64,000 nt of DNA from Candidatus Aminicenantes bacterium (GCA_021162615.1 JAGGYH010000090.1:22800-86799), one strand, 5' to 3'. Shown: positions 1-64,000, counted from the first letter of the stretch. The notes: generated by a model from the letters alone, not told the origin. Numbers and translations: made by a program.

Positions 1-2
1 CT

Positions 3-167
3 GAACTGCTCATGTATATCTCTCATATTATGACACTGTTTCCCGGTGACATTATAACCACAGGAACTCCATCCGGAGTAGGCCCTATGTCTCCGGGTGA
101 TAGAGTAGATGTTCAGATTGAGGGGATAGGGACCCTGTCGAATAGAGTTATGAGAGTAAAGCCGTAA
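3..167 (+). CDS. C-terminal fragment of a fumarylacetoacetate hydrolase (FAH) family protein; the gene starts left of the window
   Basis: Frame 3 reads [54 protein letters not shown]. The GDxIxTGTPxGVG...G.L.N tail is typical of the FAH fold. Stop TAA at 165-167. Confidence 0.7.
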
Positions 168-249
168 AAGTTATACAGGCTGGACATGAAGGAAAAAATA
201 ATATAAAAAGAGGGAAGGGCATTAAAAAACACCTGAAACGGAGGGAATT

Positions 250-915
250 ATGAAAATTTTTTTAGACACAGCCAATCTGGATCAGATCAAGGAAGCTGTA
301 TCCTGGGGCATTATTGACGGTGTAACAACGAATCCCACTCTTTGTTCAAGAGAAAAAGAAAATTTTAATGACCTGATAAAAAAAATTTGTGATGTGGTCC
401 CTGGCCCTGTTAGCGTGGAATGTGTGGAAAGCCATGCAGAGGAAATCGTAAAAGAGGCCCGAAAGCACTGTGAAATAGCTGAAAATGTTATTGTAAAGAT
501 TCCCATTTGCGTGGAAGGTCTCAAAGCCACCAGAAGATTGTCGGATGAAGGCATCCATGTCAATACGACATTGGTATTTTCTCCAACTCAGGCTTTATTG
601 GCTGCAAAAGCCGGTTCCCGGTACGTAAGCCCTTTTGTCGGCAGGTTGGACGATATCTCCAGCGATGGAATGGCACTTGTGGAACAGCTGGTTCCTATAT
701 TCAATAATTATGGATTTGAGACTGAGATCATCGTCGCCAGCATCCGGCATCCCATGCATGTGGTAGAGGCGGCTCTTATGGGAGCTGATATTGCCACTCT
801 GCCCTTTAATTCCTTGGAAAAGCTGGTGAAACATCCTTTGACAGACAGAGGGATTGAACGCTTTTTGGATGACTGGGAAAAAGTAAAAAAGGCAATGAGC
901 CAGAAAGAAAAATGA
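250..915 (+). CDS. tal: Transaldolase, short type (fructose-6-phosphate aldolase-like, about 220 aa)
   Basis: The N-terminus [31 protein letters not shown] and the 221-aa length match the short transaldolase family. The stop overlaps the next start (ATGA at 912-915). Confidence 0.9.
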
Positions 916-2462
916 CAATCAAAAAAAAGTTAGGGGACATAAGAGAAAAGGAGAAGCTTGCCGAGCTGGGCGGGGGGCCGGAGAGGATAAAGAAACGCCA
1001 TAAGGAGGGGCGCCTCACGGCGAGAGAGAGGATAAAAATACTGCTTGACCAAGGATCTTTTCAGGAGACAGACAAATTTGTTGTCCATCACTGTACGGAT
1101 TTCGGGATGGAGAAAAAGCGCATTTACGGAGACGGAGTGGTTACGGGTTACGGCACTATTGAAGGAAGGACTGTCTTTGTTTTTGCCCAGGATTTCACTG
1201 TATTTGGAGGTTCCTTGAGCAGAGCCAATGCCGGGAAAGTGTGTAAGATAATGGATTTGGCTTTGAAAGCCGGAGCGCCCATCATAGGCCTTAATGATTC
1301 AGGAGGAGCCAGAATACAAGAAGGAGTGTCCAGTTTGGCAGGCTATGCAGATATTTTTCTGAGAAATGTTTTAGCTTCCGGAGTGATCCCTCAAATATCA
1401 GCCATTATGGGTCCTTGTGCCGGTGGGGCTGTTTATTCTCCTGCCATTACGGACTTTATCATAATGACTCAAGGCCTGAGCCGGATGTTCATTACAGGAC
1501 CTGATGTGATAAAAGAAGTCACTCATGAAGAAGTGACTATGGAGGAGCTGGGAGGCGCTGAGACTCACAACAGCCTAAGCGGGGTTGCCCATTTTTCCGC
1601 AGAAAACGAGGAGCAGACCCTGGCTATTACCAAAGAGCTCCTTTCGTTCATTCCGGATAACAATATGGAAGACCCCCCTGAGAAAGAGACCTCAGATCCT
1701 TTTAATAGGGTTGACGATGAGCTGAATAGGATAGTTCCGGACGATCCCAATCTCCCTTATGATATCAGGAAGATAATAAAGAACGTTTTGGACGATAATT
1801 ACTTTTTTGAAGTTCATAGGGACTATGCCAAAAATATAGTGGTTGGTTTTGGACGGCTGGGAAGAAAATCCGTAGGAGTGGTTGCCAATCAGCCTGACCA
1901 TCTGGCCGGTGTGCTTGATATCAATTCATCAGACAAGGGAGCCCGCTTTATAAGGTTCTGTGATGCTTTTAATATACCCCTGATCACCTTTGAGGATGTT
2001 CCCGGATTTTTACCCGGTGTGACACAGGAACACGGGGGGATTATCAGGCACGGAGCCAAGATCCTTTATGCGTTTGCTGAAGCGACCGTTCCTAAAATAA
2101 CCGTGATCACAAGAAAAGCATATGGGGGGGCTTACTGTGTCATGGCCTCAAAACATATCCGGGCTGATATCAATTATGCCTATCCCAATGCGGAAATCGC
2201 TGTTATGGGGTCTAAGGGTGCGGTTCAAATCGTCCACAGAAGAGAGCTGAAAAAAGCTCAAGACCCGGATGCTTTAACAGAACTGAAGGTCAAGGAATTT
2301 AGAGATAAATTTGCCAATCCGTTCGTGGCTGCAGAAAAAGGATATATTGATGAGGTTATTGAGCCCAAGTACACACGGCTGAAGCTCATTGCCGCACTCA
2401 GGATGCTCGAAAACAAACGTGATGAGAACCCTCCAAAGAAACACGGAAACATCCCTCTTTAG
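912..2462 (+). CDS. pccB: Acyl-CoA carboxylase carboxyltransferase subunit (propionyl-CoA carboxylase beta / methylmalonyl-CoA carboxyltransferase 12S family)
   Basis: 516 aa. Family-typical stretches include [33 protein letters not shown] and [20 protein letters not shown]. Confidence 0.88.
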
Positions 2463-2567
2463 GTCATTTCTGAGAGCCGCTCAAAGGTCTTGTCTCTGCG
2501 TGCTGCCTGAAGATCTCTGGACAAAAACGCACTGAATGGAGTAAGCTAAATAAAAACACGGAAAAAA

Positions 2568-4073
2568 ATGTTCAAAAAGATCTTGATAGCCAACCGGGGC
2601 GAAATCGCAGTAAGAGTCATTAGAGCCTGCCGTGAGCTCGGGATCATTCCTGTTGCTGTTTATTCAGACGCGGACAGCAGGGCTCTTCATGTGAGGCTTT
2701 CCAAGGAAGCATACAGGCTTGGGGGGTCGAAGCCTTCGGAAAGTTATCTGAATATGGATAGGATCATTGAGGCTGCCAGAAAATCTAAAGCTGAAGCTGT
2801 CCATCCAGGATACGGATTTCTTGCTGAAAATTCTGATTTTGCCAGAAAGTGTGAGCAGGAAGGTTTGATATTCATTGGCCCGTCTTCCGAGTCTATACGC
2901 ATCATGGGAAACAAGACACAGGCGCGTCAAAAAATGGTTCAAGCCGGAGTACCTGTGATTCCCGGGACGCTTGAGCCTTTATCAGGCGAGAAAGACCTTA
3001 TTGAACAGGCGGAAAAAATAGGTTTTCCTCTTCTGTTGAAAGCCGCAGCCGGAGGCGGAGGAAAAGGATTGAGGCTTGTTAAAGAGAGAAAAGACCTGTT
3101 GCCTTCATTCAGGCTTGCTAAATCAGAATCCGAAGCAAGCTTTGGAGATTCCTCTGTATATATAGAAAAATATATTCAGGAGCCCCATCATATAGAAGTG
3201 CAGATACTTGCTGACCGATTCGGACATACTGTTTCTTTAGGCGAAAGAGAGTGCTCCATACAAAGGCGTTATCAGAAGGTCATGGAGGAAACTCCCTCCC
3301 CTTTTCTCGATGATGATACAAGAAAAAAAATGGAAGAAGTGGCTGTTGAAGCAGCCAGAGCTGTGAAGTATCAGAATGCAGGGACTGTTGAATTTGTTGT
3401 TAATGGAGAGAAAAATTTCTATTTCTTGGAGATGAATACCAGGCTTCAGGTTGAGCATCCCATAACAGAAATGGTAACAGGAATTGATATCGTTAAAAAT
3501 CAGATAAAAATAGCGTATGGAAACAAGCTGCCTTTTTCACAAAAGGAGGTGCTTCCGAGAGGAGCCTCCCTGGAATGCCGTATTTATGCCGAGGATCCCT
3601 ACAATGATTTTATGCCCTCTCCAGGCAAAATAAAAAGGCTGCGGTCTCCTTCCGGAGGGCTTGGGCTTAGGTATGACAATGGGACCTATGAAGGATATGA
3701 AGTGCCGCTGGATTATGACCCCCTGCTTTCAAAGGTAATAACATGGGGAGCCACAAGAGAAGAAGCGATTCGCCGCATGCAGAGAGCTTTATCAGAATAT
3801 CAGGTATACGGTATTGTGACGATTATTCCTTTATTCAAGCGCATCCTTTTCCATCCGGATTTTTATAAAGGGGATTATAATACCCATTTTATGGAAAGGC
3901 TGGAGAAAGAGAGTGAGAAACCCGGAATTGAGGAACAGAATGTGGCTCTTATAGCTGCCGGAATAAAGAGCTATACAAGCAGCCGGACATTTTCTTTTAA
4001 ACCAGGGGGGAGAAAACCTGCAAGCAACTGGAAGATCCAGGGACGTATGAAAGCGTTGTCAAGGAACCTGTAA
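2568..4073 (+). CDS. accC: Biotin carboxylase (ATP-grasp) subunit
   Basis: MFKKILIANRGEIAVRVIRACRELGI, HPGYGFLAEN, GGGGKG and EMNTRLQVEHPITE are classic biotin carboxylase motifs. At 501 aa it has a C-terminal extension. Confidence 0.92.
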   Translation: MFKKILIANRGEIAVRVIRACRELGIIPVAVYSDADSRALHVRLSKEAYRLGGSKPSESYLNMDRIIEAARKSKAEAVHPGYGFLAENSDFARKCEQEGLIFIGPSSESIRIMGNKTQARQKMVQAGVPVIPGTLEPLSGEKDLIEQAEKIGFPLLLKAAAGGGGKGLRLVKERKDLLPSFRLAKSESEASFGDSSVYIEKYIQEPHHIEVQILADRFGHTVSLGERECSIQRRYQKVMEETPSPFLDDDTRKKMEEVAVEAARAVKYQNAGTVEFVVNGEKNFYFLEMNTRLQVEHPITEMVTGIDIVKNQIKIAYGNKLPFSQKEVLPRGASLECRIYAEDPYNDFMPSPGKIKRLRSPSGGLGLRYDNGTYEGYEVPLDYDPLLSKVITWGATREEAIRRMQRALSEYQVYGIVTIIPLFKRILFHPDFYKGDYNTHFMERLEKESEKPGIEEQNVALIAAGIKSYTSSRTFSFKPGGRKPASNWKIQGRMKALSRNL

Positions 4074-4074
4074 T

Positions 4075-4566
4075 ATGGATATCTCTTTTGTATATAATAA
4101 AAAAGAATTCAAATTGAACTTTGAAGAGGCCCAGAGCGGACATCTCCAGATAACTGTTAATAAAAAGAAATATGATGTTTCTGTTGAATTCTTTTCAGGA
4201 GAGGAAATGCTCTTGAAAATAGGATCCAGGGTTTATGACGTGATAGTGAATCAGAATTCCAATTCATATAATGTCTGCATGAAGGGAAAGAGCATCAAGG
4301 TGGACAAAGCATCACCCTTTCAAACGATCAGAAACAGCTTTGGGAGCACCAGGAGAATGGATGTAAAGACATCCATGCCGGGAAGAGTCGTCGAGCTGCT
4401 GCTCAGGGAAGGAGACAACGTGAAAGAAGGTAGTCCGGTACTGGTGCTGGAAGCCATGAAAATGCAGAATGAAATAAAATCGCCCCGAAAAGGACGGATA
4501 AAAAGCATATATCCTAAGGCCGGAGATTCGGTCGAAGCGGGGGCTGTATTGTTTTCTGTTGAGTAA
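4075..4566 (+). CDS. Biotin carboxyl carrier protein with an N-terminal BT-like domain
   Basis: The C-terminal biotinyl domain carries the EAMKMQNEI motif (biotinylated Lys). The gene starts 1 nt after the accC stop. Confidence 0.85.
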   Translation: MDISFVYNKKEFKLNFEEAQSGHLQITVNKKKYDVSVEFFSGEEMLLKIGSRVYDVIVNQNSNSYNVCMKGKSIKVDKASPFQTIRNSFGSTRRMDVKTSMPGRVVELLLREGDNVKEGSPVLVLEAMKMQNEIKSPRKGRIKSIYPKAGDSVEAGAVLFSVE

Positions 4567-4683
4567 ATCCTATAAAAAATCAGATTGCATAAGATTGTTT
4601 GATAAAAGGGGCCAGCTCTCCTTATAAAATTTGTATTTTTTATGAAAAATGATATATTTGTGGAGTGAGATGCTGATTGGGAT

Positions 4684-7600
4684 ATGAACAAAAGAAACAG
4701 ACTTAAAGGACTGATATTCTTCGCGATAACACTGATATTGATCTTTACGGTTTTTATTCTGGCAAGAAATGTCCTTTTGGTTCAGATAAAACAGAAAATC
4801 AATTCCAGCTTAAAATACAACGAGCTGTTTTTCTCTTCTTTTCCTCCGGCTTTGGTTATCGAAGAAGCTGAGTCTCATTCATCAAACCCTTATTTTTCCG
4901 CCAGAAAGATATCCGTAAGTCTTTCGTTAAAGTCAATTATCTCCAGAGGGAAACCCCTAAAAATAGTGATCGAAGAGCCTGAATTAAAGCTGTCACAATT
5001 AGGGAAAAGGCCGCAGGCTCTTGGAAAAAAAGAGGCGGATTTTACTATTCCGGTTTTCATAGAAAAAATGCTTTTAAAAAGCGGCAAGGTTACTTATGAG
5101 ACCCAAAGCCTGCGTCTGCATTCAGAGGGAATCAACGCTGTTTTCTCTCAAAACAAGAACAACTTTACACTTTATTCCGAGATTAAAGAAAACGATTTGT
5201 CTCTAAAAAAATTAGAGAGAAATATCAGGTGTAATCTATCTTTGGCCCTCAGCGGAAGAGGAAGAAAATTGACTTTACAGAGGTTTCATGTGAAGGGTCC
5301 TGATGGGATCATAAAAGCCGGCGGGACCATAGATGATATTTTTAATCCGGAAATGGAGCTGGCCACATCAAGCGTTATCGATTCTTCTCTGGCCGCTGTT
5401 CTGCTGAAGATTCCTTTTGATTGGTCAGGAGACATCAAAGAAAAAGGCATTGTGATTAGGAGAGACAAAGAGCTTTCATATAGGGGGCAAATAGCAAGTC
5501 CGTCCATTGATTTGAATAGAGTTTATATGGGGAACGTAAACGGCCGGGTCGAGTATAATGATCAGGAAGGGGGACACGTCACAATCTCCCTAAGGAATAA
5601 GGCAGGAGGCCATGGTGATATCAGCATTGATTTTGATAAGAACAGTGTCCGGGGGAGAGTCAATGGGGTTTCCATACAGCCGATAGCCAATGAAATTTCC
5701 ATACCCTGGCCGGTTTATTCTAAGGCGCGGGGTGAGTTTTCACTGGTGAAGAAAAGGCTTGTTGTCAATGCGGATTTTAAGGACAGTACAGAAAGAATCG
5801 AATCTCGAAAGTTCCCCGCAAATGGTTCAGTCAGGGTTGAGTGGGATGGAGATAAAGACGTACTGTTTTCGTCTCCTGATATTAAGACCAGTTTTGGAGA
5901 TCTCAATATTGACGGCAGTTTGAAGGTAAACCGCAGTCTGGATATAACGATAAAAGGCGGGATCACGGACATCAAACAGGCCAGAGAGTTTACCGGATTG
6001 ATCTTGAGAAAGAAATTCAAATTCCCGGAAATAAGAGGAAATGGCGAGGCTGAGATCCATATTTTCGGCGATTTTGCGGCCCCCCAGGTAAAGTCAGATT
6101 TTTCAATGGCCCAGGCAAGTTTTGGCGAACTCGATGCCGAATATGCCAAAGGAACCATAGAGCTTATCAAAGATGATTTTTTTGGAAGATTTGATATTGA
6201 GGATCCGGCTTTTAAAGGAACAGTGGGTTTGTTTACGAACCCCACTGAAACCAGAGTGGAGATCCTATGTGAGAGAGGGGAGACAGGGGTTGTTCTCCCT
6301 GCTTTGGGCATCTCTCTTCCTGTACACGGCCGGGGCTCAGGCAGTTTTGAGTATATGGAAAAAAAGGATGGGACAGTGTTCAATGGAGTATTTACAGGCA
6401 AAGACATAGAATTTGCAGGGCAGTCTCTATCAAATGTATACGGCCGAATAAAGGGAGATGATGATTCCGTAGAATTCCCTGAATTAAATTTTAATTTGCT
6501 TGGAGGAAGGGTTGAAGGAAATTTGTTTCTGAATACATCTGCGGAAAATTTTAATATAGATTTCAAAGGAAAAGATATAGATCTCTCATCAGTAAGTGAA
6601 AATCTAAAAGGAATCTTCAATTTTAATATAAAAGGAGATGGTGAGTTTGGCAGGGATTTTATCTTAGGCTCTTATGATATCAGGGATTTGGAATTTGCTT
6701 CATTCGATAAGACAGGGACTCAGGGGAAAATTAAGATCGGTTACGATAAAGAGAAGATCAGTATGCAGATGGATGGGAATTTTGTTCCCGGCGAAAATGA
6801 TTTTTTATGGAAAATGGACATTCCCCTCAATAAAAAAGAGGAGGTAACCGGTAAGATAGAAGGCTCTCTCAGAAATCTTGATATTCTGCTTCCCTGGAAG
6901 GGCACGAAAGCAGAACTCAATTATCTATTGAACTTGAGGGTTCCCTCAGGGAAGCCTGAGGTCAAAGGAGTAATAGATTTCCAGGGATCTCAACTGCCTT
7001 TTCCTCATTTTGCCCATGCGCTTGAAGATTTTTCAGGCCTTGTTTTTGTGAACAGCAGCGATCTGTCCATTCGTTCTGTTAAAGGCAAACTAGGCGGCGG
7101 GACTATTGAAGCCTCAGGAAATGTACGTTTAGGGAAGTCCGGAGTCGAATATATAAATGTGAATGCCCATGGAGACCAGATGATGCTTTCTATCCTCGAG
7201 AGGACCAGAGTTCTTACTAACGGAGACATAAATCTTGTAAAGGATGATACGAGATTTGTTGTTAATGGTGATCTTTTTATAGAAAAGCTGCTGTGGAGAA
7301 GGGAACTGAATGAGGGATTTTCATTCTCATCTGAAGCTTACCCATCTTATTCACAGGAGCCTGGTTTTTTTGATGATCTGAATTTGAATATTCGTCTGAG
7401 AGCGGATAAGGATGCCTGGATGGAGAATTCACTGGGGAGTATACAGACAGGTTTTGATTTGAACATAAAAGGCAGTATTTTCAGCCCTATTATCCAGGGT
7501 GAGATAGATGCGATAAACGGGACTGTTTATTTTCAGGATAGAGAATTCAATTTGCTGCAGGGAAGAGTGAGCTTTTTTAATCCTGCAAGTATAGATCCGT

Positions 7601-8097
7601 ATCTTAACTTTAAAGGGGAGACATATGTAAAGAATTATCATGTGACTTTTTCTCTGGACGGTCCTTTGAGCAATCTTAGACCGGAATTCAGCTCTTCTCC
7701 CTCTCTTCCTTCGGAAGATGTCCTGGCCCTTCTGGCATTAGGCCAGGCTTTTAAACGGACCTATCATTATGACCGAAGTATAGGGCAGAGCACAGCATCT
7801 CTTCTTTCTTTCCAGCTTTCTGAGGAAGCCAAAAAAAGGGCCGAAGAGCTTTTCAAAATAGACAGGTTTAGAATCGATCCTTTTATCATGGGATCTTCCG
7901 CTGAAATGACAGCCAGGTTAACACTTGGGAAAAAGCTGTCAAAGAATTTTTTCATTCTTTATTCAACCAATCTTGCCGCGCAGAGGGATGATATCACGCG
8001 TATCGAGTGGGAGCTGTCAAACGATTTTTCAATTGTCGGCACCAGGGACGAAACAGGAAGGATTAGCTTTGATGTCAAAATTCACAGACGGTTTTAG
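4684..8097 (+). CDS. tamB: Translocation and assembly module protein TamB (AsmA-like, DUF490 C-terminus)
   Basis: 1137 aa with one N-terminal TM anchor (LIFFAITLILIFTVFIL) and a long beta-rich body. The C-terminal tail ...ITRIEWELSNDFSIVGTRDETGRISFDVKIHRRF is typical of TamB/DUF490. It sits directly upstream of bamA. Confidence 0.8.
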   Translation: MNKRNRLKGLIFFAITLILIFTVFILARNVLLVQIKQKINSSLKYNELFFSSFPPALVIEEAESHSSNPYFSARKISVSLSLKSIISRGKPLKIVIEEPELKLSQLGKRPQALGKKEADFTIPVFIEKMLLKSGKVTYETQSLRLHSEGINAVFSQNKNNFTLYSEIKENDLSLKKLERNIRCNLSLALSGRGRKLTLQRFHVKGPDGIIKAGGTIDDIFNPEMELATSSVIDSSLAAVLLKIPFDWSGDIKEKGIVIRRDKELSYRGQIASPSIDLNRVYMGNVNGRVEYNDQEGGHVTISLRNKAGGHGDISIDFDKNSVRGRVNGVSIQPIANEISIPWPVYSKARGEFSLVKKRLVVNADFKDSTERIESRKFPANGSVRVEWDGDKDVLFSSPDIKTSFGDLNIDGSLKVNRSLDITIKGGITDIKQAREFTGLILRKKFKFPEIRGNGEAEIHIFGDFAAPQVKSDFSMAQASFGELDAEYAKGTIELIKDDFFGRFDIEDPAFKGTVGLFTNPTETRVEILCERGETGVVLPALGISLPVHGRGSGSFEYMEKKDGTVFNGVFTGKDIEFAGQSLSNVYGRIKGDDDSVEFPELNFNLLGGRVEGNLFLNTSAENFNIDFKGKDIDLSSVSENLKGIFNFNIKGDGEFGRDFILGSYDIRDLEFASFDKTGTQGKIKIGYDKEKISMQMDGNFVPGENDFLWKMDIPLNKKEEVTGKIEGSLRNLDILLPWKGTKAELNYLLNLRVPSGKPEVKGVIDFQGSQLPFPHFAHALEDFSGLVFVNSSDLSIRSVKGKLGGGTIEASGNVRLGKSGVEYINVNAHGDQMMLSILERTRVLTNGDINLVKDDTRFVVNGDLFIEKLLWRRELNEGFSFSSEAYPSYSQEPGFFDDLNLNIRLRADKDAWMENSLGSIQTGFDLNIKGSIFSPIIQGEIDAINGTVYFQDREFNLLQGRVSFFNPASIDPYLNFKGETYVKNYHVTFSLDGPLSNLRPEFSSSPSLPSEDVLALLALGQAFKRTYHYDRSIGQSTASLLSFQLSEEAKKRAEELFKIDRFRIDPFIMGSSAEMTARLTLGKKLSKNFFILYSTNLAAQRDDITRIEWELSNDFSIVGTRDETGRISFDVKIHRRF

Positions 8098-10840
8098 ATC
8101 GAGTCACAGCTCTTTTTGCACTGCCCTGTTTTCCTTTTTGCTGGTAATTTTTTTAAGTTCGCCTCTGTTTTCCTCTGTTTTTTCTGGAAATGCCGTGTAC
8201 ATCCGCAGTGTCCATGTGGAGCTTGACGGTGAACCTGCAGAGTCGCAGATCGCGGAATTAGTAACATTGGAAACAGGAGACATCCTCTCTTTTTTCAGTA
8301 TGAGCGAGGTTGTTAAAAGGCTTTACAAAACAGGTCTTTTTTCTGACATACAGGTCGAAAAAAAGGGGGAGGAGCAGGCAGATCTCACATTCATTTTGAC
8401 AAGCCAGCCGTATGTAAACCGTATCATTTTTCTCGGAAGCGAAAAAATTTCTCCGGCAAAACTCAGACATCAGCTTTTATCCCTTAAAGAAGGGGATCCC
8501 TATTACGAGGGGAAATTAAAAAAAGCGGTTGAGGAGTTGAAGACAATATTAATACAAAGAGGGAAATACAATCCGGCCATAGAGGCTTACAGCGAACCCA
8601 CTGATGAACCATCGCAGGTGGATGTTTTTTTTGAAATACAGGGAGGAAAAGAATACATAGTCAAGGATATACACTTCAGGGGAGATGTCATTTTTCAGGA
8701 GGCTAAGCTTAAAAAAGAGATGAATATTAAAATCGGCGGTCTGTATGTAAAGTCGACTCTCCAGAAGGATATGGATAATCTGAAGGACCTGTACAGCTCA
8801 ATGGGTTATCAGCGTGTGGAAATACAGGCCCAGGAAGATTTTCAGGAAAAAAACGGTTTCGTATCTTTGGTTGTTGATTTGGAGGCTCATGAAAAAATAG
8901 ATATCATCATTCAGGGCGCAGAAGTTCCCTTAAGCCTCATACGGCCTATTTGGGAGACGAATATTTTTATGGAATGGGGGATTGACCAGGGAAAGACCAA
9001 GATCATCAAATATATGCATAAGAAAGGATATCTGTTTTGCAGTGTACGTGGTTCTGTTGCAAGGGAAGAAAACACCATTAAGATCATCTACAAGGTATTT
9101 CCAGGGGATAAATACAAGATAAATGATATTATTTTTAACAAATCGGAGTATTTCAGCCCTGATGAATTAAAGTCGCAGCTTGCTTTAGGAGAAAACGCTC
9201 CTCTTCTCAGCAGCATTACCGGAGATCGGTTGTTTGAACTGCCGTCAGAGATTGAATCTCTTTACGAGACTCAGGGTTTTCCTGATACAAGAATAGCTCT
9301 GAATTTCAGAAAGTACAAAAAAAAGATCGATGCTATTTTTTTTATTGAAGAAGGAGTCCAGAATATAACAAAGAAAATATCTTTTAAGGGAGCGGAGAAT
9401 GTCAGTACAGAAGTGCTCCTTGAAAACATAGAAACATTCGAGGGGGGGCCTTTTTATCAACCCAGGGTACAAAAGGATACTGAAAATCTGGAAAATCTCT
9501 ATTTGAACATGGGATACAGGGGAACTGAGATCAAATCAAGTACAGAGAAGGCCGGAGAAAACTCTTTTAATATTGAATTTGAGGTCAAGGAAGGGGAAAG
9601 AGTCAGGATCAAGGATATCATTATCACAGGTAATAAAACAACCAGGAATAACACCATTCTCCGTGAAGTTCTGTTTCAACCGGGTGATTATGCCCGCAGC
9701 GATGAGATAAGGAACACCAAAAGACGGATTTCAAATCTTGGTATTTTCACAAAAGTCACGATTGAAGAAATATCTCTTGACAAGGGGTGGGAGAATTTAT
9801 TGATCAGCGTGAAAGAGGGGCAGAGACACTATGTCAGTCTGGGTGTGGGATTGGAAACAAAGAACGAACCGCGGTCTTTCCAGGCTTGGGACAGTATAAT
9901 AAGGCCGAGAGGGACTGCTGAACTTATAAGGGGGAATATATTCGGCTCAGGAGCCCAGCTCTCGCTTGTGGGCCAGGTCAGCCTTAGAGAAAAAAGAGCG
10001 GCTTTATCCTGGGAGCAGCCGTATTTTTTCGGGATTCCTATTGATACCTATCTTAACGCCTGGCTTGAGCGGGAGAGCAGGACGAGTTACAGTTTCGACC
10101 GGAGGGGCATCAGCCTTTCTGTTTTAAAGCCCATAGCAAGGGATGAGAATAAAATATTTATGTTCACATTAAGATTTGCACAGACTTCTTTATTCGAATT
10201 GAAAATATCCGAATCAGAAGTGGACAGGCAGCATTTTCCTTTTTCAGCAACCTCGATTTCCGGAAGCATCATTTGGGATAAAAGAGATGATTCGTTTAAT
10301 CCGGGGAGAGGGTATTTTGCTTCTACGGTTTTAGAATGGGCTTATCCCTTGTTTCATGCGGAATCGAATTATTTAAAACTTTTTACCAAATATCAGCAAT
10401 TTTTACCGCTTTTGCCCAAAGTTACATTCAGTATGACATCAAGAGTGGGGCTGGGAATGGGGAGGATGCCCATTCATGAAAGATTTTTTGCAGGCGGAAG
10501 TAATTCTTTCAGAGGCACCTCGTTTGATGAATTAGGGCCTAAAGACCCTGTATCTCTTGAACCTGTGGGCGGCAAAGCGGTCATATTAGTGAATTTTGAG
10601 CTGACCTTTCCTGTCACTCCCAAGTTAGAAAACCTTTACGGAGCTGTTTTCTATGACAAAGGAAACGTGTTTTATAAAAGGAGCCAGGTTGATTTTAAAG
10701 GGCTGCAGGATGCCGTGGGGGTCGGCTTCAGATACAAGACTCCTCTGGGGCCTGTTCGCCTTGAACTGGGATGGAGCTTCGATGCCCGGGAGGGGGAAAA
10801 GCAGCCTCTTGTTATCATTGCCATAGGTCATGTGTTTTAA
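8072..10840 (+). CDS. bamA: Outer membrane protein assembly factor BamA (Omp85 family) with an expanded POTRA array
   Basis: Signal-like N-terminus (FCTALFSFLLVIFLSSPLFSSVFSG), repeated POTRA-like units, an Omp85 barrel with RFFAGGSNSFRG, and a terminal aromatic (..AIGHVF). I prefer the ATG at 8072 because the ORF-track start at 7925 lies inside tamB. Confidence 0.85.
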   Translation: MSKFTDGFRSSHSSFCTALFSFLLVIFLSSPLFSSVFSGNAVYIRSVHVELDGEPAESQIAELVTLETGDILSFFSMSEVVKRLYKTGLFSDIQVEKKGEEQADLTFILTSQPYVNRIIFLGSEKISPAKLRHQLLSLKEGDPYYEGKLKKAVEELKTILIQRGKYNPAIEAYSEPTDEPSQVDVFFEIQGGKEYIVKDIHFRGDVIFQEAKLKKEMNIKIGGLYVKSTLQKDMDNLKDLYSSMGYQRVEIQAQEDFQEKNGFVSLVVDLEAHEKIDIIIQGAEVPLSLIRPIWETNIFMEWGIDQGKTKIIKYMHKKGYLFCSVRGSVAREENTIKIIYKVFPGDKYKINDIIFNKSEYFSPDELKSQLALGENAPLLSSITGDRLFELPSEIESLYETQGFPDTRIALNFRKYKKKIDAIFFIEEGVQNITKKISFKGAENVSTEVLLENIETFEGGPFYQPRVQKDTENLENLYLNMGYRGTEIKSSTEKAGENSFNIEFEVKEGERVRIKDIIITGNKTTRNNTILREVLFQPGDYARSDEIRNTKRRISNLGIFTKVTIEEISLDKGWENLLISVKEGQRHYVSLGVGLETKNEPRSFQAWDSIIRPRGTAELIRGNIFGSGAQLSLVGQVSLREKRAALSWEQPYFFGIPIDTYLNAWLERESRTSYSFDRRGISLSVLKPIARDENKIFMFTLRFAQTSLFELKISESEVDRQHFPFSATSISGSIIWDKRDDSFNPGRGYFASTVLEWAYPLFHAESNYLKLFTKYQQFLPLLPKVTFSMTSRVGLGMGRMPIHERFFAGGSNSFRGTSFDELGPKDPVSLEPVGGKAVILVNFELTFPVTPKLENLYGAVFYDKGNVFYKRSQVDFKGLQDAVGVGFRYKTPLGPVRLELGWSFDAREGEKQPLVIIAIGHVF

Positions 10841-10841
10841 A

Positions 10842-11534
10842 ATGAGCAAAAAAAGAAAGAAACCAGTTTGCCCAGCGCTGTTTGTGTTGCTTGCGGCAGT
10901 GTCTCTGCTCTGTTTTTCTGCATGGGGCTTTTATGAAAAGGTGGAAGGTGTTGTGGCAGTTGTGAATGATGAAGTCATAACTCTTACGGACCTGAGAATA
11001 GCAAAAGCTTTTGGATTATGGGATTCAGATGAGAAACGAGGAGAAGGATCTTTGTTTCCTCTTGTGCTTGAGAATATTATCAATCAAAAGCTCGTTAACC
11101 AATTTACCGGAGGAGATGTAAATATCGATGACATAGAAATCGACGGTTTTATGGCGGAGGTGAAAGAGAGATGGCAGGACCATGGATTTGAGGAAAGATT
11201 GAATGATTTTGGAATAGGGCTGACAGATTTGAGGAATTACTGTGCCGAGTATCTTTCATACAAAAAAATTGTATCGGATAGATTCAGCCGTTCAGTAGTG
11301 GTCAGCCTTAGAGAGATCGAGGAGTATTATAACCAGGTGTATGTTCCAGAACAAAAAGCCAACCAGGAACCTGTGAAGCAGATGGTCGATATGCTGCCTG
11401 AAATTGAATCAGCTGTCAAGGAAAAGGCCACAAGCATTCAGGTTGAAGAATGGATAAGCAGTCTAAGGAATAAAGCAGAAATCCAGAACCGAATCGATAA
11501 GTACTTGGATTTCCTCAATGGGAGAGGGAAATAA
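10842..11534 (+). CDS. Periplasmic chaperone-like protein, SurA N-terminal-domain type with no parvulin domain evident
   Basis: Signal peptide (PALFVLLAAVSLLCFSAWG), then VAVVNDEVITLTDLRIAKAF... and a helical body resembling the SurA_N/PpiD chaperone module. It lies immediately downstream of bamA. Confidence 0.5.
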   Translation: MSKKRKKPVCPALFVLLAAVSLLCFSAWGFYEKVEGVVAVVNDEVITLTDLRIAKAFGLWDSDEKRGEGSLFPLVLENIINQKLVNQFTGGDVNIDDIEIDGFMAEVKERWQDHGFEERLNDFGIGLTDLRNYCAEYLSYKKIVSDRFSRSVVVSLREIEEYYNQVYVPEQKANQEPVKQMVDMLPEIESAVKEKATSIQVEEWISSLRNKAEIQNRIDKYLDFLNGRGK

Positions 11535-11600
11535 AGGCGAGGAATTTGTTTTTTTGAGGATGGGAAAGATGGGGAAAAAAAGAGAATGACGGGAGGAGAG

Positions 11601-12533
11601 ATGAAAAAGCTGGCTTTTCTGTTTCCCGGCCAGGCTTCTCAAAAAGTCGGAATGGGAAAGGAATTTTATGAGACATCCCCTTTGGCAAAGGAACTTTTTT
11701 TAAAAGCAGATGAGATTCTCGGATATAAGATCTCGGATCTGTGTTTTGAGGGGCCTGAGACAAAATTGACTCTCACTGAGAACGCACAGCCGGCCCTTCT
11801 GGTGGTGAGTTGTATTGCCTTCAGAATGATTGGGATAGAGCCTCTTATTGCCGCCGGCCATAGTCTGGGAGAGTATTCAGCTCTTGTCGCGGCCGAATCA
11901 CTGAAATTTGAAGATGCTGTGATGCTGGTTCATAAAAGAGGGAAGTATATGCAGGAAGCTGTGCCTGTGGGTACAGGAGCCATGGCTGCTGTACTCGGGG
12001 CTTCTTATGAGGACGTTGAGAACGCTGTCAAGAGAATAGATACCGGAGTTGTTGAGATCGCTAATTGGAACAGTCAAAGCCAGATCGTTATTTCAGGTGA
12101 AAAGGAGGCTGTCGAAAAAGCAGTGGAGTCTGTGAAAGCGCCCAAGGCGGTCATGCTTCCTGTCAGCGCACCCTTTCACTGTTCGCTCATGATGAATGCG
12201 CGAAAAAAGCTGTCCTATGACCTTGACCAGGTCGAATTCAGAAACCCCAAATTTCCGATCATATCGAATGTCAGAGCTGAGGTCATAAATGATGGAGACG
12301 CGGCAAGAGATGCCCTAAAGAAGCAGGTGACTCATTCTGTTCAGTGGTACCGTTCCATGGGGGTTCTGGAACGAATGAAGATTGAGGTCACAGCTGAACT
12401 GGGATCGGGAAATGTGTTAAGCGGGCTCATGAAAAGGATATCCCGGCAGTGGAAGCAGCGTCCCTCCATCATAAATATTGAGGACAACCAGTCTCTGGAG
12501 AAAGCCAAGCAAATTATTGGGGACGCTCCATAA
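11601..12533 (+). CDS. fabD: Malonyl CoA-acyl carrier protein transacylase
   Basis: LAFLFPGQASQKVGMG and the active-site GHSLGEYSALVAA are present. The RBS GGGAGGAG precedes the ATG at 11601. The last 4 codons and the stop lie inside the MITE terminal repeat. Confidence 0.9.
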   Translation: MKKLAFLFPGQASQKVGMGKEFYETSPLAKELFLKADEILGYKISDLCFEGPETKLTLTENAQPALLVVSCIAFRMIGIEPLIAAGHSLGEYSALVAAESLKFEDAVMLVHKRGKYMQEAVPVGTGAMAAVLGASYEDVENAVKRIDTGVVEIANWNSQSQIVISGEKEAVEKAVESVKAPKAVMLPVSAPFHCSLMMNARKKLSYDLDQVEFRNPKFPIISNVRAEVINDGDAARDALKKQVTHSVQWYRSMGVLERMKIEVTAELGSGNVLSGLMKRISRQWKQRPSIINIEDNQSLEKAKQIIGDAP

Positions 12534-12749
12534 GGTACCACCCTATATTACTGAATCCGTTGGATATTAAAGAATATTCCAGATTGTCTCCCTCTGAAAT
12601 ATTTTCCTTTAATACACCATTGCATTCCTGCAGACGCAAGTCCCTATATGAGTGGATTCCAATGAGGCAGGACAAGAGATGATCGCTTTCTGGTAGTAAG
12701 CTGTGTACATAAACAGGATTCTATAGGGTGGTACCTAATGGGATGTCCC
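12520..12749. mobile_element. MITE-like element, family 1, copy A (230 bp, about 28-bp imperfect terminal inverted repeats)
   Basis: The left end GGGACGCTCCATAAGGTACCACCCTATA (12520-12547) is an imperfect reverse complement of the right end TATAGGGTGGTACCTAATGGGATGTCCC (12722-12749). The first ~130 nt are near-identical to the copy at 43977-44204. No ORF. Confidence 0.7.
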
Positions 12750-12751
12750 CG

Positions 12752-13528
12752 TTAAGGCAGGATCTTTCCGATATTTTCTGCCACTACAGCGGGTTTTTTC
12801 TTTAAGCGGGCCGCTTCTTCAGCCGAAGTTTCTCCACTCAGAACAAGAAAAAAATCACACTTTAATCTGTTTGCCAGTTCCATGTCCGTGTATATTCTGT
12901 CTCCGACCATAACCACTTCACGATTAGTGGCCTGGTGTTTTTTCATTATGTGCCGTACCATCTCAACATTGGGTTTCCCGAATACCTTCCTTGCTTTTTT
13001 CCCGGTCGCTTTTTCGAAAAGCGACAGCATGGCCCCTATATCCGGAATAGGCCCTTCAGGTGTAGGGCAGACCAGGTCGGGATGGGTTGCCAGAAGAGGG
13101 ATGTCTTTTAAAAGAAAAAACGCTGCTTTTCTTAATTTTTCGTAAACCAGTTCCGTATCGAATCCGAGCACCACATATTCAGGAGAATCCGAGCAGGGAT
13201 TGATCCCGGCCTCTTCAAACATATCCATCATGGAGCGGGTACCCACAATATAGGTGTCTTTGACCTTATTTCTGATAAGAAAGTCTATGACGCCGTCAGT
13301 GGAAAGAATGATTCTTTCTTTTGTGGTGTTGATCCCTAAGCGGGAGAGTTTTTTTACATAATCCAGTTTTGAACGGGAGGAATTATTGGAGAGAAAATAA
13401 AAGTGAATTCCTTTGGAAGCCAGGTTTTTCAAAAAGTTTTTTGCGCCCGGAATCAGATTGTCTCCGAGGTAGACAGTCCCGTCCAGATCCAGAAAAACGA
13501 TTTTTTTATCTTTTAGGGGATTTTTCAT
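12752..13528 (-). CDS. HAD-superfamily hydrolase, subfamily IIA (NagD-like sugar phosphatase)
   Basis: The FLDLDGTVY nucleophile motif, LSNNSS and a C-terminal GDRIYTDM motif are present. 258 aa. Confidence 0.8.
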   Translation of the reverse strand: MKNPLKDKKIVFLDLDGTVYLGDNLIPGAKNFLKNLASKGIHFYFLSNNSSRSKLDYVKKLSRLGINTTKERIILSTDGVIDFLIRNKVKDTYIVGTRSMMDMFEEAGINPCSDSPEYVVLGFDTELVYEKLRKAAFFLLKDIPLLATHPDLVCPTPEGPIPDIGAMLSLFEKATGKKARKVFGKPNVEMVRHIMKKHQATNREVVMVGDRIYTDMELANRLKCDFFLVLSGETSAEEAARLKKKPAVVAENIGKILP

Positions 13529-14147
13529 TTTTCTTAAATGTTTTTAAAGCCGCGGATACATACTCTACGGATGACATCAGAGTCACGATAATCAGAGTCC
13601 ATGATAAAAAATAAAAACTCCATTTTCCGACAAGGTTCCAGTAATAGGGCCCCAGAAGCGCAGCGATGCCGCCTATGGCCTGAAAAGCCGCTTTTATTTT
13701 CCCGCTTTTTTTAGCAGATACGGAAAAGCCTTTTTTGGCAAGGAGGATGCGGGAATAAGCAACGGTTATATCCCTTAATGCCATGCAGAGAGGCAAAAGC
13801 AGCAGTACAAGCCCTGACAGCGCCATGGCAAAATAGACGATTAATCTTGATATGCTGTCAGCATAAGGGTCAAGAGTGGCTCCGTATTCTGAACTGAGAT
13901 TGAAATGCCTGGCAATAGGGCCGTCAAATAAATCCGTAGCTTCGATGAGAAGCAGGATCGACAGGGAGATGTAAAAGCGCATTCCCTGACTGCTTAATGA
14001 CAGCAGAACAGCAGCAAATGTTATCGCAAGGGGGATTCTGAGTAATGTGATGGATTGGACTATAATAAAACCGGTCTTGTTTTTTTTAATATCCTCTTCA
14101 GTCATCATTTTGTTTTGATGGCTCATCCGACGGTTTTGCCTTTCCAT
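13506..14147 (-). CDS. CDP-alcohol phosphatidyltransferase family protein
   Basis: Signature D-x2-DG-x2-AR-x8-G-x3-D-x3-D is seen as DLFDGPIARHFNLSSEYGATLDPYAD. Multi-pass membrane protein. It overlaps the HAD gene by 23 nt. Confidence 0.8.
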   Translation of the reverse strand: MERQNRRMSHQNKMMTEEDIKKNKTGFIIVQSITLLRIPLAITFAAVLLSLSSQGMRFYISLSILLLIEATDLFDGPIARHFNLSSEYGATLDPYADSISRLIVYFAMALSGLVLLLLPLCMALRDITVAYSRILLAKKGFSVSAKKSGKIKAAFQAIGGIAALLGPYYWNLVGKWSFYFLSWTLIIVTLMSSVEYVSAALKTFKKNEKSPKR

Positions 14148-14202
14148 TTATTCATTCAGGTTAACATTCTATATCCCTGTTTATTTTTTTTCAATCCAAT
14201 AT

Positions 14203-14494
14203 CCTGACCCATTCATAAAAAAATGGCGGTGAGCATTTTTTTACCTTAGAGGCAAGCCGAATTCCCTCGAAAAGCCTCATCCGAAGGCTAAATCTTCAAT
14301 GTCACCGCGTCCACACCTGAATTTCGCAAGGTAAAAAGGTGGTATGCCTGCCTGAAAGTCTGGATGAGGCATGATAGTACTCATCTAACAGGAATAGCTT
14401 AATTCTTAACCTCGGCTTGTTCATCATCCAGGCTAATTAAAACCATAGTCCGGATTGTCTGCGAATCGAGCTGTTTTTTTATGAATAATCCGGG
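14203..14494. repeat. Composite intergenic repeat element, family 2 (inverted R1 ends, internal R2 box)
   Basis: Bounded by CCTGACCCATTCATAAAAAAA (14203-14223) and TTTTTTTATGAATAATCCGGG (14474-14494). Contains an R2 box at 14409-14432 and a 15-mer GCCTGCCTGAAAGTC (14346-14360) that recurs at 22316-22330. Confidence 0.5.
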
Positions 14495-14545
14495 CTTAAG
14501 TCTTGCCAACAAACTCAATTTTAAATACTATAGTTAAAAGCAGCC

Positions 14546-17173
14546 ATGTCAAGAAATAAATCCGTGACTCCTATGATGGAGCAGTACCTGAGGCTGAAGA
14601 AAAAGTATCAGGATGCTTTTCTTTTTTTCAGACTGGGCGATTTTTATGAACTCTTTTATGAGGATGCCAAGAAAGCCTCCTCCATTCTTGAGATCGCCCT
14701 GACCTCAAGGCAAAAAATTCCTATGTGCGGCGTACCCCATCATTCGGCTGATTCATATCTTTCAAAGCTTCTCAAGCACGGCTATAAAGTAGCCATTTGT
14801 GAGCAGGTTGAAGACCCCAAAGAGTCAAAAGGAGTAGTCAAAAGAGATGTGGTCAAGGTTTTGACTCCCGGAACAGCTGTTGAGATCGAATCCGGAGACA
14901 TAAAAGAGAACACCTATGTGATGAGTCTTGTTTTTCAGGGGGACGATTGGGGGCTGGCTCTTATTGATCTGTCTTCAGGCAGAATGGACACGACTCAAAG
15001 CACCGGAGAGAACAGGAAAAATCTCAAAGACGAAATGTACAAGTTTTCACCAAAAGAAATCATATTTCCGCAGAGCTGTGAGCGGAAAATAGAGCAGCTT
15101 CTCTCTAAAAATGGAATCAAGGGAATTTTAAAAAGTTCCCAAGAGGATTGGATATTTGATATAGCCCAGGCCTCTGATTATATCAAAGAACATTTCAAAG
15201 TCAGTTCTCTGCAGGGTTTTGGCATCGCCGATAAAGAGCTTGCTGTTTCCGCAGCCGGAGCGCTCCTTTATTACCTGAAGAAATTAAGAAAAGACTCACT
15301 GGCGCTTATTCAAAACATATCTTACATGCATCGCAGCCAGTATATGATACTGGATGCGTCTGCGGTAAAGAACCTGGAACTTGTAAAGAATTTAAGGGAC
15401 AACCGGCGTTCAGACTCCCTTCTTGATGTCATTGATTACACGGTAAATTCAATGGGCAGCCGATTGATACGCTCCTGGCTTCTTTATCCTTCTCTATCTC
15501 TGGAGACGATTAAGAAAAGGCAGGATGGCATTCAAGATTTTTTGTCCCATACCATTGAACGGCATGAAATAAGAGAGAAGCTTAAGCAGATATCTGACCT
15601 GGAAAGGGTGAGCAGCCGGATTTCGCTTTCAGCGGCCACAGCCAAAGACTTTGTGTCATTAAAAATATCACTTCAGGCTCTCCCTGATATCTATGCCCTG
15701 CTTAAACCTTTTCATTCAACGGTCATAGAGACTATGAAAAAGGAATGGGATGATGCGGATGATGTCGAGGCTCTCATTAACAGGGCTATAAAAGATGAGC
15801 CCTCTTTTTTATTGACTGAAGGAGGAATCATAAAAAAAGGATTCAGCCGGGAACTTGATGAACTGAGAGAGGTCAGTAAATCCGGCAAGACCTTTGTCGC
15901 CGGTATTGAAAAGAAAGAAAGGGAAAGAACTAAAATACCCAATCTGAAAGTCAGCTACAACAGGGTTTTCGGCTATTACATCCAGGTGACCAGGTCAAAT
16001 CTTTTCCGCGTCCCGGAAAACTATATCCGGAAGCAGACTCTTGTTAACTCCGAGAGATACATAACTCCGGAACTCAAAGAGCATGAGGAAAAAATTCTTC
16101 ATGCTGAGGAAAAGGCGAATGAACTGGAGTATCAATTGTTTCAAGAGATAAGAAAAAAAGTAGCGGCTGAAACATCCAGGATTCAAAAGATCGCTTCAAG
16201 GATCGCTCTCCTGGATGCTTTAACCTCTTTGAGCGAACTGGCTTCTCAGCGTTCCTACAACAGGCCTTCAGTTAATTCAACAGACGTTATCAGCATCAAA
16301 GGCGGGAGGCATCCGGTTATTGAAGCCACAGATGAAGAGCCGTTTGTCCCTAATGATACATATCTGGACAGGGATAAAGACCAGATACTGATCATAACAG
16401 GTCCCAATATGGGAGGAAAGTCAACATATTTAAGGCAGACAGCTCTCATCTGCATCCTTGCCCAGATGGGGTCCTATGTTCCTGCCGAAGAAGCGGAAAT
16501 CGGGCTTGTGGACAGGGTGTTCACGCGAATAGGGGCGATGGATTTCTTGAGCCTGGGGCAGTCCACTTTTATGGTTGAGATGTTGGAAACAGCAGGGATA
16601 TTGAACAGCGCTACTGAGAAAAGCCTTATACTGCTGGACGAAGTAGGGAGAGGCACGTCGACTTTTGACGGTTTGAGCCTGGCATGGGCCGTTGTCGAAT
16701 ACCTTCATGGGAACAACCATATAAAAGCAAAGACCCTGTTTGCCACGCATTATCATGAGCTGACAGAGCTGGCCATGACTATGGACAGGATAAAAAATTA
16801 TCATGTTTCCGTTAAAGAATGGAAAGATGATATCATTTTTTTAAGAAAAATCGTTCAGGGCCCTTCGGATCAGAGCTATGGGATACATGTGGCAAAGCTG
16901 GCAGGGATTCCCCGGACAGTCCTCGAAAGAGCCAGAGAGATACTTTTTAATCTCGAGAAAAAGGAACTGGACAGTGAGGGGATTCCAAAAATATCCTACC
17001 GCCAGAATGATGATACGGATGATTCTCAATTGTTTCTCTTCGGAGGAGATGAGAAATACAGGCTGCTCAAAAAATTAAAAGATGAAATCGACAGGTGTGA
17101 TGTATCTGCCATGACCCCTGTTGAGGCGCTGAATATGATTGACAGGCTTAAGAAAGAGATTAAGGAAGGTTGA
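14546..17173 (+). CDS. mutS: DNA mismatch repair protein MutS
   Basis: TPMMEQYLRLKKKYQDAFLFFRLGDFYELFYEDA, Walker A GPNMGGKST, and DEVGRGTSTFDG. 875 aa. Confidence 0.95.
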   Translation: MSRNKSVTPMMEQYLRLKKKYQDAFLFFRLGDFYELFYEDAKKASSILEIALTSRQKIPMCGVPHHSADSYLSKLLKHGYKVAICEQVEDPKESKGVVKRDVVKVLTPGTAVEIESGDIKENTYVMSLVFQGDDWGLALIDLSSGRMDTTQSTGENRKNLKDEMYKFSPKEIIFPQSCERKIEQLLSKNGIKGILKSSQEDWIFDIAQASDYIKEHFKVSSLQGFGIADKELAVSAAGALLYYLKKLRKDSLALIQNISYMHRSQYMILDASAVKNLELVKNLRDNRRSDSLLDVIDYTVNSMGSRLIRSWLLYPSLSLETIKKRQDGIQDFLSHTIERHEIREKLKQISDLERVSSRISLSAATAKDFVSLKISLQALPDIYALLKPFHSTVIETMKKEWDDADDVEALINRAIKDEPSFLLTEGGIIKKGFSRELDELREVSKSGKTFVAGIEKKERERTKIPNLKVSYNRVFGYYIQVTRSNLFRVPENYIRKQTLVNSERYITPELKEHEEKILHAEEKANELEYQLFQEIRKKVAAETSRIQKIASRIALLDALTSLSELASQRSYNRPSVNSTDVISIKGGRHPVIEATDEEPFVPNDTYLDRDKDQILIITGPNMGGKSTYLRQTALICILAQMGSYVPAEEAEIGLVDRVFTRIGAMDFLSLGQSTFMVEMLETAGILNSATEKSLILLDEVGRGTSTFDGLSLAWAVVEYLHGNNHIKAKTLFATHYHELTELAMTMDRIKNYHVSVKEWKDDIIFLRKIVQGPSDQSYGIHVAKLAGIPRTVLERAREILFNLEKKELDSEGIPKISYRQNDDTDDSQLFLFGGDEKYRLLKKLKDEIDRCDVSAMTPVEALNMIDRLKKEIKEG

Positions 17174-17233
17174 TTCTTTGATAGCGCTTAAAACTTATGT
17201 GAATTTTATTGGCATATTATGTGAGGTGCGGAT

Positions 17234-19828
17234 ATGGATATAAATAAATTTACAGTCATGTCTCAGGAGGCATTACAGGGAGCTCATTCCAAAGCGGAAC
17301 AGCTTGAGCATCAGGAAGTTCTTCCGGAGCATCTGTTATGGGTTTTCCTTGAGCAGAAAGACAATATTGTTAATGCTGTCATAGGCAAAATAGGCGTGGA
17401 TGCCGGTCCCATAAAGAAGGAGCTGGAAGATGTGTTCCGAAAAGCCCCCAAAGTATCCGGAGCTGCGGAAGTCTATCTTTCCTCCAGGTTGAGAGGCATC
17501 ATGAAGGAGGCAAAAAAACAGGCATCAGCTCTAAAGGATGAATATATTTCAACAGAACATTTGTTTTTGGGAATGACCAAAGAAGGGTCCGGGGATGCAT
17601 ACAGGATTTTGAAGGAAAACGGAATCACTGAAGATTCTGTGCTGAAAGCGTTAAGGTCTATCAGGGGTTCCCAGAGAGTCACAGACCCCCAGCCTGAGGG
17701 GAAATATCAGGCCCTTCAGCACTATACCAGGGATATCACGGAACTCGCCGGAGAAGGGAAAATAGATCCTGTTATTGGCCGTGAGGACGAGATAAGGAGG
17801 GTCATCCAGATTTTATCCCGGAGAACAAAGAACAATCCCGTATTGATCGGAGAGGCCGGTGTAGGAAAAACAGCCATCGTCGAAGGCCTGGCTCAAAGAA
17901 TCGCCAATGGAGATGTTCCGCAGTCGCTCAAAAACAAGAGACTGATCGCTCTTGATATGGGCGCTCTTATAGCAGGCGCCAAATACCGGGGGGAATTTGA
18001 GGACAGATTGAAAGCTGTGTTGAAAGAAATCAAGGAATCAGAAGGAAACGTTATCCTCTTTATTGATGAGCTTCACACCATAGTGGGAGCGGGAGCGGCG
18101 GAAGGAGCTGTTGATGCGTCAAATATGTTAAAGCCTTCCCTGGCAAGGGGAGAACTCCGGTGCATAGGAGCCACTACCCTGAATGAGTACAAGAAGTATA
18201 TTGAAAAGGATGCGGCTCTGGAGAGGAGATTTCAGCAAACCTATGTGAAAGAACCTTCGGTCGGCGAGACCGTATCCATATTGAGGGGATTGAAGGAAAA
18301 ATATGAAGTCCACCACGGTGTGGAAATAAAGGACTCAGCGCTGGTTGCGGCGGCGACTCTGTCAGAGCGTTATATCACGGATCGTTTCCTTCCGGACAAA
18401 GCCATAGATCTTATAGATGAGGCGGCTTCCCGGATAAGGATTGAGATAGACAGCAAACCGGAAGAGATCGATGAGCTGGACAGGAGAATCATGCAGCTTG
18501 AAATCGAGAAGGAAGCCTTGAAAAAGGAAAAAGATAAAAGCGCTAAGGAAAAGCGGGAGAAACTGGAAAAAGAGCTTTCTGAGACCCGGGAACAAGCCGG
18601 GGCCATAAAATTGAGGTGGCAGAAAGAAAAAGAATTGATAGAGTCTGTGAACAGGCTTAAGGAGCAGATGGATTCACTGAAAGTCGAAGAGCAGAATGCA
18701 GAAAGGAGAGGCGACCTTGAGAAGGTGGCTGAGATAAGATACGGAAGTCTGAATGAAATCCAAAAGGAGATAGAGGAAAAGACACGAAAACTGGCGGAAA
18801 TACAGAAAAAGGAGAAAATGCTCAAAGAAGAAGTGGATGAAGAAGATGTCGCTCAGATCGTATCGAAGTGGACGGGCATACCTGTATCGAAAATGCTGCA
18901 GGGTGAGGTAGAAAAATTGATAAAAATGGAAGAGGAGCTGAGAAAGAGGGTGGTCGGACAGGATCAGGCTTTGAGCATTGTTTCAAACACGATAAGGAGG
19001 GCGAGGGCTGGAATTCAGGATGAAACACGTCCCCTGGGTTCTTTTATTTTTCTTGGGCCCACGGGAGTCGGAAAGACAGAACTGGCGCGAGCCCTTGCGG
19101 AATTTCTTTTTGATGATGAAAAATCAATGGTGCGGCTGGATATGTCCGAGTATATGGAAAGGCATACTGTTTCACGACTTGTCGGGGCGCCTCCCGGATA
19201 TGTGGGGTATGAAGAAGGAGGGCAGCTCACCGAGGCTGTTAAAAGAAGGCCTTATTCCATCATTCTTCTTGATGAGATAGAAAAGGCGCACAATGATGTT
19301 TTTAATATTTTACTCCAAATCCTTGATGACGGAAGGTTGACGGACGGAAAGGGCCGGACCATTGATTTCAGAAACACCATCATTATTATGACATCAAATC
19401 TCGGAAGCCAGGTAATCAAGGAAATGAGCCAGGATTTTGAGAAGATGGAACACAAGGTGAGAGAGATCCTTGATCACCATTTTAGGCCTGAATTTTTAAA
19501 TAGAGTGGACGAAGTGATCATTTTCAAAGCTTTGTCACAGGATGTGATACTGAAGATCCTGGATATCCAGATAGAAGAACTAAGGAAAAGGCTGAAACAA
19601 AAAAAGATCGATATAGACCTAAGCAAAGCCGCAAAACAGCTTTTAGCGGAAAGGGGATTTGATCCTGTTTACGGAGCCCGGCCTTTAAAAAGGACTCTTC
19701 AAAAAGATATTCAAAATCCGCTTGCCTTGAAAATACTGGAGGGGAGCTATAAAAGCGGGGATAAGGTCCTCATTGACGTTGACAGTAAGGGGGACTTGAA
19801 ATTTGAAAAAAGGGTTGTATTTAAATGA
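17234..19828 (+). CDS. clpB: ATP-dependent chaperone ClpB
   Basis: Two AAA+ modules (GEAGVGKT and GPTGVGKT) with a long coiled-coil middle domain. 864 aa. Confidence 0.95.
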
Positions 19829-19885
19829 ATTGACAAAAAGGAATGAAAAGAGTAAACAGATTAGTAATTGTTGAAGGAGGATAAA

Positions 19886-21187
19886 ATGAAAAAAGCGATT
19901 GTTTTATGCCCTATTATGCTGTTATTATTTGCTTCACCTCTATTGATGGCCAATGGATTGAACCTGAATGGATTGGGTGCAAGAGCCATTTCAATGGGAG
20001 GCGCTTTTGTAGGGCTGGCAGATGATTACAGCGCGGTTTTTTGGAATCCTGCGGGCGTCGCGAATTTCGATAAGAAGATGCTGGGGTTTTCAGGCGATCT
20101 GATTATGCCGACAGCTACCTATGAACTGACATTCGGCGGAAGTACATTTATTGATGCTGAGGCCAAATCAAAGATGTATCCTTCAGGTATTGCCGCCTAT
20201 TATCACCCCCTAACAGAAAAGCTGGTCGTGGGCATAGGAGTGTACACCCCTTCAGGTATCGGCGCAGAATGGAACGGTTCTGACTTTTTTGTCAGCGCTT
20301 TGTCTCCTCTCCAGAGCCAAGCCTATAATAACAAAAGCTTTTTAGGGATTGTGACCATCTCCCCTGTGGCTGCTTACAAAGTGAGCGATATGATTTCAGT
20401 GGGAGCTTCGCTCAACATCAACTACGGCTTTTTTAATTTAAGCAGATGGGCAGGCGGCGCATTATTGGAATTGCCGATGCCCCCATATGCCCTGCCTATC
20501 GACTTCGGCCAATATAAAGAGGATTCTACAGGCTGGGGGTTTGGGGCGACTTTAGGAGTACTGGTCAAACCAAGCGATATGTTCAGCTTAGGGCTTACAT
20601 TCAGAACCCCCACCAAGATCAGCATGTCCGGAGAAGCATCTATTTCCAATTTTAGTGCTTTAGGATATCCCGGTGAATCAGAATTTGACAGAGAGGTGAC
20701 GTATCCCATGTGGCTGGCAGGAGGAGTCTCTTTACATCCTATAGAGAATTTGACCTTTACACTGGATGCGCAGTACACAAACTGGGCCAAACTTGACCAA
20801 TTAGAGACTGAATTCACTGATTCTATCTGGCAGGTCGCTATGGCAGGCACGGCAGCCGATGTCATGGAGCTTAAATGGAGTGACTGCGTGCAGATCAGAT
20901 TCGGTGCAGAATATCTCTTGAACAAGCTTGCGTTCAGAGCCGGATATTATTATGACCCGGGTCCTGCTCCCGATGAAACCATGAACGTCCTTATTCCTAA
21001 TTATGACTTCAATGGGGTCACCTTTGGAGTGGGCTACAGGCTCAACGGCCTTCACGTCGATGCCATGCTGGAGTATTTAATGGCTAAAGAAAGAAACGTG
21101 GATGTGAATGACCCGGAGAACGAACAGCCCGGGATTTATAATATGAGCATCATCACTCCCGGCATTTCCGTTTCTTACAGATGGTAG
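19886..21187 (+). CDS. Outer membrane transport protein, OMPP1/FadL/TodX family
   Basis: Signal peptide, then GLGARAISMGGAFVGLADDYSAVFWNPAGV, which is typical of FadL-like barrels. C-terminal ...GISVSYRW. The RBS AAGGAGG precedes the ATG at 19886. Confidence 0.8.
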   Translation: MKKAIVLCPIMLLLFASPLLMANGLNLNGLGARAISMGGAFVGLADDYSAVFWNPAGVANFDKKMLGFSGDLIMPTATYELTFGGSTFIDAEAKSKMYPSGIAAYYHPLTEKLVVGIGVYTPSGIGAEWNGSDFFVSALSPLQSQAYNNKSFLGIVTISPVAAYKVSDMISVGASLNINYGFFNLSRWAGGALLELPMPPYALPIDFGQYKEDSTGWGFGATLGVLVKPSDMFSLGLTFRTPTKISMSGEASISNFSALGYPGESEFDREVTYPMWLAGGVSLHPIENLTFTLDAQYTNWAKLDQLETEFTDSIWQVAMAGTAADVMELKWSDCVQIRFGAEYLLNKLAFRAGYYYDPGPAPDETMNVLIPNYDFNGVTFGVGYRLNGLHVDAMLEYLMAKERNVDVNDPENEQPGIYNMSIITPGISVSYRW

Positions 21188-21314
21188 TCGCTAGGGAGCT
21201 CGTAATCTGAGAATGATTTTTTAGATGTTTTTGTCTTGCCAGGTTCATCAAAATCTTGCTCTCGTTAAGGAAATGGTGTAGTTTGTTTAGGACAAGCAGG
21301 AAACAGGAGGAGGC

Positions 21315-22169
21315 ATGAGAATACGCAAAGCAGTTATTCCCGCAGCCGGATTCGGCACCCGTTTTCTGCCTGCTACCAAAGCCCAGCCAAAAGAGATGCT
21401 TACGGTCATAGACAAGCCCTTGATTCAGTACAGCGTTGAGGAAGCAGTCAGTTCGGGCATAGAGAACATCTGTGTTATTATAAGCAGGGGAAAATCTGCT
21501 ATTGAGAATCACTTTGATAAAAACCCGGAACTGGAATCTTTTTTGGAGATCAAAGGGAAAACAGACTTTCTCAGAGAGGTCCGGAGAATATCCGATTTGG
21601 CAGAGTTTTGCTACATCAGGCAGAAGCAGGCGTTGGGATTGGGACATGCCATATTAATGGCGGAAAAATTCATAGGGGACGAGCCTTTTGCCGTCCTGCT
21701 TCCCGATGATATATTTGACTGCCGGATCCCTGCTGTTCAGCAGGCCATCAGTATCTATGAGGAATATGGTTCATCAGTTGTCATTTTGAAACGCATCAAT
21801 AAAGAAGAAACCAGTAAGTACGGAGTCATTGATCCTGAAAAAGTCAAACCGGGTGTTTTCAGGCTGAAGGATATGATTGAAAAGCCGGGTCCTGAAAGAG
21901 CGTTTTCCGACCTTGGGATCATAGGGCGTTATGTGTTTAATCCTGATATTTTTGACGCCATAAAAAAGACAAAGCCTGACCACAGGGGTGAGATTCAAAT
22001 CACTGATGCCATAAAAATTCTTCTGGAAAAAGAGCCGGTCTACGGATATCTCTTCAAAGGAAGAAGATATGATGCCGGAGATAAAGCCGGATATATTAAA
22101 GCCACGATTGAACTGGCTTTGAAGCGTCCTGAGTTCAAGAAAATCATTCAAGATATCAAGATAGAATAA
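21315..22169 (+). CDS. galU: UTP--glucose-1-phosphate uridylyltransferase
   Basis: AVIPAAGFGTRFLPATKAQPKEML and LPDD motifs. 284 aa. Confidence 0.9.
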   Translation: MRIRKAVIPAAGFGTRFLPATKAQPKEMLTVIDKPLIQYSVEEAVSSGIENICVIISRGKSAIENHFDKNPELESFLEIKGKTDFLREVRRISDLAEFCYIRQKQALGLGHAILMAEKFIGDEPFAVLLPDDIFDCRIPAVQQAISIYEEYGSSVVILKRINKEETSKYGVIDPEKVKPGVFRLKDMIEKPGPERAFSDLGIIGRYVFNPDIFDAIKKTKPDHRGEIQITDAIKILLEKEPVYGYLFKGRRYDAGDKAGYIKATIELALKRPEFKKIIQDIKIE

Positions 22170-22183
22170 TCTTCCTCGCTTCC

Positions 22184-22330
22184 GACTTTCATCAGGCAAG
22201 CTAATTCTTCAGCCCGCTGATCTTCCCCAGCGAGGAATCTCAGCTTATTCATCGGCTCGCTCCCCTCTGCGAGGGACCATGCCCGCTCGCCTGCGGATGA
22301 CTTCAGAACGAGCCAGCCTGCCTGAAAGTC
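22184..22330. repeat. Inverted-repeat-bounded structured spacer related to repeat family 2
   Basis: GACTTTCATCAGGCAAGCT (22184-22202) pairs imperfectly with AGCCTGCCTGAAAGTC (22315-22330). Nested stems include TTCCTCGCT/AGCGAGGAA. It shares GCCTGCCTGAAAGTC and AGGCAAGC-nAATTC with 14203-14494. Confidence 0.4.
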
Positions 22331-22383
22331 GAGAGCACAAGCCGCATCTGAGGTTCACATTGGTTTGCTTTTAGGGAAGAGAA

Positions 22384-22456
22384 TGGCGAGGGACGGAATT
22401 GAACCGCCGACGCAGTGATTTTCAGTCACTCGCTCTACCGTCTGAGCTACCTCGCC
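22384..22456 (-). tRNA. tRNA-Phe (anticodon GAA); CCA not encoded
   Basis: The reverse complement GGCGAGGTAGCTCAGACGGTAGAGCGAGTGACTGAAAATCACTGCGTCGGCGGTTCAATTCCGTCCCTCGCCA folds as a 73-nt cloverleaf. It has a 7-bp acceptor stem, a CTGAAAA anticodon loop and a GGTTCAATTCC T-arm. Confidence 0.92.
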
Positions 22457-22470
22457 AGGACAGATAAACA

Positions 22471-22499
22471 AGTATAATTTTCCCTGCGTGTAAAGTCAA
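22471..22499 (-). promoter_or_regulatory. Sigma-70-type promoter for tRNA-Phe
   Basis: On the minus strand: TTGACT (22499-22494), a 17-nt spacer, then TATACT (22476-22471). The -10 ends about 14 nt upstream of the tRNA 5' end. Confidence 0.6.
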
Positions 22500-22612
22500 T
22501 CGTTTAATCTTAAAAAAACAACATTTTTTGTTTGTTTTTTGCCTGTTGCGGATTCTTGTTATGATTGAAATCATATACCCATTGTGATATTCTTTTTCTG
22601 GAGAAGAAATTG

Positions 22613-22840
22613 ATGGATGAGAGAGAAATCAAGAAAATATTATTCGATAAGGATGAGGATTTCAGAAAAGCTGTTGAGCTGCATAAGGAATATGAAAAAA
22701 CATTGGACGGCTTAAAGAAAAAATCCCTTCTTTCATATGAGGAAGAACTCAGAGAAAAAGAATTAAAAAAGAAGAAACTAACATTAAAAGACAAGATGAA
22801 CTGGATGATTTCCGGATACAAAAAATCTCTTAATGATTAA
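22613..22840 (+). CDS. Small DUF465 (YdcH-like) coiled-coil protein
   Basis: The DEDFRKAVELHKEYEKTLDGL...LSYEEELREKELKKKKLTLKDKM pattern matches the DUF465 family. The start at ATG 22613 is chosen over the longer ORF-track start. Confidence 0.55.
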   Translation: MDEREIKKILFDKDEDFRKAVELHKEYEKTLDGLKKKSLLSYEEELREKELKKKKLTLKDKMNWMISGYKKSLND

Positions 22841-23871
22841 TGATGGCCGTAAAATATAAACCAAGAATCGCTCTTGTCGGGACTGACTCCATGACGGGAA
22901 AGGAGATCATGGGTGTTCTGAGCAAAAAAGAATTCCCCATAGAAAAAGCCGAGTTTTTTGATCCGGATGTCAAGGAAGAATACAGCAAGCTGACTCATTT
23001 TAACGGTGAGCCCAGGGTGATTCGTTCAGTGGATGATACTTTGCTTGAAAGGATTGATTTGCTTTTTCTGGCGGGAGATGAAAAAACAAGCCGGAGAATG
23101 GGGACTCAGGCTGAAAATAAAAAAGTCTTTGCCATTGACTTAAGCGGAGCTTTTTGGAAGAACCATAAAGTCCCTGTTATTGTCAGCGGCATAAATGATG
23201 ATGAAATTTCGAGAAGTGAGAGGCATCTGGTAGCCAATCCGCATCCTGTCACTATTATGGTCTCTCATATAATTATGCAGGCTGCTAGAGATTATGGAGT
23301 AATTAAGACAGTAGCCTTTGTCCTGCAGCCTGTATCGGCTTTTGGAAAATCGGGCGTAGAGGAATTAGCCGGTCAGAGTGCGGATATTCTGAATAAAGGA
23401 TCCTGTGATAAAAAGGTTTTTAAAGCACAGATAGCGTTTAATCTTTTATCACAATCCGCATCTGTTGATGACTCCGGATTCTCGGTAATAGAAAGGCGGA
23501 TTTTATCCGAAATTAAAAGGGTTATGAAGAAATATGAAATAAGCCTTTCTCTTGTTCAGGCTCCTGTTTTTCATGGTTATTCCGTCATGATGCATTTGGA
23601 GTTAGATACAAAAGCGGATATCGAATCTCTTGAGGAAACATACAGAAAATCAAGTCTTTTTAAAGTCTATTCCCCTTCACTGGAATGTCCGGTTTCTCCG
23701 GTTCTAACAGCTGGGGAAGAAAGTATTCTTATAGGGCAGATCAAGCAGGATGCTGTTTTTTCAAACAGTTTTTGGATCTGGGCTGCTGCAGACAACTTGA
23801 TGGTCGGTTCGGCATTGAACGCATATAAAATAGCTTTGAATATGATATCGGATGAGAAAAGCACCGCATGA
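22840..23871 (+). CDS. Aspartate-semialdehyde dehydrogenase-like protein lacking the catalytic Cys (USG-1-like)
   Basis: The semialdehyde dehydrogenase fold is recognisable (RIALVGTDSMTGKEI..., VANPHPVTIM, QAPVFHGYSV). The ANPNC active-site Cys position is Pro, and GxxGxxG reads GTDSMTG. Confidence 0.6.
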   Translation: MMAVKYKPRIALVGTDSMTGKEIMGVLSKKEFPIEKAEFFDPDVKEEYSKLTHFNGEPRVIRSVDDTLLERIDLLFLAGDEKTSRRMGTQAENKKVFAIDLSGAFWKNHKVPVIVSGINDDEISRSERHLVANPHPVTIMVSHIIMQAARDYGVIKTVAFVLQPVSAFGKSGVEELAGQSADILNKGSCDKKVFKAQIAFNLLSQSASVDDSGFSVIERRILSEIKRVMKKYEISLSLVQAPVFHGYSVMMHLELDTKADIESLEETYRKSSLFKVYSPSLECPVSPVLTAGEESILIGQIKQDAVFSNSFWIWAAADNLMVGSALNAYKIALNMISDEKSTA

Positions 23872-25670
23872 AACAAATCTACCAGCTTTTTAAGCTCCTT
23901 TTCAGTGAAAAGAAAAAACTAGTTCTGACGTTTGTCTTCACTATGTTCGTTGCTCTCTTCACTTATGTCTTTGTCAATCTGGTTCAGCCTATCATGGACT
24001 ATATGTTTAAGATGTCGCCCGGGGAGATTCCGGAAAAAACCCGGTTCATGGACGTTTTTCTCAATTTGTTCGGCCTTTCAGTCAAACAGCTTATCACCTA
24101 TCTCCCCCTCATTTTAATCATTGTTATTCTCGGGAAAGGATTGTTCACGTTCCTGTCCTCTTTTTTTATGAAGTCCATCGGGTTGAAAGTCGCGAGGGAT
24201 ATGAGAAACAAACTTTTCAACCATTTGCTCTATCAGTCGTCCGACTATTTTGACAGGAAAGCCACAGGGGAGCTGCTGTCACGCCTTACCAATGATGTGG
24301 ACAAGATCCAAGAGGCTCTTTCCGGAAGCGCCAAAGATATGCTTCAGGAAGTGTTCACCCTGTTGGCCCTTTTAGTGGGAGTTTTTATCATTGACTGGCG
24401 TCTGGCGCTGGCTTCCTTGATCATAACTCCCATTGCACTCGTTCCGCTCGTTGTTTTCAGCCGGAAGCTCAAGAAGATAGGAAGAATGAATCAGATAAAA
24501 ATGGCGGAAATATACAATCTGCTGCATGAAGCCATCACCGGGAATAAAATCGTCAAGGCCTTCACCATGGAGAAGTTCGAATTCAAAAAATTCAAGAGAA
24601 GCACAAAGGAATACCTTTTGGAGGGATTGAAGTTCGCCAGGATAAGCAGCATGTCTTCCCCATTTATGGAATTTATAGGAGGTGTGGTGGGAGCGTTTGT
24701 GCTGCTGGTGGGTTCGGATCGAATAGCCAACGGGCAGATCAGCGCCGGTGACTTCGGCGCTTTTGTCATGGCCATATTTATGATGTATACGCCCATAAAA
24801 AGAATAAGCCGGGCCAATAATGTCATTCAAAGGGGAGTGGCCTGTCATGAGAGAGTTTTGGAAGTTCTGGACAGAAAAGCGGTGATAACGGAACATAAAA
24901 AATCTTATCCTTTGCCTCCTGTAAAGGGAAAAATACAGTTTGATCATGTTTATTTCAGCTATAATGATTCCAAGGCTGTTCTTGAAAACATAAACTTTCT
25001 TATAAAACCTTCTAAGAAAGTGGCTCTTGTCGGATTCAGCGGAGCAGGAAAAACAACCATTGTCAATCTCATCTCCCGTTTTTACGATCCTGATGCCGGG
25101 AAGGTGCTGATGGACGGCATTGACATAAAAGACGTCACGTTACGGTCGTTGAGGTCCCAGATAGGACTTGTCACTCAGGAGCTCATATTGTTTAATGATA
25201 CAGTCAGAAATAATATTGCTTATGGACTGGATGATGTTCCTATGGAAAAGGTCATCTCCGCTGCCAAATCAGCTGAGGCTCATGAGTTCATTATGAATTT
25301 AAATAAAGGATATGAGACCTTTATAGGGGAAAAAGGCGGCCTTCTCTCAAGCGGGCAAAAACAGCGGATCGCCATAGCCAGAGCGCTGTTAAAAGATCCG
25401 CCGATCTTGATTCTTGATGAAGCCACTTCTGCTTTGGATACAAAGGCAGAACGCCTGGTTCAGAGAGCGCTGACAAATGTTATGAAAGACCGGACCACTT
25501 TCATCATTGCGCACAGGCTGTCTACGATAAGAAATGCGGATAAGATATTGGTTTTGGACAAGGGAAGAATTGTCGAAGAAGGAACACATGAAGAGCTCTG
25601 CCTGAAAGACGGCATATACAAAAAACTTTATGATCTTCAGTTTCCTGAAGCGCAGGGGGAGTTGCCTTGA
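23868..25670 (+). CDS. ABC transporter, fused permease/ATPase, MsbA-like lipid exporter family
   Basis: Six-TM ABC exporter domain plus an NBD with GFSGAGKTT, LSSGQKQRIAIARA and ILILDEATSALD. 600 aa. Confidence 0.85.
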   Translation: MKQIYQLFKLLFSEKKKLVLTFVFTMFVALFTYVFVNLVQPIMDYMFKMSPGEIPEKTRFMDVFLNLFGLSVKQLITYLPLILIIVILGKGLFTFLSSFFMKSIGLKVARDMRNKLFNHLLYQSSDYFDRKATGELLSRLTNDVDKIQEALSGSAKDMLQEVFTLLALLVGVFIIDWRLALASLIITPIALVPLVVFSRKLKKIGRMNQIKMAEIYNLLHEAITGNKIVKAFTMEKFEFKKFKRSTKEYLLEGLKFARISSMSSPFMEFIGGVVGAFVLLVGSDRIANGQISAGDFGAFVMAIFMMYTPIKRISRANNVIQRGVACHERVLEVLDRKAVITEHKKSYPLPPVKGKIQFDHVYFSYNDSKAVLENINFLIKPSKKVALVGFSGAGKTTIVNLISRFYDPDAGKVLMDGIDIKDVTLRSLRSQIGLVTQELILFNDTVRNNIAYGLDDVPMEKVISAAKSAEAHEFIMNLNKGYETFIGEKGGLLSSGQKQRIAIARALLKDPPILILDEATSALDTKAERLVQRALTNVMKDRTTFIIAHRLSTIRNADKILVLDKGRIVEEGTHEELCLKDGIYKKLYDLQFPEAQGELP

Positions 25671-26545
25671 TCAGCAGTATGACAGGATATGCAGAAAACA
25701 GAATGGAACACGAGCATTTTTCGGCTCGCATGACCATTAAGACTCTTAACCACCGGTACTTTGACTGGAATTTTCATGGGGACAGGTTCGGTGACATCGA
25801 AGACAGGCTGAGAAAAATATGCAAAAAAAGCATATACAGAGGAAGGGTGGATGTATTTATGGAGATAGATTTTATTGATTCTTCTCTTCTCGACATTCAT
25901 TTTAACAAAAATCTTTTAAGAAAAATCTCTGATTCAATGCGGGAAATGGATGCGGATATACAGGAAAAAATTCAACTCCGTGTGGAGGATTTATTTGATA
26001 TTCCCCATTTGGTTGAATGGAGAAGACGTGATTTTTCAAAGAAAGAGGTCAAATTTTTGGAAGCTGCTTTTAAAAGCACGCTGGAAGTGCTTTTAAAAGA
26101 GCGGAGAGAAGAGGGCAAGCGGCTGCTCAAGGGAATAGAAAAACATGTGGGTAAAATAAACAGGGCGGTCACCAGGATAGAGGAATTGGCTGGAGAACAG
26201 CCTTCTGTTATCAGGAAAAAACTATTGGAAAAAATTGAAAAATTAGGACTGGATGGTGAGATTTCAGACGAAAAAATAGCAGAGGAGACAGCCTTTTATG
26301 CTCAAAGATATGACCTGGATGAAGAGATCCAGAGGCTCAAGTCCCATTTATATGAGTTTGAAAGCCTTCTCTCTGATGAGGAAAAGGAGCCTGTTGGGAA
26401 AAAGCTGGATTTTACATCCCAGGAAATTTTAAGGGAAGCCAATACGATTAATTCCAAAACACAGGAAATAAAAGTTACGAAGTACTGTCTGGAAATAAAG
26501 AGCGAACTGGAGAGCATTCGCCAGCAGGTCAGAAATTTGGAATAA
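25667..26545 (+). CDS. yicC: YicC family protein (stress-induced, putative endoribonuclease)
   Basis: N-terminus MISSMTGYA... and C-terminus REANTINSK...E.K.ELE.IREQV.N.E are typical YicC_N/DUF1732 features. The TTG start overlaps the upstream stop. Confidence 0.85.
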   Translation: MISSMTGYAENRMEHEHFSARMTIKTLNHRYFDWNFHGDRFGDIEDRLRKICKKSIYRGRVDVFMEIDFIDSSLLDIHFNKNLLRKISDSMREMDADIQEKIQLRVEDLFDIPHLVEWRRRDFSKKEVKFLEAAFKSTLEVLLKERREEGKRLLKGIEKHVGKINRAVTRIEELAGEQPSVIRKKLLEKIEKLGLDGEISDEKIAEETAFYAQRYDLDEEIQRLKSHLYEFESLLSDEEKEPVGKKLDFTSQEILREANTINSKTQEIKVTKYCLEIKSELESIRQQVRNLE

Positions 26546-26646
26546 AGGGATGAATAATAAATACATCGCCATTTTTTTATGAATAGGTCAGGTTAGTGAA
26601 ATGAGTTTTGTTTTTTGTTATTATTGACTTCGAAGGGAAAGTTGTC

Positions 26647-27267
26647 ATGCTCTTTATAATTTCAGGGCCATCGGGATGCGGGAAGTCGACGCTGGTCCAT
26701 AAAGCCAGGGAAAGGATAAAAAATCTTCAGTTTTCCGTATCGCACACCACAAGGAAGAAGAGATTTTCAGAGAGAAACGGAGAAGATTATTATTTTATTT
26801 CTGAAAATGAATTCAAAAGTATGATCAAAGAGGACAAGATGGTGGAATGGGCTTTTGTCCACGGAAACATGTATGGGACTTCTCGGAAGGAAATTGAGAA
26901 AAAGGCACTGCAGGGAGACCTTATACTGGATATCGATGTTCAGGGTGCCCATCAGTTGATGGATAGATATAGGAAAGCTGTTTTTATCTTTATCTTTCCT
27001 CCCAGTTATAAAGAATTGAAAAAAAGGCTGAAAAACAGGGGTGATGAATCTCCAAAGTCATTTCAAAAGAGGCTGGAAGCAGCAAAAAAGGAAATCAGGT
27101 CTTATCCTGACTTCGACTTTATTGTTGTTAATGATGACATTGAGAAAGCATCAGAGGAACTGGTGTCTATTGTATTGAGCGCAAGGTGCCGTATAGAGAT
27201 AAAGCAGAAAGAGATCGGCCGCATTGTGCAGAGCTTTAATGAAGCCAAGAGGGATTATGATGAGTAA
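26647..27267 (+). CDS. gmk: Guanylate kinase
   Basis: MLFIISGPSGCGKST P-loop, SHTTR, and EDYYFIS..F...I. The start at ATG 26647 is preferred over the ORF-track TTG. Confidence 0.9.
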   Translation: MLFIISGPSGCGKSTLVHKARERIKNLQFSVSHTTRKKRFSERNGEDYYFISENEFKSMIKEDKMVEWAFVHGNMYGTSRKEIEKKALQGDLILDIDVQGAHQLMDRYRKAVFIFIFPPSYKELKKRLKNRGDESPKSFQKRLEAAKKEIRSYPDFDFIVVNDDIEKASEELVSIVLSARCRIEIKQKEIGRIVQSFNEAKRDYDE

Positions 27268-28456
27268 GATAATTCTCGGAGTGAGCTCATCCGTCAGTAT
27301 ATACAAGTCGTGTGAGATCATACGTTCGTTCCAGGAAAAAGGATACGATGTCCAGGTCCTGATGACAAAGAATGCTTCAAAGTTTATTTCGCCACTCCTT
27401 TTTAAAGCGCTGACAGGGAATAAAGTCCTTATGGATCTTTTTAATGATGGCGTTTCAGAGGACATACTGCATGTCACGCTTGCAGGAGAGGCCGTGCTTT
27501 TTGTCATTGCTCCGGCCACTGCGAATGTCATTGGAAAGATGGCTTCGGGTATTTCTGATGATTTTTTAACGACTTTTTATACAGCCGCAACATGCCCTGT
27601 GCTTGTTGCCCCTGCTATGAATGAAAAGATGTTTTTGAAAGGCAAGACCCAGGACAACATAAGGAAACTGCAGGCTGCTGGAGTCAGATTCATAGAACCT
27701 GAGAAAGGTTATCTTGCGTGCGGGGACCATGGGTACGGGAGGCTGGCTCCGGTCTCCGGAATAGTGGAAGAAGGAGTGCTTCTTATAAGGAAGAGCCGGA
27801 GTTTAAAGGGGATGACGGTTTTGGTTACAGGCGGGCCTACACGGGAATATCTTGATTCAGTGCGTTTTCTAACCAATAGATCTTCCGGAAAAATGGGCTT
27901 TGAACTTGCCGGGGAATCTGAAAGAAGAGGAGCTAAAACGATTTTTATTTCAGGCCCAGGCAACCTTATCTCTAATCCCGGAATTAAGTCCGTAGCCGTG
28001 GAAACAGCAAAGGAGATGAAGGAACAGGTTGAAAAATATGCCGGCGGTTCTGATATTATCATAATGGCTGCAGCTGTGTGCGATTTTAAATTCCCAAAGC
28101 AGATTTCCGGGAAGATAAAAAAGGATTCCATGCCGCTGGAAGTGAAGCTCAGCCGGACCGAAGATATTTTAAGTGAAATTGGAAAAAACAAAGGAACAAA
28201 GGTTGTAGTGGGTTTTGCTGCAGAGGCAAAGAATACTGAAGAAAACGCCCGGAAGAAGCTTGTTAAAAAAAATCTTGATATCATTGTGGCAAATAATATT
28301 TCGAAAAAAGGAATCGGATTTGAATCTGACCGGAACGATGTGACCATCATTCACCGGGATGGGAAAACGATCCGCACCGGCGAAAAAAGCAAGCTGGAAA
28401 TAAGCAAAATTATTATGGATGAAGTCGAGGCCGTCATTGGAAGAAAAAATCGATAG
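27257..28456 (+). CDS. coaBC: Bifunctional phosphopantothenoylcysteine decarboxylase / phosphopantothenate-cysteine ligase
   Basis: N-terminal flavoprotein domain (ILGVSSSVSIYKSCEIIR, PATANVIGKMASGISDD) plus a C-terminal DFP ligase domain (VTGGPTREYLDSVRFLTNRSSGKMG, AAAVCDF). The start overlaps the gmk stop. Confidence 0.9.
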   Translation: MMSKIILGVSSSVSIYKSCEIIRSFQEKGYDVQVLMTKNASKFISPLLFKALTGNKVLMDLFNDGVSEDILHVTLAGEAVLFVIAPATANVIGKMASGISDDFLTTFYTAATCPVLVAPAMNEKMFLKGKTQDNIRKLQAAGVRFIEPEKGYLACGDHGYGRLAPVSGIVEEGVLLIRKSRSLKGMTVLVTGGPTREYLDSVRFLTNRSSGKMGFELAGESERRGAKTIFISGPGNLISNPGIKSVAVETAKEMKEQVEKYAGGSDIIIMAAAVCDFKFPKQISGKIKKDSMPLEVKLSRTEDILSEIGKNKGTKVVVGFAAEAKNTEENARKKLVKKNLDIIVANNISKKGIGFESDRNDVTIIHRDGKTIRTGEKSKLEISKIIMDEVEAVIGRKNR

Positions 28457-29117
28457 ATTACTTGCGCAGATCGAAGGAAATCTGGATTATCTGCGGGAAC
28501 TGGGCATTGATTATGTTCCGGGTGATAAAAGCCTCCCCGCCGGGGATTTATCAAAGAAAAAAGTCTTCTCTTCTCTGGAACAGGAAATAAGGCAGTGCCG
28601 GAAGTGTCCTCTGGCAGAACTCAGAAAAAATGCGGTGCCCGGTGAAGGTTGTATCGATGCAGACTTGATGTTTGTAGGTGAAGGGCCAGGCAGAGATGAA
28701 GACCTTCAGGGGAAGCCGTTTGTGGGAAGGGCAGGGGAGCTGCTGACCAAGATTATCAAGGCGATGAAGTTCGAAAGGGAAAGTGTGTATATAACCAACG
28801 TGATTAAATGCCGGCCTCCGGGAAACCGCAATCCTAAAAGTCATGAGATAGAGGCGTGCAAAGGATACCTGTTCAAGCAGATCGAATTGATATCACCAAA
28901 AGTCATTGTAACACTTGGTAATGTTCCGACCAGATTTTTTCTAAATACGAAAACTGGGATCACATCTCTCAGGGGGAGATTCCACACCTATAAGGGCATC
29001 CGCATCATGCCGACCTTTCATCCTTCTTATCTGGTAAGAAACGAGGAAGACCGGAGTTTAAAGAAAATGGTGTGGCTGGATATGCAGAAGGTGATGGCTG
29101 TTTTAGGCAAAAAATGA
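28419..29117 (+). CDS. Uracil-DNA glycosylase, family 4
   Basis: C..C.L, then GEGPGRDEDLQGKPFVGRAGELL and HPSYLLR-like HPSYLVRN motifs. The exact start is uncertain because the ORF overlaps the coaBC end. Confidence 0.8.
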   Translation: MKSRPSLEEKIDRLLAQIEGNLDYLRELGIDYVPGDKSLPAGDLSKKKVFSSLEQEIRQCRKCPLAELRKNAVPGEGCIDADLMFVGEGPGRDEDLQGKPFVGRAGELLTKIIKAMKFERESVYITNVIKCRPPGNRNPKSHEIEACKGYLFKQIELISPKVIVTLGNVPTRFFLNTKTGITSLRGRFHTYKGIRIMPTFHPSYLVRNEEDRSLKKMVWLDMQKVMAVLGKK

Positions 29118-31264
29118 GCCTGTTTGCCGAGGTGGTCCTTCCTGTCCCTTTGAGGAAAAGCTTTCTTTATGTCGTTCCTGAGAAATATGGAAAAGAAATA
29201 AAAAAAGGCGTAAGAGTTCTTGTCCCCTTTAGAAAGAATTTACTGACAGGCTATGTCATAGCCGTAACCGAAAGAGCTCCTTTAGAAAACATTGCATTGA
29301 AAGAAATAAAGGAGCTCCTTGATGCGGATCCTATTTTTTCCGCTTCTTTTCTTTCTTTTACAAGAAGGCTGAGTGATCATTATTACTCTTCCTGGGGAGA
29401 GGTTTTACAGATTTCTCTTCCCCCCTCCTATACCATAAAGACGAGAGTGGTACTGGCTGTCTGTGAGAAAGGGAAAGAATATCTAAAGAAAGAAACATGC
29501 CGCGGCTTAGAAAGAGAAGTACTAAAGAGCTTAATAAAGAGACCTTATACTGAGAATTATCTCCGCAGAAAATTGAAAGCGAACGGATTGTCTTCCCTTA
29601 TTTCAAGGATGGAGGAAAAGGGGTTGCTAAAAAGGCAAAGAGAACTAAGAAGGCCTCTTGAAAGAGAATGGAGTGTTAAAAGGAGTTCACCGGCCCAGCT
29701 TGAGATGGATTACTCGCTTGACAGCACATTAGGAGAGACAGCAGATAGGATAAAAAAAGCCCTTGGAAAAGGAGCCTTTTGTTCCTTTCTGATCGCGGCG
29801 GCAAAAGAAAAGAGAGAGCCTATCTATATGGCTCTGATAAAGGAGGCCATAGCATCGGGCTTAAAGACTCTTTTTCTGGTTCCGGAAATAGAGTTTGCGG
29901 ATAGGATTTTGAATGAATTTAAAAAAAAATTGGGAGAAAATGCAGCTTTCCTCCACAGCCGGCTGAGTGAAAAACAAAGAGAACTCACATGGAAGGGAAT
30001 CAGAAACGGAGAAACAAAGGTGGTTGCAGGGCCCCGGTCCGTTCTGCTGTCCCCTATTGAAAATGTGGGTTTGATCATTGTGGACGAGGAAGAGGATGAC
30101 TCGTATTATCAGAGAGAGAACCCTGTGTATGATGCCAGGGTAGGGGCCAGGTTGAGAGCAGAACAGGAAAAAGCAGTGCTTGTTTATGGGTCAGAAAGTC
30201 CTTCCGTGGGGCTTCTGTATCAATTGAAGAAGAATGATCGGTTTTTCGACTTAAACAGAAACCGAAAATCCAGATTCATGAGAGATATTATTGACAGCCG
30301 GAAGCACGCCGGAATATTATCCCGTCCCATGAAAGAAGGGATCAAAAAGAGGATTAAAAAAAAGGAGCCGGTTCTCCTGTTCTTCAACAGGCAGGGTTAT
30401 GCTTCTTCTCTGGTCTGTTCCCGATGCGATTATACTCCTAAGTGCAGGCACTGTGAGGCTCTGTTGACATATTACAAAAAAGGGCAAAAGCTCATATGCC
30501 GGTACTGCCATTATTCTGAGGATGCAATAATGAAATGTCCGGAGTGCGGCGCCCGGATGGTCCCGGGAGGCGGATTTGGCATGGAAGTATTGGAAGAAGA
30601 ACTGAAGAAGAATTTTCCCGAAAGCCGGATTGAGAGCATATATAAATCCGCGGTAAAAAAGGCACAGGAAGGAAAGATAGTCAAGGACTATAAAGAGAGG
30701 AAAATTGACATATTGTTAGGGACGCAGATGCTGTCACATATGCCCGAATTACCGCCTTCTTGTTTTGTGGGGATCTTTTATCCTGAAAGCATACTGAGGC
30801 TTGCTGATTTCAAAGCGGGTTATAAGACATTCAGGTATATAAGAGAGACAATGGCATTTGTGAAAAATGACAGGGATTCTGAATTTCTGGTACAGACCTA
30901 TCTGCCGAACAGCTATCCCATAAACCATGCTGTGTCTGAGAAGATCCCGTCCTTTTACGAGCATGAATTAAAGAACCGGAGACTCATGGGATACCCTCCT
31001 TTTTCCTTTCTTGCCGAAGTGCTTTTTTACGGAAGGAACCTGAGGTCCATTGCAAGAAAATCAAGGACGCTGCTGGACGTATTAAAGAGAAGTAAAAACC
31101 ATATTGAGATACTAGGGCCTTCGTTTGCTCCGATTAGAAAGTTAAGAGGCAGCAGTCGGGTCCAGGTGATTATTAAATCAAAGGAAAGAAGCACTCTGGA
31201 TAGGGCCCTGGAAAAGATATCCAAAGAGATAAGAACGAAAAAATCAATATTTATTTATGAATAA
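29114..31264 (+). CDS. priA: Primosomal protein N' (PriA) homolog with degenerate helicase motifs
   Basis: PriA architecture is present: an N-terminal 3'-binding domain (FAEVVLPVPL..F.Y.VP), a Cys-rich zinc region (CSRCDYTPKCRHCEALLTYY...CRYCHY...CPECG) and a C-terminal domain. See the finding for the motif changes. Confidence 0.85.
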   Translation: MSLFAEVVLPVPLRKSFLYVVPEKYGKEIKKGVRVLVPFRKNLLTGYVIAVTERAPLENIALKEIKELLDADPIFSASFLSFTRRLSDHYYSSWGEVLQISLPPSYTIKTRVVLAVCEKGKEYLKKETCRGLEREVLKSLIKRPYTENYLRRKLKANGLSSLISRMEEKGLLKRQRELRRPLEREWSVKRSSPAQLEMDYSLDSTLGETADRIKKALGKGAFCSFLIAAAKEKREPIYMALIKEAIASGLKTLFLVPEIEFADRILNEFKKKLGENAAFLHSRLSEKQRELTWKGIRNGETKVVAGPRSVLLSPIENVGLIIVDEEEDDSYYQRENPVYDARVGARLRAEQEKAVLVYGSESPSVGLLYQLKKNDRFFDLNRNRKSRFMRDIIDSRKHAGILSRPMKEGIKKRIKKKEPVLLFFNRQGYASSLVCSRCDYTPKCRHCEALLTYYKKGQKLICRYCHYSEDAIMKCPECGARMVPGGGFGMEVLEEELKKNFPESRIESIYKSAVKKAQEGKIVKDYKERKIDILLGTQMLSHMPELPPSCFVGIFYPESILRLADFKAGYKTFRYIRETMAFVKNDRDSEFLVQTYLPNSYPINHAVSEKIPSFYEHELKNRRLMGYPPFSFLAEVLFYGRNLRSIARKSRTLLDVLKRSKNHIEILGPSFAPIRKLRGSSRVQVIIKSKERSTLDRALEKISKEIRTKKSIFIYE

Positions 31265-31295
31265 GAGATGGCTGCAGGTTTTTCTTTTGTTTGTG

Positions 31296-31808
31296 TTAAT
31301 CCGATAGAATTATGTAAATCGGAGCCCTGCTTATTAAAAATTCCTGACCTTCCCAGGGTACAAGGGCGTATATGTAGATTTCCATTTCTGTAGAGATTTC
31401 TTTAGCGTTAGGTCCGTAGTATTTCACTTCAGCAATTCCTTGAGAGTCCGTAACCCTGCTGGCAGTGTACTGGTCATCGGTAAAAAAGAAGCCCTCGTAT
31501 ATCTTTTGACCTTGAGCGTCTCTGATATCAAACAAAACAGTTTTGCCTGGATAAGGAGTTCCGTCGTATTTTTTTAGGCTGGCGGTTATTATCGATGATT
31601 GGCGGGATGGACCTGCAGTCAGAATATTGGGATTGGCGGTTACTTCAAAAACAATGGATATGGTGGAGGGGCCTAAGGGAGAGGGTTCTTCCACTTCAGA
31701 TCGTGTGCAGGAACTTATTAACAGCATACAAAAGAGCAACAAACCAATGGTTATTATATTTTTATTCTCATTCATTTTCTTATCCTTAATCATTGACATA
31801 ATTCGCAA
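31296..31808 (-). CDS. Hypothetical lipoprotein, Ig-like beta-sandwich suspected
   Basis: Lipobox LLISSC. The body resembles bacterial Ig-like (Big-type) domains (ITASLKKYDGTPYPGKTVLFDI...DSQGIAEVKYYG). It is the last gene of the pil operon strand block. Confidence 0.5.
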   Translation of the reverse strand: MRIMSMIKDKKMNENKNIITIGLLLFCMLLISSCTRSEVEEPSPLGPSTISIVFEVTANPNILTAGPSRQSSIITASLKKYDGTPYPGKTVLFDIRDAQGQKIYEGFFFTDDQYTASRVTDSQGIAEVKYYGPNAKEISTEMEIYIYALVPWEGQEFLISRAPIYIILSD

Positions 31809-32391
31809 AGTATATGGTTATGTATCCGGTTGTGGAAACGGCTCTGTCTGCAAGGTCATGGCCGTAGAAATCCACTTTTGCAGTGACTGTTAAAACCACA
31901 TCTCCGCTGGCATCTCTGAGGTCGATCAAAGGGGACTCCAGCTTGGCAACGGCTCTCACTACGACTATGGATATTGTTTGAGTCGAGCCCACAGCAATTT
32001 CAGATGATAGAGATCCTTCAAAGGAATAGGGAACGTCAACACCTTCTGTATTTTTTCCGTCTGATCTGGTATATGTGACGACATAACGTGTCAGGATAAC
32101 ATTGTTGTACTGAGATGTTCCGTAAATAGGTTCCGGGTTAATGGTCTTAACACCCAGAGTAGCGGACACGAGGTCAGCTTCAACAGTGACTTGTCCCTCT
32201 TCTCCGCTTTCCACAGCAACATCAGATTGAAGAAAATTTTGTTCATTGTCTTCAATGTCAGTCCCGGTGATTTCTTCGACATACAGGAGGCTTGCAGACC
32301 TGGTATCATTTTCGATGGGGTTGCATGAAAAAAGGAGAATCACGACTGCAAAAATGATTGTTGATTTGATTATAGACATTGTTTTTTTCAT
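31786..32391 (-). CDS. Hypothetical lipoprotein
   Basis: Lipobox LLFSC and a beta-rich sequence. It begins 18 nt downstream of the pilQ stop and overlaps the next lipoprotein gene by 23 nt. Confidence 0.5.
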   Translation of the reverse strand: MKKTMSIIKSTIIFAVVILLFSCNPIENDTRSASLLYVEEITGTDIEDNEQNFLQSDVAVESGEEGQVTVEADLVSATLGVKTINPEPIYGTSQYNNVILTRYVVTYTRSDGKNTEGVDVPYSFEGSLSSEIAVGSTQTISIVVVRAVAKLESPLIDLRDASGDVVLTVTAKVDFYGHDLADRAVSTTGYITIYFANYVND

Positions 32392-32409
32392 GGTCTTGCA
32401 CCTTTTATC

Positions 32410-34677
32410 TTATCTAATTATTCTTGGTGTTAAAAAGATAAGCAGTTCTCTATTTTCTTTTGTACGGGCAAATGACTTAAAAAGATTGCCCAGTATGGGA
32501 ATCTGATGCAGGAATGGAATCCCTTCTCTTGTTATGGAATCTTCGGTTCTGTATATACCTCCGATGACCGTTGTCCCTCCGTCCGGTACCATGACAGTTG
32601 TCTGTGCGCTTTGTCTTATAATGGGAGGGATTCCGTTGACCAGGTTAGAAAAATCTGCAGCATTGTTTTGGATCTCAATATTCATTATAATGGTTCCCTC
32701 TGCGGTTATTTGAGGGGTTGCCCTGAGTTCCAGTGCGGCATTGACATATCTGGTCGTGACCGTGAAATTGGCAACAGTCTGAACAGGGATCTGCCGGCCC
32801 TGGATGATTTCAGCTTCCTGGTTGTTCTGAGTGGTTATTTTCGGCGCGGATATGATTCTTCCGGTTCCAGACCTCTCAAGAGCGCTGATAGCCAGGTCCA
32901 GCCTAAACGTATCAGCTATGTTTGCCAGAGAGAATCCCAGGACAGTATTGAATTCAGGAGAAGGAAGGTTGATTCCATATCCCCCAAGCGGCCCCCCGAT
33001 TCCTTTGGTGGTCATCCCTACTGGAATCTGAGCGCCGTCTACCAGGATTTTGTTAGGGAATTGAAGTGTGGTCTGGTTTCCGTAGAATGGATCAGCGATT
33101 CCCTGCCATCCCCACTGCACACCTAAGTTCCGCACAAATCTTGAAGTCGCCTCTACGATTCGGGCTTCTATGGATACTTGAGGAGTCGGTGTATCAAAGA
33201 CATCTATGAGCTTTTCAATGAGGCTCATTTTTTCTCTGACATCGGATACAATGAGCGTATTTGTCCGGTTGTCTACGATGATCTCTCCCCGGCTGGAAAT
33301 TTTAGTGCTCAAAAGGCTCTGAACCTCGTCTGCTTTTGAGTAGGAAAGAGTGAAGGTCTGCACGATTACCGGGCCTGCCAGTTCCTGGCTGTCAGAAAGT
33401 TTTTGGATTTCTTCCTGCTCTCTTGTCAGCACGGCCATTGGAGCAACACGCAGAACATTGCCCTCTATGCTTTTTCCTTGTTTGTTGGTTTTTAGAATCA
33501 CGTCAAGGAACTGATCCCAGGGAATATCAGTGAAGTCACATGTTACTGTGCCGCTCACGTCCGGATCGAAAATAACATTCAGGCCGGCGATATCTGCTAT
33601 CACAAACACCACGTCCCTGAGTTCGGCGTCTTTGAACCTGGGGCTTATGAGCTGTCCCGAGTATTTGGTTTCTGTATCTGCAATTATTTGAGGTTCATAT
33701 TGGAGCTGCTGAGGCTGGGGTGCGCTTGATGCCGCATCCCCATTTGTTTTTAACGTATTGTTTTCTTCTGTATGGTTTTCTTCTGCTTTCGGAACGCTGT
33801 CCTGAGGTGAGCCGTTTTTAGAACTGGGTTCTTCCTCCAGAGTCTCGGAAACAGGAGGTTCCTCCGGAGCCGGCTCAGCCAGGGTGAACTCCTGGTTTTT
33901 GTAAAACGAGATATTCAGAGAGTCTTCTTCTTGATCAAGGGTGTAGAAAACAGGCTCCTTCAGGTCAAAAACCATTCTGGCTATGGTGTAAGGATTTGAA
34001 ACCTGAAATTGGCCTGTTCTTAACTCAATGATCCCGTATTTGTTAATAGAGCGGCTGAATGAACTTTTTGCGGTCAGTGTGTTGTGAAGGTCCACTACAA
34101 GTCGGAGAGGATTTTCAAGGACAAATACATTAGGTACGGAGCTGTCAGGCACTTCTGCTTTTATGTCAATCTTTTGATCCCCTTCAGATACCTTGATATC
34201 TCTGAGATAGACTGATGAACCCATGCCTTTTTGTATTTTTTTTCTGTTCTCTTCTGTGAGGGGATAGTTTTCAAGATGAGCCTGGGCTTGGTTGATTTCT
34301 ATCACGACTGATTTGCCCTTGTTAAAGACCGTATAGGGCATCTTCTGATTCAAGTCTATAAGAATGATGGGCTTTGTGGTTTCCCTGTGGACAGCTTGAA
34401 TATCCCGGATCAGAGTGCTGTTGCTGAGATCTGCCTGCAGGTTCAGATCGGATGGAAGCATATCCAATTCCAGAACGATTCTGGAATCAGGTCCGGTTGA
34501 ATAAAAGGAATGGATGACGTTAAAAGGAGTTTCGGACTTTAAGGTTAGTCGGGTACTGTTCAATTCATTCTGAAGGTACAGGCTGTTTGAAAGCTGTTGG
34601 CTGTAGACGGGATATCCGCTGACAAGCGTTATAATACATAGAAAGGCGGCTGCATGTAAATATTTTTTCCCTTTCAT
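32410..34677 (-). CDS. pilQ: Type IV pilus secretin PilQ
   Basis: Signal peptide, two AMIN-like N-terminal domains, a Pro/Glu-rich linker, N0/N1 domains and the secretin C-domain (...VMVPDGGTTVIGGIY...IPFLHQIPILGNLFK...RELLIFLTPRI). Confidence 0.9.
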   Translation of the reverse strand: MKGKKYLHAAAFLCIITLVSGYPVYSQQLSNSLYLQNELNSTRLTLKSETPFNVIHSFYSTGPDSRIVLELDMLPSDLNLQADLSNSTLIRDIQAVHRETTKPIILIDLNQKMPYTVFNKGKSVVIEINQAQAHLENYPLTEENRKKIQKGMGSSVYLRDIKVSEGDQKIDIKAEVPDSSVPNVFVLENPLRLVVDLHNTLTAKSSFSRSINKYGIIELRTGQFQVSNPYTIARMVFDLKEPVFYTLDQEEDSLNISFYKNQEFTLAEPAPEEPPVSETLEEEPSSKNGSPQDSVPKAEENHTEENNTLKTNGDAASSAPQPQQLQYEPQIIADTETKYSGQLISPRFKDAELRDVVFVIADIAGLNVIFDPDVSGTVTCDFTDIPWDQFLDVILKTNKQGKSIEGNVLRVAPMAVLTREQEEIQKLSDSQELAGPVIVQTFTLSYSKADEVQSLLSTKISSRGEIIVDNRTNTLIVSDVREKMSLIEKLIDVFDTPTPQVSIEARIVEATSRFVRNLGVQWGWQGIADPFYGNQTTLQFPNKILVDGAQIPVGMTTKGIGGPLGGYGINLPSPEFNTVLGFSLANIADTFRLDLAISALERSGTGRIISAPKITTQNNQEAEIIQGRQIPVQTVANFTVTTRYVNAALELRATPQITAEGTIIMNIEIQNNAADFSNLVNGIPPIIRQSAQTTVMVPDGGTTVIGGIYRTEDSITREGIPFLHQIPILGNLFKSFARTKENRELLIFLTPRIIR

Positions 34678-34678
34678 G

Positions 34679-35149
34679 TTATCGCTCCTCTGGATTTATT
34701 TCTTTGGTTACATTAATAGGTCTTGACAAAGGAATTCCTCTGTTTTTTGTTTTTCGAAAGATTATCTGTCTTTCTTTGATGGTCAGTACGAAACCGTCAT
34801 TGAACTGATCACCTTCATTGATTTTAAAAGGAAATCCCTGCGGGCCTCTAATAATTCCGATAAGATTTTTTTCTATTTTTAAAATGCCTATAAGGATGAC
34901 ATCGTCAATAGACATTTCTGAGACCGCTTTTGTGCCGGCTTTTTCTTCCGCTTCGCTTCCGGCCAGGAGGTCTCTGAAAGGGTCGCGCCGTCCTGCGGGA
35001 TTATAGGTGTAAGCCTCCCTTTGGATTTGCTTTATACTGGGTTCTTCTGCTTTTTCTGGGTCTGTTTTTTCCTGGCTGTATGCAGGGGCGAGAAAAGCGG
35101 CAAACAAACATACAGATAAGATTGTAAATATGGTTGTTTTTTTCATCAC
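34679..35149 (-). CDS. pilP: Pilus assembly protein PilP
   Basis: Signal peptide, the Y.YNPAGRRDPFRDLL motif, a small beta domain, and its position between pilO and pilQ. Confidence 0.65.
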   Translation of the reverse strand: MMKKTTIFTILSVCLFAAFLAPAYSQEKTDPEKAEEPSIKQIQREAYTYNPAGRRDPFRDLLAGSEAEEKAGTKAVSEMSIDDVILIGILKIEKNLIGIIRGPQGFPFKINEGDQFNDGFVLTIKERQIIFRKTKNRGIPLSRPINVTKEINPEER

Positions 35150-35715
35150 TTCCCCTCTTTGTCTTTTTCTTGCTGAGAAGCCTCTTCGTGGAAGACATAG
35201 GTCTTAGCCGTGGAATTAGTCCTAACCGTTAGAGAGTCTGTTTGATCCCTTAAAGCTTTTATTGAGAAATCTTCCATGGTGAACAATCTTGAGAAGTTGC
35301 TGAGTTTGCTGAAGAAGACGGCAATATTATGATAGTTTCCCGTAAGTTCCATGGATATGGGCTTTTCTGAGAAAAACTCTTGAGCTATAAGTGCTTTTGG
35401 CGTAAACCGGACGATGTCGATCCTTGAATCAAAGGCAAGCTGCTGTATCCTTCTCAATATGACGTCTATTTCTTGCTCCTCGGGGATGATGGCTTCCAGT
35501 TCGTCCAGTTGGGCGGTCATTGACTTTAATTCCTTCTCTATTTGATCCAATTCTTCTTTTTTCTGCTTCAGCATCTCTACTTCTTTTTCTGTGCGGATTC
35601 TTTCGTCTCTGATACTGGCAAGCTCGTCGTTTTGTGGCTTGTAATGGATAAAATAGAAGAGCCCTAAGATGATAAGGGCTACCAATACATAACCGTACCA
35701 GGGCCAGTCTTTCAT
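35146..35715 (-). CDS. pilO: Pilus assembly protein PilO
   Basis: Single TM, a coiled coil, then ...ISMELTGNYHNIAVFFSKLSNFSRLF, typical of the PilO core. 4-nt overlaps with its neighbours. Confidence 0.75.
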   Translation of the reverse strand: MKDWPWYGYVLVALIILGLFYFIHYKPQNDELASIRDERIRTEKEVEMLKQKKEELDQIEKELKSMTAQLDELEAIIPEEQEIDVILRRIQQLAFDSRIDIVRFTPKALIAQEFFSEKPISMELTGNYHNIAVFFSKLSNFSRLFTMEDFSIKALRDQTDSLTVRTNSTAKTYVFHEEASQQEKDKEGK

Positions 35716-36326
35716 TGGGAATTCTCCTTTACGCTTTCTTCTGTCTGGATAGGAGTGTAGGGAAGGACAAAGCTGGCGTTCATTGAAAATTCAAGATACT
35801 TGTTGTTCTTTGTCTCTCTCAATGTAGAGGATATGAGGTCCACATTTTTAAAGTATTGGTTTTCTTCAAGATTTGAGATGAAGTCAGCAATCAGATTATT
35901 GGACAGCGATTTTCCTTTAATCAAGAGGTTGTAATCTTTGAAATCAAGCTCTGTCAGCCAGACCCAATCTGGAAGATTTTTACTCAGTTCGTCCATAATG
36001 ATAACGCCCACTCCCTGCCTTGATTTTAAGCGGGTTATCAGGTTTATTTTTCTGCTCAGCACTTGCTTCTGTCTTTCCAGGTCTTCGAGCTTTGTCAGTA
36101 CATACTGAAGGCTTTGTTTCTCAGCTTTCGCATCCTGCAATAAGGCCTTTTCACTGTTTAATTCTCTTTTTTGGAGAAGGAAAAGAGCTCCAATCAGTAT
36201 GATGACAAGAAGAAAGATAAGCATATAAGGAAACTGTCGTTTTTTTCCTTTTAGTTCAGGCTCAGGGACACCGGGTGCCTCTGACACCTCTTTTTTCCCG
36301 GGCTTTAATAGATTAATCCTTATCAT
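35712..36326 (-). CDS. pilN: Pilus assembly protein PilN
   Basis: MIRINLLKPG N-terminus (PilM-binding peptide), a TM segment, a coiled coil and a ferredoxin-like C-domain. Confidence 0.75.
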   Translation of the reverse strand: MIRINLLKPGKKEVSEAPGVPEPELKGKKRQFPYMLIFLLVIILIGALFLLQKRELNSEKALLQDAKAEKQSLQYVLTKLEDLERQKQVLSRKINLITRLKSRQGVGVIIMDELSKNLPDWVWLTELDFKDYNLLIKGKSLSNNLIADFISNLEENQYFKNVDLISSTLRETKNNKYLEFSMNASFVLPYTPIQTEESVKENSQ

Positions 36327-36329
36327 GGT

Positions 36330-37406
36330 TTATTTTTCCGTTTTTCTTAATGCCAAGCCTGTTGCTACTCCGAAAAGAGTATAAAGCTCATCGAAGTATA
36401 TAGAATCGAATTTTTTTTCATCGTATTCTATTCTCTTAAATGGATTGAGTATCTCAGTCTTGATATTGAATTTTTGTTCAAAATTGCTACGAAGGTCTTT
36501 TAATTTCGAAAGTCCTCCGCTTAAAAAGACAAAGTCGATCTTCCTTCCTGTTTTTTCGCCTGCTTCATAAAAGGAGAAGGTTTTTTCAGTTTCATCGATA
36601 AGGTTCTGGATGCTCATGTTTAATACTGTTTTGAACTGGTCAGCTTGAATATTCTGAACCGGAAGTCCCTTGATGAGTTTTTCCGCATCGTCAAAACTGA
36701 TGCTCAGGTCTTTGCTGAGATTCTCGGTGAAAAACGAGCCTCCGATGGAAAGGTCTCTGAACAATTGGGGGATTCCTTTTTCTACGATGATCACATTTGT
36801 GATATTCGCACCCAGGTTTATGATAGAGATTGTTTTGTTGTTGAAGATCTCGGGATAATTGAGTTCCAGAGCATTTTGCAGGGCAAAAACATCTACTTCT
36901 ATAGCATCCAGGTTTTTTCGGGCTTGATTGATAACATTGCTGTAGTTGGCGATCTTATCTTTTTTTGCTGCCACGAGCAGTATATCCAAATTTCTATCTT
37001 CTGAATAGTCAGGCGGTCTGAGAACTGCGTAGTCGACATTGGTTTCCTCATAGGGATAGGGAATGTTGTGTTTGGCTTCCCAAATGATCGATTCTGCAAG
37101 TTCTTCGCTTTCCATGGAAGGAAGGGATATCTTTTTGATGATCACAGAGTTTCCTGAGATGGAAATGGCGACATTCTTGTTCGATATTTTATTCTCATCA
37201 AAAATTATCTTAATGGTCTCTACAACCGCTGCAGAGTCAATTATGGTTCCTTCTACAATAGCGTCAGGGGGGAGAAGCTCATATCCGATCTTTTTCAATA
37301 AAAAGCTATCCTCTTTTCCCCTTACAGCTTTAAGCTCGACAGCTTTTATGGAATGAGATCCAATGTCTAATCCTACAGCTTGTTTTGGCTGTCCGATTCC
37401 AAGCAT
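36330..37406 (-). CDS. pilM: Pilus assembly ATPase-like protein PilM (actin fold)
   Basis: VGLDIGSHSIKAVEL and ...INLGANITNV... actin/FtsA-like motifs. 358 aa. Confidence 0.9.
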   Translation of the reverse strand: MLGIGQPKQAVGLDIGSHSIKAVELKAVRGKEDSFLLKKIGYELLPPDAIVEGTIIDSAAVVETIKIIFDENKISNKNVAISISGNSVIIKKISLPSMESEELAESIIWEAKHNIPYPYEETNVDYAVLRPPDYSEDRNLDILLVAAKKDKIANYSNVINQARKNLDAIEVDVFALQNALELNYPEIFNNKTISIINLGANITNVIIVEKGIPQLFRDLSIGGSFFTENLSKDLSISFDDAEKLIKGLPVQNIQADQFKTVLNMSIQNLIDETEKTFSFYEAGEKTGRKIDFVFLSGGLSKLKDLRSNFEQKFNIKTEILNPFKRIEYDEKKFDSIYFDELYTLFGVATGLALRKTEK

Positions 37407-37420
37407 TTTTTATTTCCTTA

Positions 37421-37921
37421 TTATAAAGTTAAATTTTGGTTTTTCTTGATTTTCCCCTTTAGTTTTTCTTCAACAGAAGGGGGGACCAATCCCTTGAGGC
37501 AGCCTCCCAAAAGGCATACCTCTTTGACCAGCTGGGAGCTCAGAAAAGAATATTCCACCGCAGGCATCATGTAAAGTGTCTCAATATCCGGAGCCAGTTT
37601 CCTGTTCATCAGAGACATCTGGAATTCGTACTCGAAATCCGAAATAGCTCTCAATCCTCTGATAACAATACTAGATTTCATTTTCTTGGCAAAGTCAACC
37701 AGAAGTCCATTAAAAGACAAAACCTTTATTCTTTTTTGATCAGGAAATATGTTTTCGATCATTTTGACTCTCTCTTTAGTCGTAAAGAGAGGGTCCTTTT
37801 TGGGATTCTTTAAAACAGCAACATCTATTTGATCGAAAATTTCTAATCCCCTTTCTATGATATCAACATGGCCATTTGTTATTGGGTCGAAGGAACCTGG
37901 ATACATGGCATTTTTTTTCAT
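37421..37921 (-). CDS. coaD: Phosphopantetheine adenylyltransferase
   Basis: YPGSFDPITNGHVDII and ISSQLVKEV-type motifs. 166 aa. Confidence 0.9.
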   Translation of the reverse strand: MKKNAMYPGSFDPITNGHVDIIERGLEIFDQIDVAVLKNPKKDPLFTTKERVKMIENIFPDQKRIKVLSFNGLLVDFAKKMKSSIVIRGLRAISDFEYEFQMSLMNRKLAPDIETLYMMPAVEYSFLSSQLVKEVCLLGGCLKGLVPPSVEEKLKGKIKKNQNLTL

Positions 37922-38290
37922 GTGTTTTTATATTCACCTTTCCTGACCTGAGTACCTTATTACCAAATATATTTATCTTTGTCAAATAAATAATATTGAA
38001 ATTTTTGTACCCAGTCGCCTCTAATAATAACGGATTTAGATAAATATATATACATTTATTTACTTATGTTTGTATTTATTGACTGATTCGTCAATCCTCC
38101 TTAAAGACGATATTAAGGGTGATTTTATGTTATTTTTACTCCTCTGTAAAGGTGAATTCTCCCAGGTTATTCATAAAAGCTAAAGCTGCTGATAACATAT
38201 CTATAATCGAGCATGTTTCCTGCATTTTTATAGTGCTTGAAGAAAACCTGTGGGACTGTTTCTTTCCTTGATGCTTATACTTTTATTTAA

Positions 38291-38489
38291 CCTGACCTAT
38301 TCATAAAAAAAAATGAATGTCGTCCTTTTTTACCATTAAGCCTTCTTCACCATCGACTCGTGAATAACCAGGATCAAATCCAGGCTTTTATGGATTAGCG
38401 GAATGGTGTATCATAGTGGTGATAAAGAGGGAAAGGTAATCCGTGGACAAAAAAAAGGGACATGGCCGTTTTTTTATGAATAGGTCAGG
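38291..38489. repeat. Composite intergenic repeat element, family 2 (perfect 21-bp inverted R1 ends)
   Basis: CCTGACCTATTCATAAAAAAA (38291-38311, run extends to 38313) and TTTTTTTATGAATAGGTCAGG (38469-38489) are exact reverse complements. An internal R2-like box lies at 38354-38372. The left ~45 nt parallel 14203-14250. Confidence 0.55.
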
Positions 38490-39195
38490 CTTATTGATAG
38501 CGCTTCTTGTATCTGCTCTTTTTATTATTTTCTGCAGGGCGGATCTAAAAAAGGCTCCGGAGAACTATGCTGACCAGAGAAAGGAAATGGTGAAAAACCA
38601 GCTGGAGAGGAGAGGTATTAGGGATGAGAGAGTCCTTCAAGCGATGAGAGAAGTCCCCAGGCATTTGTTCATAGACGAAAAGTACCGTGACCTGGCTTAC
38701 GCGGATCACCCTCTTCCGATCGATGCCAAGCAGACCATTTCACAGCCTTATATCGTCGCTTTGATGACAGAGGTTGTTGAGGTAAAAAACGGAGATAAGG
38801 TACTTGAGATAGGAACGGGTTCCGGATACCAGGCGGCTGTCCTGGCACATCTGACGGATGAGGTTTATTCAGTGGAGATCATAAAGGAGCTGGCGGAAAA
38901 AGCGGATTGTACTCTTAAAGAATTAGGATACACTCATGTGCGGATTAAATGGGGAGATGGAAATTTAGGATGGGAGGAGAACGCTCCTTATGATGCTGTG
39001 ATAGTGACCTGCGCTTCAAAAAGGGTGCCTCCCGCTCTTTTTACGCAGCTCAAGGAAGGAGGGAAGATGATCATTCCTATAGGAGAGCCCTCTTCTTTTC
39101 AAATACTGACATTGATTGAGAAAAAGCAGGGGAAACCATTAAAAAAAGAGATACTGGGAGTCCGTTTTGTTCCCATGACAGACAAGAAAAAGTGA
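38476..39195 (+). CDS. pcm: Protein-L-isoaspartate O-methyltransferase, possibly with an N-terminal TM/signal extension
   Basis: REVPRHLFIDE, ISQPYIVALM and EIGTGSGYQAAVLA motifs. The start is ambiguous. ATG 38476 lies inside the repeat and adds MNRSGLLIALLVSALFIIFC. ATG 38587 gives a canonical cytoplasmic Pcm (MVKNQLERRGI...). Confidence 0.85.
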   Translation: MNRSGLLIALLVSALFIIFCRADLKKAPENYADQRKEMVKNQLERRGIRDERVLQAMREVPRHLFIDEKYRDLAYADHPLPIDAKQTISQPYIVALMTEVVEVKNGDKVLEIGTGSGYQAAVLAHLTDEVYSVEIIKELAEKADCTLKELGYTHVRIKWGDGNLGWEENAPYDAVIVTCASKRVPPALFTQLKEGGKMIIPIGEPSSFQILTLIEKKQGKPLKKEILGVRFVPMTDKKK

Positions 39196-39263
39196 AATCC
39201 ATTAAAATTATGTAATTATATTGCTTTTAGACAAGACTTGTGTTACTTTTTGTTCGGTTGGTC

Positions 39264-40661
39264 ATGATTAAATTCGGTACATCTGGTTGGCGGGCTGTTA
39301 TGGGGGAGGAATTCACCTTTCAGAATGTCCGTATTGTGGTCCAGGCGATCGCAAATTACTTGAAGAAAAGATTCGATTCCAAAATTTCTGTCATAGTCAA
39401 TTATGACACCCGGTTTCTTTCAGAAAGGTTTGCTTCAGAAGCAGCCAAAGTTCTTTCTCATAACAGGATCCATGTTTACTTAACAGACCGGGATGCTCCC
39501 TCTCAAGCCCAATGCTTCCAAATCATTTCCAGAAAAGCGCAGGGAGGGATAAATTTCACAGCATCCTTTAATCCGCCGGAATACAACGGACTCAAATTCA
39601 ACGTCGAGACGGGAGCTCCTGCTTTGCCGGAAGTGACCGATCAGATCGAGGAGGAGATAAAATATCTTTCGGATCAGTACAGTTCATGTCCTTATTACCC
39701 GAAATCTGAATTTATTGAAGAAATAGATCTGCAGAGTGAATATCTGGGCGATATCCAAAAAAAAATCGATTTTGATGCGATCCGGAAGTCAGGAATAAAG
39801 ATAGGAGTAGACCTTTTATACGGCACGAGCCGGGAGTATTTGGATGAGATTTTAGAAGAGAATCATATTTCAATTGAAGAGCTGCATGGGTACATTGACC
39901 CCTATTTCGGAGGGATAAATCCCTCCTGCAGAAGTGAAGACCTTGGGGAATTAAAAAAGACGGTCAGAGAAAAAGGCTGTCATATGGGGATCGCCACGGA
40001 TTGTGATGGAGACAGGTTCGGGATTGTCGATGAGAAAGGGATGTTTGTAGATGCGGATTTAGTACTTGCCCTGCTTCTGGAATATTTGATAACCAGAAAG
40101 AAATTGAAGGGCGGAGTGGGCCGTTCTGTGGCCACATCTCATTTGCTGGATAAAATAGCGCGTAATTATAAAATGAAGCTGTACAGGACTCCGGTTGGCT
40201 TTAAGTATCTTGCGGATTTGTTTTTAAGGGGTAAGATAGTGTTCGGAGGCGAGGAGAGTGCGTGCCTTGTGGTTAAAGGCCATCTGCCCGAAAAAGATGG
40301 GATATTTGCAGGCCTTTTAGTGGCAGAGATGATCTCAGCGGAAGGAAAAAGTCTTTCTGAATTAACCACAGAATTATTCAAAAAGTATGGGAAAAGGATA
40401 AGAGAGCAGGTCAAAGTCGATTTGTCCGAAAAAATCAGACAAAAATTGGAAGAGCTGATCAAGAATCCTCCTGCTGAAGTAGGTCAAAGAAAAGTACTGA
40501 GCACACAGGATGCTGATGGGATTAAATTCAATTTCTCAGAAGACGACTGGCTGCTGCTTCGTTTCTCAGGAACGGTACCTGCCATCCGGTGTTATGCGGA
40601 AGCAGGATCAAAAAAAGAGCTTAAAAGGCTCATTAGTTCAGGATTGGGATTGATCTCATAA
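39264..40661 (+). CDS. Alpha-D-phosphohexomutase (phosphoglucomutase/phosphomannomutase family)
   Basis: MIKFGTSGWR, phosphoserine loop TASFNP, metal loop DCDGDR, GGEES and RFSGTVP. See the finding on the His-to-Phe change. Confidence 0.85.
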   Translation: MIKFGTSGWRAVMGEEFTFQNVRIVVQAIANYLKKRFDSKISVIVNYDTRFLSERFASEAAKVLSHNRIHVYLTDRDAPSQAQCFQIISRKAQGGINFTASFNPPEYNGLKFNVETGAPALPEVTDQIEEEIKYLSDQYSSCPYYPKSEFIEEIDLQSEYLGDIQKKIDFDAIRKSGIKIGVDLLYGTSREYLDEILEENHISIEELHGYIDPYFGGINPSCRSEDLGELKKTVREKGCHMGIATDCDGDRFGIVDEKGMFVDADLVLALLLEYLITRKKLKGGVGRSVATSHLLDKIARNYKMKLYRTPVGFKYLADLFLRGKIVFGGEESACLVVKGHLPEKDGIFAGLLVAEMISAEGKSLSELTTELFKKYGKRIREQVKVDLSEKIRQKLEELIKNPPAEVGQRKVLSTQDADGIKFNFSEDDWLLLRFSGTVPAIRCYAEAGSKKELKRLISSGLGLIS

Positions 40662-40964
40662 ATGAGAAAGCAAGAGGACGGTTCTCAGGGATTCAAAAAA
40701 AGGCTCTTCACCGCAGGGATTGTTTTTTTGTTTTTTGTTCTGGTCATGGTCTCTTTTTTTGGAAAGAATGGTTTGATAGATGCATACAAAACAAAAGAGA
40801 AACAGCGGGAATTGATTGAGAAAGCCGAGAAGCTGGAAAAAGAAAAGCAGGGACTGCAGAAGGAGATAAGGGAACTCAAAACAAATCCCCAGGCCGTAGA
40901 AAAAAAGGCACGTGAGAAACTCTGGCTGGTCAAGCCGGATGAGATAGTCATCGTCAAAAAATAG
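40662..40964 (+). CDS. ftsB: Cell division protein FtsB/DivIC (septum formation initiator)
   Basis: 100 aa, with one TM, a coiled coil, then the ...AREKLWLVKPDEIVI tail typical of FtsB. Confidence 0.7.
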   Translation: MRKQEDGSQGFKKRLFTAGIVFLFFVLVMVSFFGKNGLIDAYKTKEKQRELIEKAEKLEKEKQGLQKEIRELKTNPQAVEKKAREKLWLVKPDEIVIVKK

Positions 40965-41050
40965 AGCTAAAATCAGAGAGAAAAATCGATAGAGTCCTGA
41001 GGCTTTGTTTTTTATTTCCAAAAACGTGATGTAAAATACGGGTGTGTCCT

Positions 41051-43972
41051 ATGGAAGGTCTGCTAAAAGAACTCAATCCGGAACAGAGGAAAGCCGTTAC
41101 CCATACACAGGGCCCTTTGCTGATCATAGCAGGAGCCGGGACCGGAAAGACAAAAGTCCTCACTCACCGGGTCGCGTATTTGATATCTGCTAAATATGCA
41201 AGACCGGAACAGATACTAGCTGTCACCTTCACTGAAAAAGCAGCTAATGAGATGGAAGAAAGAGTCGATATTCTTATTCCCTACAGCTATTCGTTTGTTG
41301 ATGTGGCGACGTTCAATTCATTCGGCGAGAGTGTTCTCAGAGATTACGGACATGAGATCGGGCTTCCCCTTGATTTCAAGCTATTGGATGAAGTGGATCA
41401 GTCTATTTTCTTCAGGGAGAATCTGTTCAGGTTTCCTCTGGATATTTACAGGCCTTTAAGCAGTCCCACAAAACATATCCAGGAAATTCTGGCGGCTATA
41501 CGGAGGCTCAAACAGGAGGACGTGAAACCTGAACAGTATGTGATATTTGCTTCCGAAATGGAGAAAGAGGCGAAAGATCCCGCAGATAAAGAGACAGCTT
41601 TGAAACACTTGGAGATAGCCAAGGTGTACAGAGAATACCAGAGGATTCTTAGAGAACAGGGAAAAATTGATTTTGAAGACCAGGTGGTGCTGGCCGTGGA
41701 TTTGTTCCGGAGGAGGCCTTCTCTATTAAAACATTTTCAGAATAGATACAAATATATTCTGGTGGATGAATTTCAGGATACCAATTACATTCAGTTCCAG
41801 ATGCTCAGGCTCCTGGCGGGAAAACACAGAAACATCACAGTAGTCGGGGATGATGACCAGAGCATCTTTCGGTTTCGAGGCGCGTCTCTGAGTAATATTC
41901 TGGATTTCTCCAAGATGTATCCTGATACGGAGCGAGTCGTCATAAACAAAAATTACCGCTCCACCCAGGCCGTGCTTGATTCCGCCTATAAGTTGATACA
42001 GCACAACAATCCCTACCGTTTGGAAGTGAGGGAGGATATAAATAAATCACTGAAGTCAACAAAAAAACAGGAAGAGAAAAGCATATTTAAGCTTCAATTC
42101 GATACTTCATCACATGAAGCCGATAGAGTGGCTGAGATCATAAAAGAAAAAATCAAAGAAGGTTTTAGCTGCAAAGATATCGCCATTCTGGTCAGAAGAA
42201 ATATGGATGCGGATCCTTTTATCAGGACTTTAAACGTAAATGAGATCCCGTTTCGTTTTTCCGGAAGCAGGGGGCTCTACTCAAGGGAGGAGGTACGCCT
42301 TCTCATATCATTCATCAAGATATTGACGGACTTTGAGGACAGCAAAAGCCTGTTCCGCCTTTCTTTGTCAGAAGTCTATGGTGTAAGCACCTATGATTTA
42401 ACAAAGGTATCCAATTATGCGTACAGGAAAAACTGGCCTCTGCATAAGGCCTTTCAGAAAATCGACAGCGGCGAACTGCCGGTTGATATTTCAAGTGAAT
42501 CTGTTCGGAAGATAAAAAAGATTTTTAATGAACTCCTCTATTTTGTGGAATATTCAAGCTCCCAAAATGCGGGCAGGGTTTTGTATTCGTTTCTTGAGAG
42601 GAGCGGGTATTTGAAGTCACTTGTGGAGAAAAAAGACCTTGAAACTGAAATAAAGATAAAGAATATCCGTTTGTTTTTTGACAAACTAAAGGATTTTTCG
42701 GAACTGACAGGAGATGACTCCATTCAATCCTTTGCCGAACACCTGGAACTTCTCCAGCAGGTAGGTGATAATCCGGCTACGGCTGAAGCGGAACTGGAGG
42801 AGGATGCGGTCAATGTGCTGACGGTCCATAAAGCCAAAGGGCTTGAGTTTCAGATAGTTTTTATGGTGAGTCTTATCGCTGACAGGTTTCCCGGGAGAAT
42901 GAGAAAAGAAAAGATCCCTTTTCCGGATGACATTACGAAACAGCGTTCCTCAGGGGAAGAAGCTCTTCCCAGTGAAGATCTCAACAAGATACACATGCAG
43001 GAAGAGAGACGTTTGTTTTATGTGGGGATGACCAGAGCAAAAAGGGTTCTTTATTTGACATGGGCCAGGGATTACGGGGTAAAGCGGCTGAAAAAGGTCA
43101 GCCCCTTTGTTCTGGAGGCTTTGGACCTGGCCAAAGCTCCGGAAAAAACCCTCTGCTCCTCAGCAGAGGAGGAGATCAGAAGATACGCTCCCAGACATAC
43201 TCAGTCTTTTCCTGTTAAAGAAGAAGAAAGAAAAGGGGTCATCAGCTTGAGCTTTTTTCAGGTCGATGATTATCTGACCTGCCCCCTGAAGTACAGATAC
43301 AGGCATATTATGCGTGTTCCTGTTCTTCCTCATTACAATCTGATTTTTGGAAGAGTGATGCATGAAGCGGTTCATTTCTATTTAAAGAAGAGGATGTCAG
43401 GAGAAAGCCCCGGCATAGAAGAGGTGGTCCAATATTATAAAGACCACTGGATCAACGAAGGATTCCTTAGCCGGGAACATGAAGAAATGAAGAAAAAAGC
43501 AGGTGAAAAAGCTGTGCGCCTGTTTTATAAAAGAGAAGAGTCGTCTGGGAAAAATCCCTATTATCTTGAGAAAGAATTCAAATGGAAGGAAGGGAATGTC
43601 AAGTTTGTCGGAAGATGGGACAGAGTCGATATGCTTAAGAATGGAGCTGTGATCACTGATTTCAAAGCCACCCAGGTCAAAAACCAGGAGGAAGCAGATA
43701 GAAAGACAAAGGAGGCTGTGCAGCTGGACCTCTATGCCCTTTCCTTTTCAAAAACAGAGAAAAAAGAACTTTTAGAGACCCGGCTTCATTTTTTGGAATC
43801 TGATATTATTGGAAGAGCTTATAAAGGCGAAAAAGAAATGGAAGCCGCGGCTGAGAAAATAAGAAAGGCCGAACAGGGGATAAGAAAGGGTGATTTTCAT
43901 GCTGAGCCGGACTGGCACGACTGCAGCTACTGTGAATTCAGGAATATATGTCCATCCTCCTACGCCTATTAA
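41051..43972 (+). CDS. UvrD/PcrA-type SF1 helicase fused to a C-terminal PD-(D/E)XK nuclease with a 4-Cys cluster
   Basis: LNPEQRKAV, AGAGTGKT, VDEFQDTN and VHKAKGLEF helicase motifs. The C-terminus has C-PLKYRY..., GRWDRVD, ITDFK, QLDLYAL and CSYCEFRNIC (AddB/Cas4-like). Confidence 0.85.
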   Translation: MEGLLKELNPEQRKAVTHTQGPLLIIAGAGTGKTKVLTHRVAYLISAKYARPEQILAVTFTEKAANEMEERVDILIPYSYSFVDVATFNSFGESVLRDYGHEIGLPLDFKLLDEVDQSIFFRENLFRFPLDIYRPLSSPTKHIQEILAAIRRLKQEDVKPEQYVIFASEMEKEAKDPADKETALKHLEIAKVYREYQRILREQGKIDFEDQVVLAVDLFRRRPSLLKHFQNRYKYILVDEFQDTNYIQFQMLRLLAGKHRNITVVGDDDQSIFRFRGASLSNILDFSKMYPDTERVVINKNYRSTQAVLDSAYKLIQHNNPYRLEVREDINKSLKSTKKQEEKSIFKLQFDTSSHEADRVAEIIKEKIKEGFSCKDIAILVRRNMDADPFIRTLNVNEIPFRFSGSRGLYSREEVRLLISFIKILTDFEDSKSLFRLSLSEVYGVSTYDLTKVSNYAYRKNWPLHKAFQKIDSGELPVDISSESVRKIKKIFNELLYFVEYSSSQNAGRVLYSFLERSGYLKSLVEKKDLETEIKIKNIRLFFDKLKDFSELTGDDSIQSFAEHLELLQQVGDNPATAEAELEEDAVNVLTVHKAKGLEFQIVFMVSLIADRFPGRMRKEKIPFPDDITKQRSSGEEALPSEDLNKIHMQEERRLFYVGMTRAKRVLYLTWARDYGVKRLKKVSPFVLEALDLAKAPEKTLCSSAEEEIRRYAPRHTQSFPVKEEERKGVISLSFFQVDDYLTCPLKYRYRHIMRVPVLPHYNLIFGRVMHEAVHFYLKKRMSGESPGIEEVVQYYKDHWINEGFLSREHEEMKKKAGEKAVRLFYKREESSGKNPYYLEKEFKWKEGNVKFVGRWDRVDMLKNGAVITDFKATQVKNQEEADRKTKEAVQLDLYALSFSKTEKKELLETRLHFLESDIIGRAYKGEKEMEAAAEKIRKAEQGIRKGDFHAEPDWHDCSYCEFRNICPSSYAY

Positions 43973-43976
43973 TTTA

Positions 43977-44204
43977 GGGACGCTCCATAAGGTACCACCC
44001 TATATTACTGAATCCGTTGGATATTAAAACAATATTCCAGATTGTCTCTCTCTGATTTAATACACCACCGCAATCCTGCAGACGCAAGTCCCTCTATAGA
44101 TCGGGTTCTTAAGAGTCAGAATAAGGGAAGATTGATTGCATTTTGATTGTAAGCCATGTATATAAATGCGGGATTTTATAGGGTGGTACCTAATGGGACG
44201 TCCC
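43977..44204. mobile_element. MITE-like element, family 1, copy B (228 bp)
   Basis: Ends GGGACGCTCCATAAGGTACCACCCTATA (43977-44004) and TATAGGGTGGTACCTAATGGGACGTCCC (44177-44204). The left half is near-identical to 12520-12650 apart from a ~10-nt indel. It lies between the convergent helicase and sppA stops. Confidence 0.7.
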
Positions 44205-44211
44205 TATACTA

Positions 44212-45942
44212 TCATTCAGGGGAGAGCCAAAACGGCATCAGCTCCCATATCACCTCATCTCTCAGCATCTGGATGGTCGAAAGCACGTCCTGTACTTTTT
44301 TATCAAACACAGGGATTTTGGATTGAGCCCTGGCCGCAAGTTTTCCGAACAAAGCATCAAAAAGGGAAACTTTTTTGGGGAGCACCACAAGCGCCACTTC
44401 TTCATCTGGAGGGATTCCTGCCATCTCTTTGGCTGTTTGTACTGCTTTTGATAAATCTCCGATGTCATCTATAAGCCCGAGCTTCTGTGCCTGGCTTCCT
44501 GTCCAGACCCTTCCTTTGCCGATTTTATCAATCTCTTCTTTTGTCATGCTGCGGTCATTAGCCGCTTTTGTAATGAAGTTATCATAAGTATCCAGAATCA
44601 TCTCTTTGAGGAACGCCCTTTCTGCATCAGTGCTTTTCCTGAATGTGGTTAAAATGTCGGACTTATCTCCGAAAGAAATTTTTTCCCCTGAAATGCCTAG
44701 TTTTTCATAAAGTTTTCCCATATTGAATTTGGCAAAGATAACCCCTATGGAACCGGTTAAAGTCTGTGGATGAGCTATGATTTTATGGGCCGCCATTGAA
44801 ACCTGATAGCCTCCGGAACCGGCCATATCGGACATAGATACCACAAAAGGTTTTTCTTTTTTTGCCAGAGAGACTTCTCTCCATATGGAGTCAGATGCGA
44901 CAGCAGAGCCGCCGGGGCTGTCCACGCGGAATACAATGGCTTTGATAGAGTCGTCTTTTCTGGCTTTCCTTATCCATCTCACGACGGTCCGGCTTCCCAT
45001 AATCGAATAAGCCCCTTCTCCTGTGAATATGGGGCCTACGCCGTAGAGAAGTGCTATTTTTTTCCCTTTATTAAGCCCAAGCGAGGAAGGCGGTGTTTTT
45101 ACATACTTGGCATGGCTTATCCTGTTGACTTTTTTGTTTTTTCCCCCTATCAAGTCCAGCAGTTCATCCTCATAGAAGACTTCATCCACAAGTCCGGCTT
45201 CCTTGGCTTGTTCCCCCTGAAAAAAGGCGTGATCAATAAGTTTTTCAAAGTCCTGTGCCGTCATTCCTCTCGCTTTTGATGCGGTTTCCACATAAAGGGA
45301 AAAAATCTCACTGTAAATGGATTCCATCATCTCCCTGTGGGCAGGCGTGAGATGGTCTTTGGTGAACATATTATAAGCGGTCTTGTATTCTTCGACCCGT
45401 TCGACCTCTGCTTCCACACCGATTTTATCCAGCAGTTTTTTCACGAACGGCACATACCCGCCTATTCCATTAATGACGAGCATCCCTTCCGGATGAAGAA
45501 CGATTTTGTCGCAGGCTGTGGCAAGATAGTATTCCTTATCCAGGTCATAGGCTTCTTCGATATAGGCGTATACTTTTTTCCCTGATTTTCTAAAATCCAG
45601 CACCAGGTCTCTTATCTCATTTATTTTAGCCCAGTCAGCATCAACATACCCCAGCCTTAACAGGATGCTGTCTATTTTTGTGTCGACTTTGGCTTTGCGC
45701 ATATTTGTCCAGATATCATACATTGAGAGCGGAGGCTGCTGCATGAAAAAAGCGGAAAGAAAGTCAGGATAAGATTTTTCGATAAGCCTCCCCGAGAGGT
45801 TGATCTCGAGGCAGGAGCCGGGTTTTACAGTTGGGACTTTTGCAAATTCGTAATAAAGGAAAGAAACAAAAGTAGCAGCCAGAAGAATGAAAAAAACAAG
45901 AAAGATGATAATGACATATTTACCTTTTTTCATTGAGCACAC
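44212..45942 (-). CDS. sppA: Signal peptide peptidase SppA, 67K type (two S49 domains)
   Basis: N-terminal TM, duplicated S49 fold and the MAGSGGY serine motif. 576 aa. Confidence 0.85.
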   Translation of the reverse strand: MCSMKKGKYVIIIFLVFFILLAATFVSFLYYEFAKVPTVKPGSCLEINLSGRLIEKSYPDFLSAFFMQQPPLSMYDIWTNMRKAKVDTKIDSILLRLGYVDADWAKINEIRDLVLDFRKSGKKVYAYIEEAYDLDKEYYLATACDKIVLHPEGMLVINGIGGYVPFVKKLLDKIGVEAEVERVEEYKTAYNMFTKDHLTPAHREMMESIYSEIFSLYVETASKARGMTAQDFEKLIDHAFFQGEQAKEAGLVDEVFYEDELLDLIGGKNKKVNRISHAKYVKTPPSSLGLNKGKKIALLYGVGPIFTGEGAYSIMGSRTVVRWIRKARKDDSIKAIVFRVDSPGGSAVASDSIWREVSLAKKEKPFVVSMSDMAGSGGYQVSMAAHKIIAHPQTLTGSIGVIFAKFNMGKLYEKLGISGEKISFGDKSDILTTFRKSTDAERAFLKEMILDTYDNFITKAANDRSMTKEEIDKIGKGRVWTGSQAQKLGLIDDIGDLSKAVQTAKEMAGIPPDEEVALVVLPKKVSLFDALFGKLAARAQSKIPVFDKKVQDVLSTIQMLRDEVIWELMPFWLSPE

Positions 45943-46110
45943 TCCATGTTGGGATTTACTGTAATATAACAGAAAAGGCAGTTGAATGTGAAATGGAAAA
46001 GCTGAAATTCATCAGGATGAGGCATGAATAATTCTCGGCGTTGATAAATGCAGGAGGAATCACTATAATATCTGAAAATTGCACAATTCAGAGTAGTGAA
46101 GGGAACTGAG

Positions 46111-46605
46111 ATGAAAGCAATTGAAGTAGAGAACATATCAAAACAATACGGCAGCTTTTATGCTGTAAAGAACTGGAAAATTATGAATTGACGGCTGACC
46201 TGGGACAGCTTGAAGATGCTCTCAATCAAAAAGTACTGTCTGGCGATATTTCCGGATACATGTACATCCCTGAAAACATCATTGAGGGAGGAACCGTTGA
46301 GTTTGCAGCGGAGAATGTGTCGGATTTTGAAAAAATCAGCAGCATCAATAAGGTGCTGAATGCGGTCATTGGCTCCACTGTCAATCGTGCTTTCATTGAT
46401 CCCGTTCTTCTCTCCTATTCTCATGCTTCTCCGTGTCTGTGTTCTGCTTCCTCCTTTCACAGAGATTTTGAGCTCCATTGTGCTGCTCATCACGACCACT
46501 GTCGGAATGATCTGGATTACCGGAAAGATATACCGGGTAGGGCTTCTTATGTATGGAAAGCGCCCCAGCTTACCTGAAATCATCAAATGGGTAAGGTATA
46601 AATAA
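46111..46605 (+). pseudogene. Collapsed remnant of a NatA/NatB-like ABC transporter (ATPase N-terminus plus ABC-2 permease fragments in three frames)
   Basis: 46111-46191 encodes MKAIEVENISKQYGSFYAVKN, then stops before the Walker A. A second frame (46188-~46395) gives a permease ectodomain-like piece (ALNQKVLSGDISGYMYIPENIIEGG.VEF.AENVSDF). A third frame (~46390-46605) gives the permease C-terminus (LIPFFSPILMLLRV...GKIYRVGLLMYGKRPSLPEIIKWVRYK*). Confidence 0.6.
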
Positions 46606-46633
46606 CTTTATTGGCCGCCGGGGGGTATCTGTG

Positions 46634-46663
46634 TTGACATCATTCCGCGAGGCATGCTATACT
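46634..46663 (+). promoter_or_regulatory. Candidate sigma-70 promoter upstream of copA
   Basis: TTGACA (46634-46639), an 18-nt spacer, then TATACT (46658-46663). It is followed by the AT-palindromic TATATAAAATATATA and an RBS GAGGGGA before ATG 46734. Confidence 0.4.
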
Positions 46664-46733
46664 TGCAATTGTATATAAAATATATAGAAATAATAGGATA
46701 AAATACCTCGTTTCTTATGAGGGGATGGGTTAA

Positions 46734-49007
46734 ATGCATGAAAAAAAGGAAGATACCGAAAAAGAAGTCTCCAAAAAAGCTTTGTCTATCAGCATTAAAA
46801 GGATCGACCTCCCTATAACAGGGATGTCTTGTGCGGCCTGTGCCTCCAAAGTGGAACGAAGCATCTCAAGTGTAAAAGGTGTTTCCAAGGTCAATGTCAA
46901 TTTAGCCAGCTCAAAAGCATCTGTTGAATACGAGCCGTCTCATACGGATGCGGAGAGTATAAAAAATGCAGTGAGACATGCTGGATACGGAGTGCAGGAA
47001 GAGCCTGATGATGGGGAGAAAGATGTTCAGGATGATCATACAAAAAAATTCAACAGGCTGAGAACAAAACTATCAGCAGGGGTCTTTTTGGCGCTGGTCA
47101 TATTTCTGGGAAGCTCTCCTAAATTGTTTCCATGGCTTCCTTCTTTTATGAGTAACGTCTTTTTCCTCTGGGTTTTGGCGACACCTGTTCAATTCTGGAT
47201 CGGATGGCCCTTTTACGCAAGCGCATGGAAGGCTTTAAAACATAAAAGCGCGGATATGAACACCCTCATTGCCGTTGGTTCTTCCGCGGCTTATATGTAC
47301 AGTGCGGCGGCCGCTCTTTTTCCATCGTTCTTTGCTTCAGGAGGTATCACGCCCCATGTTTATTTTGATACTTCTTCCATGATCATTGTGATTATTACCC
47401 TGGGGAGGATGCTGGAAGCAAGAGCGAAAAAACGCACTTCCGAAGCTGTGCGCAAGCTTATGAGGCTCAAACCAAAAATAGCCAGAGTGATAAGAGATGG
47501 AAAGATGTTGGACATTGCCGTGGGTCAGGTCAGGGTAGGGGATGTGATTCAAATCCGCCCCGGCGAGAGAATTCCAGTGGACGGGATTGTAACCAAAGGG
47601 GCCTCTTATGTGGATGAATCCATGATAACCGGGGAAAGCATGCCTGTAGTAAAAAAAGAGGGAGATGAGGTCATAGGGGCGACCATGAACAAAACAGGAA
47701 GCTTCCTGTTCAAAGCGGCCAGAGTCGGCAGGGAAACAGCCCTGGCTCAGATCATCAAAATGGTGGAGCAGGCCCAGGGCTCCAAAGCTCCCATTCAAAG
47801 ACTGGCTGATATTGTGGCAGGATATTTTGTCGTGATTGTGATATCCATTGCTGTCGTGACTTTTGCCGCATGGTTTGTTTTTGGCCCAAAGCCGGCACTG
47901 ACATTAGCGGTTTTGAATTTTGTGGCGGTGATGATCATCGCCTGTCCCTGTGCCATGGGCCTGGCAACGCCCACTGCGATAATGGTGGGAACAGGCAAGG
48001 GTGCGGAGAACGGGATTTTAATAAAAGGCGGGGAGACCCTGGAAAATGCTTATAAAATAAACACCCTTATTTTTGACAAGACCGGCACGATCACAAAGGG
48101 CTTGCCTGAAGTAACGGATGTGATTCCCAAACATCCTTACACAGAGGAGAGACTTTTGTTTTATGCCGGAAGTGCGGAGCTCAATTCCGAACATCCTCTG
48201 GGGGAGGCGGTCATAAAAGGAGCGAAAAATAGGAAAATATCTCTTCGTGAACCGGATAAATTTCAGGCTTTTGAAGCACAGGGGATCAAAGCGGAGGTGG
48301 AAGGAAAGGAAGTTCTCCTAGGAACACAGGATTTCATGGAAAAAAACAGAATGACCCTCGGAGAACTTAAAGATAAAGCCGAAGCCCTGGCTCTTGAGGG
48401 GAAGACTCCGGTTTTTGCAGCCGTGGACCGCAAAGCCGCAGGCTTGATAAGTGTGGTCGATCCGCTCAAGAGTGATGCAGCCTGGTCTGTAGAAAAGCTC
48501 AGAAAAATGGGAATGGAAGTGGTTATGCTGACCGGAGATAACAAAAGGACAGCGAACGCGGTCGCCGGAAAAGCCGGAATAAAAAAGGTGCTGTCTGAAG
48601 TCAGGCCTGAAGATAAGCTCGAAGCTGTGAAAGCCCTCCAGAGAGAAGGCAAAAAAGTAGCCATGGTAGGGGATGGTATCAATGATGCCCCTGCTCTTGC
48701 CCAGGCGGACATAGGAATAGCTATCGGCTCAGGAACCGATGTAGCCAAGGAAGCATCGGATATCACCCTTATAAGCGGGGAATTGAAAGGAGTTGTATCA
48801 GCGGTCGAGCTCAGCAGGAAAACCGTGAAAACCATAAAACAGAATCTATTTTGGGCTTTTTTCTATAATTCAGTGGGGATCCCCATAGCTGCCGGTGTTC
48901 TTTATCCTTTTTTCGGCATTCTTCTCAATCCCATCATAGCAGCGGCGGCCATGGCTTTCAGTTCCGTATCTGTGGTTTTGAATTCTCTAAGATTAAAGAG
49001 AGCTTGA
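46734..49007 (+). CDS. copA: Copper-translocating P1B-type ATPase
   Basis: HMA domain [17 protein letters not shown] motif ([11 protein letters not shown]), DKTGTIT, and [11 protein letters not shown]. Confidence 0.95.
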
Positions 49008-49145
49008 AAAAATGACGGGCAGCACCCTTGGCTCGTGAATAATTCAGGATAGTCAATTTTTCTAGAGGCCTATGATATAAGGAATTCATGTTTTGGGGAG
49101 ACCGGTTTTTTTACCTTGACCTTTGATGGCATATTTGATTAAATT

Positions 49146-50489
49146 TTGGTTGCTGTGGATGCCCAAGAGAAGCAGAAAGACATTTTGATATCCTGGAAAG
49201 AAATTGCAGATTATCTGGGCTTCGATGTGAGGACTTGCCAGAGATGGGAAAAGGATTCCATGCTTCCCGTGCACAGGTTCATCGATTCATCAAAGTCCAG
49301 AGTTTTTTCCTATAAGCAGGACCTCGACGCCTGGTTTGAAAGAAAAAATCAAAGCGAAATCAAGAACAGGAGGAGATATCTTTTTTTTCTTACTCCTGTC
49401 CTAGCCCTTGTTTTGATCTTTATTTTTTTGATACGGCCGCAAATGCCTAAAAACCCCCATGATTTCAGGATCGAGGGATCAGAACTGGTGGTGCTGAACA
49501 AAAACCGGAAAGAGATCTGGCGCTATGATACAGATATAAGGGGCCTTCAGGATGAAGCCTTTTACTGGAATCACTTTCAGTTCAAAAGGAGAGGAAGAGG
49601 AAAGCGTCAAATGGATCTGCCCCTTATAATGATAATCGACTTGAATCGCGACGGCAAGAATGAAGTCTTGTTTGCACAAACTTCCGTTGATTACAATTAT
49701 GCTCCAAGCAGGCTTTTTTGCTTCAGCAGTAAAGGGGAAATAAGATGGATTTTTAAGCCAGGACGGAAGATGATTTTTGGCGAAAAACAGTACTCATCTA
49801 AATACAAAATACGTGGGTTTAAGGTTGCTGACTTTAATAAAGACAGGCCGCCTGAAATATTGGTGATATCTGATAACATAGATATGTTTCCCACACAGGT
49901 TGGGGTTCTCGATAACCAAGGCAGCTTACTGAGGGAATACTGGAATTCAGGGAGGATCGAAGATATTTCTTTTTGGGATCTGGACCTGGATGGAGAGGAA
50001 GAGATCCTGATGGCCGGCTGCAACAATGAATATGATAAGGGCTGCCTGATTGTGTTGGAGCCTGATTTTACAAGCGGAGGCTCCCCTCAGACAGGCTATT
50101 ACAAATCTCCCGGACTCTCCCAGGGAGCGGAGATGCAGTACATTCTTTTTCCAAGCACAGATATCGGCAATTCAACATTCATTCGCGACCCTGTCTTCCA
50201 GATTCGCATTATTGAGGGGGAAACCATATCCATTGAGACCAAATCAGGCCTTTTTTTTGAGTTTGATTTTAATTTTGTGCTTAAGGAGATCCGGTTCGCA
50301 GACCAGTTTGAAAATCTGTATCGTGAGGCTTATGAGAAAGGTATAGTCAGTGAACAATTCAGCCCTCATGTCATGGCTGAGGTCAGAACCAGACTGTTCC
50401 CTGAGGTCCTTTATTGCAACGGAGAAGACTGGATTTCCAATCCTTTAATGGCCAAAAACAAATCCTCTGCCAAAGAGAAGGGGCACTGA
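49146..50489 (+). CDS. Membrane-anchored HTH protein with an extracytoplasmic beta-propeller-like (FG-GAP/VCBS-like) domain
   Basis: Excisionase/MerR-like HTH at the N-terminus (ISWKEIADYLGFDVRTCQRWEKDSMLPVHR) and one TM (YLFFLTPVLALVLIFIFLI). About 340 aa follow with repeated D-x-[ND]-x-D-G/x-x-E-[IV]-L motifs (DLNRDGKNEVLF, DFNKDRPPEILV, DLDLDGEEEILM). The start codon is uncertain (TTG 49146 or GTG 49155). Confidence 0.6.
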   Translation: MVAVDAQEKQKDILISWKEIADYLGFDVRTCQRWEKDSMLPVHRFIDSSKSRVFSYKQDLDAWFERKNQSEIKNRRRYLFFLTPVLALVLIFIFLIRPQMPKNPHDFRIEGSELVVLNKNRKEIWRYDTDIRGLQDEAFYWNHFQFKRRGRGKRQMDLPLIMIIDLNRDGKNEVLFAQTSVDYNYAPSRLFCFSSKGEIRWIFKPGRKMIFGEKQYSSKYKIRGFKVADFNKDRPPEILVISDNIDMFPTQVGVLDNQGSLLREYWNSGRIEDISFWDLDLDGEEEILMAGCNNEYDKGCLIVLEPDFTSGGSPQTGYYKSPGLSQGAEMQYILFPSTDIGNSTFIRDPVFQIRIIEGETISIETKSGLFFEFDFNFVLKEIRFADQFENLYREAYEKGIVSEQFSPHVMAEVRTRLFPEVLYCNGEDWISNPLMAKNKSSAKEKGH

Positions 50490-50590
50490 TAACTCCCTTC
50501 TGAGAAAACCAGCCTCTATGATGAACGAGCCGAGGTTATAGAGAGCTTACTGAATTTCAAATCGGAATTTATTTTTTTCTAAAAAAAAGC

Positions 50591-50634
50591 TTGACAAATC
50601 AATTTGAATGCGATACTAACTAAATAGTTAGTTA
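50591..50634 (+). promoter_or_regulatory. Candidate promoter with a palindromic TetR-type operator
   Basis: TTGACA at 50591-50596, with a weak -10 around 50612-50619. A perfect 7-bp inverted repeat TAACTAA-ATAG-TTAGTTA lies at 50617-50634, 15 nt upstream of the TetR start. Confidence 0.5.
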
Positions 50635-50649
50635 AAAAAGTGCAGGACA

Positions 50650-51285
50650 ATGAGTGCTGAAACGGACGGCAGGAAAAAGAAACAGGCTAAAACCCGGGAA
50701 AAGATCCTCAAGGCGGCAACGAAGCTTTTTGCCAGAAAAGGATTTGACGGAGCCCGGGTGGATGAGATCGCTCAAAAAGCAGGAGTGAACAAGGCTCTCA
50801 TTTATTATTATTTCAAGAGCAAGGAGGAAATTCTGGAAGAGATCATGAAGGTGTTTCTTGAAGAATCTCTCCGGAGAAAGAAAAAAATGATGGAAAGGCA
50901 CGTGCAAATAGAAAAAAAAGAACTGATCCGCCTATCCATCGAGAGAATCTTTGATCTGTATAAAGGCAATGAGGATGTGCTGCGCATCATCATTACTGAA
51001 GAGCTCAAATCAGAAAAAAAGCAGTGGCCGCTTTTTCAAGTGCTGGACATGGGACTTGCAGAAGGATTAAAAATGGCACAGGATCTGGATATTTCAATCG
51101 AGGATAAAGATAAAATTGTATTAGCTGCCTTCTATTTCGGTTTTGTTCCCATCGCATTTTTCACGCTGCTCAAGGATGAATGGGCCCGCTACTACAACTC
51201 AGATAAAAACAAGGATCAGAAAGAGTTCATCGATATCCTGAAGAAAACATATGTGCGGTTTCTTCTTGAGGAGCTTCAGGAATGA
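50650..51285 (+). CDS. TetR/AcrR family transcriptional regulator
   Basis: N-terminal HTH REKILKAATKLFARKGFDGARVDEIAQKAGVNKALIYYYFKSKEEI. 211 aa. Confidence 0.9.
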   Translation: MSAETDGRKKKQAKTREKILKAATKLFARKGFDGARVDEIAQKAGVNKALIYYYFKSKEEILEEIMKVFLEESLRRKKKMMERHVQIEKKELIRLSIERIFDLYKGNEDVLRIIITEELKSEKKQWPLFQVLDMGLAEGLKMAQDLDISIEDKDKIVLAAFYFGFVPIAFFTLLKDEWARYYNSDKNKDQKEFIDILKKTYVRFLLEELQE

Positions 51286-51340
51286 TTTTCTTCAACAGGT
51301 ATTTAACCGGATGTTTCCGTACGGGAAGGAGTTTGAAAAA

Positions 51341-52540
51341 ATGAAAAAAAAGACATTCTCTGTATGCCTCATGGCGCTTGTCCTCTTTTTCCTCATTACG
51401 CCCGAAGCTAGGGGTGACGTTGACCTTTTCGGCTATTATGAGGCCCAGGTCATGGGCGCAAAGGTCAAAGACCGCTTTTACCAGCTCTTTGCCAATAAGC
51501 TGAGAGTGGACCTCAAGGCTGACCTCTCTTCCAGCGTATACTTTGCCGCCAATTTTGATTACATCACTTATCACGGGAAAAAGCAGTGGAATATTCTGGA
51601 TTTTCTCTCTTCCGATATCACCTCAAAGATCCCTGATGCCCTCAAATCCCTGTATGTGATTCCTTTTTCCGACCGCAACTTTCTGGACAATGCGTATATG
51701 AAGCTTTCTTTTAAGCTGTTTGACCTGACCCTGGGCAAACAGCAGATCTCTCTGGGTACAGGCTATGTCTGGAATCCTGTGGATGTTTTCAATATCAAAG
51801 ACATTCTGGACCCCACCTATGAGCAGCCAGGCCACAATGCCCTCCGCGCTGATGTGCCCATCGGATTGGGAAGCACACTAACAGCTCTTTATTCACCTGG
51901 AGATGAGTGGAAAAGGTCAGCCAAACTGCTTCAGTTCAAAACACGCATCTCCCGTTTTGACTTTGCGGTGACCGGCATAGAAAAGACCTGGGTCTTTCAT
52001 GATTATACTGTGTTTGACTTGGCTCAAATGAATTTTCAGGAGCTTCCGGAGAAAAGGCGTCTTCTTGGCGTCAGCACCGCCGGAGAGCTGCTGGGTCTGG
52101 GGGTATGGGCCGAGTATGCCTATAACTGGATGGAGGAGACCGATGATTTCTGCGAACTGGCAGCGGGCGCGGATTACACCTTTGATTTTCAGACTTACTT
52201 TCTCATTGAGTACTTTCGGAACACTTTGGGAAAGAGCGATTACAGAGATTACACCCTTAATGACTGGATGCGCAGCTTTGCCCAGGAGCAGAAGGCGGTC
52301 TCCAGAGACCAGGTCTATTTTTTGATCCAGCATCCGGCCACAGACCTTATGACAGTGGGGATGTCCGCCATCTGCAGCCTCTCGGACCACAGCCTGGCGC
52401 TTGTGCCCACGGTCATGTATTCCTTTTCCCAGAATGTGGATATCTATGCGTATCTGAATTGGAACACGGGCAAGGAAGGGACTTACTTTGCCAACACCAT
52501 GGGCAACGGCGGATTTATCAGAGTAAGAGTTTATTTTTAG
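51341..52540 (+). CDS. Hypothetical outer-membrane beta-barrel protein
   Basis: Signal peptide MKKKTFSVCLMALVLFFLITPEARG, alternating amphipathic strands and the terminal ...GGFIRVRVYF (C-terminal Phe signature). ATG 51341 with an upstream GGAAGGA is preferred over the ORF-track start. Confidence 0.55.
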   Translation: MKKKTFSVCLMALVLFFLITPEARGDVDLFGYYEAQVMGAKVKDRFYQLFANKLRVDLKADLSSSVYFAANFDYITYHGKKQWNILDFLSSDITSKIPDALKSLYVIPFSDRNFLDNAYMKLSFKLFDLTLGKQQISLGTGYVWNPVDVFNIKDILDPTYEQPGHNALRADVPIGLGSTLTALYSPGDEWKRSAKLLQFKTRISRFDFAVTGIEKTWVFHDYTVFDLAQMNFQELPEKRRLLGVSTAGELLGLGVWAEYAYNWMEETDDFCELAAGADYTFDFQTYFLIEYFRNTLGKSDYRDYTLNDWMRSFAQEQKAVSRDQVYFLIQHPATDLMTVGMSAICSLSDHSLALVPTVMYSFSQNVDIYAYLNWNTGKEGTYFANTMGNGGFIRVRVYF

Positions 52541-52763
52541 TCATCTGGATTATTCACAAGTCGAGGCTGCTGCGGATGCGAGGCGCAGGGTATGAAGCTG
52601 TGGTCCTTCACCGCGGCCTTTGCTTTTTGTCTCTTTTTTAAAAATGTTGAAATTTACCTGGTTTTTGTATAGAGTTTTCTTTTATTGATTTTCTTATATT
52701 AAAATGATATTCAAATCATTGGTTTATCTAACATCAACATCCCCAAAAACCTAGGAGGTTTTC

Positions 52764-54701
52764 ATGAAATATTTTTGCCGTTTTTCTAAAACAATATCGC
52801 TCATATGTTTGTTTTGTCTCACTGTTATTTTTCTCCCTGCGCAGGCTCCTTCCAAAGGCTACCATGACTATCAGGCGCTCACTTCGGTCCTCAAGCAGAT
52901 TGCTTCCCAGTATCCGGATATCACGGAGCTTAAATCACTGGGAACTACCCTCAAAGGAAAAAACATATGGATGCTACAGATTTCGGGCACGAACGGCCCC
53001 TCACCCCTCGAGAAGCAGGCCCTTTTGATCTGCGGCAACCTGGAAGGCGACCATGTCATAGGGAGTGAAGTGGCTTTGGGAATCGCGCGGCACCTCGCGG
53101 AGAACTATGCCAAAGATGACCAGGTCAAAAAAGTCCTTGACCAGCGCACGTTCTACATTATCCCGCGGCTTAATCCGGACGGAGCCGAGCTTTTTTTCAA
53201 AAAAGTGCTTCATGAGCAGAGCGCAAACCTGAAACCCCGCGATGAGGATTTTGACTGGATAAAAGATGAGGACCCCCCCGAAGATCTGAATAATGACGGA
53301 CTCATCACCATGATGCGGGTAAAGGATAAAGAGGGCGGCTGGACCGTGGATGAAAAAGACCCCAGGCTTATGAAAAAGAAAGAAGACGGCACGCCTCTTG
53401 ATAAGCTCTATAAACTGTATCCCGAAGGAATAGACAATGACGGCGATGGAAACTACAATGAGGACGGAATCGGAGGATTCAATATCAACCGCAATTTCCC
53501 TCATAATTTCGGCTATGATTTTAAAGGACTGGGCGTGTACCCCGCATCTGAGGTTGAGACCCAGTACCTCATAGACTTTATGACGCGTTATGTTCCCGGG
53601 TTTAAGACCCAGCCCCATAAAAATATATGCGGAGTTCTTATCTTTTCCAAATATGATAACCTGGCGGCAGACCCGGGTATCGTATGCGGCACCCCTACTT
53701 TTCCCCAGCCCCCGCAGCAAGTAAGGGACGCAGGAGCCGGACAGATGTTTATGTTTTTCAGGAGGGGAAGAGGAGAGGAAGGCCAGGAACAGCTTCCTCC
53801 GGCAAGAGACCCTCAGCAAAAAAAGACTCTTCCGGCCGATGAATATCTCTTCAAAAACGTAAGCGATAAGTACAAGGAAATAACCGGAATCAAAAGCGCT
53901 CATTCTGAAAAGCCGGCAGGCTCCATGCTGGAATGGGCTTATTTTCAGTTCGGGGTCCCATCTTTTTCCGCAAACCTGTGGTCCCTGAGGGAAGAGGAAA
54001 GAGGCCCCGGAGCAAAAAGGCCCGGCGCCCTGTCCTCACCTTCCCAGGCGCAAACCCAGGAGGCGGCTGCTTCGGACAGGAGAGCCATGTTCATGCAGAT
54101 GATGGGCGGCGCCCGGGGTTCTGCCCCTGGTGCGGCAGGCCGGTCCGCTGATACGGATACCTATAAAAAATGGCTGGACTGGATAGACAAAAACAACAAC
54201 GGGAAAGGATTTGTGGAATGGGCTCCTTTTGAACACGAACAGCTGGGTGAGGTTGAGATCGGAGGATTCGAGCCTTATTTCAGAGTGAATCCCCCTGCCG
54301 AGAAGATCCCCGAGCTCATCAAGTCACATTCTGATTTTGCTCTTTACCTCGCTTCCCAGTTTGCTCATATTGTCATGGAAAAACCCCGGATCAAGAAACT
54401 CTCTTCAGGGCTCTTTGAGCTTAAAGTGACGCTGCACAACAAGGGAAAATTCCCTTATGTCACGGCCATGGGGCAGAGAACCCGGAGCATAAATTCCATA
54501 CTCGTGGAAATCACGCTTGAAGAAGACAAAAACATGTCCCTTTTTGGCGGAAGCAGGAGAGTGGACACCACCAATATCGAACCCGGCGGAGAAAAGGAGA
54601 TCACATGGCTCATTCTTTCGCCTTCTGGGAAAAAAGCGGATATCCGCCTGTGGGCGAGAAACGGCGGCGGTGAAACCAAAGAGTCAGTTGTCTTAAGATA
54701 A
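52764..54701 (+). CDS. M14 (carboxypeptidase A-like) family protein, predicted catalytically degenerate
   Basis: Signal peptide and an M14 N-terminal pattern (YHDYQALTSVLKQIASQYPDITELKSLGTTLKGKNIWMLQISG; NRNF). The metal and catalytic positions are altered relative to the downstream paralog (see finding). Strong RBS AGGAGG. Confidence 0.75.
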   Translation: MKYFCRFSKTISLICLFCLTVIFLPAQAPSKGYHDYQALTSVLKQIASQYPDITELKSLGTTLKGKNIWMLQISGTNGPSPLEKQALLICGNLEGDHVIGSEVALGIARHLAENYAKDDQVKKVLDQRTFYIIPRLNPDGAELFFKKVLHEQSANLKPRDEDFDWIKDEDPPEDLNNDGLITMMRVKDKEGGWTVDEKDPRLMKKKEDGTPLDKLYKLYPEGIDNDGDGNYNEDGIGGFNINRNFPHNFGYDFKGLGVYPASEVETQYLIDFMTRYVPGFKTQPHKNICGVLIFSKYDNLAADPGIVCGTPTFPQPPQQVRDAGAGQMFMFFRRGRGEEGQEQLPPARDPQQKKTLPADEYLFKNVSDKYKEITGIKSAHSEKPAGSMLEWAYFQFGVPSFSANLWSLREEERGPGAKRPGALSSPSQAQTQEAAASDRRAMFMQMMGGARGSAPGAAGRSADTDTYKKWLDWIDKNNNGKGFVEWAPFEHEQLGEVEIGGFEPYFRVNPPAEKIPELIKSHSDFALYLASQFAHIVMEKPRIKKLSSGLFELKVTLHNKGKFPYVTAMGQRTRSINSILVEITLEEDKNMSLFGGSRRVDTTNIEPGGEKEITWLILSPSGKKADIRLWARNGGGETKESVVLR

Positions 54702-54716
54702 TAACGGAGGATAAAA

Positions 54717-56552
54717 ATGAGAAACAGAAAAAATAAATCAATCCGAAATAAAAGAATAATGATGGGAGCTTTTCTTGTTTTAGCACTCGCAGCCGCTTCG
54801 GCCATCGCCCTGGCCCAGGAATATCTTCCCAGAAAGTGGGATACCCGAAAGGTCCATCTTTCGTTTAACCACTATTACGACTGGAACGAAGTGGGAGAGG
54901 CTTTGGAGAAACTTGAAAAAGCATACCCTAAGTTCCTGACCCTTCGTTCCATAGGAACATCCTATCAGGGCCGCGAACTCTGGTATATGACCATCAATAA
55001 TCCGGATACCGGAGATGAGATGGATAAATGCGCCATGTACATTGATGCCAATATTCACGGAAACGAGATCCAGGGCGGCGAAGTGGGCATTTACACCATT
55101 TGGTATCTGATGGAGAATTACCCTTATAATGACTATGTCAGGGAGCTGGTGGATGAGCGGGTGTTTTATATCTTTCCATCCGTGAATCCTGACGGAAGAG
55201 ACCTGTTTATCCACACTGGAGGCTCCTCCCGTTCAGGGCAGGCTCCCTTTGATGATGATAATGACGGGCTTTATGATGAGGACCCACCCGAAGACCTGGA
55301 CGGTGACAAAGAAGTAGGCTCCATGTTCATCAAGGTGAAGCCGGGGGAAGGCGGCTACCGGATGAGCGATAAAGGAGACCGGCTGGTACGGGTAAAAAAG
55401 AACATTGAAGGAAAACCGGATGAATTGGGGGATTATAAGTACATCGGGAGCGAAGGTATTGACAATGACGGAGACGGACGCTACAACGAAGACACAGGCG
55501 GAGGCTATGATCCCAACAGAGACTGGGGCTCTTACTGGCAGCCCTCTTACATCCAGAGAGGCGCGGCCGCTTATCCTTTTTACTGGAAAGAAGCCAAATT
55601 AACCAAGGATTTTTTCTATGCCCATCCCAATATCGCCGGAGTTCAGGCCTTTCATAATTCAGGCGGAATGATCCTCCGCGTTCCCGGCCCCCAGCTCCAT
55701 GGAGAGGTTCCCATGAGCGACAAAGCCGTATACGATGAGATAGGGCAGAAAGGCGAGAAGATCATCGAGGGTTACGACTACTTCGTCATATGGAAAGACC
55801 TGTACAATGTTTGGGGAGGGTTCATCGATTTTACCTATGATATGCTGGGAGTTTTCTCCTTTTCCAATGAGCTCTGGGCATCCAGGGCGGATCTGGACGG
55901 TGACGGTGAGGTCACCTTGGAAGAAGAGGAATTCTTTTCCAGATACATTGACATGGGAAACACAGAAGTCGCTATGCATGAGATCGATCATCCCGAACTG
56001 GGCAAGGTCATTATTGACAGGGATACGACCAAACTGAGCGGACGCATTCCCCCTTCCTGGCTGCTTGAAGAGCTCTGCCACAGGAATATGGCCTTCTGTT
56101 TGCTTCACGCTTATGAGATGCCCCTTCCCGTTATCAAGGATGTCTCTGCAGAGAAGATCAATCCGGACCTTTATAAAATCAAAGTCACTCTTTACAATGA
56201 ACGGCTTATGCCCACTCTATCGGCTGCAGCGGTTCAGCACCAGGTGCAGAGGCCGGATATACTGTCACTTAAAGGAAATATAGAGGTGCTGGCTGCAGGC
56301 CAGGGCCAAGGAACAGGCCTTCCCAGCGGAATTCCCAGACGATATCTCATGTTTTTCCGGGGCAGGGGCGCCGGAGGTTCTGATGTGACCCTGCTCGATC
56401 AGAAAGATCCGGGAAACATAAAGCTTTTCAACGGGATCCCAGGAAGAAGCGAAGCGGAATACCAGTTTCTGGTCAAAGGAAAAGGCGAAGTCACCGTAGA
56501 GCTGGACTGTGTCAAGGGCGGAACCCACACCCAAAAAATCCAATTAAATTAA
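54717..56552 (+). CDS. M14 family zinc carboxypeptidase
   Basis: HGNE zinc motif (IDANIHGNEIQGGE), NRD substrate loop, AFHNSGG (third zinc ligand) and FSNELW (catalytic Glu). Signal peptide. RBS GGAGG. Confidence 0.8.
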   Translation: MRNRKNKSIRNKRIMMGAFLVLALAAASAIALAQEYLPRKWDTRKVHLSFNHYYDWNEVGEALEKLEKAYPKFLTLRSIGTSYQGRELWYMTINNPDTGDEMDKCAMYIDANIHGNEIQGGEVGIYTIWYLMENYPYNDYVRELVDERVFYIFPSVNPDGRDLFIHTGGSSRSGQAPFDDDNDGLYDEDPPEDLDGDKEVGSMFIKVKPGEGGYRMSDKGDRLVRVKKNIEGKPDELGDYKYIGSEGIDNDGDGRYNEDTGGGYDPNRDWGSYWQPSYIQRGAAAYPFYWKEAKLTKDFFYAHPNIAGVQAFHNSGGMILRVPGPQLHGEVPMSDKAVYDEIGQKGEKIIEGYDYFVIWKDLYNVWGGFIDFTYDMLGVFSFSNELWASRADLDGDGEVTLEEEEFFSRYIDMGNTEVAMHEIDHPELGKVIIDRDTTKLSGRIPPSWLLEELCHRNMAFCLLHAYEMPLPVIKDVSAEKINPDLYKIKVTLYNERLMPTLSAAAVQHQVQRPDILSLKGNIEVLAAGQGQGTGLPSGIPRRYLMFFRGRGAGGSDVTLLDQKDPGNIKLFNGIPGRSEAEYQFLVKGKGEVTVELDCVKGGTHTQKIQLN

Positions 56553-56683
56553 GGGGACGGGCCCGGCTAATTTATTTAAATTGAATAACTTGTAGTATGT
56601 TTTCCACAGGTCAGCTTCTCTATTTCCCCTGAAGTTCTTTTTTCATACGTTAAAAAGGCCCCAAAAAATATTCTAATCACGAG

Positions 56684-56709
56684 TGAACCTTTTTTCCTCA
56701 TGCTCCGTA
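56684..56709 (+). promoter_or_regulatory. ECF-type promoter (TGAACC-N16-CGTA)
   Basis: TGAACC at 56684-56689, a 16-nt spacer, then CGTA at 56706-56709. This lies about 27-33 nt upstream of the first gene of the ECF cluster and matches the general ECF pattern (G)GAAC-N16/17-CGT. Confidence 0.5.
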
Positions 56710-56735
56710 ATAACAGGTGAAAGAAACATACGGAG

Positions 56736-57146
56736 ATGAAAATGAAATCAGCGAAAAAATGGATAGGAATTTGCGGGATTCTTCCTCTTGTGCTCTTGCT
56801 AAGCGGATGTTTTTGTGTTGAAGTGAAAAACAACGTAAGAAATCCGGACAAGTATTTCAATGAGGCTCACCGCCAAATCAGAAGGCTTCACCATCAGTAC
56901 CCTGACAGAAGAGGGCCTGTCTCTACGATCAATGTTTTGGTTTACGAGAAGTCAGAACGGCAGCTTATAAGAGTTGAGGCCCCTTTGTGGATTATTGACG
57001 CGGGTATGGATTACTGCGATACTTATGATATTGACACAGACTGTGATTTCAAATTTAGCGATATCGATGACCTAAGGGATTTAGGTCCGGGGATGCTTAT
57101 GGAAGCAGACAGCGAGGACAGTATGATCCTGATTTGGGTAGAATAG
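56736..57146 (+). CDS. Small lipoprotein carrying the shared C-terminal '...ILIWVE' module (P1)
   Basis: Lipobox LLLSGC. The C-terminal ~75 aa align with the C-termini of the 58606 and 59463 products. The true start may be ATG 56742, which has better spacing to GGAG. Confidence 0.55.
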   Translation: MKMKSAKKWIGICGILPLVLLLSGCFCVEVKNNVRNPDKYFNEAHRQIRRLHHQYPDRRGPVSTINVLVYEKSERQLIRVEAPLWIIDAGMDYCDTYDIDTDCDFKFSDIDDLRDLGPGMLMEADSEDSMILIWVE

Positions 57147-57174
57147 CTCTCTTCCTCTTTAAGGATCAAAAGGA

Positions 57175-57792
57175 TTGTTTGAGCTTGTTATAAACGGCAA
57201 ACAAATGCAGAGTCAAGCGGTTTCAGCGGAAATGGATAACATCACTGTTCTTGCTGAAAGAGCTAAACAAGGAGACCGGGAGGCATTCATGACGATAACC
57301 AGCCTGTTTCAGAAAAATGTTTTTCAGCTTGCCTACTCCTTTTTCCGGAACAGAGAAGATGCTCTGGACATTGTTCAGGATACCTTTTTAAGGCTTTATA
57401 AAAAAATCCAGTTTTACGAAAGAGATAAAAGCTTTAAAAGCTGGGTCCTCCAAATCGCCAAAAACCTCTGCATAGACCGCTACAGAAAAAATCACAATAA
57501 ACACGACAATAAAGCCATGGGAAGCGCTGAAATGGACAGCCTCCCCTTCACAGATAAGACAGACACAGAGACAAACTCAGATACAGATATAAAAAGAATC
57601 ATTTCCAAATGTTTGAAAGAACTTCCCGAGAGGCAGCGCATGATATTTGTGATGAAGCACTACAACGAGCTCAAATACACGGAGATCGCCGAAACCCTTG
57701 GCGTTGCTGTGGGAACAGCCAAATCGCTTCATTACAAAGCGGTAAATAATTTAAGAAATCTAATGAACCCTTATTTAGGGAGGCCGTTATGA
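57175..57792 (+). CDS. ECF-type RNA polymerase sigma factor (sigma-70 family group 4)
   Basis: Region 2 (FQKNVFQLAYSFFRNREDALDIVQDTFLRLYKK...SFKSWVLQIAKNLCIDRYRK) and region 4 (LPERQRMIFVMKHYNELKYTEIAETLGVAVGTAKSLHYKAVNNLR). The start is uncertain (TTG 57175, ATG 57205 or ATG 57232). Confidence 0.85.
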   Translation: MFELVINGKQMQSQAVSAEMDNITVLAERAKQGDREAFMTITSLFQKNVFQLAYSFFRNREDALDIVQDTFLRLYKKIQFYERDKSFKSWVLQIAKNLCIDRYRKNHNKHDNKAMGSAEMDSLPFTDKTDTETNSDTDIKRIISKCLKELPERQRMIFVMKHYNELKYTEIAETLGVAVGTAKSLHYKAVNNLRNLMNPYLGRPL

Positions 57793-58604
57793 AAGACTGC
57801 AAAAAGATAAAAAAAGATATGGTGGCATACATATATAATGACACAGATGAGAAGACGAGCCGGGAAATAAAAGCCCACCTGGAATCCTGCCCTGAATGCC
57901 GGCGTGAACATAAGGAATTGAGAAAGGTTCTTTTGTATGCGGACTCGTTGAAAGAAGATATAGATAACGCTGTGGAATCAGTGGAGTGGGATGAGCTTCC
58001 TTCCCAGATCGCTGAGCGTGCTTTTTCCAAAAAATACAGCCGGAGCCATCACAAAGGAGAAGCATCCAAAAGATTTCTCAGTTCCATTTTAACCCCCAAA
58101 TGGGCTCCGGTCTACGCAGCGCTTTTGGCAGGGATCATCATCGGAGGCGCCCTGACTTTTATTTTCCTCCGTCCGGGAGCAGCCCCTGAGGGCACATCCC
58201 CTTCTCCTTTCATGGTCTCCAGCGACTTTATCGAAACCATGGATGTGGAGATGGCGCGGCGTGAGACTCTGGATTATCTGGATCAGAGCAAGTATTTGCT
58301 GCTTGATTTTGTGCAGGCCTCTCCTGAAGGCGCTGCCCAATACTGGAAGAGCGATTTTGTGGAGGCCAAGACAAGCGAGCTTCTCTCTAAAAAGAGATAC
58401 ATGAACCAGCAGCTGGATAAATACCACATGGCCAAAGCCAAAGCCATTTGCGACCAGATAGAAATCCTCCTCCTGGAGCTTACCGGGATGAGTGGAGAGC
58501 TGTCAGACGCTGAGCGAGATCAGATACGCGAGCTTATCGAACAGAGGCAGATTATATTAAAGATAAATCTCATCAAAAAAGAATTACAACAAAGCGAGGT
58601 CTAA
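57789..58604 (+). CDS. Anti-sigma factor, zf-HC2 (ZAS-like) with one TM and a helical extracytoplasmic domain
   Basis: N-terminal C-x25-H-x3-C-x2-C (MKDC...KAHLESCPEC) and TM WAPVYAALLAGIIIGGALTFIFL. ATGA overlap with the sigma gene. Confidence 0.75.
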   Translation: MKDCKKIKKDMVAYIYNDTDEKTSREIKAHLESCPECRREHKELRKVLLYADSLKEDIDNAVESVEWDELPSQIAERAFSKKYSRSHHKGEASKRFLSSILTPKWAPVYAALLAGIIIGGALTFIFLRPGAAPEGTSPSPFMVSSDFIETMDVEMARRETLDYLDQSKYLLLDFVQASPEGAAQYWKSDFVEAKTSELLSKKRYMNQQLDKYHMAKAKAICDQIEILLLELTGMSGELSDAERDQIRELIEQRQIILKINLIKKELQQSEV

Positions 58605-58605
58605 A

Positions 58606-59448
58606 GTGAGAAAAACAAAAACAGCACTGGCTCTACTGGTTATGGCGTTTTCTTTTCTTCAGGTATATGCCCAGGCACCATCGGACAAGGAGTTGTTACA
58701 GGAAGCAAAAATCCTGATTTTCGATAAAAAATGGGAACAGGCGCAGCAAAAACTGGACGACCTCCTTGTGCGTTACTCTGACAGCCCTCTTTATTCACGG
58801 GCGCTTTTTTACAAGGGCAAATGCCTGTCAGAACAGGAAGGCGAAGAGAGAAAAGCCATAGAGGTGTATAAACAGTATAAAGGCCGTAAAGACGCGGATA
58901 AGAATTTGATACAAGAGTCAGAGATAAAGATCATCGATCTTTCCTTCGATCTCTATGAACAGGGCAGAACTTCATATATTGATGAAATAGAACAGTCACT
59001 CCGAAGCAGAGACAAAGCCGTAAGATATTATGCGGCTATCAAATTGAGTAAAGTATCGGATAAGAGCACAGCCAGAAAAGGGCTTCCCGTGCTTAAAGAC
59101 ATTCTCGAGCGGGAAAAAGATACGGAACTGCGCGATCTGGCCAAACTGGCTGTTCTGAGAATCGATCCGGATGAACTGGAAAACATCCAAGACCATGAAT
59201 ATGAAACCAGGCCCAGGATGCTCTGCATAAGAATTTATGACAGAGGAGAGGAAGAGGCAAGTTTCTCTCTGAACATCCCCTGGGCTCTGGCTGACCTGGC
59301 CCTCAGCTCGATTCCGGAAGAAGATAAACAGAAGATGAGGGATGAAGGGTATGATTTGGATGACATTATGAAAGAACTCACCAAAATCAAGGGAAATATC
59401 CTTGAGATAAAAAGTGAAGACAGCTTAATAAAGATTTGGATTGAATGA
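58606..59448 (+). CDS. Secreted TPR/HEAT-like repeat protein carrying the shared C-terminal '...LIKIWIE' module (P3)
   Basis: Signal peptide (..FLQVYAQAP), a YbgF-like TPR segment (WEQAQQKLDDLLVRYSDSPLYSRALFYKGKC) and a HEAT-like segment (RSRDKAVRYYAAIKL...LRDLAKLAVLRI), then the shared module. GTG start 1 nt after the anti-sigma stop, preceded by GAGG. Confidence 0.55.
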   Translation: MRKTKTALALLVMAFSFLQVYAQAPSDKELLQEAKILIFDKKWEQAQQKLDDLLVRYSDSPLYSRALFYKGKCLSEQEGEERKAIEVYKQYKGRKDADKNLIQESEIKIIDLSFDLYEQGRTSYIDEIEQSLRSRDKAVRYYAAIKLSKVSDKSTARKGLPVLKDILEREKDTELRDLAKLAVLRIDPDELENIQDHEYETRPRMLCIRIYDRGEEEASFSLNIPWALADLALSSIPEEDKQKMRDEGYDLDDIMKELTKIKGNILEIKSEDSLIKIWIE

Positions 59449-59462
59449 CACCAAGGAGGCAT

Positions 59463-59846
59463 ATGATGAAAAAAATAACAATTTTCGTTTTACTGGCATT
59501 TGCTTTAAGTCTGGCTCCGGCTCACATGCTCATGGCTGAGGGCAATGAACTTCAGACCATTAAGAAAGCCGTAAAAAAGAACCCGAATATCGATCCGGGC
59601 CAGGAAGTCAAATGGTTCAAGGTCCTTATCACAGACACAAGAAGCAAAAAAGAAAAAGTGAAGATCACACTGCCCGTATCCCTCATAGAGCTGATTCTGG
59701 AAGCAGACCATGACCACTTCAGGATAGACAGAGACGAATACGATGTGGACATCAGGGAGATCTTCAGGGAGCTCAAAAAAGCAGGCCCCATGGCTATCAT
59801 AGAGATTTGCGAAGACGGCGAGCTCATCAAAGTGTGGTTCGAATAG
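59463..59846 (+). CDS. Small secreted protein consisting of a signal peptide plus the shared '...LIKVWFE' module (P4)
   Basis: Signal peptide MMKKITIFVLLAFALSLAPAHMLMA. RBS AAGGAGG at 59453-59459. Followed by a strong terminator. Confidence 0.5.
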   Translation: MMKKITIFVLLAFALSLAPAHMLMAEGNELQTIKKAVKKNPNIDPGQEVKWFKVLITDTRSKKEKVKITLPVSLIELILEADHDHFRIDRDEYDVDIREIFRELKKAGPMAIIEICEDGELIKVWFE

Positions 59847-59866
59847 GTTACCTGCGCATCAACCAA

Positions 59867-59895
59867 GGGCAGCCTCCAGGCTGCCCTTTTTTTTT
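59867..59895 (+). terminator. Rho-independent terminator of the ECF operon
   Basis: GGGCAGCC (59867-59874), loop TCCA, GGCTGCCC (59879-59886), then T9 (59887-59895). Confidence 0.75.
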
Positions 59896-59934
59896 GGATT
59901 TCCTTTATTTTATATTATTTTAGGGGTCGTACCG

Positions 59935-60064
59935 CATTGACTTATTCATAATAAAAAAGTGAGCATAATTTAACCTGGATGATGAGCGAGTCGGGTTTGC
60001 TGCAGATGAAGGGCACCGGGATCGCCCCTGGTTTAAAATATCTCTAAACTGGCTTATTCATCCA
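59935..60064. repeat. Degenerate family-2 repeat element
   Basis: CATTGACTTATTCATAATAAAAAAGTGAGCATAATTTAACC parallels the left arm of 14203-14250. An R2 box CCTGGATGATGAGCGAGTCGGGTT lies at 59974-59997, and a second CTTATTCAT core at 60048-60064. Confidence 0.45.
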
Positions 60065-60128
60065 TGCTTTAGTATAATAGCGCCGTGTTCGGAATATTCT
60101 CGATTGAAAGTTTAAACAAAGCGTTCCT

Positions 60129-60866
60129 GTGAAAAAAGGCGTCCGAAAGATCTACCAAGAGGTAGCTCCCACTTATGAGCTCATCAACCATGTGCTTACC
60201 TTAGGAATGGATATTTTATGGAGAAAACGCGCTGCCTGGATAGCAGCGAAAATCAGGGCCGGCGAAAAATACGCTTCCCCTACATCCCGCCCATTCCGCA
60301 TACTGGATGTGTGCAGCGGAACAGGGGAGATGGCCCGGGACCTGGCTGTCCGTATGGACAGGAAAAAAGCGCTCAAAGCAGAGATCTATGCGGCAGACGG
60401 AAGCCCGTCCATGATTCACAGGGCTAAAAACAAAGAACATCTCCGCTCAGTCAGATTCACCCTTGCGGACGCAGGAAATCTTCCGTTTCCTGACAGCACC
60501 TTTGACCTCATCACCATCTCTTTTTCCACCAGGAATCTCAATCCCAATCCACAGGCCATGTTATCTTATCTAAGGGAATTCTTCCGCATCCTTAAACCGG
60601 AAGGCACTTTCCTGAATCTGGAGACCAGCCAGCCCCCTCTGCCGGTCATTAAAACGCTCTATCATCTTTATATACGTTTGATAGTCAAACCGGCAGGGTA
60701 TCTCATTTCAGGGTCCAGAGCAGGGTACAATTACCTATCTTACACCATGCCCCGATTTTATGATGCCCCGGAATTTTCAGCCCTCTGCCGCAAAGCCGGA
60801 TTTTCCTTTATCCAGCACAGCCTGCTGTTTTTAGGAGCGGCGGCCATCCACACCGCCCGGAAATAG
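60129..60866 (+). CDS. ubiE: Class I SAM-dependent methyltransferase, UbiE/MenG (demethylmenaquinone methyltransferase) family
   Basis: YELINHVLTLGMDILWRK (UbiE-type N-terminus), SAM motif ILDVCSGTGEMA, and LKPEGTFLNLE. GTG start. Confidence 0.75.
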   Translation: MKKGVRKIYQEVAPTYELINHVLTLGMDILWRKRAAWIAAKIRAGEKYASPTSRPFRILDVCSGTGEMARDLAVRMDRKKALKAEIYAADGSPSMIHRAKNKEHLRSVRFTLADAGNLPFPDSTFDLITISFSTRNLNPNPQAMLSYLREFFRILKPEGTFLNLETSQPPLPVIKTLYHLYIRLIVKPAGYLISGSRAGYNYLSYTMPRFYDAPEFSALCRKAGFSFIQHSLLFLGAAAIHTARK

Positions 60867-60920
60867 CTAGAAATTTCCATTATCTCTGTGGTATACTAAG
60901 CGATTAATTTGAGCATAAAA

Positions 60921-62969
60921 ATGAAAAATTTATCAAGATGCCTGCTAAGCCTTGTATTCACCGTTCTCCTGTTCTCTGGTCTATCTGCACAGTCACAATG
61001 GAAGCTCAAACAAATCACTGCGAAAAGGACAAAAAGTCACATAAAAATAGACGGCTTTTTAGACGAGGCTGACTGGAAAGAAGCCTCAAAAGCAGCGGAC
61101 TTTATCCAGATTGAGCCGGAAAAAGGGAGCCCTGCTTCAGAGAAGACCGTTGTCAGTGTCCTGTTCGACGGCCGGTCAATTTATTTTGGATTCTGGTGTA
61201 CTGACTCAGAACCCAAAAAGATTGCGGCCCGGATGACCAAGAGAGACATGGACCTCCGCTCAGACGACTCGGTATATGTTCTTATCGATACCTTCCATGA
61301 CCGGAGAAGCTGTTATTTTGTCTGCACCAATCCCTTAGGGACACAGTGGGACGGCCGTATCACAGAAAACGGCCGGACTGTTGATTCCACCTGGGATGGG
61401 ATATGGAAATCCGCGGCTCAGAGAACTGATTTCGGCTGGACAGCTGAGTTTGCTGTGGAGCTGAGAAGTCTCAAATATGAGCCCGGCGAAGAAAAAACAT
61501 GGGGATTGAATTTAGGCCGCGGGATTCCCCGGAAACTGGAGTTCAGCTTCTGGACGGGACCGATGGAGTCCGCTTATAAGGTTTCACAGTTCGGAGAACT
61601 GACTGGCCTGGACCTTAAGAAAGCAGCTAAAAAGATTCAGGTCATTCCTCACTTTATCTCCAAAGCGGAAGAAGGGAAAAAGACCACTGCCCAGGCAGGG
61701 CTGGACGCCCGGTATGCATTTTCTCAAGCTGTCTCCGGGAATTTCACCGTCAATCCAGATTTTGCCACAGTTGAAGCAGATCAGGAGGTCATCAACCTCA
61801 CACGTTTTGAAACTTATCTCTCAGAGAAGAGAAACTTTTTTTTGGAAGGAAGTGAGATTTACAAGCAGCGAATTAATTTGTTTTATTCGCGGAGGATTTC
61901 AGATATTTATGGAGGGGCCAAAGTCTATGGAAAAGTCAAGAGCTTCGAATTCCAGGGGTTGACTGCTCAAACCAAAGAAAACCAGGACGCAGGGGAGGGC
62001 TCTGCTAATTTCACGGTCTTTCGTTTGAAAAAAGATGTGATGAAATCGTCAAACATCGGATTCACAGCAGCCAACAAACTGATAAATGGAAAAAATTCGG
62101 GAACAACAGGAATGGATGCGGCCTTGTACTTTTCAGATAGATTTAAGTTCACAGGCCAGCTGGCCCTGAGCTATGGAGATAAAAATACAGACAACGTCGC
62201 TTTTTTTCTCCGTCCCAGCTATGACACCTCCACATTTCACATCCATCTTCGATACACTCAATTAGGAGGAAACTTCGCAGATAATGCCAACACCGTAGGA
62301 TTTGTCCGGGATGACAACCGGAGAGAGCTGGATTCGGCCTTATCCAAGACATTTTTCCCGAAAAAATTGGGATTTGAACGCATTGAGTATAGCTCAAACT
62401 ACAATATCTATTGGGGCTTGGATGGAACACTGAGAAGCTGGAAAATCGACCAGGAAGTGGATTTTGATTTAAAAAACAAATTTTCCTTTAGTTTGGAGCA
62501 TCACGAAGAGTTCAAATTGTATGAGAAAGAATTCAGAAACCGCCAGAGCGAACTTGAAATAGGATACAATACAAGAGAATGGCAGCATGCGGCTTTTTCT
62601 TACAGCTTTGGGCAAAACTTTGACAGGGATTTTCACATGCTCGAGGGAGAGGTCAATTTTAAACTGACCCGGGATTTTTCAGCCTCTTATGGATTAGAAC
62701 GCGTTCTGTTCGATCCTGACCCTGAAAACGAAAGCACCTGGATCCATGTTCTGAGGGCTACCAATTATTTTACCAATGACTTGTTCGTAAAACTTTTTTA
62801 CCAGATCAACACCGCAATCGACAAAAGCAATGTCCAGGTCCTGTTTGTATATCGTTTTCAACCTCCTTTTGGATCTGTACAAATCGCTTACCAGAAAGGA
62901 ACCGGCGAATTCGGCGAAAGAGGGGTTCAAGGGAATACTCTGTTCCTCAAATTCGCCTATATGTTTTGA
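60921..62969 (+). CDS. CBM9-like / DUF5916-type outer-membrane-associated beta-barrel protein
   Basis: Signal peptide, then IKIDGFLDEADWKEASKAADFIQIEPEKGSPASEKTVVSVLFDGRSIYFGFWCTD...DDSVYVLIDTFHDRR (carbohydrate-binding family 9-like). A long beta-rich body ends ...LFLKFAYMF. Confidence 0.65.
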   Translation: MKNLSRCLLSLVFTVLLFSGLSAQSQWKLKQITAKRTKSHIKIDGFLDEADWKEASKAADFIQIEPEKGSPASEKTVVSVLFDGRSIYFGFWCTDSEPKKIAARMTKRDMDLRSDDSVYVLIDTFHDRRSCYFVCTNPLGTQWDGRITENGRTVDSTWDGIWKSAAQRTDFGWTAEFAVELRSLKYEPGEEKTWGLNLGRGIPRKLEFSFWTGPMESAYKVSQFGELTGLDLKKAAKKIQVIPHFISKAEEGKKTTAQAGLDARYAFSQAVSGNFTVNPDFATVEADQEVINLTRFETYLSEKRNFFLEGSEIYKQRINLFYSRRISDIYGGAKVYGKVKSFEFQGLTAQTKENQDAGEGSANFTVFRLKKDVMKSSNIGFTAANKLINGKNSGTTGMDAALYFSDRFKFTGQLALSYGDKNTDNVAFFLRPSYDTSTFHIHLRYTQLGGNFADNANTVGFVRDDNRRELDSALSKTFFPKKLGFERIEYSSNYNIYWGLDGTLRSWKIDQEVDFDLKNKFSFSLEHHEEFKLYEKEFRNRQSELEIGYNTREWQHAAFSYSFGQNFDRDFHMLEGEVNFKLTRDFSASYGLERVLFDPDPENESTWIHVLRATNYFTNDLFVKLFYQINTAIDKSNVQVLFVYRFQPPFGSVQIAYQKGTGEFGERGVQGNTLFLKFAYMF

Positions 62970-63258
62970 GAGAACTCCCTTTCCTGATATTTGTTCATCA
63001 TCCAGGTCAGTTATCTGCACTAATCTGCACTAATAGGCATGCAGAGAAGAGTTAAAAGGTTGCTGCCTGCCCATCAAACTCATTCTAAGCCCCATTTTAA
63101 CTGTGTCTCATGACAGGCTCTATGTGGCGGATGAGGATTCAGAGGGCAGTCATTTTATAAAAAAGCACAAAATCACATGGAAAAAGCAGTGAGAAGGGAC
63201 TCCTTCTCCTTGATTTTTTCTGCCAATCGCATATGATTATTCCGAAAGGAGGGCAAAA

Positions 63259-63582
63259 ATGGATGTGTGGATAGTCATAGGGTATCTGCTCCTGGGAGGC
63301 CTGCTCGGCGCTGTGGGCCAGTGCCTGCGGGTGGTCGTGGGCCTAAAAAAGAGGCATGACGAGGCCGTTCAAAAGGGAAAATCCATTAAAGAGCTTTTCG
63401 ATAAAACAAAGATGTGGACCAGCTTTCTCATCGCTTTTATTGTGGGGATCGCTGCCGGTGTGCTGGGCATTGTCAATTTCATGGGGCAGGCGATCACAAG
63501 CCAGTTCATACTGACCCTCATAGGCATTGGATATATGGGAACGGATTTCATAGAGGGCCTCCTCATCAAAAAAGTCTATTAG
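63259..63582 (+). CDS. Hypothetical small membrane protein (3 predicted TM helices)
   Basis: 107 aa. Hydrophobic segments are WIVIGYLLLGGLLGAVGQCL, WTSFLIAFIVGIAAGVLGIV and FILTLIGIGYMGTDFI. RBS AAAGGAGGG precedes the start. No recognisable family. Confidence 0.4.
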   Translation: MDVWIVIGYLLLGGLLGAVGQCLRVVVGLKKRHDEAVQKGKSIKELFDKTKMWTSFLIAFIVGIAAGVLGIVNFMGQAITSQFILTLIGIGYMGTDFIEGLLIKKVY

Positions 63583-63712
63583 GCCTTTACACGCTTTAAA
63601 ACATATAGATCGAATCGGCAATAGATATCTCTCAATAACCGGTGCCCGCTAGAATTTTCTTGAGCTGCGTGGTGATCTCAATATGCTTCGTTTCACAATG
63701 AGATTGCCGCAT

Positions 63713-63982
63713 CTAAGTATCAATAAAATCTTTTGGTTCGGTTCTACTCACGATACAGCTCAATTTGTTAGAGGCGATGTTATCAAGATTATCGATTAAG
63801 AGGCTGTGGTATTCAGCTCTTTTTATTTCCAGTATTCTGTCCACTCTGAAATTTCTGTCTTCACTGCGCAGATAACAATAGGCTTCAACTCCCTGAAAAG
63901 TCTTATCTTTATACCAAACTCAAAATAATATAAGTGATTCATCGGTTTCCTGCTTTTCGGTAAATATCACGCCTGTGACCTA
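63713..63982 (-). pseudogene. WYL-domain remnant interrupted by in-frame stops
   Basis: The minus-strand frame reads ...VTGVIFTEKQETDESLILF*VWYKDKTFQGVEAYCYLRSEDRNFRVDRILEIKRAEY...DT*. The A-Y-C-x-L-R-x3-R-x-F-R-x-D-R-I core is the WYL-domain signature. In-frame TGA (63920-63922) and TAG (63980-63982), with no start codon downstream of them. Confidence 0.35.
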
Positions 63983-64000
63983 TTTTAATGACCCAAACAG

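Follow-up and report, generated by a model that had tools for sequence, protein, structure and literature searches.

The stretch of DNA analysed here (the window, 64,000 nucleotides) comes from Candidatus Aminicenantes (Acidobacteriota). Positions 56683–59895 on its plus strand make up one unit, consisting of a promoter, a gene for a lipoprotein (P1), an ECF sigma factor gene, a zf-HC2 anti-sigma factor gene, two further genes (P3 and P4) and a terminator. The P1 ORF (56736–57146, 136 aa) is followed by the ORFs called for the sigma factor (57175–57792) and the anti-sigma factor (57789–58604), which overlap by ATGA; the true start of the sigma factor may be an internal ATG about 10–20 codons downstream of its ORF start. 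A single nucleotide separates the TAA stop of the anti-sigma gene from the GTG start of P3 (58606–59448, 280 aa). The longest P4 ORF (59445–59846) overlaps the P3 stop, and its preferred start is the ATG at 59463, 14 nt beyond the stop at 59448. An intrinsic terminator (59865–59895) with a 10-bp stem (59865–59888; 7 GC pairs), a 4-nt loop and a T-run ends the unit. The overlap, the 1-nt and 14-nt gaps, the promoter and the terminator had been described in an earlier note on this DNA, and all are borne out by the sequence.

The sigma factor scored above the family thresholds for Sigma70_r2 (3.5e-17, 62.4 bits; cutoff 24), Sigma70_r4_2 (3.1e-15, 56 bits; cutoff 25.7) and Sigma70_ECF (24.1 bits; cutoff 21.1) in Pfam, and for TIGR02937 (112.7 bits; cutoff 42.9) in NCBIfam. 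No match to region 3 or region 1.2 was obtained in the Pfam search. With regions 2 and 4 only, the protein is an ECF (group IV) sigma-70 factor. Identity with a named ECF equivalog (SigW, RpoE, SigM or the PG0214/GFO_1088 family) was considered and rejected, as the protein falls under every curated NCBIfam cutoff for such models: SigW, the best named, at 119.9 bits against 209, sigma_PG0214 at 107.5 against 130 and RpoE at 77.2 against 236.

The anti-sigma factor (271 aa) matched zf-HC2 over residues 4–38 (5.9e-11, 42.7 bits; cutoff 22.2), and its translation contains HLESCPEC, an HxxxCxxC motif (H30-x3-C34-x2-C37). One hydrophobic span at about residues 103–127 is followed by a helical extracytoplasmic domain of ~140 aa, which gave no family match and no PDB sequence match. 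Its motif and its place directly after the sigma factor mark it as a putative Class I, zinc-binding (ZAS-type, zf-HC2) anti-sigma factor.

An ECF-type promoter, GTGAACC-N15-CCGTA, was read directly at 56683–56709 (GTGAACCTTTTTTCCTCATGCTCCGTA), with GAAC in the -35 and CGTA in the -10 element and a predicted transcription start at ~56716. With a relaxed pattern this was the sole match within the 64-kb window; a strict pattern allowing up to 3 mismatches returned the exact match and one 3-mismatch site. The motif T[GA]AACC-N16-17-CGT[AT] was present ahead of the first cassette gene in 70/70 related loci, ~50–100 nt before P1 where P1 is present and mostly ~30–220 nt before the sigma gene where it is not. 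In the flanks (~0.66 Mb of DNA, a strand length of 1.32 Mb searched) the relaxed motif occurred one other time, and this near absence outside the operon points to a small regulon with the operon at its centre, an estimate made from the cassette flanks of related loci rather than whole genomes. The AAC of the -35 element, the CGT of the -10 element and the position before the sigma factor's own operon are as expected of an autoregulated ECF promoter, and the cassette's own sigma factor probably recognises it.

Assignment of signal peptides and of the lipobox was by visual inspection. P1 is a predicted lipoprotein without a Pfam or NCBIfam match. Its LLSGC at residues 21–25 appears to conform to the bacterial lipobox [LVI][ASTG][GA]C, and orthologues carry LASGC (locus L001) or LMSGC (P0192) in its place; the C-terminal half of the protein is the module described below. 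An LPAM_1 match at E 0.58, not attributed to a particular sequence, was also seen in the Pfam search. P3 has a signal peptide, TPR-like and HEAT-like repeats and then the module. The repeats are sub-threshold (TPR_6 2.3e-4, 22.1 bits, cutoff 26.3; HEAT_2 1.1e-3, 19.6 bits, cutoff 27.7), the same weak families recur in P3 orthologues, and among PDB chains P3 matched AlphaRep/HEAT proteins at E 1.5e-4. P4 is a small secreted protein with a signal peptide, a short helix and the module. Its orthologues, which occur in 101 or more species genomes, begin MKK and support a start at ATG 59463 or 59466, preceded by the ribosome-binding site AGGAGG. All three proteins are therefore likely to be exported, judging from their N-termini.

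The module forms about the last 76 residues of P1 (56916–57143, ending ILIWVE-stop; A3 hmmsearch 9.3e-24), the last 78 of P3 (59212–59445, IKIWIE-stop; 1e-27 for the whole ORF) and the last 81 of P4 (59601–59843, IKVWFE-stop; 5.5e-38). Composition-corrected pairwise BLASTP gave 2e-4 for P1 and P3, 6e-5 for P4 and P3 and 2e-4 for P1 and P4. These modest values, together with the richness of the module in D, E and K, would fit a chance or compositional resemblance of charged, low-complexity tails in genes that are merely unrelated neighbours. Against this, the similarity stays significant after the composition correction, and an independent profile (A4), for which 60 two-module proteins from other lineages and no window sequence were used, recovered all three proteins from the six-frame ORFs of the window (P4 9.5e-16, P3 3.5e-11 for the whole ORF, P1 6.1e-5) and nothing else real; the next match was an unrelated biotin-carrier protein at 0.0035. 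In the A4 alignment P1 and the P3 stretch (2.3e-8) fall on the C-terminal module of the two-module proteins and P4 falls on the N-terminal one. Invariant P, E and W positions are kept across hundreds of homologues. The artefact is already refuted by this profile and by the synteny in 70/70 genomes described below, and we regard its probability as negligible. Pairwise comparison and independent profile thus agree with the earlier claim that P1, P3 and P4 end in the same module.

That claim had been accompanied by the view that the module belongs to no named family, which also held: no match reached a curated threshold in Pfam-A or NCBIfam, and no sequence or fold match was found in the PDB. The module is an undescribed alpha/beta domain of ~80 aa (hairpin, helices, hairpin). 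In the AF2 model of single-module P4, of moderate confidence overall (pLDDT 68), the module had pLDDT 77–86 and the order strand-strand-helix-strand-strand-helix-strand-strand. A two-module relative (P0142) was confidently modelled as one folded unit (pLDDT 86.9, pTM 0.73). A fold match was taken to require E<=1e-3 or TM>=0.5 against a PDB chain in Foldseek; the pLDDT-87 two-module model reached a best E of 0.07 (TM 0.19–0.26) and the P4 model a best E of 0.21.

Distribution of the genes was analysed in the 70 species-level Aminicenantes genomes in which the upstream sequence was long enough. All 70 keep the order sigma, anti-sigma, P3, P4, with full-length anti-sigma orthologues and a P3 orthologue in every locus, while the flanking genes vary (citrate lyase, aconitase, M14 peptidases). 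Two divergent lineages (P0269, P0248) retain the context of sigma, anti-sigma and P3. P1 is an accessory member: its orthologue precedes the sigma gene in 46 of the 70 loci, and two loci have decayed remnants. The cassette is thus found throughout uncultured Aminicenantes, with two or three exported module proteins. This constant order behind one conserved promoter upholds the proposal that the five genes are one unit, and the co-encoding of conserved P3 and P4 with sigma and anti-sigma takes it beyond a two-gene ECF system.

The module family comprises ~860 clusters at E<=1e-3, in P4-like, P3-like and P1-like forms and as two-module proteins of ~185 aa. Other Acidobacteriota carry it in secreted proteins with two modules, and a sigma factor adjoined in 0/6 of these loci. 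Module and ECF genes go together within Aminicenantes (70/70 genomes), but the module as such is not bound to ECF systems. In 5 of the 6 loci outside Aminicenantes a membrane-anchored paralog lies 2–27 nt after the two-module gene (E 1e-11 to 1e-15 between the two), so paralog pairs are the rule. A related division was seen within the cassette. P4 orthologues scored higher with the N-module than with the C-module profile in 80/80 cases, and the C-module profile was preferred by P3 in 61/79 and by P1 in 34/47; the preference is modest (5–10 bits), and the N profile is the longer one.

The closest analogue of the cassette is the Bacteroidota operon of sigma, putative anti-sigma and one or two DUF4252 genes. 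In P. gingivalis, PG0214–PG0216 and PG0985–PG0987 encode a sigma factor, a hypothetical protein and DUF4252, and are co-induced (PMC10101095, PMC10434189). Both kinds of operon combine an ECF sigma factor, a small membrane protein and two adjoining exported paralogs of ~130–190 aa. The cassette differs in its anti-sigma factor, a zf-HC2 protein of 271 aa whose ectodomain is large, in the TPR/HEAT scaffold of its paralog P3 and in a third paralog that is a lipoprotein. The module could then be a very divergent DUF4252 and the cassette the Aminicenantes version of a known, if uncharacterised, kind of operon. The like order of the P. gingivalis genes and of a Flavobacterium locus (L096: sigma, 149-aa protein, DUF4252, DUF4252) would agree with this, as would the 107.5 bits of the window sigma factor on the PG0214-family model; the sigma factors are, however, just 25% identical. 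DUF4252 appeared sub-threshold in 4/60 two-module relatives (best E 0.0038; scores of 12.6 and 13.2 bits were seen), and the family consensus matched it at E 0.1. The weak alignments share a helix-plus-hairpin motif, LKKxG...hEhxDxxxxhKIW, on profile positions ~58–105, a local resemblance. None of these scores reached the gathering threshold of DUF4252 (PF14060; 23.9 bits), P1, P3, P4 and 16 homologues gave no DUF4252 match at E<=10, and weak matches to DUF6432 and DUF7545 were more frequent. In hhalign, A4 and A3 aligned to DUF4252 with probabilities of 6.9% (28 columns) and 3.7% (25 columns), a comparison limited in power because the DUF4252 alignment (A6, 14 Flavobacterium sequences) is shallow (Neff 1.7). 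Homology of the module with DUF4252 is not supported by these comparisons, and this explanation appears improbable.

Other known systems resemble parts of the cassette. RpoE-RseA-RseB(-RseC) and AlgU-MucA-MucB of Proteobacteria are autoregulated, and their periplasmic accessory protein binds the ectodomain of a single-pass anti-sigma factor. The cassette, too, has a single-pass anti-sigma gene followed by a predicted periplasmic accessory, which may be a functional analogy. It differs in having two or three paralogous accessory proteins, without sequence similarity or a Pfam or NCBIfam match to RseB/MucB, and a zinc finger that RseA lacks; in the search for the LolA-like fold of RseB/MucB, Foldseek matches to LolA had E>=0.95 and TM<=0.18. 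Bacillus SigW provides the best-scoring named model (119.9 bits), its consensus TGAAAC-N16-CGTA is close to the cassette promoter TGAACC-N16-CGTA, and RsiW is likewise a membrane-spanning zinc-finger protein. The cassette sigma factor nevertheless lies far under the equivalog cutoff and in a different phylum, and the sigW operon lacks genes like P3 and P4. In Streptomyces sigE-cseA-cseB-cseC the lipoprotein CseA shares a transcript with the ECF sigma factor and acts as a modulator of the envelope-stress signal. P1 beside its sigma factor may be analogous to CseA, though sigE is under a two-component system rather than an anti-sigma factor and the sequences are unrelated. True homologues of the module are the exported proteins of adjoining paralog pairs in Thermoanaerobaculia, UBA4820 and other Acidobacteriota (L005, L007, L092–L094), themselves uncharacterised and unnamed; unlike the cassette, the two-module proteins fuse both modules, without a nearby sigma/anti-sigma pair or a TPR/HEAT carrier.

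The locus is a genuine ECF cassette, and its periplasmic domain, previously undescribed, probably acts in pairs. The single folded unit of P0142, the adjoining paralogs outside Aminicenantes and the N-type or C-type preferences of P4, P3 and P1 speak for such pairing. We consider the chances about even that it is a self-contained, positively autoregulated sigma/anti-sigma envelope-signalling cassette, ancestral to Aminicenantes, with paired module proteins as co-sensor or modulator. The sigma factor would be held at the membrane by the single-pass zinc-finger (HxxxCxxC) anti-sigma factor and, once freed, would read its own promoter (T[GA]AACC-N16-17-CGTA), giving one message, [P1]-sigma-anti-sigma-P3-P4, that ends at the terminator. 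The module would be exported in three forms, lipid-anchored in P1, on a TPR/HEAT-like scaffold in P3 and free in P4, and would work in pairs. The two copies fused in one chain in other Acidobacteriota would form a single globule, and in Aminicenantes P4 would supply the N-type copy to pair with the C-type copy of P3 or P1. The resulting periplasmic complex, with the helical anti-sigma ectodomain, would act as co-sensor or modulator, as RseB/MucB do for RseA/MucA, and would also be what the system chiefly induces. The sequences show the gene anatomy, the family relations, the synteny and the conservation of the promoter; export, the pairing of modules, their contact with the anti-sigma factor and the nature of the signal are in this scheme what we infer.

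P1, P3 and P4 could instead be purely the output of the ECF system, with an envelope-protective, structural or ligand-binding role and no feedback, the anti-sigma factor sensing alone. Because the module family occurs without an adjoining sigma factor in other Acidobacteriota, module function needs no sigma factor and its basic job would be independent of sigma signalling, so that 'effector' suits it at least as well as 'modulator'. The rarity of the promoter motif elsewhere would likewise make the operon's own products the main regulon, and many ECF operons carry their effectors, as does sigV-rsiV-oatA of B. subtilis. The invariant, tight order of anti-sigma, P3 and P4 class-wide is more typical of stoichiometric partners and argues against it. 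A purely effector role is a lesser, though real, possibility; it is also compatible with the co-sensor scheme, and both can hold. The signalling or effector role that the earlier note proposed for the module proteins would fit either way.

Beyond the co-sensor scheme, the module may represent a superfamily of extracytoplasmic domains that is new, perhaps in its fold as well, and apparently Acidobacteriota-centred. It would function only as a two-module unit, whether the modules share one chain or are split between paralogs; in Aminicenantes the split form, P4 plus P3/P1, would be a ligand-sensing arm that gates proteolysis of the zinc-finger anti-sigma factor. This extension is speculative and rather unlikely as a whole. 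If true, the ligand-sensing split module would define a class of periplasmic co-sensor not described before in ECF signalling, and the DUF4252 proteins of Bacteroidota, just as unexplained, might have the module as their distant prototype.

The cassette occupies positions 56683-59895 of the plus strand, promoter and terminator included, and consists of five consecutive ORFs: P1 (56736-57146), an ECF sigma factor (57175-57792), an anti-sigma factor (57789-58604), P3 (58606-59448) and P4 (59445-59846). For P4, orthologues support a start at ATG 59463 or 59466, with AGGAGG in front of it. When the junctions were read from the window, they were as the earlier note had given them. The sigma and anti-sigma genes overlap in ATGA, the GTG start of P3 lies 1 nt past the TAA stop of the anti-sigma gene, and the P4 ATG comes 14 nt past the P3 stop. 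The ECF-type promoter claimed upstream was located at 56683-56709 (GTGAACC-N15-CCGTA, ~27 nt 5' of P1), and the strong intrinsic terminator claimed downstream at 59865-59888. The sigma gene is translationally coupled to the anti-sigma gene, and the P3 and P4 genes are tightly linked to both.

Pfam searches returned Sigma70_r2, Sigma70_r4_2 and Sigma70_ECF for the sigma factor, zf-HC2 (motif HxxxCxxC) for the anti-sigma factor and sub-threshold TPR_6 and HEAT_2 matches for P3; no Pfam match was obtained for P1 or P4. With NCBIfam, the sigma factor scored above the cutoff of the general ECF model, SigW-type models being top-scoring, and under the cutoff of every named equivalog. No group description fitting it was found in the ECF classification (PMC7826278). 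Judging from its sequence, the anti-sigma factor is likely to be a single-pass membrane protein (hydrophobic residues ~103-127) with an exposed helical ectodomain of ~140 aa, for which no known relative was found. P1 is a predicted lipoprotein, and P3 and P4 are predicted to be exported. The ECF sigma/anti-sigma core of the cassette is ordinary.

In an alignment of the C-terminal stretches of P1, P3 and P4, certain P, E and W positions are invariant, and composition-corrected pairwise BLASTP among the three modules gave E values of 6e-5 to 2e-4. Profile A4, built from 60 two-module proteins of other lineages and holding no sequence of the window, was searched against the six-frame ORFs of the window and recovered P4 (9.5e-16), P3 (3.5e-11) and P1 (6.1e-5). 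The C-terminal module that the first reading had seen in the three proteins is thus borne out by the corrected BLASTP and by an independent profile. The next-best match, an ORF at 4075-4566 (A4 E 0.0035), was considered as a fourth copy and rejected as spurious; it encodes a biotin carboxyl carrier protein with the EAMKM motif, and lies downstream of a biotin carboxylase gene.

The earlier note had not recognised the module as a named family, and the searches agree with this. No family reached threshold in Pfam-A and NCBIfam searches of P1, P3, P4, 16 homologues and the 60 two-module relatives, matches to E<=10 included. PDB sequence searches with both module profiles, A3 and A4, gave matches at noise level only (to PCNA, FABP and roadblock, with every E>=0.09). 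The AF2 model of P4 was of moderate confidence (pLDDT 68; 77-86 in the module) and has the pattern hairpin, helix, small hairpin, helix, hairpin. That of the two-module protein P0142, made with 60 sequences, was confident (pLDDT 86.9, pTM 0.73) and has hairpin, helices, hairpin, repeated twice; its pTM alone suggests that P0142 may be one compact unit. Foldseek with the two models found nothing in the PDB at E<=1e-3, the best E being 0.07 (TM 0.19-0.26), with weak matches of sliding-clamp, PUR, LolA and roadblock type; one model was compared with viral structures, again with no match at E<=1e-3. Among the 60 two-module relatives, recurrent sub-threshold matches were seen, at consistent positions, to DUF6432 (10/60), DUF7545 (6/60) and DUF4252 (4/60). 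The best DUF6432 match among the A4 members reached 2.5e-4, still sub-threshold, and DUF6432 and DUF7545 may be remote relatives of the module.

DUF4252 was compared further. In Porphyromonas gingivalis, PG0214-0216 and PG0985-0987 are listed as sigma, hypothetical and DUF4252 genes (PMC10101095, PMC10434189), and at a Flavobacterium locus the order is sigma, a 149-aa protein, DUF4252, DUF4252. In these Bacteroidota operons DUF4252 thus takes the operon position that the module proteins hold in the Aminicenantes cassette. A probe sequence was used to collect PF14060 proteins; the matches were ~80% identical and all carried PF14060. With the resulting shallow DUF4252 alignment, hhalign aligned only 25-28 residues of the module profiles, at a probability of 3.7-6.9%, and the aligned segment was the 'LKKxG...EhxDxxxxhKIW' helix-plus-hairpin only. 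The sigma factors of the two systems are 25% identical. Since the hhalign probability stays below 7% and the sigma factors share so little identity, homology of the module with DUF4252 was rejected as unsupported, and the resemblance of the cassette to DUF4252 operons is architectural. DUF4252 was also sought beside similar sigma factors in three PLSDB records that are listed as 'plasmids' from Parabacteroides distasonis and Bacteroides finegoldii (NZ_OY725790.1, NZ_OY725747.1 and NZ_OY725908.1; loci L088, L089 and L095), and this candidate was dropped: the SigW-like ECF genes are followed there by small Lys- and Gln-rich helical exported (periplasmic) proteins, not by DUF4252. These records contain groES/groEL, rpe, recQ and similar genes and therefore look like chromosome fragments.

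The distribution of the cassette was studied by scanning one genome per GTDB species with P4 sequences; 101 P4 relatives were obtained and 80 loci fetched. The profile of the three modules matches ~130-aa 'hypothetical' proteins of Candidatus Aminicenantes MAGs that carry no Pfam annotation. All loci with a lineage name are from Aminicenantes, Saccharicenans or Acidobacteriota; two are named 'bacterium' only. Many GTDB or TPA records labelled 'uncultured Eubacteriales bacterium' (L008-L011, L015, L016 and many more) hold the Aminicenantes cassette at 70-90% protein identity, and the name looks like a placeholder or mislabel. When the five proteins of the window were used as tblastn queries, sigma, anti-sigma, P3 and P4 came in this order at every one of the 70 loci with enough upstream DNA, and P1 was present in front of sigma at 46 of them. 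At L043 (2719-2913) and L055 (2468-2677), short ORFs in front of sigma, ending in '...EENKILIWLE' or '...EEHDRVLVRLR', are candidate remnants of a decayed P1, which suggests repeated loss of the lipoprotein copy. Divergent members of the module family, P0269 and P0248, also lie behind a sigma/anti-sigma pair.

The flanks of the cassette vary by lineage (ATP-citrate lyase, aconitase, SppA-like S49 peptidase, RRM protein; in the window, the cassette is preceded by two M14 peptidases and followed by a UbiE methyltransferase), so that the cassette is a discrete unit, mobile in its context. Present in every genome sampled, at differing chromosomal sites, it can be called universal for the Aminicenantes class. 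Some neighbours recur: the S49 peptidase gene is divergently upstream in 24/80 loci, a small RRM protein gene divergently upstream in 35/80, and ATP-citrate lyase downstream in 20/80. The S49 gene of the window (44230-45816, minus strand) is ~11 kb from the cassette, and together these observations suggest an ancestral neighbourhood since broken by insertions. The M14 genes (52764-54701 and 54717-56552) are adjacent paralogs for large secreted zinc carboxypeptidases, directly upstream of the cassette and outside the conserved unit. Downstream, the UbiE-type methyltransferase gene (60129-60866) is followed by a gene (60909-62969) whose secreted product of 686 aa contains DUF5916 and a weak CBM9-like domain.

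The strict promoter motif was found at 35 of the 70 loci; the other loci, read directly, have the same site in variant form, e.g. GGTAAACC...CGTA. A relaxed pattern, T[GA]AACC-N16-17-CGT[AT], is found in the 650 nt preceding sigma in 70/70 loci, with a single extra match in the 1.32 Mb of strand length searched at these loci. It has exactly one match in the 64-kb window, where no further regulon members were found by the motif. Promoter placement follows the first gene of the unit: where P1 is present the site is ahead of P1, about -450 to -560 from sigma, and where P1 is absent it is about 30-220 nt ahead of sigma. Such an arrangement would be expected of an autoregulated ECF operon with P1 among its genes, and the promoter is probably used by the cassette's own sigma factor.

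When 1.84 billion cluster representatives were searched exhaustively with an HMM, 860 module-family clusters, defined at 50% identity, passed E<=1e-3, and 136 passed E<=1e-10. The family includes P4-like (~125-135 aa), P3-like (260-290 aa) and P1-like (~142 aa) forms, and many secreted proteins of ~180-195 aa with two tandem modules; the few two-module members with names are from Thermoanaerobaculia and other Acidobacteriota. In P0254 (362 aa), two modules follow an N-terminus that weakly resembles PsbP_2. In P0193 (168 aa), a P3-type module is attached to part of a Ku beta-barrel (Pfam 2.9e-19), and the likeliest cause is a chimeric gene call or an artefact of assembly. No sigma factor was found near the two-module genes in the six loci examined. 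In five of the six, all from non-Aminicenantes Acidobacteriota (the pairs at L005:5001-6042, L007:5001-6040, L092:4001-5045, L093:2736-3822 and L094:4001-4969), a gap of 2-27 nt separates the two-module gene from the next one downstream, whose product is a membrane-anchored paralog of 144-180 aa with family-profile E values of 1e-11 to 1e-15. This paralog has an N-terminal membrane anchor and about 1.5 modules, and both members of the pair are without annotation. The tie of the module to ECF/anti-sigma genes, proposed in the earlier note, therefore holds in Aminicenantes (70/70 loci) but not in the two-module loci of other lineages (0/6). The module is not intrinsically an ECF accessory, and habitually occurs in adjacent paralog pairs.

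When compared with the N-terminal (N-type) and C-terminal (C-type) modules of the two-module proteins, P4 orthologues matched the N-type better in 80/80 cases, and the C-type was preferred by P3 in 61/79 and by P1 in 34/47. Because of these preferences and the fusion of modules in pairs elsewhere, it is proposed that P4 would pair with P3, a putative TPR/HEAT scaffold, or with P1, a predicted membrane anchor. In concert with the anti-sigma ectodomain, the complex could serve as co-sensor or modulator, and would double as the main induced product of the system. The main rival is that P1, P3 and P4 are effectors only; the scarcity of other promoter copies fits this explanation and the co-sensor/modulator model alike.

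ECF operons with conserved genes of unknown function are an already familiar theme. What is new here is a cassette conserved across a class, accessory proteins with a sizeable, unnamed domain family that has no known structure, and the logic of split versus fused paralogs. Aminicenantes are abundant, uncultured bacteria of sediments and the subsurface, and to our knowledge almost none of their regulation has been characterised; the cassette is one of a small number of signalling systems for which universality in the class can be claimed. Its conserved and highly specific promoter, presumably read by the cassette sigma factor, makes an orthogonal sigma/promoter pair readily available to synthetic biology. 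As to how the ~860-cluster family works, the pairing of modules, whether fused in one chain or split between proteins, is a concrete and testable idea. If the module proteins are anti-sigma co-sensors, they would represent a new type of input for ECF signalling, and might explain the long-unexplained DUF4252 genes of Bacteroidota, including the stress-induced operons of P. gingivalis.
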